Assembly: GCA_027604505.1 (NCBI GenBank)
Contig: JADIIX010000032.1
Span: forward strand, 124,001 to 180,050
DNA length: 56,050 bases
Reading direction: 5' to 3'
Source: Gonapodya sp. JEL0774
Lineage: Eukaryota
In this document: in pieces, positions 1 to 56,050 of the stretch
Position numbering within the stretch: the stretch's first letter is position 1
Layout of the letters: each line of letters begins with the position of its first letter
Notes under the pieces: generated by a model
Databases searched by the model: none
What the model saw: the letters and a program-made list of their open reading frames with translations, nothing else
What the model was told of the DNA's origin: nothing
Position numbers and translations under genes: made by a program

Positions 1-127
1 CCGATTTCCCTCCAAGGTAGGAGGTTCTTCGACATACTTTGTGAAGAGGCGGGGAAGCTCAGATATTCGTTCAATTCAATTGTGATGATTTAACACGCCC
101 ATATCGTTGCAACGCGCACCCAACCAG

Positions 128-565
128 GACGCGATCAAGTCAATGCTCTTTGTCGTTTCAACAATCCTCGGTGGCTACATAAGCGCCCGACTTGGAGGTA
201 CAATAGGAGTCGCTGCTGGCCCGTTCGGTCCGGGTGTAACAAATGATCCAGGGGCCTTCCAAGTCGCGAATGACGTGCCCATGCTGATTCCAGGACTGGG
301 CCCGTGGGGTACGACCATTCTCTCCGGGATAATATCGATGTTCGGGGCGAGAGTCGCTCGAGGATGTACCGCAGGACATGGTTTCACGGGGTTCGCGTTA
401 CTGAGTGTGAGTGTGATCTCACGCTGTCATCTTGTCATCTTGTACGGGATCGCCTTCCTCAATCTCGTATCCGAATAGACGATCTCTATCTTTGCACTCG
501 GCTGCATCTTTGTGGGAGGGATTGCAAGCGCGTACCTGCTGAAACTATGGGTCACTCATGTGTGA
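128..565 (+). CDS. YeeE/YedE-family sulfur-compound transporter, 3' exons only (gene starts before window)
   Basis: Hydrophobic helices with the family motif FGARVARGCTAGHG. Intron 407-478 (GTGAGT..TAG) joins to the final TM exon TISIFALGCIFVGGIASAYLLKLWVTHV*, stop 563-565. Confidence 0.8.
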
Positions 566-949
566 CGTAGGTCTGATTCGATTGGGGGCTAGAAATCAAC
601 TCGTCTTGCACTTTCCCACATAACATACCAACAAACTAATTCTGGAGCGTGAAGCGGCACACTAAAGAAAGTTACAACTTGCACTTTTCCTCAGTCTTTT
701 TGCTGTTTCTGTTCGTCACAAGAGTTGAACTAATAAGAAACAGAATCTAAATTCATTGACACGGAAGATCTTGTAGGAGACAGTCACCTTGTTACTTCAA
801 ATCCTGTGTCCAAGAACGTTCAATCAACGGTTTGCAAATGTATAATGTCCTATTCGGCAGTATGCCTATTATGTGCTGCTACATTGTGTTGATGATTTCG
901 GGAGGGTCTCACAGCACCCGCCCTCCCCATTGCTTTAAACCCTGTCAAA

Positions 950-2112
950 ATGGGTAACAAGCCATCCTCTACCCCATCGTCGTCCGCATCTTCCATTCGC
1001 CAGAGATTTGAGAGAGCTGGGAAAACAGGGGTTCTCTCTCTGGCAGGGGCAGGGTTGAAAGAACTACCAGGAGCGTTTGAGGCAGGTTTGGGGCGCGAGG
1101 AGGTAGCTGGCGTCAAGAGTTTGGACTTATCTGGAAACAAGTTTACTAGGATGTAAGCAAGTTGATCGAGACTCGACTGAGTGGAGGGAGCTGATGATTG
1201 GTGATCGTTCCACATCAGACCCCCAACGATCAGCGCATTCGAGAACGTCAAGATGGTCAATCTCGCCAGCAACTCCCTGACGTCTTTACCTTCGGAGCTG
1301 TTCGCTCTGAGTAAAATTGAAACGCTCAATATTGCTGGAAACTTGTTGGGAACTTTACCAGAAGGTGCGGGAAAGGCGATGTCATGGCTTGATCATCCAG
1401 AATCGTGCTCATCACCACAGCCTCTCTCTGCCGCTCGACACTACTGTAACTGGTCCATTGATTGTCACTGTTGGGCAGCCATCTCAAAGCTTACTTCTCT
1501 CCGTACCCTTAATCTCTCAAAGAACTCCTTGAGGTCTCTGCCCTCGACCTTGGGTACGCTGTCAAGCTTACGCGTCCTCCTCATTGATGGTTGGCATGAA
1601 TCTGGCGGCGGACTTCGGTCACCCTTTTCATGTACCTCCTTTTCTTGGTTTCGTGTTTGTAGGGAATCGTCTCACGGCACTTCCACCTTCTCTTGGCAAT
1701 CTGACAAGCCTTGAGGAATTGAATGTCGATGACAATCAAATTGAGGTTGTTCCAACGGAGCTTGCAGGGTGCACTGCACTGAAAACACTGCGGCTGTCGG
1801 GGAACAAGATTGAGAAGGAGGGCATGCCGGGCGAAATCTTCACCGAAACAAAGGTCAATGTCGTTTCATTGGTGAGTCCTGCAACGTTACTTAACGGTTC
1901 TTGAGGCTCGTGTGTCCAGTGCTGATTATTCAACATAAATCTTTCAGGACCGAAATCCCATCAGAGATTCGGATATTCAACAGATACCTGGTTTTGATAC
2001 AGTGAGTCATTAAGGCAGGGAAATCGTGTTATGTTGCAACCATGACCTGGTTCCATTGCAGTACAACGCCCGTCGCAAAACCAGAGTCGATCAAACAGCG
2101 CCGACCATTTAA
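950..2112 (+). CDS. LRRC57: Leucine-rich repeat protein, LRRC57-like (multi-exon)
   Basis: MGN N-terminus (myristoylation-like), RFERAGKTGVLSL, then repeated LxLxxNxLxxLP units over several short exons. Ends YNARRKTRVDQTAPTI* (TAA 2110-2112). Confidence 0.8.
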
Positions 2113-2231
2113 ATGACACCTTATGGTTTTTCATACTATCTCCGGCTCACTTAACATATATGTATTGGGTTTACAGTCAGTCATTTTGCGTGACAGAAAT
2201 CACCAATCGTGGTGATCCTCCCACAATACTC

Positions 2232-3575
2232 ATGCCCCCACGATTTGAGAAGATTCCATTCACATTCAACGTTTCACAATCATCGGAGTCGGGATCGACT
2301 CATTTACAAGCCCATGTAGTGACTTCTCATGTTTTGGAGGCTGATTATGCGTGCGTGGCGATGTTCTTGCAAATTGGACCTGTGGGCATGAGTTGAATCC
2401 TCCTATGCAGCGCCTATACCTGGCCATCTGCACTTGTCCTGTCGTTCTGGATAGCAAGAAATTTAAATCACTTGCTTACCTCGTCCTCCGGTCACTGTCC
2501 CGAGCCTATGGAGATTCTGGAGCTGGGATCTGGAACCGGACTGGTAGGAACACTTGCGGCCAAATCCTTGAGGGTTCTTGGCTATGAGAACTTTCGAGTA
2601 GTGTTGACAGACCTCTCTGAACCGGATTGGTTGCTGGAGAATTTGTCGAGAACTGTGGACTCGAGTGGGTTGGCTCGTGATGGAAGGATTCTAGTGACCC
2701 CATTGGAATGGGGGAAATTCCATAAGCCCGTGTCGACTATCATGGATTTATGTCCGGACAAGCAAGACAACGATGTTGGTGCATTAGAAAAGGCACTCTC
2801 TGTGCTAGCGCCGTTCCTGGAGAGTGAGCTTCAAGCGTCCACCCCATATACGAATACCTCCATCTCCCCCTTCACAAACCTTCGCTATATCCTTGGCGCC
2901 GACCTTTTCTACGATCCTTCTCAGTTTTCTGACCTCCTCTGTACCGTCTCGTACATCCTACACAAGTTTCCCGATGCCACGTTCTTCACCGCCTACCACG
3001 AACGGTCTTCAAAGCGGTCTATTGTGGATAAATTGGCGAAATGGGAACTGAAAGGGAAGGTTAGGCCATGGGGGTTTGGAGAGGACGAACTGGGCGAGTG
3101 GTGGTTGGCGTGGAAACGGGAGCGAGCGAGAACCCATTTGGAACAGGAACGGGACTCAGTAAACATGGAGCAAACAATATCGACAGTGTCTGTAAAGCAG
3201 TCACCGCCTTTCCACCAACAAAGAGCTGCCACACTCCGACAGTACATTGCCCCCTCCCTCGCATTGTACGAGTCAGACTCGGATGAGCACTTGGAATCAA
3301 GCTCTGATGTATCTGTGGGCGGTTGTAATCCACAGAACGAGGAAGCCTTGGTGGAAGAAGGAGCTGGCGATCGATTTTATAGTGAATCGAGCGAATCAGG
3401 ACGGAAGATTGAATTTGAAGACAGTGATTCGAATAGTGCCCAACGAACGGAATCCTCCAATGACAACGAGGAGGAGGACCTTTATGCTCGGGACCTTGCG
3501 ACTTTCCTAGCGACTTTTGATGGTATTTTCTTACTAGAAATCACCTTGGATACACCCTCTATGAAACCTTCATGA
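2232..3575 (+). CDS. Class I SAM-dependent protein methyltransferase (Methyltransf_16, METTL23-like) with acidic C-terminal region
   Basis: One short intron (~2351-2409) gives DYAAYTWPSALVL. Motifs ILELGSGTGL, VVLTD, LEWG, ILGADLFYD, FFTAYHERS. Confidence 0.85.
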
Positions 3576-3657
3576 AGGAGAGTGTACGATGGCTTTGAGA
3601 TATTAATTCGTTGGGACACATGTATTTACAACTCTCAAGTGAACGAAACCTCGCAAC

Positions 3658-6452
3658 CTACGACGCCTCCACGGCAACCCTACTCTCAGCCCCGATACTT
3701 TCCCCACCAGCCTTTCTCGGTGCTTTCACTCGGGGCTTTTCCCGTCCCACCCAGTTCGGCGTCCAGCCACCTCCACTCTCTCTAGCGTAAAAGTCCATAG
3801 GATACACATCATCCAACGCCTTTACTTGACCCAATGCTACACAGGCTTCATAAGGTGACAAGAGGGGCTTCGGAAATTGGTGGCCCCAATCAATGGACAG
3901 CCTGGGACAAGCGACTTGTACAAATGCTTCCACGTCCGCTATCAGAGAGAGTTTCCGCGGGAAAATTTCCGACAGGAGAATTGTGATGTGTTTGATCCCC
4001 CTTGCATCCAAAAGTGTCCGCAAATGCTCCACAACTGCTGGACTTCCTTGCCTCCCCAACGTGCCAACAATCAACCCCCATGACCGCGCCTTTGTCGCCT
4101 CCTCAATCGCTGCTTTGCGCAGACTCAATGTTCGAGCGTGATCGTATCGTTCTAGAGTAAAGGTGCGAGCGTAGGGGTCGTAGCGGTAGGCGGGCAGGTG
4201 GGGGTTGTGGATCATGGCGGACTCGAGGTGGAACCGGCCGTCTCCGAGGTACCTGAAGCACGATTGGAGAGCGAGTACCGGAGGTAGTTCACGTTGCGAT
4301 TTTTTATAGAGCCGTTCGAGGAGGAGGAATACCTTGACCTCTCACTCAGAAACTCACACAATGGCATCGACACTCCCCTCTGGGATTCTTGGACTCGTAC
4401 ATCCGAGTACTTCTCCGGGACTCAGGGGCTTTGTTTGTGGTATCGTGATCTTAAACCCTCCTTTCACCTTTTGCGTATCCCCTTCCTGGCTCTCCCCCTC
4501 CTTCGACTCCTCTAGGACCTCCTTTTCCAATTCGGCCTTGGCGGCATGTAATCCACCAACAAACTGAATGGTCGCAACCATTGCCAACCTGGAATTTGCA
4601 GGCAAATTGTTTCTCAAGGTAGCGAGCAAGTGCGGTTGGTCGATGAGGATTTCCACAAACACGTAAAGAGTGGGGAGAGAGGTGGTCGAGACGGGGACTA
4701 CAGAGATTGAGCAAAGGTAAGGTGTGGGAAACGGTTAGTGAAATTGGGAGTTTGTAATATCGTGAGGATGGATGGTTTCGCATCCACACACGTGTTCCCC
4801 ATGCCAATGAAATCAATTATCATAAAAGAATATTTCCGATTATCCCGCTCCAACTCCTCCAACACCGTGTTCCCGTGGGGTTACGACTCTCCTTTCCGAC
4901 CGACACACCGCGGGTTGCCCTCCATCTTACTCATCCGGTCTCTGATTGTGAAAGTTTCTCGTTCTCATCCATCGCGCAAATACCACTCGCAGTCGCACCA
5001 CACCACACCGCGCCATTCCTTCCCTTTCAACTCCTTACGCTCCGCGGCTCACAACTAAGCAAAGCTCGCACACAACCCATGGTTCAACTCACCTAAACAG
5101 CTATGCCCGTAGTGGATCAAAAAATCACACCCAACTGCCTTTGCCGTGTAATCGTCTACGCAGCAGGCACCATACGTGACATCGCCCATGATAACGGTCG
5201 AAATATGGGCAAATCTGTAACGTGAAAAATTGGTTTCAAACAAGTCAGGAAAGGTGTACAGATAGTTTGAGAAGGGGATGAATAAGGAATCCTATTGAGT
5301 ACGGAACAAATTGCCAGCCTGCACTGCTGTACCTGGTTGGATCACTCTGATTCCGCTACGAACTTTGGCAACGTGACATGCCTTCCTCCACCCGAACTTG
5401 CGCCGCATCTAACACCTTCACCACACTTACCTCTGCAATATATCCGAAATCGTACACGCAAACATCAAGAGCCCCTCGGGCATTTGAAGTCCCACACAGG
5501 TAGCTCCTGCTTTGCGCACCGCGTGGACTGACTTGTAGATTTCGAACTCGTAGTTTTTGGGTAAAGTAGATTGAACTGCTGCGTTGAGCAAAGGATCGTT
5601 GAGGATGGATGTGGGAATTTGAGAGGCGAGTGTAGGTTTGGACCGTTTGGACGCTGGGGTTGGTGGCATGGGAGGGGAAGTGGATATCATTTTCATTGAT
5701 TCCGAAATGGCTTTCAAATCAAGCTCCATTCTTTCTCAGGACCTGTTGGATGCCACTTGACAAAGCACCACCGCGAAACGGGAGACGCATTGGCCAGAGT
5801 GAGATCCATGTGGTGCTCATACCCCCGTTCCGTTTGCTCAGTGGATCTCGAATATGGTGGTGCGGATTACTCGACATGCAGCATGTTTCATAATATGCCT
5901 GGGATGGGGAAGTTGCTGCACATGCAGAGGTCACACGAACAACTCTGCACTACCCAAATTGGGCGGAATCCATTTAAATATGCAGAGTAGTTGCCAGAGA
6001 ATGCATACGTTGTGTGGACAATAAGTTCTGGTAAAGATCTCGAGGGGTTCCGAATGTCGAGGCGAGGAGCAACTCTAACACGTGCTTAGCAGTGCCTCCC
6101 CGCTTGTCAGATGAGCAGCAAGCAGTAACTGCCAGGGCAAGATGTCTGGTAGCCTCCGCTCGTTGCTCCAGCTCCCTTGTCGAAGGTGAAGATACTCAAT
6201 CAGAAACCTGTCACAGTACCCACCAGCCATAAGTCCCGCAGCGTCCTCCACCGAGACTTCTCCATCCATTTTGTGGGCTGCTGCTGCTTTCTTTTTCGCA
6301 GTGCCTACGAATCTTTTCGGTCTCGAGTTGGGTTTCCCATCCAGTTTCGCGTCGGGTTTCGCATCGGGTTTCTCATAGGGTTGAAGAGGGGAAGAAGTAG
6401 AAGGCGCTGCCGTCGATGAGACGGTGGGTTCAATGGGCACCGATGAATCCAT
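3658..6452 (-). CDS. DPH1: Diphthamide biosynthesis protein 1 (multi-exon)
   Basis: PKRFVG N-terminus. Motifs [83 protein letters not shown]. Confidence 0.97.
5754..6188 (-). ncRNA. Candidate structured RNA inside the 570-nt first intron of DPH1 (unidentified)
   Basis: Nested, nearly abutting perfect 8-bp inverted pairs: 5765-5772/5856-5863, 5801-5808/5842-5849, 5870-5877/6054-6061, 5942-5949/5981-5988, 6066-6073/6162-6169. Closed by an imperfect stem 5754-5763/6177-6188. Confidence 0.35.
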
Positions 6453-6560
6453 AAGTGGTGCTAGTGAACACTTTTGGGAGCGAACACTACATAGGTTGAA
6501 GCTGCCGAATACAACAAATGTTTTTGCCAGTTGCGTTTATTTAAACAGAAGGACAACAGC

Positions 6561-7105
6561 ATGGCTCAGGAAAGTCAGTGGGCGTAACGCATTCTCTATC
6601 GCTTCCTTATCCCTCTTGTCCTACTCATCCAGTATTCTGTTCCAAATCAAATCTCATGGGACCTTTTCCTAACAGTCCCGGTAGAAGAAGCAGCCCGTCG
6701 CAGATTCGATGAGCTTATGGTCAAAGTAGTTGAAATCGAATCTGTGAGCTTCGCTTTCTCCTTGTTCCTTCCCAAGTGTCCGCTCAGCGCTTCGAACATC
6801 TTGCTGATACATGTGAGCAAACTGTCATTGATTCACGTATCATTTTCAGGACAACGAAAAGCAGCTCGCTAAAGTCTACAAAATGCGCAGAGAAGTCCAA
6901 AGGCTGAAAACTGAGAAGAGGTCAGTTGTTCGACCTCCAACACGGTCTCCTCTGCGTTCCAACCAGTGAACGCTGCTCCCGTCCCCACGGATCTCCAATA
7001 CTTCAACCCCCCGAACCTCCAATCTTCTTCTATAGCATTCTCTGGGAGCACTATGACTCCTTGCAGTCGGGCCAGGCTAATGGTCAGGAGCGTGCTGGGC
7101 GATGA
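6561..7105 (+). CDS. Small 73-aa coiled-coil protein, resembling the INO80E/TFPT N-terminal helix (4 exons; absent from ORF track)
   Basis: Exons 6561-6573, 6676-6743, 6850-6920 and 7036-7105 with phase-compatible GT-AG introns give MAQEIPVEEAARRRFDELMVKVVEIESDNEKQLAKVYKMRREVQRLKTEKSILWEHYDSLQSGQANGQERAGR*. Confidence 0.7.
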
Positions 7106-7689
7106 CGTGATTGGCGATTGATAGTACACTCCAGGACGGAAACCGTGATGCACACGGGATAGTGGCATACGCCTGTATTGTCAAGTTGCTCCTTCTTTCG
7201 CGATCAGATTGTCGGCCAACAGACACATGGGTTACGTGGTGCGGAATATGAGATATGAGGGAGTGGTTTCTCGGTAATGGAACATGGAGGATATTATTGG
7301 CACTATTTGAACATGGGGGGAGTGGTTGGTGAACACTTCAGATATCGGTCGGCGCGTGGTTACTCCGTCCTCGACTATCACTTCTTTTGCTGGTGGAGCG
7401 AAGATGTGGAACTTCCCGCCACTCTTGAACGTGCTTGTATTGTCTAACGTTAGCAGTTACGTCCTGGTCGTATCAGCGACGAGCAAAGAGATACTGATTT
7501 TAATCTAGCCATTAATTCCTTTACTCTCTGAATTACGATGTGGCAGGCCACTCCAACCTCACACGAGACCGCCGCTGTCTATCCCGCTTCGAACTCTAAT
7601 TCTTCTCTTCCCCCCAAATGCATCCCCGATCATCCGCCTTCTTTGGCAATGTCACCGATGGAAATCACACCGGCCCCCGCGGGCGCGCA

Positions 7690-8264
7690 AACAAGTTCAC
7701 TATGACGTTGAGAAACTTCGCCTCCTTCGCGAACACTCCATTTCACATGTATTCCAGACCCACGGATATCAGTGGAGGTTAGCCGTTGCGCGGACTGTTT
7801 GTGATGATTTCGTGAAGCTTACATGGAAAGTCTTGTACGTCCACCAATGGGCATCTATAGACGTTGACATCGCGCACGTCATCTCTTTGACGCTTGCACA
7901 TTTCGTCAAATGGATGTATGGTTACACCTTCTATGAGCAAAAAGTACCAAACATCTCCAACCACAACCACATCTGGGACCTCTTAAACCTCGCCCTTTAT
8001 TGGGAAATGGACACTTGTGCAGACAAACTACTAGTTATCTTTGCTCCCCGTCTTTTGCGACCTGCACATTTTGCCGACACCTACGAAAGGGCTATTCAGC
8101 AGGGCCTCGAACAGCTGGCTGTCTTGGTGAAGAAATATGTTCAACTCAATGGGCTAGAGATTTCGCAGAGCAAGGACACCATACTTGTTTCATTTGCGGG
8201 AAGCAAAGAAAAGGGGGAGCTTCTCAACGAAGTGATTCATTCAATGGCATCAACCAAGAAATGA
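7690..8264 (+). pseudogene. Degenerate MATH/BTB-like gene fragment
   Basis: MATH-like KFTMTLRNFAS and VFQTHGYQWRL lie in different frames. They are followed by the BTB C-terminal-like FVKWMYG...LLNLALYWEMDTC. No clear intact start. Confidence 0.45.
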
Positions 8265-8505
8265 AGACATGAATTCACTTCCATCATCGGCAATGCGAGA
8301 GAGACCGCCTGTGTCGAACACACATTGTAAGAGGGCCTCTCAAAAATATTCAAGTAACAATCAGACTTATTTCTGTATACAATACAAATTGTCTCTAGGT
8401 GACTCAGCATTCGCTCAACAACATCCAGATGGTTGGTGAGTTTCGAGTGTGCAGTGTATAGAACAGTGGCACGTGGAGAAACTTTTTCAGAACTGGCCCA
8501 GATGG

Positions 8506-9312
8506 TCAACCCCACTTTGCTAATGGCGGTTTCCCAGGCTCTCGGACACCCTCGATTTCGGCGGCTCCTAGGTACCGCAGGAGAATTTCAGCATCTTCTA
8601 CTCCAACCCCATTTCGACGCGCAAGTTCCTCCAGAGTCCATGCATTGGGGCCCGGTCGGAGTTTTCGTCGCTGCGTTAGTAGGGATTCCAGCTCCGTGGC
8701 TAACAGACGGCCGGAAGTTTGCGACGAAGATTTGGTAGTAGGTTTTATGGTGGAGGAGCTGGTGGGCGGTTCGGGAAGACGTGGTGTGGATAATGATGCT
8801 CGGCGGGCACGGGATCGAACGACTGTGACAAGGTCATTGTGCTGAGTTCAGATAAGGAAGCGAGTAAGAAACGGGACCCGTGAGTTATCATCATGTACGG
8901 GATTTCAATTGCTTCGATCGTCCATGTTGGGCACCCACTGGTTCTACTTCGAATGCCGAAGATTCGTTCACGCGCCCAACGTTTTCGAATTTGATGTTGC
9001 GCATTCGATCAGCGACTTGACGGTCCCGGGCGTCCACTGTAAGTACGAGAGAGGAACAGGCAATGCAGCGAAGCAATTCAAATATCAAACACAAGACGGA
9101 GTGCAAAAGAACAATCCCCCAAACACTGTCAACAACTTACTCTCCGTGACAACTTCATCGATTTCCGGTGCCAGTGGTCTCGCCGCGAGGGGTAGTGTGC
9201 TCGGGTTCACTGACGGAGAGGTAGGTGTATGACTGGGATGGGCAGCGCTTACTGCTTCCTGCAGGGTTTCACGGGCTGCTCGAGCTGCAGTTCGCGATGT
9301 GGATGCGCCCAT
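8506..9312 (-). CDS. NDUFAF4: Complex I assembly factor NDUFAF4-like (3 exons)
   Basis: MGASTSR N-terminus, DRQVADRMRNI, and C-terminal GRLLATELESLL...AWTLEELARRNGVGVEDAEILLRYL matching the NDUFAF4 pattern. Stop 8506-8508. Confidence 0.7.
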
Positions 9313-9577
9313 AGTCTGTATCAGAAGTTTGTAAAGTTGAATATCGGTGACGTGGTGATCGAACTTCTCTTCTCAATAGAGTGCAGAGGACGGCACAACC
9401 CGATTCCCCCGCCGAGACTTGACATATAAACCAGCGCATTCCCACCAAATCTGCGCATCTCTCCCGCTGGCAACCCGCGTTCCACTCCGCATTCGCGCCG
9501 TCTTTGGCATCGGCGCAACAGCCATTGCTGCATCAGGAATATCATCTGCTTCCTCCTTCGTCACTTGCCAATCTGCT

Positions 9578-11633
9578 ATGGCTCTGTCAACCTCCACCTC
9601 CCATCTTCCACCGGGAGTACGTCAATCGAACGTTGCAAACCCCGTGGGCACATCGAAGCCAGATCACCACCAAAAAGGTGGTGGATTTGTAAACCCTTGG
9701 CCATCGTTCCAAGGGCACGGATTTCTGGACGCTTTCAAGCTCTTCGTAATGTAAGTCATGAAACGAGCAGCTTGTGTGCTGTAAAAAGTGAATGCCTTTC
9801 CATCTTCTCGGTTATGGAATTGTTGCTGCTCTCAACGTAGCGGCAACGAGTACAACTCTGGTTCGTCACACTCATTCCAGCCCCCCATGAAGATAAATGG
9901 AAATTGAAACGTTGGCCCCCACAGAACGCAGCAAACCTCCTCCTGAAGCGGAGAGGGTCCCCGTCATTCGACCCGATTTCGATGCAATCGAATCTTTCCA
10001 TCAAAGATGCAGGTGACTTTCCCGTTATCCACTTTAATCCTATGCTTGGAGGTAGCCACTCATCTCAGTAATTTTGTGCGCTTGCTCAAGTGAGGGCAAA
10101 GCTAAAGTTCGTGCTACATGGATTGGGCATGCGGCAATGTTTGTCCAGATTGGAGGGATAAATGTCCTCGCTGCAAGTACAGCATTGTGTTTAGTCTCAT
10201 TTGACAGAATTCTTTCTAATGCATCGTTTGCCACCTTGGTCAAACCTCCAGGACCCTTGCTGTTCCGACCGCTGCTCTCCCGTCCAGTGGGCTGGCCGTG
10301 AGTATCCCGTGGCAGGGATCAGAGTCGGCCTCAGTTTCTCACCATGCCCCAAACCTTTGCCCCATCATCACCATTTGGACTAGCCCAGCGCCACCGGCCC
10401 CTTCCTTGCTCTTTATCTGATCTCCCTTCGATAGATGTCGTGATCATTTCCCATAACCAGTACGAGTCATTGTTTGTGCTCCTATCCTGTCCGATGACCC
10501 ACACCAGCTCCTCGATTTCCCGACCAGCTACGATCATCTGGATCTTCCTACTATCCAGCGTCTATCCGAACTTAAAGTAGGTGCTCAGACAACGTACTTT
10601 GTTCCACTAGGGAACAAGGAATGGTTTAAGAAGAGCGCACCCGGAGTGAGAGTAGTGGAAGGTGATTGGTGGTACGTGGAGGTTTGACAGCCAATTTTGA
10701 AAAGGCTGCGTGCGGATGGCGCTTCTTGACTTCGATTTGTAGGGATGAATGGGAGTTCGAAAAAGATGCAGCCACAGGGCAAAAAGTCGAGAAGTCGAGC
10801 AAAGTAACAATCGCGTGCACGCCGGCCCAGGTGAGTCTACAATGCAATCATGTGTGTACGATTAAGCTGATCGCTGCGCTGCTTTTCGTGTCCTCTCAAC
10901 AGCATTTCTCGAGCCGAACAGCATGGGACAGAAACGCGACGCTATGGAGTAGCTGGTGAGACTTTTCAGCTGTGGGACGTGTCGCGCGTCTTCACATTTT
11001 TGAGCTTGCACCATTTTCAGGGTCGTCAAGTCCCCTTCGGCTTCATTCTTCTTTGGCGGGGACACAGGCTGTAAGCGCGCAGCTTTCGCTTTAGTTTGCT
11101 CCGCACAGCTTATAACAGATCATTGTCTCCTAGATCGCTCGGTACCTAAGGACTGGCCGGACCCATACAAAGATTTAGAAAAACTTCCCCACTGCCCAGC
11201 ATTCAAAGAGATCGGGAAGAAATACGGACCGTTCGATTTGGCAGCCATACCAATCGGCGCGTATTCTCCGAGGTAGGTATTGTCGCATCCAGTAAGTTCC
11301 CCATCATAAGCTTTGGAAGCCAATTCCCGTGGTGTTCCGTTTGGGTGACCAGGTGGTTCATGTCCGGCATACATTGCTCTCCAGAAGATTCTGTAGAATT
11401 GCACCGAGATATCGGATCGAGGAAGAGTGTGGGAATGCACTGGTAAGGAAGCTATCTGGTGAGGTGATGGTATGTGGTGACTCATCCCGACACCGAAATA
11501 TAGGGGAACCTTCAGTTTGACTGACGAAGCGTACTGGGAACCACCGCAGCGCCTCAAAGATGCCCTTAAAGCGAATGGTATCAGCGACGAGGAGTTTGTG
11601 ACAGTGGACATTGGTGGTGCAGTCGAAGTCTGA
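9578..11633 (+). CDS. NAPEPLD: N-acyl-phosphatidylethanolamine phospholipase D / Fmp30-like metallo-beta-lactamase (many small exons)
   Basis: Motifs [79 protein letters not shown]. Confidence 0.92.
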
Positions 11634-12753
11634 GTATGTGCGATTGCTATAGAAGGAGAATGCTGTAGACAAGATTTGTATTGAATTGAAATTTATGTGA
11701 TCAGTTGTTTGAACTTTGATGTGACCGGATCGAAATAATTGACTGTTGTGAGACGACCTTGGTGCGTGTGTCATAGTCGTAAGAACAAGTTGCTCTGGGT
11801 AACCTTTCCATCTCCGAATCACCTGTCACACGAGAGCATTCCACTTTTAAAGACAGCCGTTCTCGGCTCACTGGATGGTCTTCCTCGGGATCTTGGAGCT
11901 TCCCTCTTGCTGCTTCGGAGGAAAATCGTTACCCCTTTGTCACTCCATTCCCTGCAATTTCTGTTCCTCAGAACAACATCAAACCAGTTGTGCCAGCTAG
12001 GTGCCACTGGTGAATTTCCGGTATTCCTCATCTCTACGGCATGCCGGCCAATTGTTCTCGTCACTTCCCACATCTTCCCTATGAGGAAATCCGAACCACT
12101 CCCGTGAGCCTGGATCAAGAAATAAGTGATCCGGACAAAACTGCTACTACTGGTCCTGTAGAGGTCAGTTTCGTTGTAAACGCATGGTTGCCCCGATGCT
12201 GCAACCGTCGTCATTTCATCGCCGTGACAAAGTTCACTCTTTCCTCATCTTCTCAAACGTAGCAGCTCTTCTCTTTGAGAAATGCATCATTGAGTGACAG
12301 CGATACACTCACACTATGTGGAACTCTTGGGGACGTTGATCGACAGAAGAGGGAACTTGTGTGCCATCATCACGACATTGGCCGGAATTCCTTTTTGGAA
12401 GACAGAGAAACACCGTCAAGCGAAGGTAAAGGTGACAATTACTTTAAGCAGCTTGGATTGAACGTGCATTTAATGGCTCTTCCCTGGCTTTCTCATAGTT
12501 GAACTGTTACGCTTCTCCGGAGCCTCCCCATTATCCTCTTATAACACCACGATTGGCGTGGTAGACAATTTTGGTATGTGATCTGCGAATGCAGGTGATC
12601 TCAACTGTCGTTCTGACCCGTAACTGGGAAGCAGCATCCTCCGCCGTCAGTTTGAGAAGGCTTCAGTACCTCAACTCATGCGGTTTGACAAGTGCAATGA
12701 AAGAATTTTTGTTGTCCCTACTACTACCTACACACCCACCGCAAGTCGTTTGT

Positions 12754-15700
12754 ATGATGTTTCGCGCCAGCCCTGACAGCCCCTCTCCGATTATCCGTGG
12801 TGGCTGGAACTCTCCCGGTATAACGACTCCCGCGGACTTGGCTGACCTTGCTGCTCTCGGTATTCAGATTTTGGATGAAGATGAACCTCCTGTGGAACAA
12901 AATCTTACAACGGTGCCTGCCTGGTCCACTTCTGCAACCTCCCCTGACAATCGCAAATCAATCTCACACAACGTTGATCTTGGCGCAAAGTCGGATTGGA
13001 GACGCTCAACGCAGTCTCCGGCCTTCGGAATGGCTCCTCGCTTGACAGTCGAAGATCGTCCAGGCCCACTGACCCGCCTCAATGGCGAGTCACGCACTAC
13101 ACTACCTTCTGGTTTGACGAGACTACCGCCGGGTCTCCCGTTCCCAAACCCATCGGCACAACAAACTGACCAATTCCATCCAAAGGGAGTTGACTGGACG
13201 TCTACTTTTCTGGCTACGCAGAGCAGTGTCGATGTTGTTCCCTCATTAACAGAATTAGAGTTACAAGCTGCACCAGCACCATCGCAATACAACGACCTTC
13301 GCTTGAGCGAAGACAATGCAGTCACTGTCTCCTATGAGCAGGTACCACGGGACACGATCGAGGAAAGACTGAGAATGTACCTACCTAGAGAAAACTTGAA
13401 AAATGGAGTTCCCACATCTCGTACTACCCGTACTATCATTGAACCAAAGGTCCACGAAGAAGACCATATCCAGCTTCCGGGCTACGAGACAGCAAATTCT
13501 TCCAGACCACCAATTGGACCTTTTGTGGAGCGCTTAGGCTATTCCCTTGTGCGCCAGCCTGAGCACGACAGTCATGGGTACGATGTCAACACACCTTCCC
13601 GACAATTTGTGGATGTTATTGACGAGCGCTTGAAGAGGTACGATTGTTTGTCTCCGCGAAATGACGGGCAACAGGGGTGGGATCTTTTGGACGATCGAGG
13701 GAGAAAATATGGAGAGGGAGATCGAAGCAAGTTCTCAACAGATCCAGGCGTGCAGAACCGGGATGCACACAACCAGTCTGAGCTCCAGCTGTTGCGTAGT
13801 TCAGTCAGGGAGAGGCTCCGACAGTATGATCTGGAGACTAATTACAGAAAGAGTGAACTGGGACTTACGGATCATCCGGAAGGACATGCTTCTCCAGAGC
13901 ACCAAGAACACGACCCCATCAAAACACAATTTTTTGAGGATGGCATCAAAACCTCTTCGGTGTCATATCTCAGACAATCGAATGCAGCCTTAGCCGCGCA
14001 GGGACAGGCACTTACTAGAAAAGCTTCTTCTCCTGCCTCTTTCACCATCGAAGTGAAAGGTAATCGTGATCTCCCGTCAATCTATCCGCCAGCGCCAGCA
14101 TATTTAATGTCGGATGGAGGGTGGAACGGTTCCTTGGAACACCATTATCTTAACTTCTCTGGTCACCGCCACACTAATCTTGATTCACGGAGTGCGGAAG
14201 AGAACGACTGGTACGAAGTTGAGGTGGATGCACGGGGTAGTGGTACCACAATGGACACGTCGCGGCTGGATGTTTCAGTGGAGGGAGTAACCCGTGACGT
14301 ATCAGTAATGGGGGTAGCAGAGGACATCTTTGCGGGGGATAGAGTGGATCAGGAGCAAACGCGCCAAAAACCAAAGGCAATCGACAAATGGAAAACGTTG
14401 GCGGCGAACCCCGTGCCCGAAGACAACCCGGCGTTGGCCGCGGAGGTAAGATCATCCGATCCGAGTAATCGCTGCGTTTTGACATTTAAAACACCACTTT
14501 ATTCAAGAGAAATCGATTGCTGGCGAATCCCAAAGCGGGTTCCATTTTCAGACAATCATTTCAGTAGTGAGTTTCTCGTTCACTTTCCAAGCTTGTGCAG
14601 GCACTGGAAACGTTCATATCAGCGTTCCTGTGACTAGAGGGATCTACGACAATCCCGAGAAGACGGTGTGAGTTGCTCCTGTTGTCTAAAGTACAACCTC
14701 TGTACTCTGGATGCGCATTAACGCGGTCAACTTGGCAGCGAAAGCAATGAGAGCGAGTCACAAACTCCCGGTGCTAAGCGCTTCTCGTCACAAGGCGCTC
14801 GCGTGAATTTCGGGCTACTCGCACCTCCTTCTATAATCCCGTCGACTTACGTCCCCACCTCACCCCGAATGGCAACTCGTGGGACCCCGCCCAGGATATA
14901 CAGACCAGTACCAGTAACAATGCAAGCACGAAATTTGTCGCGACCCCCGATTGCTCCCCCACCGCAAACTGTCCCTGTGACGTCGCCTTTCTCTCGCGAG
15001 TCTTTGATACCACAAAGCTCTCCAATGCTGGGGACGTCTTCCTTTTCGCGTCATATGGAGCTACAACAGTACTCACCAAAGTCAGTTAAATCACCTGCTC
15101 TGCGTCAGCAAGGGATGCTACCACCACCAAAACTTGATTATTCGGGACGATTTGCCCCTGATCAATTCTCCCCTTCGAATCCCCGGCCGCTCTCCCCACC
15201 AGCAAAAGCTGTTGGCCACAAAGTCTCCGGACAAGGTAAGCGTGGCTCAAATGAGAACCGCGGAGCTCTGGCTCCCGTGAATGGGGAAGGGGTGAACGGA
15301 CGACGTGGGGGGAGTTATCGGAAGTTCTCTCCTGGGGGGTTGAATCCGAGGCTCATTGTGAGTTGTGATTTACTCGACTCTGTCTCTTGATCTAAGAGTA
15401 GCAAATGACGTTGTCCTCGCTCTTACTTCAAGGGTTTCTATCCTCCACCCCCACAACGGCTGTCCATTGCTCCTCAAGTTTGGTTCATGATGGTGGGTTA
15501 TGCTTGGATTTAACTGTCTGGATTCACAATCATGTTCATGTGCGCACATAGTCCATCAAGCTCAACGACGGATCGGAGTTCCCCTTCAAAGTGAGCTACC
15601 CTTGGAATGATTGACGCACGGGTAGCATGACCTGATCACCCCTACAATCCCCTTTACACACTCAGGTTTATAAGCAAGGAACTTCTGCCGAGCTCCCAGA

Positions 15701-15803
15701 CGAGTTTTCACACCGATTGGAACTCCTCGCCGCGAGATTCGGGATTTCCGAAGAGGCGAAGCGCGCGGCACACGACACTTTTAGGGAGTATTTCGAGAAT
15801 TGA
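12754..15803 (+). CDS. Large, mostly disordered hypothetical protein (multi-exon)
   Basis: Long open exon (~12754-14445) plus spliced exons ending SIKLNDGSEFPFK|VYKQGTSAELPDEFSHRLELLAARFGISEEAKRAAHDTFREYFEN*. No recognised domain. Confidence 0.65.
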
Positions 15804-16028
15804 AGAAGTGGGAAGATAATGAATTTGTTTTTAGAATTATGTAGGTGAAAAATATACAAAAGTGTTTGCATTCCGTGGTTTTGTTCACGATGGTGGGAAC
15901 CAAGCAGCCAATAAGGTCATCATCACAAAGGGCTGAAGTGGCACATTCAGTAATGGGCCAAAGCAACCCGGGTATATCAACGATGTCTGTCTCTGTTTCT
16001 TGATCACCCGAGGTCTGATCTCTTTTGC

Positions 16029-17627
16029 TCACCGTAGCTTTCTCACGATCCGCGGGGCAGTGGTTCTCATCACCTCCTTCGGTACAGCTTTCACCACATT
16101 TTTGATCGGTACGGCAACAGGACGGCTCTTCACTGGAGCTCCAAAGTCAAGTTTGGCGGGCCTGGTCCTCTTCGGCGGTTGTGAGCAGAACGGTGACGCC
16201 GTACGCTGATTCAAGAACACAAGGGTCAGTAACGGCGCTACCCACAGAGACACTCAAGAAGACAACCCACCTTGCAAGGGCTCAGACTCGTCTTTACCTT
16301 CTCGACTGCCTTCCCTCTCATTACGCTCGTGGTGGACGCATTCTCGGAGCCTTCTGAGGACAAGCGCGGAGATATGCGGCGGACCAGCTGGACACGAGTC
16401 GATACGGGGTTTAAAGAATTTTGGGTAGTGCTGCGGGCAGTCCCAGGCGGCGTGATCGGCTTCCGTGACGGCACAGCGGCTGGGCGCACAGGTACTGGTG
16501 GAGTAATTGACGGTCGAGAACGCACGGTTGTGGCGCGGACAGAAGCAGAGGGGGGGGAGGTGTTCGAGCGGGCAATGGTGACAGCGGTGCGGACAGTAGC
16601 GGAAGAAGATATTGTTGAAGGAGAGGAGCGAGTGCGAGGGGGAACGGTGGGAGTTGTACGAGCGAGGGGCACGGCAACGGGAAAAGTCGAGTTGGAAGTC
16701 GCAGCGCTCTTAGAGGTGGTACGGATGGGTCTCGGTGGGGGTGCGGGAGTGGTGCGAGAGGGAGGCGTTGCGGACGTTGGAGGGCGCGTGCGCACGGAGG
16801 GTGTAGGGCTACCGCCAGGCTTTGATAAGGTCATGACAGGAGAGTTTCCTCGAGACTTTGCTGATGCTGGTTTGGCGGTGGTAGTCTGCGGAGGAGATAT
16901 TGAGGAGGTCGTGAGATTCCAATTGGAAGGAAGTAACCTATCATGGTAGACTCACGGGTGTCATAATCCTCGAGGTCGAGATTTTAGCCCTGGCTTCAGT
17001 CCGCTCCACTACCTGTTCGACCTCAAATGCCGCAGACAGATCCTGCAGAGGTTCCGCGTCCAGCGCGCGAGCCTGACCCTCCTCTCCAGCCTTTTTGGGC
17101 TTCTCCGAAGTCTCCATCTTCGGTTTTGGATCATTTAGGAACAGTCCTGTCACAGGACACCGATTCTCCTTGTCCCAGATGTGGCGAGAGCATGGGCATC
17201 GGGTGGGATGGTCGGGGTGCACGCAAGAGCACGATTGAGATGGAGGAGGTTCTGGAGAATCGCTGCGGATCGGGGGGTTGGTGATTGACTTTCTAGGAGC
17301 GGCTTTGGCGGTCGCATAGGCGAGTGGAGGTTTGGGGCTGTTCGACGCTGACAACGGTCTGGATGGCTTAAGCGGCGCCGCGACAGGCGATTTCGAGAAC
17401 TGCTTGGGCGCGATTGAGCCGAGAGGAGTGCGTTTAGCAATAGCAGTTTTGCCAGTCATCGATGGTGCAATGGTAGCCTTGAGGTCCTTTGCTGAGAGTG
17501 GTTTGGGAGCGAGGATGTTGGAGTTGGCAGGCCCAAGAGGGCGGAGACCGAGTTTTCTTGCAGGCTGAGACGCAGAGACGGAATCCATATCGGAGAAGAC
17601 AACGAAAGATTTCTTAGTGGAGGTCAT
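16029..17627 (-). CDS. Pro/Ser/Thr/Arg-rich low-complexity protein with putative APC/C degron motifs (3 exons)
   Basis: Three consecutive minus-strand ORFs joined by short introns. Contains FVVFSD (ABBA-like), RTPLGSI (D-box-like) and DKEN. Confidence 0.65.
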
Positions 17628-18278
17628 GGAGTTTCGGACTCGAACGCCGGAATTGGTCCACACTCGTGGAATCTGTAGTGTGTCGAAATGGCGTCGCAGA
17701 TCCGGGTGCGATGGCAGGCGGTCCCTTCGATGCGCGTTAAGAAAGCCGAAATAAAGCGAAATACGCTGGAGAAAATTGGAGATTGGCGGTGGAGCTGCGA
17801 ATTACTAGGGAGTGCTTGGAACTTCGATGGATGGAGGACCCGGCACTCGGAAACTGTCCTGCAAAACTTGCATTTACTTGGACGAAAGCAACTTTGGCAA
17901 AAGTTCCACAGTATCAAGATTGCACCTCCTCGCCATTTTGTGAGTCTCTGAGTCCACATACCAAATGCAGGAAACCGGTAGTGGACGATCCGCGATTCCC
18001 AACTCGAATAGATTCTATTGGTAGATGAGAGTCCTCAGACAATCTCAAACTGTTCAAAAGGTTCGAGGTGGTAGACGTACAGAAGAAGGCCTTGGGATTT
18101 TTAAAACTTATTTGCAGAATGAGCGTGCGCGAACTACATATGGGCGAACTTCATATGGGGTATGGCGCAGGTCGTACAGCGACCAGTTTAAGTTGTTGAC
18201 GGGCATCGGACGACTGACTATGTAAACTTATGTATTATCCATTGCACTTGACTTAACATTTCTCCTACTACAATGTAA

Positions 18279-18373
18279 GGCGAGCCTTTCGCCGCCACCC
18301 AGATCTCAAGAATGGAGACATGGGCTGACGTTTCCAGAGTGCGCGACGTGGACGCCGCTCGCCAAGGCACCCC
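18279..18373 (-). ncRNA. HDV-like self-cleaving ribozyme, copy A
   Basis: Minus strand: P1 GGGGTGC/GCACTCT (G1-U wobble), P2 GGCGAGC/GCTCGCC, P3 GCG/CGC, L3 TCCACGT, P1.1 CC/GG, a P4 hairpin, and J4/2 GCGAAA with the catalytic-C equivalent at 18291. Predicted cut between 18374 and 18373. Confidence 0.85.
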
Positions 18374-18930
18374 ATCCTGCGGTTCCTCGGTCCTGGGAAT
18401 CCTCGGTCCGGCCAAGTGCCAACCCTCTCCTAGGGCGTCGTGCTGGAACGCACGCAGTGGGTTGGTCCGCCGACCCGGAGGTCATTGGACAGCAACACTG
18501 TGACTGTAGCCGTTTGTCCGTCAGCACAATGACCGTCCCGCAGGCGGACACGACCAAGACGACGCGGCTGTGTACACCACTGTTCCCTCCGACGGGAAAA
18601 GGCCCGCCTCGAACTCACCAGGGCCTGTTCTCGTGTCATCTCCTGCTCTCCAGTACTCCAGTACTCGATGGCTCTTGGGTCCGATGGGCGGGGGTGGTTC
18701 GGGATCTGGTGAGTTCGAGCGGACGCAAGAAACGGAAGCTAAGATGAGATTCGTCGCCAAGCAGGTTCAAGAGAACACGCCACGTAAGTGCGTTCCACTT
18801 GCGTTGGTGTTTGGTCGTCTTTTTGGGCTTTTAAAAGTTGGAAAGTTGAGAAGTTGTTTTAGTTTGAAACGGTTTTCGATGACCCAGCAGGAATTTATAC
18901 CCTTGAGTACTGTGGCGCGGCAGCTCGGGG
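18279..18930 (-). repeat. Ribozyme-terminated dispersed unit A (putative spliced ncRNA gene)
   Basis: Collinear homology with 55351-56030 (blocks TTCAAACTAAA, ACTTTCCAACT, CACCAGATCCCGA, CAGGAGATGA, TTCCCGTCGGAGGGAACAGTGGT, GGGTCGGCGGAC, CCACTGCGTGCG). Putative GC-AG intron 18802-18739. TATAAA at 18899-18894. Confidence 0.8.
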
Positions 18931-19263
18931 TTCAACGTTTCAACCATTGAAACAATTCAGACTGGACCTGGAGACCGCTCGATTGCTTTCAAAAAATTTG
19001 CGAATATTAACAAAAAATGGTCTCGTCCAAATGGGAGCTTCTGGCGTTGCAGTTGGAAGCCGTGATAGCGGGTTTTCAATCAAATCAGCGGAACATCATT
19101 CCTCCAGGGTTCACGAACTGCCGAATTGAATGAAATAAGTGACTTATGGTTTGGTGATTGGGTAATTCTGTACCCCCCGATCAGGTGTTTACTGTGAGTC
19201 GTCACTGCGTGCTTAAGAGCACGTCGCCCCGGAGAAGTACTGGACCAGGAAGGGGATACGGAC

Positions 19264-19355
19264 GGGGTGCCTTGGCGAGCGGCGTCCACGTCGCGCACCC
19301 TGGAAACGACATCGTTGTCTCTTCGAGAGGCAACGGTGGCGGCGAAAGGCTCGCC
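19264..19355 (+). ncRNA. HDV-like self-cleaving ribozyme, copy B
   Basis: P1 19264-19270/19295-19301 (GGGGTGC/GCACCCT), P2 19274-19280/19349-19355, P3 19282-19284/19292-19294, L3 TCCACGT, P1.1 19286-19287/19302-19303, P4 19307-19322/19326-19341, catalytic-C equivalent 19343. Upstream homology to copies A/C begins at ~19203. Confidence 0.88.
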
Positions 19356-19641
19356 TACCATTGTATAATTAGATACCTCTAGTAGATACACATTATTGCC
19401 CAAGTACTCCTGAGAACTTCGGATGTCCGGCCCGGTCGAATGTACACTCGTGGTTGACAGTCTCCGCTGCAAGGCCCCTTCTGTTTACCCTCTCACCACG
19501 AAACACTGCGAAGTAAGTAGTCAGGCGCGAGACGACGCGTCGGCGTCCCACTTCCCAGCAGCCCGATACTTCTCGCCCACTGCCCATTTCCACAACAACT
19601 TACTCTGCCCCCACCCCTCGCACTGTCCCGTCTACCCCGCT

Positions 19642-21894
19642 CTACTTGCCATCACCCTCCCCATCCACCTCAGCCCCCGCCTCCAACGCAAACATCTTGA
19701 CCTTGTAGATCCCCTTTGGGAACCCCTTCTGCACCTGTTCCTTGACGATACACATACCCGCGCGTGCAAAGAGGGATTTGAGAAGGGATTCAGATCTGGT
19801 GATCAGGGTTCCAGGGCAGCCATTGGTGGCGATGATGGTTGTTCAAATTGTCGCGGTGGTAGGTGGTGAGGGTATGGACAAGCGCGGTCAGTAGTGGTCC
19901 CAATGTGGTTGAACGGAGTTGGGTTGGGGTCCAGAAGAGTAGGGCAAATGCAGGTGAATGGTGAGACAAGGGTCGAATGGCGAGCCCGCTCCATACACTC
20001 CGTGATTCGTCCCCTCCAGCACGTTGTGTTCACGACGACCTCACACGTCCCTCCCTGTCATTCCCACCGCTCACGCACCTCGTCACACTCGAATCAACCT
20101 CGTCGATCTCCGCTTCTTCGCCCGATGTTACGTTCTCTTTCACAAAGAGTAAACCGCCTGGACGCAGCGAAGCGATACAGCGACGAAAAAAGGAGATGAG
20201 ATCGTCTGGCACGCGTAGGTGGAGAGGTGTATTGTTGCGGTTTTGTGGTTGGGTAGGGGGACGATAATGCAAAGGGGCAGGGCAAGGGAGGTGGTTTACG
20301 GTGAGACGGTGCAGGACAGAAGGCGCAAACGGTGAGTTATGTCGATGGGGTGTTGTTGCTCGCGCACCCGTCCATTCCTTGTGGTACCAGTTCAGATGCT
20401 CAGCCACACCTTCAAATCCGTGCTCCCTTCGGCGGATATGTCCATTTGACATGCAACCCCGGCAGGGGAATCCAGGACACAAACCGACCCACCAAAACAC
20501 CGCGACCGCGGTCGCGACCCGCCGCACGTCACGTCTGTTACCCACCGTCCCTCAAATGCCCCAGTACCCACTGACACCACACGGCATCGTATATGCTTCC
20601 CTGCGGTGTCCAATCCTGCAACCCAGAGTTGACCAGCGTGACCCTGCTCTTCACCGGATCGTCGCTGTAGTGGGGTGCCAGGTAGGTTTTTGCAGTTTCA
20701 AGAAAGTGTGAGGACACTTCGACCAGGTCGATATGGTGGAAGTGCGGGAGTAGGAAGGTGAGGGTGACGCGACCGATGCCGGCGCCGCAGTCTGGGTGGT
20801 CGTGGGTGAGTGTGGCGGGAGGGAGGGGACGGTTCAAGTTGTGGCATGAGAGGCAGGAGAGTGAGTGAGGGGCCGAGGACGAGGTATCAGTGTATGAGCA
20901 GACGACACAACCGTCGTTGCGTTGCGTGGCACATCGAGGCACAGCAACATGTCCAAGCGAACAGATAAGTCGGTGGTCGATGCTCTGCGACACCACGATC
21001 CGCGATTGGAGATTGAACAAAATGTCATCGTGCCACAAAGACACATGCCGTGGATCCCAGAAACATCACGCTGCCAACCATCCACCCCCACCACCGAGAA
21101 AAAGCCCACACCCATGTACTCTAACCCAATCACACTTACCACACGCCCTGTCCCTGCCCATCTTTGCTCTCCTCCTTCCGTCATTTCCAGTGACGGCACC
21201 ATCGAAAAACTCTGCGACGAACTCTGCGTTCCCCTTTGCGTCTGGATCAGAGAGGGAGGCGAAGCCGCCCAGGACACCATCAACGGTGGCTTGAGGTGGG
21301 TAGCGGGGGTGGTGGTTGTACAAAACGATCGATCAGTGCGGGCCCACAAACCCCTCGAGGACACAGAAGAAGGACGTGGACGTGGGGTCGCAGTGACTCA
21401 CGTGGTACAGAGGCCCAGTAGCGCTCGGCGTCTTGGTACCATGCCTCGCCGCGGTCCTCTGGGGAGGGTTTGACGGGCGGGGAGGTGGTTGTGGTGGAGG
21501 TGGTAGAGGAAGGTTGAAGGGGCGGGGAAGAAGGTGGTGAGCCTATGCGTGATTAGCGCAATTGGAGAAGGCGGATGGGGGCCAGTGAAAGTGCGGTTGA
21601 AGGACTGTGAAAGGAACGACATTGCAGGGCGAAAGGACGGAGGAATCACCTTGATTCGGTGGACTCTGAACATGAGTATTTGCGAGTGAGAAAACTGCGA
21701 TCGAGTGCGGTGAATGGAAGGACGTACTGGAGTGGTTGGAGGCGGATGCGATTCGGACCAGAGGTGAAGACGCAGATGGAACGGCACAAAAAGTCGGCAG
21801 TTGACACGAATTTCCGTATTGATTCGATGTCAGAAGGAAGGACGAATTCAGTAAATAACGAACCCTTCTTTTGTCTTTTTCGTGAAGGTGCCAT
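19642..21894 (-). CDS. NTM1: Alpha N-terminal protein methyltransferase (Tae1/NTMT1), multi-exon; first exon uncertain
   Basis: Motifs WYQDAERYWASVP, TVDGVLGGF, DCGAGIGRVT, YDAVWCQWVLGHL, LFVKENV, DEVDSSVTR, QKGFPKGIYKVKMFAL. Stop 19642-19644. Confidence 0.92.
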
Positions 21895-22366
21895 AATTGG
21901 ATCGAAGTTAGTTCGAGAAGACTGTGAAGGGACGTGGGTCAATGCACAGAGAGTGCGGCGTCTCGGGTTCATCCAGCGCTCCCCAATGTCTACCACGTAC
22001 ATGCTAGTCAGTATCTCCGGATGAATTAACCCGTTATGGGCTGTAGAAGCCCTTGACCTTCTCAGAATCTCCAAGTGTTTGGGTCTGAACCACTCGTCCA
22101 CTCGGACATTTGAACTGTTATGGCCAGCTTTTCTTCACATTCGCTTGTTTTGCTGGACGGCAATAAACGAACGAGGCAGGTAGTGCGACCCTTTCCCAAC
22201 ACTTTCCGTCTTCGACATTTATTGTATTCCTCTCCCATTTGCCTCCCTTTCCTTTCAAAAGTACATCGAAATAGTTGACAATTTCGTACCTTCGCCTTTA
22301 CACGCATTAACCGATCTCAACCTCTTAAAAATCGCTTCTTGGCGCCCCTCACACGTCGAAACCGCT

Positions 22367-24513
22367 TCACTTGGCCTTGCACAACCTCCCATCGTTCCTT
22401 ACCGTCCAACCCTCACTCCCAACGGCCTTGACGTTGTAAAACACTCCCGTAGGGTCTCTGGCCTTCTTGATCTCCAAAAGTTTATCGTAATTCCCACCGT
22501 AAAACACCTTCTGGAACCCAGGTTGCTGCCAATCTCCTTCGTTGGTGTACGTCCCCGACCCGGGCGAAATGGATGTCAGGAGTGGGATGATGGTGTCCGT
22601 CATGGCAGATTGGAGCTTGAGGTTTCCTGCCCACCCAGCTGGTGACTCGTCAAACGGTGTTGCCACGACGGTATGGACAAGGGCCGTGCGCCAGGCAGGG
22701 TTTGCGGCATTGACGGTGGCACCACCGAACCGCGACACGTTGAGTGAGATGCCGATGTAGATCGTGCCTGGGAAGTCGGTCACGATCTTGTTGGCCACGG
22801 CGTTGACAGCAGACACATTGTTCAAAAACACCGATCGGGGGATCATTCGACTTCCGTACTGGCTGGTAGAGACCTGGGACAGCGCTCCGTATGGGTAGGG
22901 TCCGAAGTGGTCGAAGTAGTGGTCGAAGTAGCTGGCAGATTCGGTCGTTTCGTCGGCAAGGAGGGTCACGTTGAGTGTGGTGAGGGCGGCACGGAACGGC
23001 GTCAGCATCGTGGTGACCTCAGCCTTGGTCTTGTTGTACGCGGTCAGAGCGGCGATTTGGAAGAACTACATGCAAAAGGCAACGATACACGTGGTGAGCT
23101 GATATCCTCTTTCAAAAAATCATCCAGAATGAATGAAGGAAACCCTCACAACAACCTACCGCAGCGGAGTAATAGTACACTACCATGGCGCCGGAATCGA
23201 CGATGGCAGGCAGAGCGGAGTGGAAGGCTTCCACGGCCTTTGTGAAGTTGGCTTGCGTTGGGCCGTTGAAGAACACGATCTTTGCTCCGCCAACACGCGC
23301 GTCGGGGAAGGCTTTGACGGTCACGGAAAGCACCACGGCGTAGGTGCCGCCTCCGCCGCCTGTGAACGAGCCAAAAAGTGGGACCTTTTCGTGGTAATGG
23401 GATACTGGACGACACCGCGATGAGGAAGCTTACCAGACAGTGCCCAGTACAGATCACGGTTGATGTACTTGTTTGCGACGATGTACTCCCCGTCGGCGGT
23501 GATGGCTTCCCACTCGAGAACGTTGTCGGCTGCGAGACCGAAGCTGGTGGACAGAGCAGAGTGACCACCGCCTTGTGTGTATCCTTCAGTGAATGAGAGA
23601 ACGTAAGTGAGATATCTCGATCCCGGCCCCCCAAAAGAAGTAAAAGCCTAGTCACAAGCACGTTTTGATGTACATACCTCCAGCAATCCCAACGGTAGGA
23701 CACTCGCCGCCAATCACAACGAGACCTTTCTCCTTCGCGGCCGCGAGCGCCTCGTACCCTTGCACGCCCGCACCGAGCTTGACAGCGGGCCCCTTGTATG
23801 TTCCATCATCGAACTTGGTCTTGACCTCGATGTTCTTGATATGGTGCGTCCAGATCGCGAGGGCACCAGCCCCCGTCGATCTCCCAAGATAGTCGTGGCC
23901 TGTGTTGCGGATGACCAGGCGGATTTGGTACTTGCGGGCGAACAGGATGGTTGCGCGGATCTCGTCGGCACAGGAGGCGTTCACGGCGTACACAACGTAA
24001 TTGCCAAGGGTACATTGGGTGGTGCGCGGGTAGAAGGGGTCGCAGCTTTGGTTGGCGAAGAAGGGGGCCATGATCGAGGAGGAGCTCTGGAAGCTGGGGT
24101 GGGGTGGCGTTATGGATAGGGTTGTATTCAATTTATGCGATGATGATCCAATAATCGAAACGAATTCAAATGAATAATCGCAACGTTGCTCGTCAAGCCA
24201 GTGCTCACTGTGTAGGAGGGAACTGCCAGTTCTCCTTGAGTGCGCTGCACGTTGCATTGTTGAAGAGCGGGTCGTGGCACACAGCACCGAGGGGAACAGT
24301 TGCAATGAGTCTGCCGTTCAGGGTGCGGTTAAAGGTCTTCCACACATCGGCGCTGGGCCAGCATGAATCTCCAGGGAAGCACCGACAGGTGGAAGTCGGG
24401 ATCGTCGTGGCCGCCTCAACTGTTGGCTCTGAAGCGGGCAAGGCGAGAACAGTGCCGACCAAGAGGACGAAACAAGCGATGCACCCGATCACTGAAGTTG
24501 ATCGATAGAGCAT
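22367..24513 (-). CDS. Secreted FAD-dependent oxidoreductase, berberine-bridge-enzyme-like (FAD_binding_4 + BBE domain)
   Basis: Signal peptide. Motifs CRCFPGDSCWPS, RNTGHDYLGRS (FAD-linking His), GGECPTVGIAGG, YTNEGD, FYGGNYDKLLEIKKARDPTGVFY. Confidence 0.93.
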
Positions 24514-25479
24514 CTTTCTAATCTCCGTTTTTGTAAACTGTAATGAATTGTTTCCCGGGCTGACTGTGGTTTTGGATTCCTGAAATTAATCGGAAAAAAG
24601 CTGTGTCCCAAGGTCTCAGCTGGGGGCAGGCGCCACACCCGACCCCACAAGTAAGGCCTCAGCCGTCACAGGGGAGCCTTCAAAGCAATTCACTGTGCTT
24701 TGTTTCGATCTGCCTTCTTCCGTTTGCTCGACGTCTCCCAGTGGACGCACGCCGGGCGGCCGTGACTAGAATGTTATGGGCGCTGTTTAGCTTCACAGGA
24801 CGCCGAAGGGCCACGTGGACACATGAGCTTCTCATCACATATGGCTCGCAAATCATCATATTTCTACGTGTCTTCTCATTTGCACGAAGCACGGCGATAG
24901 TTGAATGAAGGCCGAAGGAGTACCTCTGTTATGAGGAGTGCAGCAGTCATATGTATCTTCTTGACACATTATTATTTACATATATTCATGAATGTACATG
25001 TAGATCACCACCTACCTATCACCACCGAAGGAAGGCTAAAACTTGATCATAAGCGTGTTATGTTGATGAATTATTACAAAGCGGAGAGTTTGACTGACCC
25101 AAAAGAATGTCCGTGCGATGATATGCAACTGATGAAACAGAACGCGAAAGTAGACGCATTCCAATGCAGCAAGCCGAGTACTTGGTCGAATATAAAGTGT
25201 GTCCAGACAAGGGGGGGCCGCATGTGGATTAGGGTGTTGGTGGAATGGTCTCACCTGAGTTATCTCTGTCGGTAAAAAACGTGAAGACAAATGTAGTAGA
25301 GGGAGAAGCACTCGGTCAGTAAAGGTGGAATCCAATGAGTAACTGTGACGAGTTTAAGCGGCGTGAATTTTCAAGTGATGCATTGCATGGATATCATGTA
25401 TGTCCATTTACCAAAACTTGAACCCGACAACCAAAGAAACCAAAGAAACACGCCTCCAGGCCTTTCACAGTCAACTCCC

Positions 25480-26890
25480 ACGCATGAATGCCCATCCCTT
25501 CTCAATGTGGAGCTGAGGGATGACGGGGATGCGGCTGGGGAGCTGTATATCGGTCCCTCTGCGGCGATTAGGCGGGTGATGATGTTTCGCCGGTGGAAGA
25601 GGATGCAAACTGGTGGGAACGGTGGCTTGGATGGGGGATCGTGTCCCGTTTAGGGAATGATGGTTGCGGGAAAGGTCACCGTGCTTGTCGGACGGGAGTT
25701 TTGCGAGAATGGCCACGGCGAGGAGGCGGTGGGTTTGCACAACTCCAGTCAAGTCGGATTGCTACCGTATTGGATGGCTACATTGGGTGGACAGATGCGC
25801 CTGAGGGAGGACCCGGACCCGGACTCAGAAACCGCAGACAAAGACACAGAGACAACAATCATCCCCGCCGCTTCTGCCCGCGTGCAAGCCCTCCGGTTCC
25901 ATCCACTTGTCTCGCAAAATTCCGCCAACGTACACTTGTTTGCAAGTGTGCCGAACCTGACTCGGTTTGTCCAATCCGCGCACCCGGTAGCTCTCTCACT
26001 CTTTCGGTCATGCCCTCCGTCGGGCACTTCTTCGTCGTGCGCCAACCTATCCTACCGGCCCTTCCCGACTTGCCCTCGGTCACATCCCTCCATATCTCGC
26101 CGCACACCTCGGAGAGCGATCCCTGCAGGGACCCCGAACTCCATACCACAATTGATATCTTTGCCGTGCTTCACCGACTCCCAAAAGTCGCCTCTCTCCA
26201 CCTCCCTCCACCTTAACCACGTGCAACTGGACCGCGAGCTCGTTGACCCCCTTATAGGCGACCTTGTGCCGATGAGCTCCGTACCAACATGCCTTGCCTC
26301 TCTCTCATCCTTTACCGCGTTCCCCTTCGTCCGCGAGGACGAACTTCGCGTTTACCTCTTCCTTGCCAGACTCGTGCCCCGACTGACTGTCCTGGGACCT
26401 TTGCCCGTGACACTCGTGTTGGCTTGCACGTTGGAACTGACCATTCTGGATACACAGTACGGGAGGCGTCATGTGAGGGAGGTGGGGCTCTGCGTGACTC
26501 TGTTGAACGCGATTACCCCCACCGTCATGCGAAATGAGGTAGTGGCTGTGAGGTGGGCAATGGAAGTGTTTGCACCCAGCGTGCACAGAGTGAAGTACGT
26601 TTACGGAACGGTTCCACTTTGATCCAGATAGGACCTTGCCAGAGCATCTGATGGATGAGATGGCGGGCGTGTGGGTGACCTTTCTAGTACGGGGGATCTG
26701 CGGTCCAGTCGTGGAGAAGGAAGTGGCCTGGGAGGTGAAACTGGAGTACTAACAGCCTGATCCTCAAAGCGTGTTCCATGGTGCGCCAATGCTGTCGGTA
26801 CAGCTTGCAGAGATACTGAAATCGAGGGTGACGGTTGCTGGTGGGACGTGTGTAAGGAGGGTGTGGGCTGGTGGGACGTGTGTAAACAGG
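25480..26890 (+). pseudogene. Decayed paralog of the adjacent F-box gene
   Basis: FRRWKRMQTGGNGGLDG, LRFHPLV, LPSVTSLHISPH and PTCLASLSSFT align with 27754-29277. In-frame TAG at 25651-25653, homology switches frame twice (~26050, ~26205), and the F-box N-terminus is missing. Confidence 0.8.
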
Positions 26891-26896
26891 GTGTGA
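26837..26896. repeat. 30-bp tandem duplication
   Basis: GCTGGTGGGACGTGTGTAAGGAGGGTGTGG followed by GCTGGTGGGACGTGTGTAAACAGGGTGTGA. Confidence 0.85.
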
Positions 26897-27373
26897 AAGT
26901 GGGATTTCGGCTGTCTTTAGGTGGATCATGGAATCGTTGAATCTTATTTCGTTTCCATGATTTATGTACAAGGATAATGTTAGTACTTTCCTGACTCTCA
27001 GGTATGCAATGTGACGGCAATACAAAAGCCAAAACAATTCCGTCAAAACAACCATTTCGGTATTGCACCGATACTTTAAAGTTGAAGTGTGATAGGGAAA
27101 TCAAAGCATCGGAAACCTGGGGGAGGGTGGGGGATGCCGATCATCTAGTTTGGTTTGGCAGACGTTTCGGTTTGCAGAATCGGAGGACCCGATGCGGTGC
27201 AACGTGAAACTTTCGCCGGGGCCTCCACAAAGTCCATGGTCCAGGTGAACGCGACAGTCAAACCAGCCTACCAATCATCAACCCCTCTTGTGATCGGGGC
27301 AGGTTGGGTGGGTTACTTCGACATTACATCAACATCAAATCACCCTAACTGAGTTAAAAATTGTCCTAACAAG

Positions 27374-27477
27374 GTTAGGCAAATCTGAAGAGACGTTAGG
27401 GGAATCTGAAGTCACGTTAGGGGAATCTGAAGTCACGTTAGGGTAATCTGGAGAGATGTTAGGAAATCTGAGGTCAC
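27374..27477. repeat. Minisatellite, 5 x ~21 bp (GTTAGGGGAATCTGAAGTCAC)
   Basis: Units start at 27374, 27395, 27416, 27437 and 27458. Units 2 and 3 are identical. Confidence 0.9.
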
Positions 27478-27753
27478 GGAATTGCCCAGTTCATCGGTGT
27501 TGTTTCCCTTCCCATGCCCCACCCTTCCACCACCAGTACACCCAAAGCGCTGAGAAGTCACAAAGTGGCGCCAATATTAGTTGAACTGTGCGGTGGCTGA
27601 CGTGGTTAGTACATGCTTTGGCGGGAACTGGGAGTCGTCCATTAAACTCTCCCCAACTGTGAAGTCACACCAAAAAAAGTCACAAAAGTCACACGCACGC
27701 GTCCCTCCTTGCTTTCCAACCGTCAATCCAACCGTCAAGTCCAGTCGCTGCCC

Positions 27754-29277
27754 ATGGTACCCGCCTCCCTTCTTAACCTTCCCCTCGAACTGCTCAACTC
27801 CATCCTCGTTCGCACCGACCCCCGCACTGTCTTTAAGACACTCCGCCGAACTTGCACGTCACTGGCGGATCTCACATGGCTTGGGGCGTGTGGACGAGTG
27901 CCCGTCGAGGTGGAGGTGGAGGTGAGGGATGAGCAGGAGTTTTATTGCAGGAAGAGTGAATTGGATCCAGGGGCGATCGTTGCGGGCGTTAAAATTTTTG
28001 GCCGGTGGAAAAGAAAACATAGCGGAACTGGTGGTGGATTGGGCGGGGCATGGAGCTCGAAGGAGTTTGTGGTAGGAGCAAAGATGTCGGTGGTGGTAGG
28101 ACGCGCATTTTTCGCGAACGAGACGGACGGGTCGAAACCGGTTGTGCAGGGAAATTCCCAAGTATCAGAACCCTGGATGGCCGCACTGGGTCGGGAAATG
28201 CGGCGAACGCTGTGCACAGACACTGGCAACTCAGTTCCTGAACGACGCCTCTCGTTCCACCCGATGGTGACCCGCGTGGTTACAGGCGCGCACTACTTTT
28301 CATCGTTGCCGAACCTTAAGTACTTCACCGTGGCCGCTGACCCACGAGAGCTCGTACTTTCTGTGGCGCGCCCTTCCCGATCGACTTCTCGCACCATCCC
28401 TACCCTGCCCTCCGTCACATCCCTCCGCATACTCCCTCATATTTCAACCGCGACCGAGTCATTCATCTATGTTGACCTTTTTCCCTACCTGGAGAACCTC
28501 CCCTCACTTACCTCTGTCGACCTTGTTCACACACATCTTAACAAGGACATCGTCACGTGTCTCGCCGGCAACCCCAACCCCGCGTCCCCTTTACCAACTT
28601 GCCTCTCTTCCATCACATCCTTCACCGTTTCCCCGGTCATCCACCGCGACCAAGTCATTCCATATCTGAACCTCGCAACATTTCTACCTCGATTGCGAAC
28701 CATTGGATCCTTACCCGTTTCCCCATGGAGTAGGCAGATGCTCGAGGAACTTGCGGCCACAGAGAGCTCAGAGTTGCGGGCTGTTCTGCGGGGAGTGAAG
28801 GAGATGACGTTTTTCATGACTCGGTGGCATTTCGAACAGTCAGTGATGCAGAACTCTGTGATGGGGATGAAACAGGGTTTAAAGGTGGTTCTTCCTGGGT
28901 TAGAACGGATGAGGATCGTGCTTTCCGCGTCTTCGCATGGTGGATGGGGAAGGGACGCGGGTGCGAGCAGCGACAGTTTACGGTTGGAGGGGGTAGTGGA
29001 CGCTTTGGCACCTTTGGTGGTGCGGAGTGGGAGAGAGTTGGTGGTAGGAAGTGGTCACGGCACCGACCACGATACCGAGAACTCTGTGACAGAGATGGAG
29101 CCAGGCAGGAGTGAAGTGTGCGCGGACAGCAGCTGGACAGTCATTCTCGCAAGTTACGACGAGGATACGAACCCAGAGTTTCGAAGTGCACCCATCAAGT
29201 TGGTTCGCCTGGCGAAGATGTTGGAAGAAAGAGTGGTGGAGTCCGGTGGCATGTGTGTGAACGAGGTGTTGGAGTAG
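27754..29277 (+). CDS. Intronless F-box domain protein with degenerate LRR-like region
   Basis: N-terminal LLNLPLELLNSILVRTDPRTVFKTLRRTCTSL (F-box pattern), plus LPSVTSLRI / LPSLTSVDL / LPRLRTI repeats. Confidence 0.75.
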   Translation: MVPASLLNLPLELLNSILVRTDPRTVFKTLRRTCTSLADLTWLGACGRVPVEVEVEVRDEQEFYCRKSELDPGAIVAGVKIFGRWKRKHSGTGGGLGGAWSSKEFVVGAKMSVVVGRAFFANETDGSKPVVQGNSQVSEPWMAALGREMRRTLCTDTGNSVPERRLSFHPMVTRVVTGAHYFSSLPNLKYFTVAADPRELVLSVARPSRSTSRTIPTLPSVTSLRILPHISTATESFIYVDLFPYLENLPSLTSVDLVHTHLNKDIVTCLAGNPNPASPLPTCLSSITSFTVSPVIHRDQVIPYLNLATFLPRLRTIGSLPVSPWSRQMLEELAATESSELRAVLRGVKEMTFFMTRWHFEQSVMQNSVMGMKQGLKVVLPGLERMRIVLSASSHGGWGRDAGASSDSLRLEGVVDALAPLVVRSGRELVVGSGHGTDHDTENSVTEMEPGRSEVCADSSWTVILASYDEDTNPEFRSAPIKLVRLAKMLEERVVESGGMCVNEVLE

Positions 29278-30155
29278 ATGTGGGGCGTCGATGGAGAGAG
29301 GGGTCAGGGTTTGAGAGTTGAGTGAGAGTAGGGAGCGACAAAGAAAACAGGATCCACGAAAGTTTGTTCCATTTTCTATGCGTGAGTGTTTTGTGTTTTG
29401 GAAGGGTTGAGACAGACGAATGGGTGGAAGGAAGAGGAGGAAGGGTCTGAACACGATCGAACTCCAGTGTACACAACGAGATGACGACAGTGGCACAGAA
29501 AAGGGAAGCATGTTCGGCAGATCGGATGAAGTGGCGGTCAATCACAGGGACAGTCGGCATTCGGCTGGTGTCACACACAAAGTCAGGCTAGTGCGATGTG
29601 AGAACAGACAGTCATTGTGACACGATGAGAAAGAGCTCGTTTCTTTCGTGGAACCCTGTGGCAGAGAACGAAATGGTGAAGTAAGTTATAGGTTCAATCC
29701 AATTGTTAGTTCATCGTTATTGTCCACTGCGAGAAGGTTTGATCTCCGAATGGGAAGTTCTCCAGTGCAATGGCCTCGCAGTGAGAACGGAGGTGGAGGT
29801 ACTTTTCCCAAAGCTGCAGATTCAATACTCCTCAGTCACCCTAAAACTGACAAGCTTGCAGCCAAATAAATGTGCACAGCCAAGTAAGGAGGCTTTATCT
29901 GCGAAGCGCGCATTCGGGAAAACATACTCGAGGCCCGCACAAAAAAGAAGAATACGAGCGTTCGAGAAAACAAAAGAAGAAAGAAATGGGAAACCCCAAT
30001 ATTGATATTGTATTTTGGTGGCAACAGATATACCATATTTCTTGGGTGTGATGACGGTGCTCGAGAGTGACGCATTCTCGTTTGGCTCCGATTCGGGTTC
30101 CACGTTCGATCCCTCGCACCCACACACGCAGAAGACAGGCAGCAACCGCGGAACG

Positions 30156-32511
30156 ATGGCGTCATCACTACATTCTCTGCGTTCAATCACCCGAGTGGCC
30201 GCACGCACAGTCAGTGTCTCCCACTGCTTCTTCTCCTGCGTCGTGATATCTCAACCTCTGTTCGCCCAACACATTCCCTTCAAATGCATCTTCGCTTTTC
30301 TTCTCATTACTTCGCTCACTCTGACATCATTGCTATTTTCTGATTCTCCTTCCCATTTGGCCCACGTGTCCCCGTGTCCCCGTGTCCTGGTGGTGTCATC
30401 CCCCCCCTCCCTCGGACCCCAACACCCACCACCTCCACCACATAGAGCGTCTCCCCTGTCTTCTCCATCCGCTGCTACGCTTCCACATCCTCCGCCTCAA
30501 CCCTTGTCATCGTCGAACACAAAAACGGGAAACTGCTTCCTTCCTCTCTCAACACCATCGCTGCTGCCAAAGCCATCAACCCCTCCAGCGTCTCTTGCCT
30601 CGTCGCAGGTGAAAACCCAGACGCGATTGCGCAGCAGGTCGCACAGGTCAATGGTGTCGACCGTGTGCTCGTTGCAAAGAGCAAGGACTATGAACACGGT
30701 CTGCCAGAAAATTTGGCTCCTCTTATTGTCCAGACCACAAAAGACGGAGGTTTCACGCACGTCCTCGCGCCACACTCTCCGTTTGGGAAAAACGTCGCAC
30801 CCCGAGCTGCGGCTCTGTTGGATGTCGCCCAGGTCTCGGATATCACCAAGGTAGTCTCAGAGGATACCTTTGTCAGGCCCATTTATGCAGGTGAGAGTTA
30901 CAACGAACCCATAGGCGAGCGTCTCCGAGCAAGCAACGGATTCTAGCGAGGGTCAGGGGGCATTCAAAAAGAGGGAGCCACCAAGCATGGAAGCAAAGTG
31001 CAACTCATTCAAACCGGAAACCCTTTCTGTATGTCGTCTTGTATTCTGGCCCTTCACCAAACTCATATCCGCTCGTCCACCACCCACCACACCACTATCC
31101 CCGTCCGATGGACTATCACACTCTCAGGCAACGCCCTCGCCACTGTACGATCTCACGACCCTATCAAGGTGATTACGGTCCGAGGCACAGCGTTCCCGCC
31201 CGCAGCAACGGGTGAGGGCAAGGGGAAGGTTGAGGAGGTCAAATTCACTGGGATTGAAGGTGGGTTGTTGCGACGAGGGCGGCACAGGTATGGAGGGTAG
31301 ATGGTTGCAAATGGACTCTGTAAGGACAGTGCCGGGGTCAGGATATCGATGACGCGACAAAATCGTGGAGGTTCGAGATGTGTCGCGGTGCGAGAGTGCA
31401 TGCACGATGGGAATCTCGATTGGGACCCCCTTCAAACCCATGACAGGCCCCTAGTGCTCACTCTCTCCACCTCTCCACACTCACTCCCCATCATCCCTCG
31501 TTCCGTCCCACCCAGGTCCCACTGAATGGGTCTCGGACGAAATCGTGGCCTCGGACAGACCCGAGCTCGGTGCGGCCAAGATCGTCGTCGGAGGTGGGCG
31601 AGGCATGAAGAGCAAGGAGAACTTTGACATTCTGTACGCTTTGGCGGATAAGGTGGGCGGCGCAGGTGAGTAGTGGTAGAGTGAGAAAAGGTTTCACGTT
31701 GGACGGAACAGTGGAACAGTAAAGCACTGCAGGGCAAGGAGGGACTGCGATAGTCGGAACAGTTGCTCATATGTGGACCCTGAAGTGCGATGACTCTTGG
31801 TGATTCAAGGACTAGAAGGGGAGAGAAGGGCATGAGCATGGGCTTAGAGACTGGGCAAAGTTCGGGGAACGGAAGGGAGTGATGCGGATGTGGGAATGGA
31901 TAAGCGGAGCAAACCACAAGCGCAGAAGTCGTATATGTGCGGGATGTGGAGGTGGTGAATAGCAACAGAGGGAGAAAGCTCCACTACGTGTCATATTTAG
32001 CCAGCACACGGACTCGCTGTGCTTAAAACCTGCTCCTTGTCACTTTTACCCAACCCAACTCTCCAAGTTGGTGCCTCCCGTGCCGCCGTTGACGCCGGCT
32101 TTGCCGCCAACGACCTCCAAATCGGGCAAACCGGCAAAATCGTGGCTCCAGACCTGTACATTGCCGTCGGCATTTCGGGCGCGATTCAGCATTTGGCGGG
32201 CATGAAAGACTCCAAGACCATCGTCGCGATAAACAAGGATGCAGAGGCGCCCATTTTCCAGGTGGCGGATTACGGGGTGGTGGGAGATTTGTTCGAGGTG
32301 GTGCCAGGTGGGTTTTTTCGGTGGGAACCGGTTCGACTGTCCGACCGACTTTGTAATTTCCAAATTTTGGCTCTCTAACTGTCTCTTTCTCCTCCTCCTC
32401 TCCGTCACACCTTCCTCGTCTGTGTATATTGCACTACACCCCGCCCCGCCATTGCACCTGGTCCACACCGGAAACGAACCCCCCATCACAGAGCTCACCA
32501 AGAAGATTTGA
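30156..32511 (+). CDS. ETFA: Electron transfer flavoprotein subunit alpha, mitochondrial (multi-exon)
   Basis: Motifs [97 protein letters not shown]. Confidence 0.97.
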
Positions 32512-33197
32512 AAAATGGATGTCCTCTGGGCTCCTGACCGCGTTGCGTTCTCTGGAGTGCCCAAGTACCTGCACCCGCCTCAATGTCCGTTTCCGAGTTT
32601 TCGAAGGTCTGACTTCTTGCGATACTCGTGATGACATCTGTTCGAAGTGTGGTGTGAAATGCCAGGTTACTTGCAGGATAACCACATAGATTAGATGGTT
32701 GGACCTTGTGAATACACAACGCGATCACGGGACCCCTTTTCTTTTTCGAAATTGTCGTGATATTGTGGTTCGTGAAAGAAACGCCATGTTCTCAGCAATG
32801 TCCTCTTGCTGCTTTGTGTGATCCGGGTAGAACTGGTGAGTTCTGACTTCTAGGACGCACTTGCGAACGGCGAGCGAATAACTTCTGACATGTCCATGAG
32901 TGATTTGGCGCAATCGAGTTCCCGTTTAAGAACGCCCAGCCACAGATGCATGCATTTTCAAAGTAGTTGCTACATCGTCCTCCACTACGGCCGTGTTCAT
33001 CCGTTGCAAACATTTGTGGGATAGACATCATACACGTTAGATAGCGTGCAAATATTTGACATTCAGTAGAATACACAGAATGTATACGAGTGGTGGGTAT
33101 TCGAGACATACGTGCAAAAGGGAATATTCTCAATTCTGCTGGCGGTGCATCATCACTCTCACAAATCAACAAATCCCTCCGCTCAACGAAAGCATGA

Positions 33198-36100
33198 TCA
33201 GATGTTCCATTCCGAGCCATATGATGATTCGTTTGAGTCAAGGCCCTCACCACCATTGGCGTGGTCGATGAAAAGCCAATTGTTGTCCAGGTCGTGGTCC
33301 AATTGCAAGCCCGCAGCAAGCTGACGTGGAGGCACCACTTTTGATCCGGCGTGTGAGGGATTACGGAGATTAGGGAGCCCGTACAACGAGCTTGCAGAAT
33401 CATTGCCAGTTAACTCTGTGTTCGGGCCTGTTCCTCCCCTAGTATCACCTGGGAGTGGGGGTGCGTTGGCCAGCATTGCCACCAAGTTCATCTGAGTCGA
33501 GTTCGGAGCTTGTGAGCGCGAAGAATTCGATGATCCGGTACCGTTGGTCCAAATACTGGAAGCCGAGGTGAGTCCGAGACCTGGGATAGTGCCGTCCTGC
33601 TGATCGTAATGGTCGCCCATAGTTGGTTGGAAGCCGGACTGGTTTCCTCGAAAATCGGTGAAGTCGGAAGCATTCGCGGCCATTAAAACAGACAGAATAT
33701 CTTCTTCACTAAAATCTGGTACTGCGTTGACACTTGTTGGCTGTCGTGGAAGCGCCGTAGAACGGTTCAAAATGGTTCCACCGTGCGAAACAGGTGAGGA
33801 AAGAAGGGCAGGGCCAGAGATAATTGAGCTTAGCGGCCACTGCGCGGGCGTCGAAGAGACGCCCGGACTAGTTGTTGTTTCTTGAAATTGCTGCAAGAAG
33901 CTCATCAGGGCATCGCTCCCAAAATCGTCAACAAAGGCTGGTTGATTGGAATTTGATGACGGAAATGCGGTGGTCAACAGCGAATCAAGTGTGGGCAGAG
34001 GTAGTGGTACCGTAGCCGTTCTTGGCGAGGGAAAGGATGCAACATTCGCATTCGGAACGTAAATCGTCGCCAGAGGAGAAGTGGTAGTGGGGTACCCCAG
34101 ATGTGGCACATTGGGTCGAGACAGAGAGGAGTTCGCCGGAACTCTATTAGCGGTAGATATTACCGAGCGTCCCAGAGTTCCAGTTTGCGGCGCTATTGAC
34201 TCCATCGGGTGTTGTGTAGTTGTTTGTCCAGGCGTGGGGGTGTTTACTCCAAGGGGATAATCTCTCGCAATCAGTGCATCAACCAGCACTGCCAATCCGG
34301 CAGGGTCTCCTTGAGAGAAGGGCGATGCCCGCGATGCTTCTGTTGATGCACTCGAGGATTCATGAGACCCTGATGGCGCGGGAGTGGGTAACCCGATGGA
34401 GAAAACTGCGTCACCAATTTGTCCATTCGAGTTAGGTCGGCTGGTCGCGAGCGGGGGAACTGCCGGTGGGTTGCTGGGCCGTGACTCAGGCCGGTTTCGT
34501 TCTTCGTCGCTATCGCTATCAAGCGTAAGATCTATCACGTTGGCATCACGGCGGGGTCGAGGAACTGGACAGCGCAAGGAATTAAATCAGTGTTCGCAGA
34601 GACGTACATGCGGACGTACAGAGAATGAAACTGAAGTCTGAACTCACTCTCCCGACCTCTCGACTGGCTCGCTGGTTCCGCTGCCCCTTCACGACCATGC
34701 CCAGCAGGATGTACGTCATCCTCATCGCTATCTAGGTTGACAACTTCCACCCCATCAAACCTTCGAGACCCACCCAACCCGACGTCATCATCATCACTAA
34801 TGAGGTCCATCATCTCCTGTTCGGGTACTTTCCATTCAAGTGTACTCGGATCCACCTCTACCTGCTCAACCTGATCTCCGCTCACCCTCCCGTTTACCCC
34901 TTCCAGTACCTCAGCAAACCACCCGTCGATTATAAGCGTTCGGGGATCGAAGGGCCGATGGCATATTGGACAAGTCCAGTTTGGGGACCGTTCATTCATA
35001 GTAAGGAACGTCTCGCCGTCAAAACACTGAAGGTGCCGACAAGTCGAAGCCCTCATAGGCACAGTGATGCGAGTTTTTGAAACTGGATCTTTGAGAGTAA
35101 GAAGTTCAACTCCTTCTTCCAGTTCATCAGAGGAGCTTGTCTTCTTTAATCCTAAGATTGAACCAGTTGCACAAAGATGGCATTCCAAGATCACAAAACA
35201 GAAACTTGCACGAGGAAAAGATACGGCCAGTGAAAACTCACGTTCCCTCTTCACGTCCTCCGAACGTTTCGTGGACCCATTTTTGATCCTCTGAACTGCC
35301 TGTTGCACAGTCAACTTCTTGGCGACACACACGCATGCAACATACGACTTCGCCGAGTTCTGATAGCGAAACTCGATGGTGTTTCCAGCACCCGGCCGTC
35401 GATGGCAAAAGTCCGTGATGTCCGCAGGATAAGCGGTGTAGGGTTTGTTTTTGAGCCCCGCGAACCGCTTCAAAAAAAGCCACACTGAATCGCCGAGGAC
35501 AGACTGTGATGGGGGACTTCACGTACCGGTTGAATTCCAGAGCTGTTCACATTCAAGTTCGGGTACGGGGGGTATTCAGTGGCTACGCCCTCCCCAAGAG
35601 CCTGTCCTGAGGCGGCTGTAGTCTCCGCGGTCATGCAAAAGAGCAGCCGATACGACTCAGAGGTTTGCGGCAATGTTGGATTGGGTGGTTGATGTCGGCT
35701 TAAAGTGGTCGAGTGAATGGAAGTGAGGGAGAACAGAATTCCGTGAGAGCACTAACTTACATCATCATCTTTCTAGATGTTTCGGCATCCAATGACCATG
35801 ACAGTTTCACCATAAACGAAGAAGAGTGTGCAATGGGAGACACTGGTTGAACATCGTCATAGTACGGCGACCAGGAAGGCTTCAAAGTCGTTATCGTGGG
35901 TCGGTTAGCAGAAGATGCAAGAGCTGCATTTATGGATGATACATCCAGAGTGGAAGGAGAAGACGCTTTGGAATAATCGTATCCTGGTTTCATTGTGCTT
36001 CTGGAACCGTTGGGAGGTAAGGTTCCAGATCCCGGTCCCCGCACATGCAAAGTAATACGTGGAGGTGTTTGTTCCGTATGATTTGGAGCAGGGATAGACG

Positions 36101-36831
36101 GTTGGGGATTGGGATAGGGGGAAGACCTACTTGATTTCGAGGAGAGTGGATGGGCAATTAAGAATGTTAGGGGAAAGCAGATACGTATCTCCACTTAAAA
36201 CGTCATGCAATATAACAGATCAACGTTTGTGCAGAGTTCCGAAATCGGTCATAGGCAGGTAGATCTCAAGAATGCGGAATAAACCTCGATTGCGGCGCAC
36301 CAAGGCTTTGAGACCCCACGAAAGGCGTTTGCTGATGTGCATTTCTGAGCTCACGTCTTGCTCTATTCCGCATTCCTCATATCCGAGCCACCACATCCCC
36401 CGGGCGTCCTCGGCCAAACCACGAGTCCGGTTTGCTGTAGAGCCCGTATCGACCGACACAAACCTTCGTCCAAAGTCCGCGGCCACATCATCAATATATT
36501 GCAGCCCTCGCCTGAACTGAACTTGCGTCTCCGGCCGTGCCAGCTCGAAGAGCTTGTTCTTGATCCGGCTTGTCAGGTCAGGTTTGTTTCCCGTCCGCTT
36601 TCCACCAAGACGCCTCACAACCTCCTGCAATTGATTCTTTTGAAGGCGGGGTAGCTTTTGGGCGAAACAGCGCTACAAGGTGAGAAACAGGAGGCCACGG
36701 AGTCAATGGGAGATTCGAAGTAACAAGTAGTGGGTAAGACAGCGAGGACCGAAGTTCCAAGATCCAAAGAACGAAACAATAGTGCGACTTACATCAAGTT
36801 CCTCGCGCATCTGCGCTTGAAGGTCCGTCAT
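33198..36831 (-). CDS. SIZ1: Siz/PIAS SUMO E3 ligase (SAP, PINIT, SP-RING, SIMs)
   Basis: SAP-like LQEVVRRLGGKRTGNKPDLTSRI, SP-RING LKDPVSKTRITVPMRASTCRHLQCFD...WTCPIC, and SIM VIDLTLDSDSDEE. Confidence 0.92.
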
Positions 36832-37825
36832 GTCGGAGTCGGGAGCTCGTCCACCAACGGGCACCGCCGTCTCTGGCACACTCACTGACCACGGGCTAGC
36901 AGTTTACCGACGTTTAAGAGGAGTGAGCAAGATTCGCCAGGTGAGTGGCCGTTCGCCCTCGACTTCTGTCGGAGAACGGGTGCTAGGAAGAAGAAAGTGT
37001 TTACCAAAGCGAGAAAACGTCCCGGGGGGCCTCTCCCGACTACAGTCGGCGCCGTTGGTGTGTTCGTGAATCACCAAAACTCGCAGTCTTCATAATTTCT
37101 CTTGGCTTTTCAACAGGAGAGTCTGTGTCACTGTTTACAAGCATGTATCATGAAGCACTCTGTTGTGTTTTTCTTCCGACACCGGGCTGCAGCTTACACT
37201 TTTAACTAGCGATTTAGTATCGACTGGAAACTTATGGAATTTAGTAATATATCTTTCATTTGGACGGGCACGAGCCATGGGAGGGAAGCAAAGTTAAGAC
37301 TTGTAATGGGAGTCAGCGACAACAACACGATTCCACAACTTTCATGCACGACACCGAACTAGATATAGCTCGTCCTCTAGGCCCCGCTTCCATGGAGAGG
37401 CGTCCCTAGGACGGCCCATCCGCAGATGGGCAAGGTCTTTGGAGACTGGAAACAGCTAGGGCTGATAAAGAGGAGCTCGAATCTCAGCAACCATTGATTC
37501 TTGCCCGCTGAGTACATCGCAAACTCGCTTGGAGCTTCCCAAAACTCTGCCCCGGCAGAAGGAGGGAGCGATGCCTTGGCAGGAGATTGCCGAATCTTGG
37601 GGAATGGGTATGATGGCGTCCCGAGTCATGCAACATCGCAAGTCCCAGACCCCAACGAAATCGCGTGACTGCAAGCCGCAATCGACGTGAAACTGTAGCG
37701 AAGTGGATGATTGACTCAAACTAACATGGCTTTGAGATGGCAAAATCGGATCGGTTGACCAAAGTCAGCCAAACTTCATTTCTGATGGAGGGGATCCAGT
37801 CAATAACCAACCCCATCATACAATA

Positions 37826-38823
37826 ATGGATGTGCGAGTTTTGTTTCTATGTGCAGGATTGTGGGCATCAAATGCACTGGAAAGATTCCCTACGTGATCG
37901 TGTCTCATTTGTGTCACTTGTCTTGAAGCGGAACACGTCTATCACGGGACCTTATGGCTCTACCAGAAGGTTACGAGCTTCGTGTTCTCTCAAATCTTCC
38001 CAAAGCTCTACTCCCCCTGGCCGGAGAGTCACTTCTTAGCAGATGGCTCAAAACGTTCGATAACAACTCGTTGGCAGATCTGGACACGAGCAAAATTCTC
38101 AGAGATCACATCTACCTGATCACAAACTCGGTTTTCAAACATAGTATCGCCGAGTGGTGTGAAGCAAATGGCATTCCCTTGTCAAATCTCCTCGATAACA
38201 ACACACAAAGCAATGATACCAGGAACGGAGCCTGTGCTGATCTTGCCCTCGCAATTTCACATTTCTTTCCAATCGGCTGTCGGACATTCCCGGGCCTACT
38301 TGTCATTGCCGGTGATACTCTCCTTACTGATGAAGAGGAAGTTAGGTCGTTTTTGCGATGTGTTTGTCATAACACCACCCATACAAGCGAGTCTCGCTTG
38401 TGGTGTGCCTACTATCCGGTTGAGGAGGACCAAATGACGAAGTACGGCATCCTTGAGGTCACCCCGGTACAAAAGTCTTTACTCTCGGCCGCTCTACCGC
38501 CACATGGATGTGTGAACAAGTTTTTGGAAAAACCTTCACCAACTGCAACAGCTTCTCGAAGTGCTTGTCCCTGCTTCTATTGGATTCCAACGTCCCTGCT
38601 TGATCTTCCTCAACAGTATGTGGCTGAGCACTCGTTTCCAGATGAAATGTGTGACCTTGCCCGCGTAGATGCTCCGGGGAAGTTGCTAGAATGGGCAGTC
38701 GACAAAAAAATATGTGAGGTGTGGGCAGTTGCGTGCGATGGACGAATAGATGTGGGCGGACTTTCGAGCTATCGTGAAGCAGACGAATTCTTTAGACAGA
38801 AAGAATTAGCGTTGCAAGAATGA
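37826..38823 (+). CDS. Sugar-phosphate nucleotidyltransferase family protein
   Basis: One intron (37861-37928) gives MDVRVLFLCAGFGTRL...LPKALLPLAG. Motifs LLVIAGDTL, KYGILEV, FLEKP, RIDVGGL. Confidence 0.88.
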
Positions 38824-38922
38824 TAACTGCGCAATTAAGAGTAAATTGTTGAATGTCGTCGTTCATCAGGTTGAGATGGGGGTGTGCATAAACTAATCAT
38901 CGATCTCCATAATGTTCCCAAA

Positions 38923-41900
38923 ATGACACGAGTTCCCGGGACGACGGACTTTGATGCGGACGAGCTTGTACGAGAGGTACTGTAAACTGCATCCGCATTT
39001 CATATACCCCGCTCAGCTGCTCAATCGCTCGAATCAAATTGTGGGGATGTCTCTGTGTGGGGTACACGGGCGTGTCGGCGGCACAATTCCACCAGTATTT
39101 GGAGTATGCTTCCTTCCCGGATACTGTCGATGCCTACGAAACCGAATCGGCTGCGAAGGGACGGCCATTGAAGGATAGAGGTGCTGCTGACGAAGAAGCG
39201 CGGAGAACTCTACGGGTTCGTGGTGTTTGCAAAACACAAACACAGTCTGCAAAACTCCCATGACGACTGTTGAAATGAAATTCAAAGGATGCGCTCCGAT
39301 CTCACTTCCTCACGGGGGACGCTGACGCCTTCTTTTCGTTGTGGGACTCGCGGCTGCACCATGTCGCACGAGAGTCCGCTGAAGGTGCCAAAGTCGAGTT
39401 TCTTGTCAGAGTCTACTTTGCGGTGTACCCGGTTCATCCTGGCGTTGCGAGGCAAGGCGAAAAAGTGAGTGGATTACGTTCAGAAAAATGAACAAACTCG
39501 GAATGAAAGGCGCGTTGGAAATGAAAGCGACACAATATCGGGCAGACCATGTCGCAGTGGGAATCTTGCTCTGCGCTCGATTGAATCAAAACAAGGCATC
39601 AGTTACTCGTGACGATTTTGAACTGCCGGCATTTGAGCACACTTCACACAATCCACCAGCCTCTCTCCCTACCAACCTCTTTATCCCACTTCAAACGATA
39701 CATAGAGACTAGAGGCTCGTCTCTTGCACGGGACCCCGAGTTGCTCCCTTACTTTGCGCTTCCCTATGTTGCAGACCCTGGGCGGCACCCCAGTTTCGGA
39801 GAAGTAATGATGGTGGGATCCTCAACCGACTTTTGTAGATGCCCGAAACCTTTCAAGAACTTATGTTCGGGATCTTGTAATTCTTTCTCACCCCTGCCCG
39901 AGCAGACTTCCTGGGTGGACGATTTGTGGAATCGAGCTAATGCGTTCTTGAAGCCTGCTTCCACCGTTCACGGGGTTCCCAAACTTGTGCATATGATCAA
40001 AGCGGCGGTGCGTGCAGAAAATTATGATCACACATCCGCACGATCCCGTGATACTTAAGCAATTCTCTGTCCCGACCTGGTATAGAAAGAGCACCTTTCG
40101 TGCCATCCCCGCCTTGAAGCCCTCCAAATCCGCTTCCGGGACCTCCAGGAGGCCGAAACTACAAACTCTCAGAGACTGAGAGCATTGCAGGTTTGTGAAA
40201 TGATCTTCTACATAAGAAATCGGATTATTGCTCATATTTATGCTGAGCATTTTGAAGACTGATCTCCACTCCGCGATATCAATTGCTCATGAGCTGGCCC
40301 GTGCGCTTGCCGCGTCGCTGTCAGGCGATGTGGTGTCCCTCCAAGAGTTCGAGGACATAAGCCACCGGCTTGTTTCTCTGGCAAGAGGAGCTACGCCAGA
40401 AACGAAAACAAATAGGAACATGGCATCTCAAGAGTAGGTTTCGAATTTGGTCCCCTTAACGAAAGGGTGTGTGGCTCATTCTAAATTACTGGAAACACCC
40501 AGGGCTCGCACAGTTGTGGGCCCCGCTCTCCCCGTGCAAATGATACAATATCTACCACCACGTCCTGCAACAAAACCCCGCTTCGCGAGCCGATATGACT
40601 TGCGACTTGATTATGCAAAACTTCGTCGCGACTTAAAAGTTCAGCCCGCCACCCCGGAAACGACAAGATCCGTCGCTTTGATAATTGATGCCATGCGTGT
40701 GGTACGCCTTCCTATTTCCGTACACCCTCTATTCGATCTTTTGGAACTGAACGCTATGTTTTTCTCCAGCGCTTGGTGAGGTCCCGACCAATGGCGCACA
40801 GGATACAGATAGTGGAAACCTTCGTAACCACTGACATATTGTGTATTAAAGAGAATGCTGGAAAGGTGAGTGTTTCGCGAGATCTCTTGTCAGAGCGCTC
40901 TCATTCGTTTCCTTCGAAGGATGTTCTCGCTCCCACGCTAACGGCCACCGATCCGAGACTTCCAAATTTGACATCTGCCCTTCTCAACGCGCTCTCCTCT
41001 GTTCCAGAGGGTCGAGCTTACCTCCTCCACCCACCCCGACCTCTGCTCGCTCTTCTGTTCGATCTTCTCAAATCCCAATCCGAAGATAACATTCTTCGCC
41101 GTAATCTCCTCGCCACTTTGCAAAAGCTGTCTCTTCGCCGTGCTGGCCAGTCTGCTCTCAATACACTTGGAATGGTCACCTGGCTGGTGCAAAGTTTGCT
41201 ATCTGATCCAGATTCGCTCTCTGAATATACCATCGAGTACGCATGCTCGTTACTCATGAACCTTGTTCTACGTAGTCGTGGTCGCCGTGAAGCCAGTGGA
41301 ATCGCGGATGCCTGTCTACGTGTTCTTTCTGAGCTTGGTGAGAACCCTTCGATACAAGTCCGTACATATGTCAATGGCACTCTGTTCGGCCTGCTAAGTG
41401 ATGCACATGCTCGCGAATGTGCTCGCGCTGCGGGGTTTGATGGAGTACTCGGTTACTGGGCGGCCCGAGAAGGTGGTGGAATCGCTCGGCAAGTTGAGTT
41501 TGTGAGACAGAAACTGACCATGGAAGACCCAGAAGGAGTTGGGCCTGACAAGAGCGATGTAGAATCTAATGACGGAGAGGAAGATGACGGAGAGTACACT
41601 GAGGTACGGATTGATCACGCTTACTGTTCGTTTTTGCAAAACTAAGTTATGATTTTACTGAATGCCACAAAAGGAGGACGTTGAGATCGTGGATGAGGAA
41701 GGCGAGACCTCCCTCAGCTCTCTACTGCTTCCTTTTGGGCCTGGAGAGCTCTCAGGTGAACAGCTACTAATTGGAAAGTATGGATTGTCCGGGCCTAGGC
41801 CTGCAACCGAGACCAGTCGACCCCCTATCGGATCGAAACCATTACGTGGAATACAGCAAGGGAAACCTGCTGTGGATGTAAGTTGTCTACAGGAGGAGCT

Positions 41901-42570
41901 CTTCATGAGGGACACTTGCGGTATCCTTGTGTGACAGGAAATGGCCCCTACCTCAATTAACTTCCAACGTCCACTCACACCACGACCGGGAACGCCAATC
42001 TTAGTCGGCCCTCCAAGCAGGCCTGTGACGTCTCATGGAGCTGTAGGTCGGCGGGAATGGGGAGGGCCTTCAGAGGCCGACGTTCCGAGTCGCCCTGTGA
42101 CATCACATGGCGTGGTGGCCAGGGAACTTCGAGAAGAAGCCGGTGAGTTGAAAGTCTGACCTATCATCCCGCAATCTCATGGGTCACTTTTAAACCCGAG
42201 ATTTCCGTGTTGTCAGGGTCACCTATCATCCCCCGCCTCGCCAAGCATGCTGTAAGTCATGATTATGAAAGTTTCACATTTTGTCTCACAACAGTCCATC
42301 TTTCCGTTGACCGCAAAAGCTTCCCCCACCACTCCATAAAGTAGTTTCCACACACGTTACTCAGCCCCCGCCGCCATCAGAGCGTGCCATACGGCAGCTT
42401 GAGCAAGCGAAGGTGCCTGATGATGAAATTCGTAGGGAGTGAGTAAGAATCCTGGTTACCGCGGTATGTGTTTTGGTTTACTTTCTAGCTCATGCATTCT
42501 CAGGGTTGCCGAGTACACAATGGCGTTCTCCACCAGACCTCGCGTTGCTCGGACACCTGTACCACGATAG
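38923..42570 (+). CDS. ARMC9: LisH/armadillo protein ARMC9 (ciliary), multi-exon
   Basis: LisH DELVRE|YLEY. Motifs ELLPYFALPYVADP, LATLQKLSLRR, LSEYTIEYACSLLMNLVLR, YVNGTLFGLL, and C-terminal FSTRPRVARTP. Confidence 0.92.
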
Positions 42571-42747
42571 CTAACTTTCTGCGTAGTCTCCCCCCGTGTT
42601 GAGGAACGACAGACAAGATTGTATTTGTGAATCGTTCAGTGACAACATACGAGCTTTCCATCACAACGAAAAAAGGGTGAAAGAAAATTACAGCTGAAGG
42701 CTAGCTTGATGGGGCGTCCCAGCGTCCCTCAGACACAACGAAGCCGC

Positions 42748-44406
42748 TCAAGCGAGTTGCAGATAGTTGGATGGGGCGATACCATATTGGTATGAACCAT
42801 CGGGAAGAGCTCGGCGTGCCTGTGAGAACATTCGCGCGTTCAGAACCATGTAAAGCGCAGCATCGTCAGGAGATGATCTTACCTGCCACCATTTACCCGA
42901 CGAGTCACCGATTTCAAGGGTTTCGCCTTTGCGAAAGGATATTTCGTTGGGATCTGCAGGGTTGGCCTCGTCTAAGGATGCAGTTCAGAACAAGTATGAG
43001 CTCCAAGTTTCCACGCTCCACTGAACAACGGTATTCATAATCGCTCACATTGATACAATGCGATGGCCCTCTTACTGTACTCCGGTGAAGGCGGGATGGC
43101 GGCCGGAGAAGGGCCCGGGATACCGGCGAGTGCGGTCGAACCTGGGAATCCGTTTGCAGCGTCCGGACTCATCGGGTACTGAGATGAGTTTCCGTATGCC
43201 ACGTCACCTCGGGAGCCATTAGACATGGTGTAACCCTGGGACTGCGGTGAACCACCACCACCGTTGACAGAGCCGGTTGCGTTGGCGCGTTTTCCGAAGG
43301 AAAAGTTTGGGGTGGGGATGGAGGGCATCGGTACGTTGCCGACTTTGACGTTGGAAGAAAGGTTCGCAATGGGAGTGTCGTCCTCACTGAAAGGTAATAA
43401 CATCCCGTAGGAGAAGGGTTACAACGGGAAGGCATTGAATAAATGAGGGGATTCCATTCACACGCTAACACGAGGGGATCACCCTCATCCCCGTCGAAAG
43501 TCCATTACAACGCCAGGTATCCAAGTGCTTGCGCGAGCGCGTAGCGTCTCTAAGTTGCTCTATCCTATGGCACAACCATGTTCGTTGCTCGCAAATCATT
43601 GCTCTCACCTTCCGAATACGAAGATCCAGATGATGACGCCGAACATAATCATGAAGCAGCCAGCTGCTACACCCTGCTGGGCTGACGACTGGAGGGTGAA
43701 ATGACGGGGCCAATTACACAACAATGAAGCCTCAACAGACGCAGAACCATTTCCACCCACGCCATACACGTTTGTGTTGATAGTTCCCTCAAGGAAAATA
43801 AAATCAATGATGAGGAACGAGAGTATCTAGGGGGGCAGATGCAATGGGTTTCAATGTCGAGAGATGGCGAAGGCCCACAGACTGAGGGAACTCACCAGTA
43901 ACCTGTAGCCCTTCACAGTGTCAGTAGCGATAGCGTAAGCAATTCCCAGGATTGATACCGGCCTGTTTGCAAACCAATTTGATCATATCGGCCATTCAAC
44001 CGTGTTCCGCGACCATTTCTGCGACGAGTTCCTCCACGTACCAGAAGAAGAGGAAGAACCACAATTGACCAAGCGCCTTAGACCCAACTGCAATGCCAGC
44101 CAACGCGTTCGTTTGTGATTGATAAACACAGAGCGAGATGAAGTCTGGGATGCCATTTGCAGTATTGAGGAAAGGCAAAGAACGGTGAGCCAGAACCCGC
44201 ACGGAAAATGTGTCTGCGAAATCTGAATCGGGCGATTCTCACATATGACCCATCCTAACTGGTATCAGACATGAGGGAATATGCGCGTCCATTGGGATTG
44301 TCTGCAACGGAACTGCAAAACGCAGGGAGCGACTCACCGCGCTGAGCACAGATGCTACGAGATGCCCAGTGTGACCGGTGATTGCACCTATTCTCATTGA
44401 AGACAT
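42748..44406 (-). CDS. SHO1: Sho1 osmosensor (4 TM + C-terminal SH3), multi-exon
   Basis: TM exons [39 protein letters not shown]3 [45 protein letters not shown]. Confidence 0.88.
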
Positions 44407-45002
44407 TGCACGGAGTGGTTGAATTCGTTTCTGTGAAAGGAAATCAAAGCTGGAAAAGTTCCAATACCCCTCCTAGCACTCAACCCCACATTCCCGTGGC
44501 TCGAACATCCAACAGAGAGGCTCATATTTACATAAAATTGAAATCAATTGATCGTAGCTCATTCCCATTGTGATCCATTGATCATGCCGAACCCGGCAAC
44601 TGAATACGTTTTTATAAATGGCGCGCTGGAGAACACGACGGGGACATGCATTTATCGTGTTCAGGTACCATGCTAATGCGACATCTTATAAAGTACGCAG
44701 TACATGTCAGTAAGAATTGGGAGAGTGGCTTCCAAACGGTACTGATCGTCCCCTGCAATGCCCTGAAAAGGATTCGGAATCACGGTGACGGCAAACAGGC
44801 GCCACACCATGGGTTTCAATCATCACAGAATGACTGATGTTATCATTTATATAAGTCAATACGCTAAAGTGCCTAGAAGACTCCACCCAAAAGGAACGGT
44901 GCGGCACTCTGTGTGACGATCATGGGTTGCGGCGGTATCACCAGGGTTGACGTACGTGTGCTTCAGAAAGTCCATGCGAATCACGTCCTAGTACTTCCAT
45001 CA

Positions 45003-45991
45003 TCATCTCCTCCCAGCCCCTTGTCCCAAGGACCCCATGGGGCTATCTTCCCTACTGACCCTCAAGCCCGAGTAATTCCCACGTTCGATGCCAAAAAGCA
45101 TTGGCTATAGTGTACATAATGCATGTTTTAAACTTATGAGCGGTAAAGCGGGATGCAAAGACCACTCACCCAGCAGAACACCGACAGTGCCATCAAATAC
45201 ATTCCCGCAGTCATGGCCAAAGATACAGGCCATGTCTCATACTTCCGCCGGGTTTTGAAAGACCATATCAATAATAGCCAGCAGTGTTCACGAGCGCACG
45301 ATTCGCCCCAGCAAACTCACCGTGTAGAGCGAAATGCCATAAGTAACAAACACTATCCCCGCAGCACCATATCCCACCATAGCCGTGCCCCACTCACGTG
45401 TGGTATTTCGCCGGAGTGACCGAAGATGAGTTATGACCAGGATGAGGAAGTATACCGCCGTGAACCTAATGGCGTCATCGCCGCGTTGCGAGAGTGGTCC
45501 TGGTGAGATTGACGGGTCAGGGAGACGTAGGATTTCATTGTAGGTACCAGTCCATGCGGCGCCAAGCTGGAGTCTAGAATGATACGGGTGGGCGCAGGAG
45601 AGTCACGGGATCGCCGTCAGTATGACGAGTGCAACGACTCAGTGATATTAACCTTCAAAACTAAGCCAAGAACATGACGATCTCCAAATTTTCTCAGCAT
45701 CTCACCTGAATCTGCGCAATAACCAAGGACGGCGTGTACACAAGCCAGCCAATCTGCAAGTCACACCGACATCCATGATTGTAAACGTTCCAGGACCCCC
45801 GTATCCCAATCACGACAATAAAACACCCAAAAAATAGTCAATCATGGTATGTGGAAAGGGTTGATGCCGTCAATCATCTATTTCGTGTGAAGACACCGGC
45901 AGGATTGCGATCCTCGGCGACGTACCGCCATAGACGACCAACACGCCCAGTGCCACCATTCGAGTCGAGAGAGGTGTGGTGGGAAGGTCAT
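45003..45991 (-). CDS. Sho1-like 4-TM membrane protein lacking SH3 (tandem paralog; internal exons uncertain)
   Basis: MTFPPHLSRLEWWHWACWSSMA|IGWLVYTPSLVIAQIQ has the same phase-0 intron before (I/L)GW as SHO1. The last TM AMTAGMYLMALSVFCW|PMLFGIE parallels SHO1 TM4. Confidence 0.55.
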
Positions 45992-46695
45992 CGGTGCTTG
46001 CGGGGTCGCATGAGATGGCGGGGTTTTTGTGTGACGGATAACCAGATCTGCTCTTTACATATGTATTCCCTCGAGAATTCATCCCACTTTACTGTCTGCA
46101 TCGTTTTGAATTCATTGCAGATTCCGCAATACTGAGACGAGAAACGTCGTGAACTTCATGATTTTCCAAAGATTGCTAGGACTTTTCCTCAATTAATTCG
46201 TTGTGGAGTTGCATCACCGGCATGCCACCCACCTTTGAACATACCCTGATTCTGCTAGACGATATCTACAATGGCTTTAAGGACCTCGAGGGCATTGATC
46301 CCTCAGATGCTGAAAAGTGGAGGAGGTCCGTTTTCCACAGTGTGACGGATTTTGCCAGAATTTACCACGAGTTTGCCGTCGGTGCAAAGGTAGGTCGATG
46401 CTGGGAGTCACTAATACCGTGATGGGGAACCTGAAGAAGAACGAGGTTGTTCATTCTCAACAATGACCGTTCAACTCTGACACTCAACACAGCTCGCGGT
46501 CCACATGGCTGGTCCAGGCAACACTGCAGCGGTCCTCGCATCTTGGAAAAGGGAACACCAAAGTTCTTCTGCGGTGCGTTCTCTGAATCCAACGCATCAA
46601 CAGTCTGACGTCATCCCATCGACATTCCCCCAACTTCTTGTTGCACGGACCGCGCCACCTCCACTCTGCACAACCCACAGCTCTCTTCGTCTATC

Positions 46696-48845
46696 ATGTC
46701 CGCGAATGCGCAAGCCGCGTCCACCGACAACCAGCCGCTCTCAACGGACTCCTCCCGCAGTGGCGCATCGACTTCCCACCCCGCTCTCTCCGCCCTCGCC
46801 TCCTCTCTCTCCTCGCTCTCATCGCTCCCGCAGACTTCTCCGCCCACGCTTGGCCCAGCCACGCATTTTCTCCTACTCCTCCTCCACACCCCTTCTCGTC
46901 CCTGCCCGTCCTTGTCCTCTGTGTCCCTCGCCATCTACCGCTCCCTCCTCCAACTCCCATCTCCCCCCAACCCCCTCCACTTCTCTCTCCTGCTTGTCTC
47001 TACTCCCTCCGCCCCTCCACTGTCTCCCCCCTCTTCCTTGCCTCCCATGCCGTTCGTTTCGTCAACATCGGTGCATTTCATACCCAAACCGACGGATACC
47101 GCAGGAGCATTCGTGAACCTCGCGGTGGGAGCGATGGGCTTGGGCGTGCTGGTAGTCGAGAGGTGGCCCGTTCTCACCGGTGCGGGGACTGTCGCAAGCC
47201 CGGTTACCAGCGTTGCTCTTCCAACGCCCCCCGCGGTCTTCCTCCATCCTTACCGCCCATCTATATTTCCAACCTCTTCGCTTTCTTCTTCCGACCAAAG
47301 TGAGCCAACGTCTCCCTTCCCTTCTGCAAATCCCCATGCACCTCTCCACACCGCATCATACTGGTCCACAAGAACAACTCGAGTTGCGTGGACCGGATCT
47401 ATCGTTTCTACAGAACCTGAGGCGTCTTTTTCCGCGGGTGAGAATTGCAGTGTCGTGTCTGTCCGCGCATGCATGCTCCACGTACACCACACCTCAACAT
47501 TCTACCTCTCACATCTTCCTCATCATCTCCAGCCCACTTGACCCCATGCTTCCCCCTCCGCCTGTTGCCCCCTCTTCCTCCATCCGCGTTTGTTTCTACT
47601 GACGCATCGGCCTCTCACCCAGTATGGTACGCCCTGCAAAACCCTGCCAACGGTGCTCTTATTGGTAGAATAGCAGTTTTTGGTGGCGAGCGCGGAGATG
47701 AAAACAGTGGAGGTGCGTTTGTATGTCATGTGTTTGTGCCTGGAGGATCGGTTCGGTGCGGGGGGGGGGGGGGGGGAAGGCGGGCAGACTGGCCACTAAA
47801 GGAAGACGTGTACGTGGCAATCTGGTGGCGGTGTTCTTTGGGACAGGAATTCTAGTTCAATTTGGCTGCCTTTTCTTCAGTGTTTTCCAAATGCTTGTGG
47901 CGGGTGTGGAATTGGAGTTGATCCTCTCCACTCCCGTACCGTTCACGTTCCCTCGACCTGTCTGACTTTACAACTTATCACACAAGCTCAAGAGTCCTCT
48001 TTACAACAAGTTTTTGTCACGGGGTTGACCGACGTGTCCACCGCTGCAGACGTAGGCGCTGGCAATGGCTTGGGCAAAGCGGGAAAGGGGACCATGGAGA
48101 AGGAGGGTGCGCAAACAGGACGGACAATCAACGAATCTGTATTGAGTGGCAAAAATGTTTTTATATCTGCGGGAGTGAGCTCGATCGGGAGCGCCGATGG
48201 GTCAGGACCAGACACGGACACAAGGATGTCGTGGGAGGTGAGCATGGCGCAAGGTTTCCTCGTTACTCCCCATCGCACCACAAAGCTTCATACGGTTAAC
48301 GTTGTAAAACTCGAATCCAGCCTTCAGCTGCCTCCCAACAGCCTGCGCCTCCCTCGCGTGGGGCTTCCCCTCCTTCCCGTCCGGCCTCCCCACATCTGAA
48401 TTCCGGGATGTCACCACGCCCCCCCCGAACGAACACACCCCCGGGTCCGGGAACACTCTTCTCCACACTACGGACATCCCTCAACCCTGCTCTTCAAAAG
48501 CGCCCTCGCGTGATACCCTACAGCTACCTCATCGTGCCCCCGCAGAGTGTGGTGGACGAGTTCGCAGCCGGGAATGCGGCGGGTCGAGGTCTTGCTGGGC
48601 GTGGTGGCGGAAAGATTTTGACAACCGGTCCGGGCGGTGATCGCACAACGCGTCATCAGGCCGCGACTTCGCCGCCATCCTTGGCCGACCTGTACTGGAA
48701 CACCGTCGAGCTCCACCCTCTCCGCTCAGGCAGGCCTGATTTCCGTGGTCGGGTGGAGGGGATGAATTGGGATGTCTCGATGAGAGTCGAGAGTGGGGAG
48801 GGGGGTGGGGTGGGGAAGGTGGGAGACGCGATGGGGGAGATTTAA
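46696..48845 (+). CDS. Hypothetical Ser/Pro-rich protein (multi-exon)
   Basis: Consecutive ORFs joined by GT-AG introns (e.g. 48238-48320). No recognised domain. Confidence 0.55.
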
Positions 48846-49173
48846 GGATTGGGATTGAAATGTGCGGTTGAAGGATGAACCTGTGTGTCTATCGCCTCGG
48901 AGCTAAATCAATGGGAGGTGTATCTTGTTTTGATCTGGACGGGGAGTCCGACAAAGTTACATTCTGTCAATTAATTCTCTCGTGCTTTGCTTTGCACGTA
49001 TCCAGTACATTTGGGACTCGTTAGTCATCATTTGCCACCACTCACTACATCTTCAGTTGATGGGGTGTTACTTCCATGCGACGATCTTTAATGTATTGTC
49101 CCGGTGATTATGAGGACAGGGTATGTAATCGATCAATTCACCACTACAAAATTATTTTTCTTGCTTTATGTGT

Positions 49174-51253
49174 TCAATTCACGTTGGGCACCAATGCAAT
49201 CACGGAAAACTCCGTCATATCCGGATCTCGGTCGATGAAGGCTTGTACCTCCTAGAAAAGCGAGATCAAGATAGAGGGGTTGTAGGTAGTAGTGTTGTGA
49301 GGAGGTTGGAAATGGCGGCGGGATGGGGGGTGGGATGAGTAGGAGAGAGCACCGGTGAACATTTTGAAAAGCACGTCGACCCCCACCGCAGCCTCTTTGC
49401 TCGAGCAATTTCCTCTCCAATCCACAAGCATATACAACCCACCTTTGCCGCCTTCTCCAGTAGTTCCTCCTCTTTGCAAGGGCCATGGTTTATGGGAAAA
49501 GGTTTGGCACCATCCTGAAGTGCGAGGAAGGAGAGCGCGGGGGGGTTGGGAGGGGAAGGTGGTGTAGGTTGCAAGGAGGAGGGGGCACCAGTGCGTGTGT
49601 CGGGGCAACAGGGGAAACACAAGAGAAGGAACCGGATCGTTCAGATTGCAACCTCCCGTAGCAGCACCCACACGCACCATTTCGTAAATGTGACCACCCT
49701 TGTAGACGAACGCGACGTAGTGAGGAAGAACTTCGGATTCCAGTGGGGGCGCCTTGTGGTGTGTGTGGGCGTTGGAAGGCGCGGTAGTGTAAAATACAGT
49801 ATGTCAGTGAGAGCAGGGGGGAGGTGATCTTAGAAATATCGGCCAGGCGTCGGACCACTCCCGGCTTGTTCGCCAGCCCCGCACCACACAACCCCCACGT
49901 GCTCGGTGTTCTCTCACCTCTGTCTGCCCCTCCCTCGCCATCCCCTCGTGTACCTGTTCCAACTCCTTGCACTGTTCGAGCACTTTGGCCCTCTCATCGG
50001 GGGACTTGCCCTCGCTCGAGCGGGAAATGTGAGCCAGGATGGAGTCTGGAGGAAGGGAGAGCGGGGTCGGGGTGTTGAGGAGGGAGTGGAGCATACCTTG
50101 GTACGGGAGCAGGGTATGTGGGGTGGTAGAGAGGAAACGGGTTGGTGGACAAGGAACAATAGGGCCCCGAGGGGTAGATTCCTTTCCCCGTGGCACCGGC
50201 TTGCAGGTTCTCATGCATGACGAAAAATGTTTAGGTAGCCCGCGCAATCTACAACTTTCCAAACCACCAGACTCAAGAATCATGTAGTCCGCTTCATCCA
50301 CGACCTTCAACATAGGCCGACACTCCAAACTCAACTTTAACTCACCGTACAACCCGCATGCGTTGTAAATGGTCTGTCGGGTGAAGTAAAGATCCGGATG
50401 GACTGTTTGGCCCGCGGCGAGGATTTGCGAGGTTTGCGACTCGGTGAAGGCGTGGTACTGGTGGTTGGGGTTGTGGGTGGGATGGACGTGAATGAAATGT
50501 GTGTGCACATGTGAATCCAAACTGGTGACCTCGTGCTCCCGACGAGCTGGAAGCCACAGGAAGTGGGCGATGAACACAACGCAACCATGTTATTCTCTCT
50601 TCCCTGCAATGATGTCCCACTGTGGGTCCCTTGTCGCGTCTCTGAGACGAAGGACCCGGGAAGAGGGGAACAGCGTGTAACGCACCTTTTCGGTTGTTGG
50701 GAAGAGCAAGATGACGGCTTGAACAGGTTGAGGGATGAAGGCCAGAGCGTCGTGGTCAAGGGACCAAACGTCAACAAAGTGGTAAAGATCGGTGTTGACG
50801 CCGATTTTGGCGGCGTACTTGTATTTGAAATTGGAAATTGGTGATTCGGGTTTGGGGAAGAGGAAGGCGCAGGCAGGACACGCGAGAAGCGCAGATCACA
50901 GGTTGCGACAGAGGAGCGGGGTGTTTTGAAACCCGAATTCGGAAATAGAACCAAAAAGAGCGAGAGACGTGAAATAAGAATTTAGAAACGTGGACGGCAG
51001 GACGGGGAAGGGAGAAGGTGCGGAAGCACCAACCGCGTACCGTGTTCATAACATCTGGATTGGATTCGAGAGCTAAACAAGCACGGGAAAGGGAAGAAAA
51101 GGGGAGAGATCAGAATATTGATACAGATATAAAAGCGGGGACGACGATGAGAAGAGAATGAAAGACGAATGAACGACGAAATGAGACGCGAAGCAATGGG
51201 CGGAAGGAAGTGGAGAAGGACGCACGCAGCCATCTGATTCTGTCATCGGACAT
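49174..51253 (-). CDS. YUH1: Ubiquitin C-terminal hydrolase (UCH-L3/Yuh1, peptidase C12), multi-exon
   Basis: Motifs RWLPLESNPDVMN, catalytic QTIYNACG, HFVAFVYKGGHIYEMDG, PFPINHG, FSVIAL. Stop 49174-49176. Confidence 0.93.
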
Positions 51254-52561
51254 GGTACTTCTGGTATCAAGGGTGGTTCAAAGTTTTATCCGTGTCGTTT
51301 CCAAGAAATTGGTTGGGTAGTTGGGAGAGTTAGACTGGAAAGTTGGTGACGGAAGCAGCTGATCACAGTGCTGTGGCCCAAATCCGGCCACCAATGCCCT
51401 CTGCTCCTACATCTCCTTCCTCAACCGCCTTGTCCAGGAGCTGCGTAACAAAGTAAGTGTATTTGTTCCCCGAGTCCCGGCTGTGGGCAGTCTCAAAGCG
51501 ATGCAGTGACAAGTACCTCCGTGTAGTGTGCCATTTGCTCGGATTCTGATGGCAAAAATAAGTCAATAAATTGCAAACAGTTTATACGTTATTGGAGAGT
51601 ACGGATTGAATAGGAGTTGGGTGTCCAGCTTTGTATGCAGCAGGCAGTGAATCCAGACGTAGCGTTCCAGTTCACACCGTCCGAGCTGACGTGAACCCTG
51701 AGTTGTGGACTCAAGCGCACACGGGACAGCCGAAAGCATTTTTTTCTGATATAATACTGTGCGGCCTTACCTGCCGAATGCCTGATTGAGAGGCTGTTTG
51801 GTGGTCCATGGAGCCACGGAGCTGCGCCGTGCAGGGGAAAATGGGCGTTCCTACCACATTTTCACACACACCCGTATCTCGTTCACATGAACGGCGCTTC
51901 AACACGTTTATTTTCGACTAGCTGGTGCACTTCTCTTTGCCATGTTCTCTCATGTTTGGTCCCGGTTGGCGTGTTCCGTTGACCATGCAGGTTAAACAAA
52001 TCAGAACCGCCCATGAAACTATACCCTCAAGTGGTGGACCGGCCCTGCTTGATTCCCCGTGAGCGCATCTGGAGGACGCAATTGAAGACCAAATTTGAAC
52101 TCAACCTTGCTGCTCTGGGATTCATGAGCGAGGTAGAAAAGAATAAATATTGCTGTGTGGGCAAGAGAGTCGCGGTGCCCACTGCCCGAAGGTGCGGAGT
52201 GTGGGCCGTGGGGTGGACTGGTGGTTAGAGAGGCGAGGTTGAGGACCAAGAGTGCACGGAGGTATCTCACTCAATTTTGCAGTTGAGTTTTGATGAGCTG
52301 GTAAGTTGGGACATGTGTACACAGATAAGAAGAGGATGGGGATCGGGGACAAGAGCACGATGGAAAGAAGGAAGAAGATTGCAAATAAAGCGAGGGAAAG
52401 AAAGAATGGATAAATTAGCGAGTGTACAAAGACAATGCAAATGAGAAGGAGAATGAGGGCCGAGGGGTCATGGAGCGGGTTGTGCTGTGGTCTGGCTGGT
52501 GGACTGTGCGTTCTGTGGGTGTGGTTGAGATTGTTGGGCGACAGCAACCTCGCACACGACC

Positions 52562-54724
52562 ATGACCCAGGGCAAGAACAAGGTGGAGACTGCGCAGTCA
52601 GCAGACCGGACACTGCTGTGCCACTGACCCGGGTTGATTCGCCTGTTGCCGCTTTCCCCTGCCTGCCCATATCGCCTGATCCCCTGCCACCACGCACCCA
52701 CCCACCCCATCCGACCCGACTCCACGTCCTCCCCGCCCACAGCGTCTGTCAAAGGGAAAGAAGGGAATCAAGAAGAAGGTGTACGTATTCGCTCTGCTCA
52801 CTTGCTCCTACTCTCGCTCCTTCCGATGGATGGATGTGGGCAAGGGGGGGTTCATTGGGAGTCAAGGAGACCTTGGGGAAAAACGGAAGGAAGGGCAAAC
52901 ACTTCGGATCCAATCACACCAAAAATCCCCCTTATTCACTTGGGACGTCTCTGCACCACCCGTTTTTCTCTCCTCTGGGTCCTTGTGGGGTCCCACTGCG
53001 GGATGATGCAGGTGGACGGGTCCGCGATAAACCTACACTCCCACACAAATCTACTTGGACCCGCACATGCAACCGGACTCGAATCCACGTCTGTCTGCAC
53101 GCTCTGTTTCTTGTCGGCCGCATCGGGACGGGTTGTGCCAAACGGGGGGGAGACCCCCTCACACACCCCCCTTGTGCTTCCCCATTCCATCTTCTCCCTT
53201 ACCTATTCCCTCCTTCTCCCCTCTGACCTCGTTTCTCTCTCCTCTCTCCTCCCCTCCCTTCCGATTCCCCCTAACCCCACTTCAACCCACCACACAGCGT
53301 CGACCCCTTCACCCGCAAGGACTGGTATGACCTCAAGGCCCCTTCCATGTTTGAGAACCGCCAGGTCGGAAAGACGCTCGTCAACAGGACCCAGGGTTTG
53401 AGTGAGTAGCAGAGCCGGAGGGGACCCGAGCAAAGGGTGGGAGAAGGGAGGAGGGATGGAGGGGGAGCGGAGTGAGAGAGTGCGCAACAAGGGACACAGG
53501 GAGGAGGCGAGCGCTGGTGTCAACCCAAGGCATGAGAGAGAGCTATTTGCGGTGGGGGGGTGTGGGTGTCGATTGCCGCATTTCCCTGGTGGTTTGTGCA
53601 ACCGCACAAGTCGTGTCTTTGACCATCTCGATTTCGGTTCCACACGACTCACCTCCCTTCCTTCCCCTTTTCCCTCTAACCCTCCCAGAAAATGCCAACG
53701 ACGCCCTCAAGGGCCGCATCGTCGAGATCTCTCTGGGCGACCTCCAAGGACCCCAGAACGAAGCCAACATGGACGACGCCTACCGCAAGTTCCGCCTCCG
53801 TGTCGACGAGGTCCAGGGCAAGAACTGTCTGACCAACTTCCACGGCATGGACTTTGCTAGCGATAAGTTGAGGAGTTTGGTCAGGAAGTGGCAGGTACGT
53901 CGGTTTGGGTCGGTGGTCGTGTGGCAGTGGTATAAGAGGACGTGGAAATGTCCGTTTTCGAGTTTGATTGAGGCGGAGGCGAGGCGAGGACAACGAAATC
54001 GTCGAGCCGTCCCTGGTATTGGGCTCCATCGCGTCCCCAGGACCTACCATTGTCGGTTGCCCCTCCGTCCCGTCCCCTTCCGATGCTGACCCTACCCCCC
54101 CTTTTCCCCTCCCCCCATTAGTCCCTCATCGAAGCCACCGTCGACGTCAAGACCACCGACGGGTACTTCCTCCGCGTCTTTGTGATCGGTTTCACCCGCC
54201 GCCGGCAAAACCAGCTTCGCAAGACCACGTACGCAAAGACGAGTCAGATCAAGGCCATTCGCAAGAAGATGTTTGAGATTGTTACCCGCGAGGGAAGTAA
54301 TTGTGAGATGAAGGAGTTGGTCGCGAAGTTGTGAGTAGAGGGGCGGAGCGCGGGGGACGGGGGATGGCGGGGTTGGCGGGGTTGGCGGGTGTGGGAACGC
54401 GGGACTCATTTATTCACCCCTCTCTCGCCGCTCTCCTCTTCCCCCCAACCCCTCGCTCGCCGCCCCGCTCCTCCCCCTACCAGCATCCCCGAATCCATTG
54501 GCAAGGAGATTGAAAAGAAGACCGAGTCCATCTTCCCTCTCCAAAACGTCTACATCCGCAAAGTCAAGGTGCTCAAGCAGCCCAAGTTCGATCTTGGCAA
54601 GCTGCTCGAACTCCACGGGGACGCGCCGGCGGTGCAGGCGCCCGTGGTCGGACAGGCCGCGGAGGGGAAGGCGGAGGGGGGGAAGAAGGCAGAGTTTAGG
54701 GATAAGGTGTATGAGTCGGTGTAG
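52562..54724 (+). CDS. RPS1: 40S ribosomal protein S1 / S3a (eS1), 6 exons
   Basis: [73 protein letters not shown]. Exons 52562-52582, 52743-52780, 53298-53401, 53689-53894, 54122-54330, 54484-54724. Confidence 0.98.
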
Positions 54725-55350
54725 AGGGGTGGGGAAGGGAGGGGAAGGTGGAGGGGGGGAAAGGGGATTGTGTGGGATGAGGGAGGGGAAGGGGAAGGGG
54801 AAGGGAGATGTGTAGGTAGAGGAACCACCATTGCGCACATACAGCATATTTGCCAAAAAACCAAGCCCAAGCATGACATGGGAGATGTGAGCACCGCGGA
54901 ACCGACTCTGTGGTGCGTTGTAGTGTCGTGGATGAAGGCGTCTGCGTGGGTAGGGAAGAGCTTTTGTGGGGATTGGGGTGCATGGATGCGTGTAAGTATC
55001 GTGTGTGGATTGTGGGGCAAAAGCAAAAGACCTCACAGTGCGCACGAGTCCGGCGAGCACGCGGTCGTACATCGTGTCCAAACGCCATTTCCATGTGCTT
55101 TCATGACGTGTCTGCGTACCCTCTCGTCTATACAGTCCTGAGATCGTGACCGGTTGTGGTAGTGGTCTCGTCATGTGCCCACAGGCCGAGCGCCACCGAA
55201 CGAGAAGAACCACACACACGACCGACCAAGACTTATCAGGCTGGAGGGGAAGTCGTCGGGGCAGGATCCAGCATCTCACGATTTGATTATGCAACACGTC
55301 GTCTATTCCGTATTGCTGCTATTAGCCTCTCATTACTGATACAAGGTATG

Positions 55351-55444
55351 GGCTAGCCTTTCGCCGCCAGTCCCCGTCCGATGACGAGACGAGGGCCGAC
55401 GTTTCCAGGGTGCGCGACGTGGACGCCGCTCGCCAAGGCACCCC
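55351..55444 (-). ncRNA. HDV-like self-cleaving ribozyme, copy C
   Basis: Minus strand: P1 GGGGTGC/GCACCCT, P2 GGCGAGC/GCTAGCC (one G-A mismatch), P3 GCG/CGC, L3 TCCACGT, GG for P1.1, P4 CGTCGG-C-CCTCGTCT/GGACGGGG-A-CTGGCG, and J4/2 GCGAAA (C at 55363). Confidence 0.82.
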
Positions 55445-56030
55445 GTCCTGCGGTTCCTCGGTCCTGCGAGTCCTCGGTCAGGTCACATGCCTTCCCTCTC
55501 CTCCCCTACTCCCCCCTCCGTCCCCCTGGGCGACATGCTCGACGCACGCAGTGGGGTTCGTCCGCCGACCCGAAGGTTTTTGCACAGAAACTCTTTTGAC
55601 GCGGGTCAAGCGCCTCTCGGGCACACGGGCCTCCGGACGATGAGGCCTGGTCATAGACCACTGTTCCCTCCGACGGGAATGGGGCCCAACTCCCCATACG
55701 AACGCCTAGTCCGGGAATCGTCTCATCTCCTGTCCTCCAGTTACTCCACTTCTGCGCTAATCGGTGACGCGTGGGCATGATGGGTAGGGGTGGGTCGGGA
55801 TCTGGTGGTTTGCAGCGGGTGCAAAATACGGATGCCTGATGAGACTCGTCGGACGAGCGGCCGCAGAGGAAGGCGAACGTAACTCGCACGTAAACAGTGC
55901 TTACGTTGGCCGGCCCTGTTGGATGTTTGAAGTCGGAATAGTTGGAAAGTGGTTTAGTTTGAAGGAGTTTTTGTGGGGGCGAAAACCTGTATAGGTTTTT
56001 GCCCGGCTCATGTGCCGCTGCGGTTCGAGG
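55351..56030 (-). repeat. Ribozyme-terminated dispersed unit C (putative spliced ncRNA gene)
   Basis: Collinear homology with 18279-18930. Putative GT-AG intron 55904-55836 at the same position as in unit A. Confidence 0.8.
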
Positions 56031-56050
56031 CCCCTGCACGCATCACCCAC

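Follow-up and report, generated by a model that had tools for sequence, protein, structure and literature searches.

Gonapodya is a zoosporic fungus, and the stretch of its DNA given above raises the question of whether an HDV-like ribozyme can form the 3' end of a repeated, spliced and apparently non-coding RNA, as had been proposed from the letters of this locus (hereafter the original prediction). The window analysed here is the whole stretch of 56,050 nt. A DPH1 fragment in it matches a public Gonapodya protein at 100% identity, with G. prolifera next at 71%. Self-comparison of the window returned one repeat family of note, made of copies A, B and C. Copies A (18269-18756) and B (55340-55851) are 69% identical, and copy C was detected as an inverted 109-nt match (19260-19365) to A, 83% alike, lying about 270 bp upstream of it, a neighbour that the original prediction leaves unmentioned. 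The window ends 20 nt upstream of copy B's 56030 limit, and the long copies in hand are two, A and B. The coordinates of all features are collected in Table 1. Around the family, GC content rises from about 50% to 52-60% from window position 16000-17000 or so rightward, where introns are also longer and of low complexity. Two neighbouring ORFs on the plus strand (25654-26619 and 27646-29274) are paralogous, being 31% identical over 318 residues, and have no Pfam family.

Table 1 Features of the repeated unit in the window, with the observation on which each is placed.
Feature	Positions	Strand	Basis
Shared terminal word C[A/C]TTGTA, end of homology	18269..18275	-	Alignments; A/B homology absent beyond
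Copy A HDV-like ribozyme	18279..18373	-	All helices paired; descriptor match; P4 z -3.3
Purine-rich tail from module to cut, ending GGAY in 3/3 copies	18374..18432	-	Alignment
Hairpin module, 27 nt, with 5-bp stem	18433..18459	-	3 matches, 0 expected (search pattern drawn from the copies themselves)
Candidate second intron: GTGAGT 18618, CTGAC 18524, CAG 18504	18504..18618	-	Inferred
Frame open in both A and B, without AUG; chance or decayed ORF	18524..18739	-	No homologue
23-nt island, the same in A as in B, that contains a short hairpin	18576..18598	-	Sequence comparison
97-nt candidate for the first intron, with a GC donor, the branch-like word CTCAT and a CAG in register	18706..18802	-	Host-intron comparison
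Candidate first exon, A/C-rich, without ATG; start site guessed	18803..18878	-	A/B homology z 5.8
Candidate promoter: TATAAA 18899-18894 and shared 20-nt motif 18911-18930	18894..18930	-	15/20, p 0.0004
Copy C (short, inverted): ribozyme at 19264-19355, preceded by the module (19203-19229) and followed by the terminal word (19359-19365)	19203..19365	+
Copy B: ribozyme 55444-55351, module 55528-55553, candidate intron 55904-55802	55340..56030	-

Each of the three copies pairs as a nested double pseudoknot with P1, P1.1, P2, P3 and P4. P1 comprises 7 bp with a G.U pair at +1 in all copies, P2 comprises 7 bp with a single G.A mismatch confined to B, P3 comprises 3 bp and P1.1 is CC/GG; one extra G separates P2 from P3 in 3/3 copies. 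The P4 region, 35-38 nt long, forms a regular stem, and loop E was not seen in it. J4/2 reads C-G-A-A-A in every copy, in line with the cytosine followed by N-A-A that marks the class, and the catalytic C of copy A is predicted at 18291. Cleavage is predicted between 18374 and 18373 (A), 55445 and 55444 (B), and 19263 and 19264 (C). A generic HDV descriptor built without the stem letters of the copies gave only three matches over the window, at A (18373-18279, minus strand), B (55444-55351, minus strand) and C (19264-19355, plus strand); with the same descriptor, 100 dinucleotide-shuffled windows yielded 2 matches in total. Pairing was found in 82 of 84 cells across the three copies (97.6%), versus 31-48% when the sequences were slid. 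The core contains 0 two-sided changes because it is nearly invariant. The letters of P4 are rewritten in each copy and all three versions still fold (z -3.3 for A, -2.7 for B and -4.1 for C), which points to selection on ribozyme structure or activity and is the best sign of such selection. Rfam scans gave no HDV-family match, either at the gathering score or at E<=10. When only nested folding was allowed, so that pseudoknots lay outside the model, the flanks competed with P1, whose probability was 0.0 (A), 0.02 (B) and 1.0 (C). The fold, the descriptor match and the pairing bear out the sequence motif of an HDV-like ribozyme in copy A, with its predicted cut after 18374. At the level of sequence, A, B and C are well-formed HDV-like motifs and a new member of a known ribozyme class.

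Homology between the copies ends about 10 nt after P2, at the word C[A/C]TTGTA. Over the next 200 nt, the alignment of A with B is no better than that of shuffles (z 1.6), and the boundary is where it had been placed; the DNA beyond it, described as AT-rich, is so after A (44% GC) but not after B (54% GC). This downstream DNA is unrelated among the copies and runs into host genes: A is followed in tandem by a same-strand orphan ORF rich in Ser and Pro, B faces the convergent end of RPS3A about 615 bp away, and C faces that of a methyltransferase gene about 280 bp away. No RT or endonuclease family was found in the 37 long frames scanned of the 65 listed, and no poly(A) run occurs in the 3' flanks of the copies, in agreement with the earlier observation that neither an RT/endonuclease ORF nor a poly(A) tail is present. 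Upstream of the cut, homology between A and B extends over about 550 nt, every segment tested aligning to about 18930. Alignment z was 24 for 18739-18374, 3.1 for 18803-18740, 5.8 for 18904-18804 and 2.3 for a fourth segment; the motif at 18911-18930 is identical to 56011-56030 in 15 of 20 positions (p 0.0004). Both the upstream homology and the shared motif of the original prediction were thus recovered.

The hairpin module precedes the cut in all three copies, at a distance of 59 nt (A), 83 nt (B) and 34 nt (C), and its stem is paired in 15 of 15 cells across copies. Copy C keeps both module and ribozyme though its further upstream DNA (18941-19202) aligns to neither A nor B, so that the two elements travel together. 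Since the module is kept before the cut in 3/3 copies, the conserved product would be the upstream piece, and the arrangement points to the 3' end of the upstream fragment as the thing being kept. The geometry had been described as the opposite of that of ribozymes at the head of LINEs, with the shared sequence lying upstream, and the position of the module strengthens this description. As judged from its sequence, the terminal position of the ribozyme in a repeated, probably spliced and probably non-coding unit is real and would be a new variant in the use of this class.

Beyond the module, the body of the unit is not the structured region that had been described. Whole-region z was -0.54 (A) and +0.12 (B), and only short hairpins or islands are common to the copies. 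Folding of exon 2 gave z +0.13 and +1.01, and the spliced forms +0.45 to +1.41. Because the body is no more stable than shuffles, spliced or unspliced, no conserved fold can be assigned to the supposed product. Among sense-strand windows of 100 nt, 2 of 41 fell below z -2, corresponding to B's donor region and to C's ribozyme. RNAalifold returned two-sided changes in 12 of 88 pairs, which lie in short, poorly aligned helices and, coming from two sequences, are not evidential. Pairing of the GGAY before the cut into P3/L3 as an inhibitor was rejected, its probability being 0.0 in 3/3 copies under nested folding. Separately, the donor regions at 18780-18810 and 55870-55910 carry ACGT-centred palindromic words in both copies, and B's donor region folds well on both strands (z -2.2 and -4.2); this palindromic region could form a hairpin over the donor or be a DNA binding site.

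The TATAAA of the candidate promoter of A is not kept in register in B. Of the position-conserved intron in the original prediction, the candidate donor stands and the acceptor needs revision. Candidate donors are in register, reading AAC/GCAAGT at 18802 (A) and AAC/GTAAGC at 55904 (B). After the donor, the first AGs (18739 and 55836) differ in register by 1 nt and lie no more than 5-7 nt away from CTCAT, a word common to both copies. The acceptor that keeps the register, CACCAG/ATCCCG, is at 18706/55802, 40 and 39 nt from CTCAT. Defined by this acceptor, the intron would span 97 nt (A) or 103 nt (B) around a diverged interior, with 18739 as an alternative acceptor. For comparison, we located by eye 10 introns in genes nearby. 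These measure 65-395 nt, a range that includes both lengths of the unit intron, and 7 of the 10 have a YTNAY word 10-44 nt before their end. Their donors are GTGAGT (6), GTGGGT (2), GTACGT (1) and GTAAGT (1), and neither unit donor matches any of these 10 exactly. A second intron is possible; CTGAC at 18524 is the only YTRAY of A, and the counterpart in B (55699-55593) has weaker signals in register at 55699, 55609 and 55593. The predicted RNA would measure about 408 nt with one intron removed and about 294 nt with two, hence about 300-410 nt overall. This replaces the earlier figure of about 450 nt, which implies use of the first AG (441 nt for A), out of register. On the other strand, a GTGAGT at 19194-19199 is a perfect host-type donor placed just before the module of C and 70 nt before its cut. 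No clear branch site follows it, and it could act as an orphan U1 site suppressing polyadenylation.

Searches outside the window gave no relatives of the unit in viral, metagenome and prokaryote collections. The ribozyme pattern hit 36 metagenome loci, none of which had P1, P2 and P3 all paired and none of which aligned to the unit. The viral patterns gave 2, 5 and 0 loci, the 5 all carrying the same unrelated sequence, which no ribozyme core follows, and the scan of prokaryote genomes gave 0. The generic HDV descriptor flagged 1 of the 43 outside loci fetched, on a viral contig (L001:79-147, plus strand). This segment agrees with copies A, B and C in the core letters of P3/L3/P1.1, has no tRNA near it in 1620 nt of the contig, and is probably a real phage HDV-like ribozyme. 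Another outside locus (L034, minus strand), negative with the descriptor, has an HDV-like core in which P3 and a P4-like stem are paired, and no P1 was found within 80 nt of it. This core lies between exons that we take to resemble those of an animal carboxylase subunit gene.

We consider that these features are best read as a dispersed family of Pol II non-coding genes with ribozyme-made 3' ends, to which we give slightly less than an even chance. The ribozyme likely trims the end of an RNA that is probably spliced and probably encodes no protein, taking the place of a poly(A) tail. Pol II would start near 18880, the spliceosome would remove 18802-18706 and perhaps also 18618-18504, and the ribozyme would fold co-transcriptionally and cut after 18374. 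Cleavage by ribozymes of the HDV class is described, in the available part of PMC5640933, as leaving a 2',3'-cyclic phosphate, and the cut after 18374 would leave such an end on the upstream RNA. The product would be an upstream RNA of roughly 300-410 nt, its end shielded by the hairpin module or by a protein bound to it. The ribozyme piece of roughly 105 nt would be discarded, and read-through into the neighbouring genes would be stopped too. As an old member of the family that has diverged, copy C would retain the 3'-end cassette only. More tentatively, the family may represent a gene class, that of spliced Pol II ncRNAs ended by a built-in HDV-like ribozyme and stabilised by a portable cassette of hairpin module, purine-rich tail and ribozyme, able to join various upstream RNAs, of which C would be an example; we hold this wider proposal to be possible and rather doubtful.

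With everything conserved upstream of the cut, the unit would offer a small, testable case of a ribozyme replacing polyadenylation for a Pol II RNA, with the hairpin module as a named candidate for the stabilising element. According to the portion of PMC6765202 consulted, eukaryotic HDV-like ribozymes with a proposed role for the most part either release a retrotransposon's 5' end or are intronic, and the available part of PMC5640933 counts 230 fungal HDV variants and assigns them no role. The literature searched contained no naturally occurring eukaryotic ncRNA whose end is made by an HDV-like ribozyme, and Webb 2009, Webb & Luptak 2011 and the alignments of Li & Breaker may contain such contexts; the same searches found no publication linking Gonapodya with a ribozyme.

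Instead of a gene family, the unit might be a terminal repeat or non-autonomous remnant of a Penelope-like retroelement, whose RNA template would have its 3' end set by the ribozyme and would keep its introns, C being the copy that was inverted and 5'-truncated. Such elements have an inverted 5'-truncated copy at their 5' end that forms flanking inverted repeats, as well as a promoter and a 5'-UTR intron inside the pLTR (Craig et al., 10.1101/2021.04.23.441226, in the sections at hand). Copy A with the inverted, short C has that shape, and all copies share a 3' end and differ in upstream length. However, in the sections consulted Penelope-like elements (PLEs) carry hammerheads, and the term HDV occurs 0 times in 10.1101/2021.04.23.441226. 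C is not adjacent to A, from which it is separated by DNA unrelated to A or B (18941-19202), and its fully rewritten P4 still folds, which would need long independent selection. No RT or GIY-YIG family was recognised in the 37 frames scanned, there is no tandem partner, and the copies are only 69% alike. We regard this origin as unlikely, though worth keeping in view. If it were true, an HDV-type ribozyme would serve in a Penelope-like role, which was not met in the parts of the Penelope literature consulted, and either outcome, ncRNA family or retroelement, would help explain why fungi keep these ribozymes.

Alternatively, the unit could be a small or decayed protein-coding gene with the ribozyme between its stop codon and a UGUA-type poly(A) element, where cleavage would remove the tail and lower expression. 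UGUA is a poly(A) element, and TTGTA is kept 10 nt after the ribozyme. On the minus strand, A and B share an open frame of 56-61 codons, which net indels of 9 and 6 nt preserve, and dN/dS, a weak signal, is 0.56-0.6 (p 0.04-0.09) in the most favourable block, which was chosen afterwards. A precedent exists in the Clec2 hammerhead (PMC6765202, in part). Against a coding gene, the frame of A stops at 18523 and contains no AUG, no AUG is shared with B, and A and B have no AUG-initiated frame in common under either acceptor. By chance, at least one of six frames would be open in A and B alike 22% of the time. No synonymous excess was observed over the whole exon (18739-18374; synonymous share 0.18 versus 0.21 in permutations). 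The peptide encoded by the open frame has no homologue by sequence search, and the 3 matches of a profile search were rejected as repeat proteins. None of the 3 AUG-started candidate peptides occurs in the protein collection, although the host's annotated DPH1 is present there. The statement that no reading frame is kept between copies is therefore wrong in the letter, one frame being open in both, and probably right in substance. Non-coding is the better reading, and a small or decayed coding gene is, in our judgement, quite improbable. Close by, an ORF of 38 codons at 19017-19133 (plus strand), with an A-rich start context, lies in the AT-rich spacer upstream of C and is absent from the protein collection.

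The span 18269-19365 could also be a MITE-like DNA transposon or DIRS-like remnant, flanked by TA, with the ribozyme in its inverted termini; it starts with TACAATG and ends with CATTGTA, and its arms are 83% alike over 109 nt. Yet the differences between the arms preserve RNA structure, the spacing of the module differs (59 versus 34 nt), the interior lacks a rod-like form and does not repeat the termini, the far end of B falls outside the window, and no transposase family was found in the frames scanned (37 of 65 long frames), which leaves a transposon with very little credibility. A delta-like, ambisense circular RNA was rejected because the interior is not a rod: the circle fold of 18269-19365 pairs only at the ribozyme arms and its interior is branched. 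Telomerase RNA, SRP, RNase P/MRP, U3 and tRNA were likewise discarded, with no Rfam or ARAGORN match and no telomere-template word seen by eye. An origin of the ribozyme as the 5' head of a LINE or SIDE which lost its body after insertion into a repeated target is scarcely credible, although this is the best-known context of eukaryotic HDV-like ribozymes (PMC6765202, available part), as only about 10 nt are common downstream, without a poly(A) tail, the upstream "target" has no Rfam match, and homology crosses the cut site.

The dispersed family of ribozyme-ended non-coding genes, as we prefer to read it, resembles several known systems in part. Similarly to the retrotransposon ribozymes of R2, L1Tc, RTE and Baggins (PMC6765202, excerpts), the Gonapodya copies form the same nested double pseudoknot with a G.U at +1 and a J4/2 C, and are multicopy in a eukaryote. 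In those elements the downstream sequence is conserved and the upstream sequence varies, whereas the reverse holds for the Gonapodya unit, for which neither an RT (37 of 65 long frames scanned) nor a poly(A) tail was found. PLE pseudo-LTRs (PMC4209133 and 10.1101/2021.04.23.441226, both in part) resemble the unit, with its candidate intron and promoter, in combining a ribozyme, an intron and a promoter in a repeat with an inverted 5'-truncated partner. PLEs carry hammerheads and an RT ORF and have the inverted copy directly adjacent, whereas in Gonapodya the Rfam scans gave no hammerhead family, no RT was found in the 37 frames scanned, and C lies behind about 270 bp of unrelated DNA. The hammerhead in the 3'-UTR of Clec2 (PMC6765202, same excerpts) is also found close to the 3' end of a transcript, ahead of what may be a poly(A) element; it belongs to another ribozyme class, and the Gonapodya unit has no established coding frame.

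The fungal HDV variants of Li & Breaker 2017 (PMC5640933, available part) are like the Gonapodya copies in their fungal host and in an extra nucleotide between P2 and P3. Unlike that variant, the Gonapodya copies have G.U instead of C-G at the cut (3/3), a plain P4 without loop E, and G as the extra base, so that they show 1 of the 3 features of the variant, the extra P2/P3 base. The same part of that paper describes variable gene associations for the fungal variants and reports no 3'-end role. Theta ribozymes of gut phages (PMC10879173, in part) are minimal, phage-borne and placed after tRNAs, whereas the Gonapodya ribozymes have a P4 region of 35-38 nt and a eukaryotic host, in a window where ARAGORN found 0 tRNAs. 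Theta ribozymes are likewise HDV-like and so placed that cleavage would form the 3' end of an upstream RNA, and they are the closest published analogue of the job proposed here.
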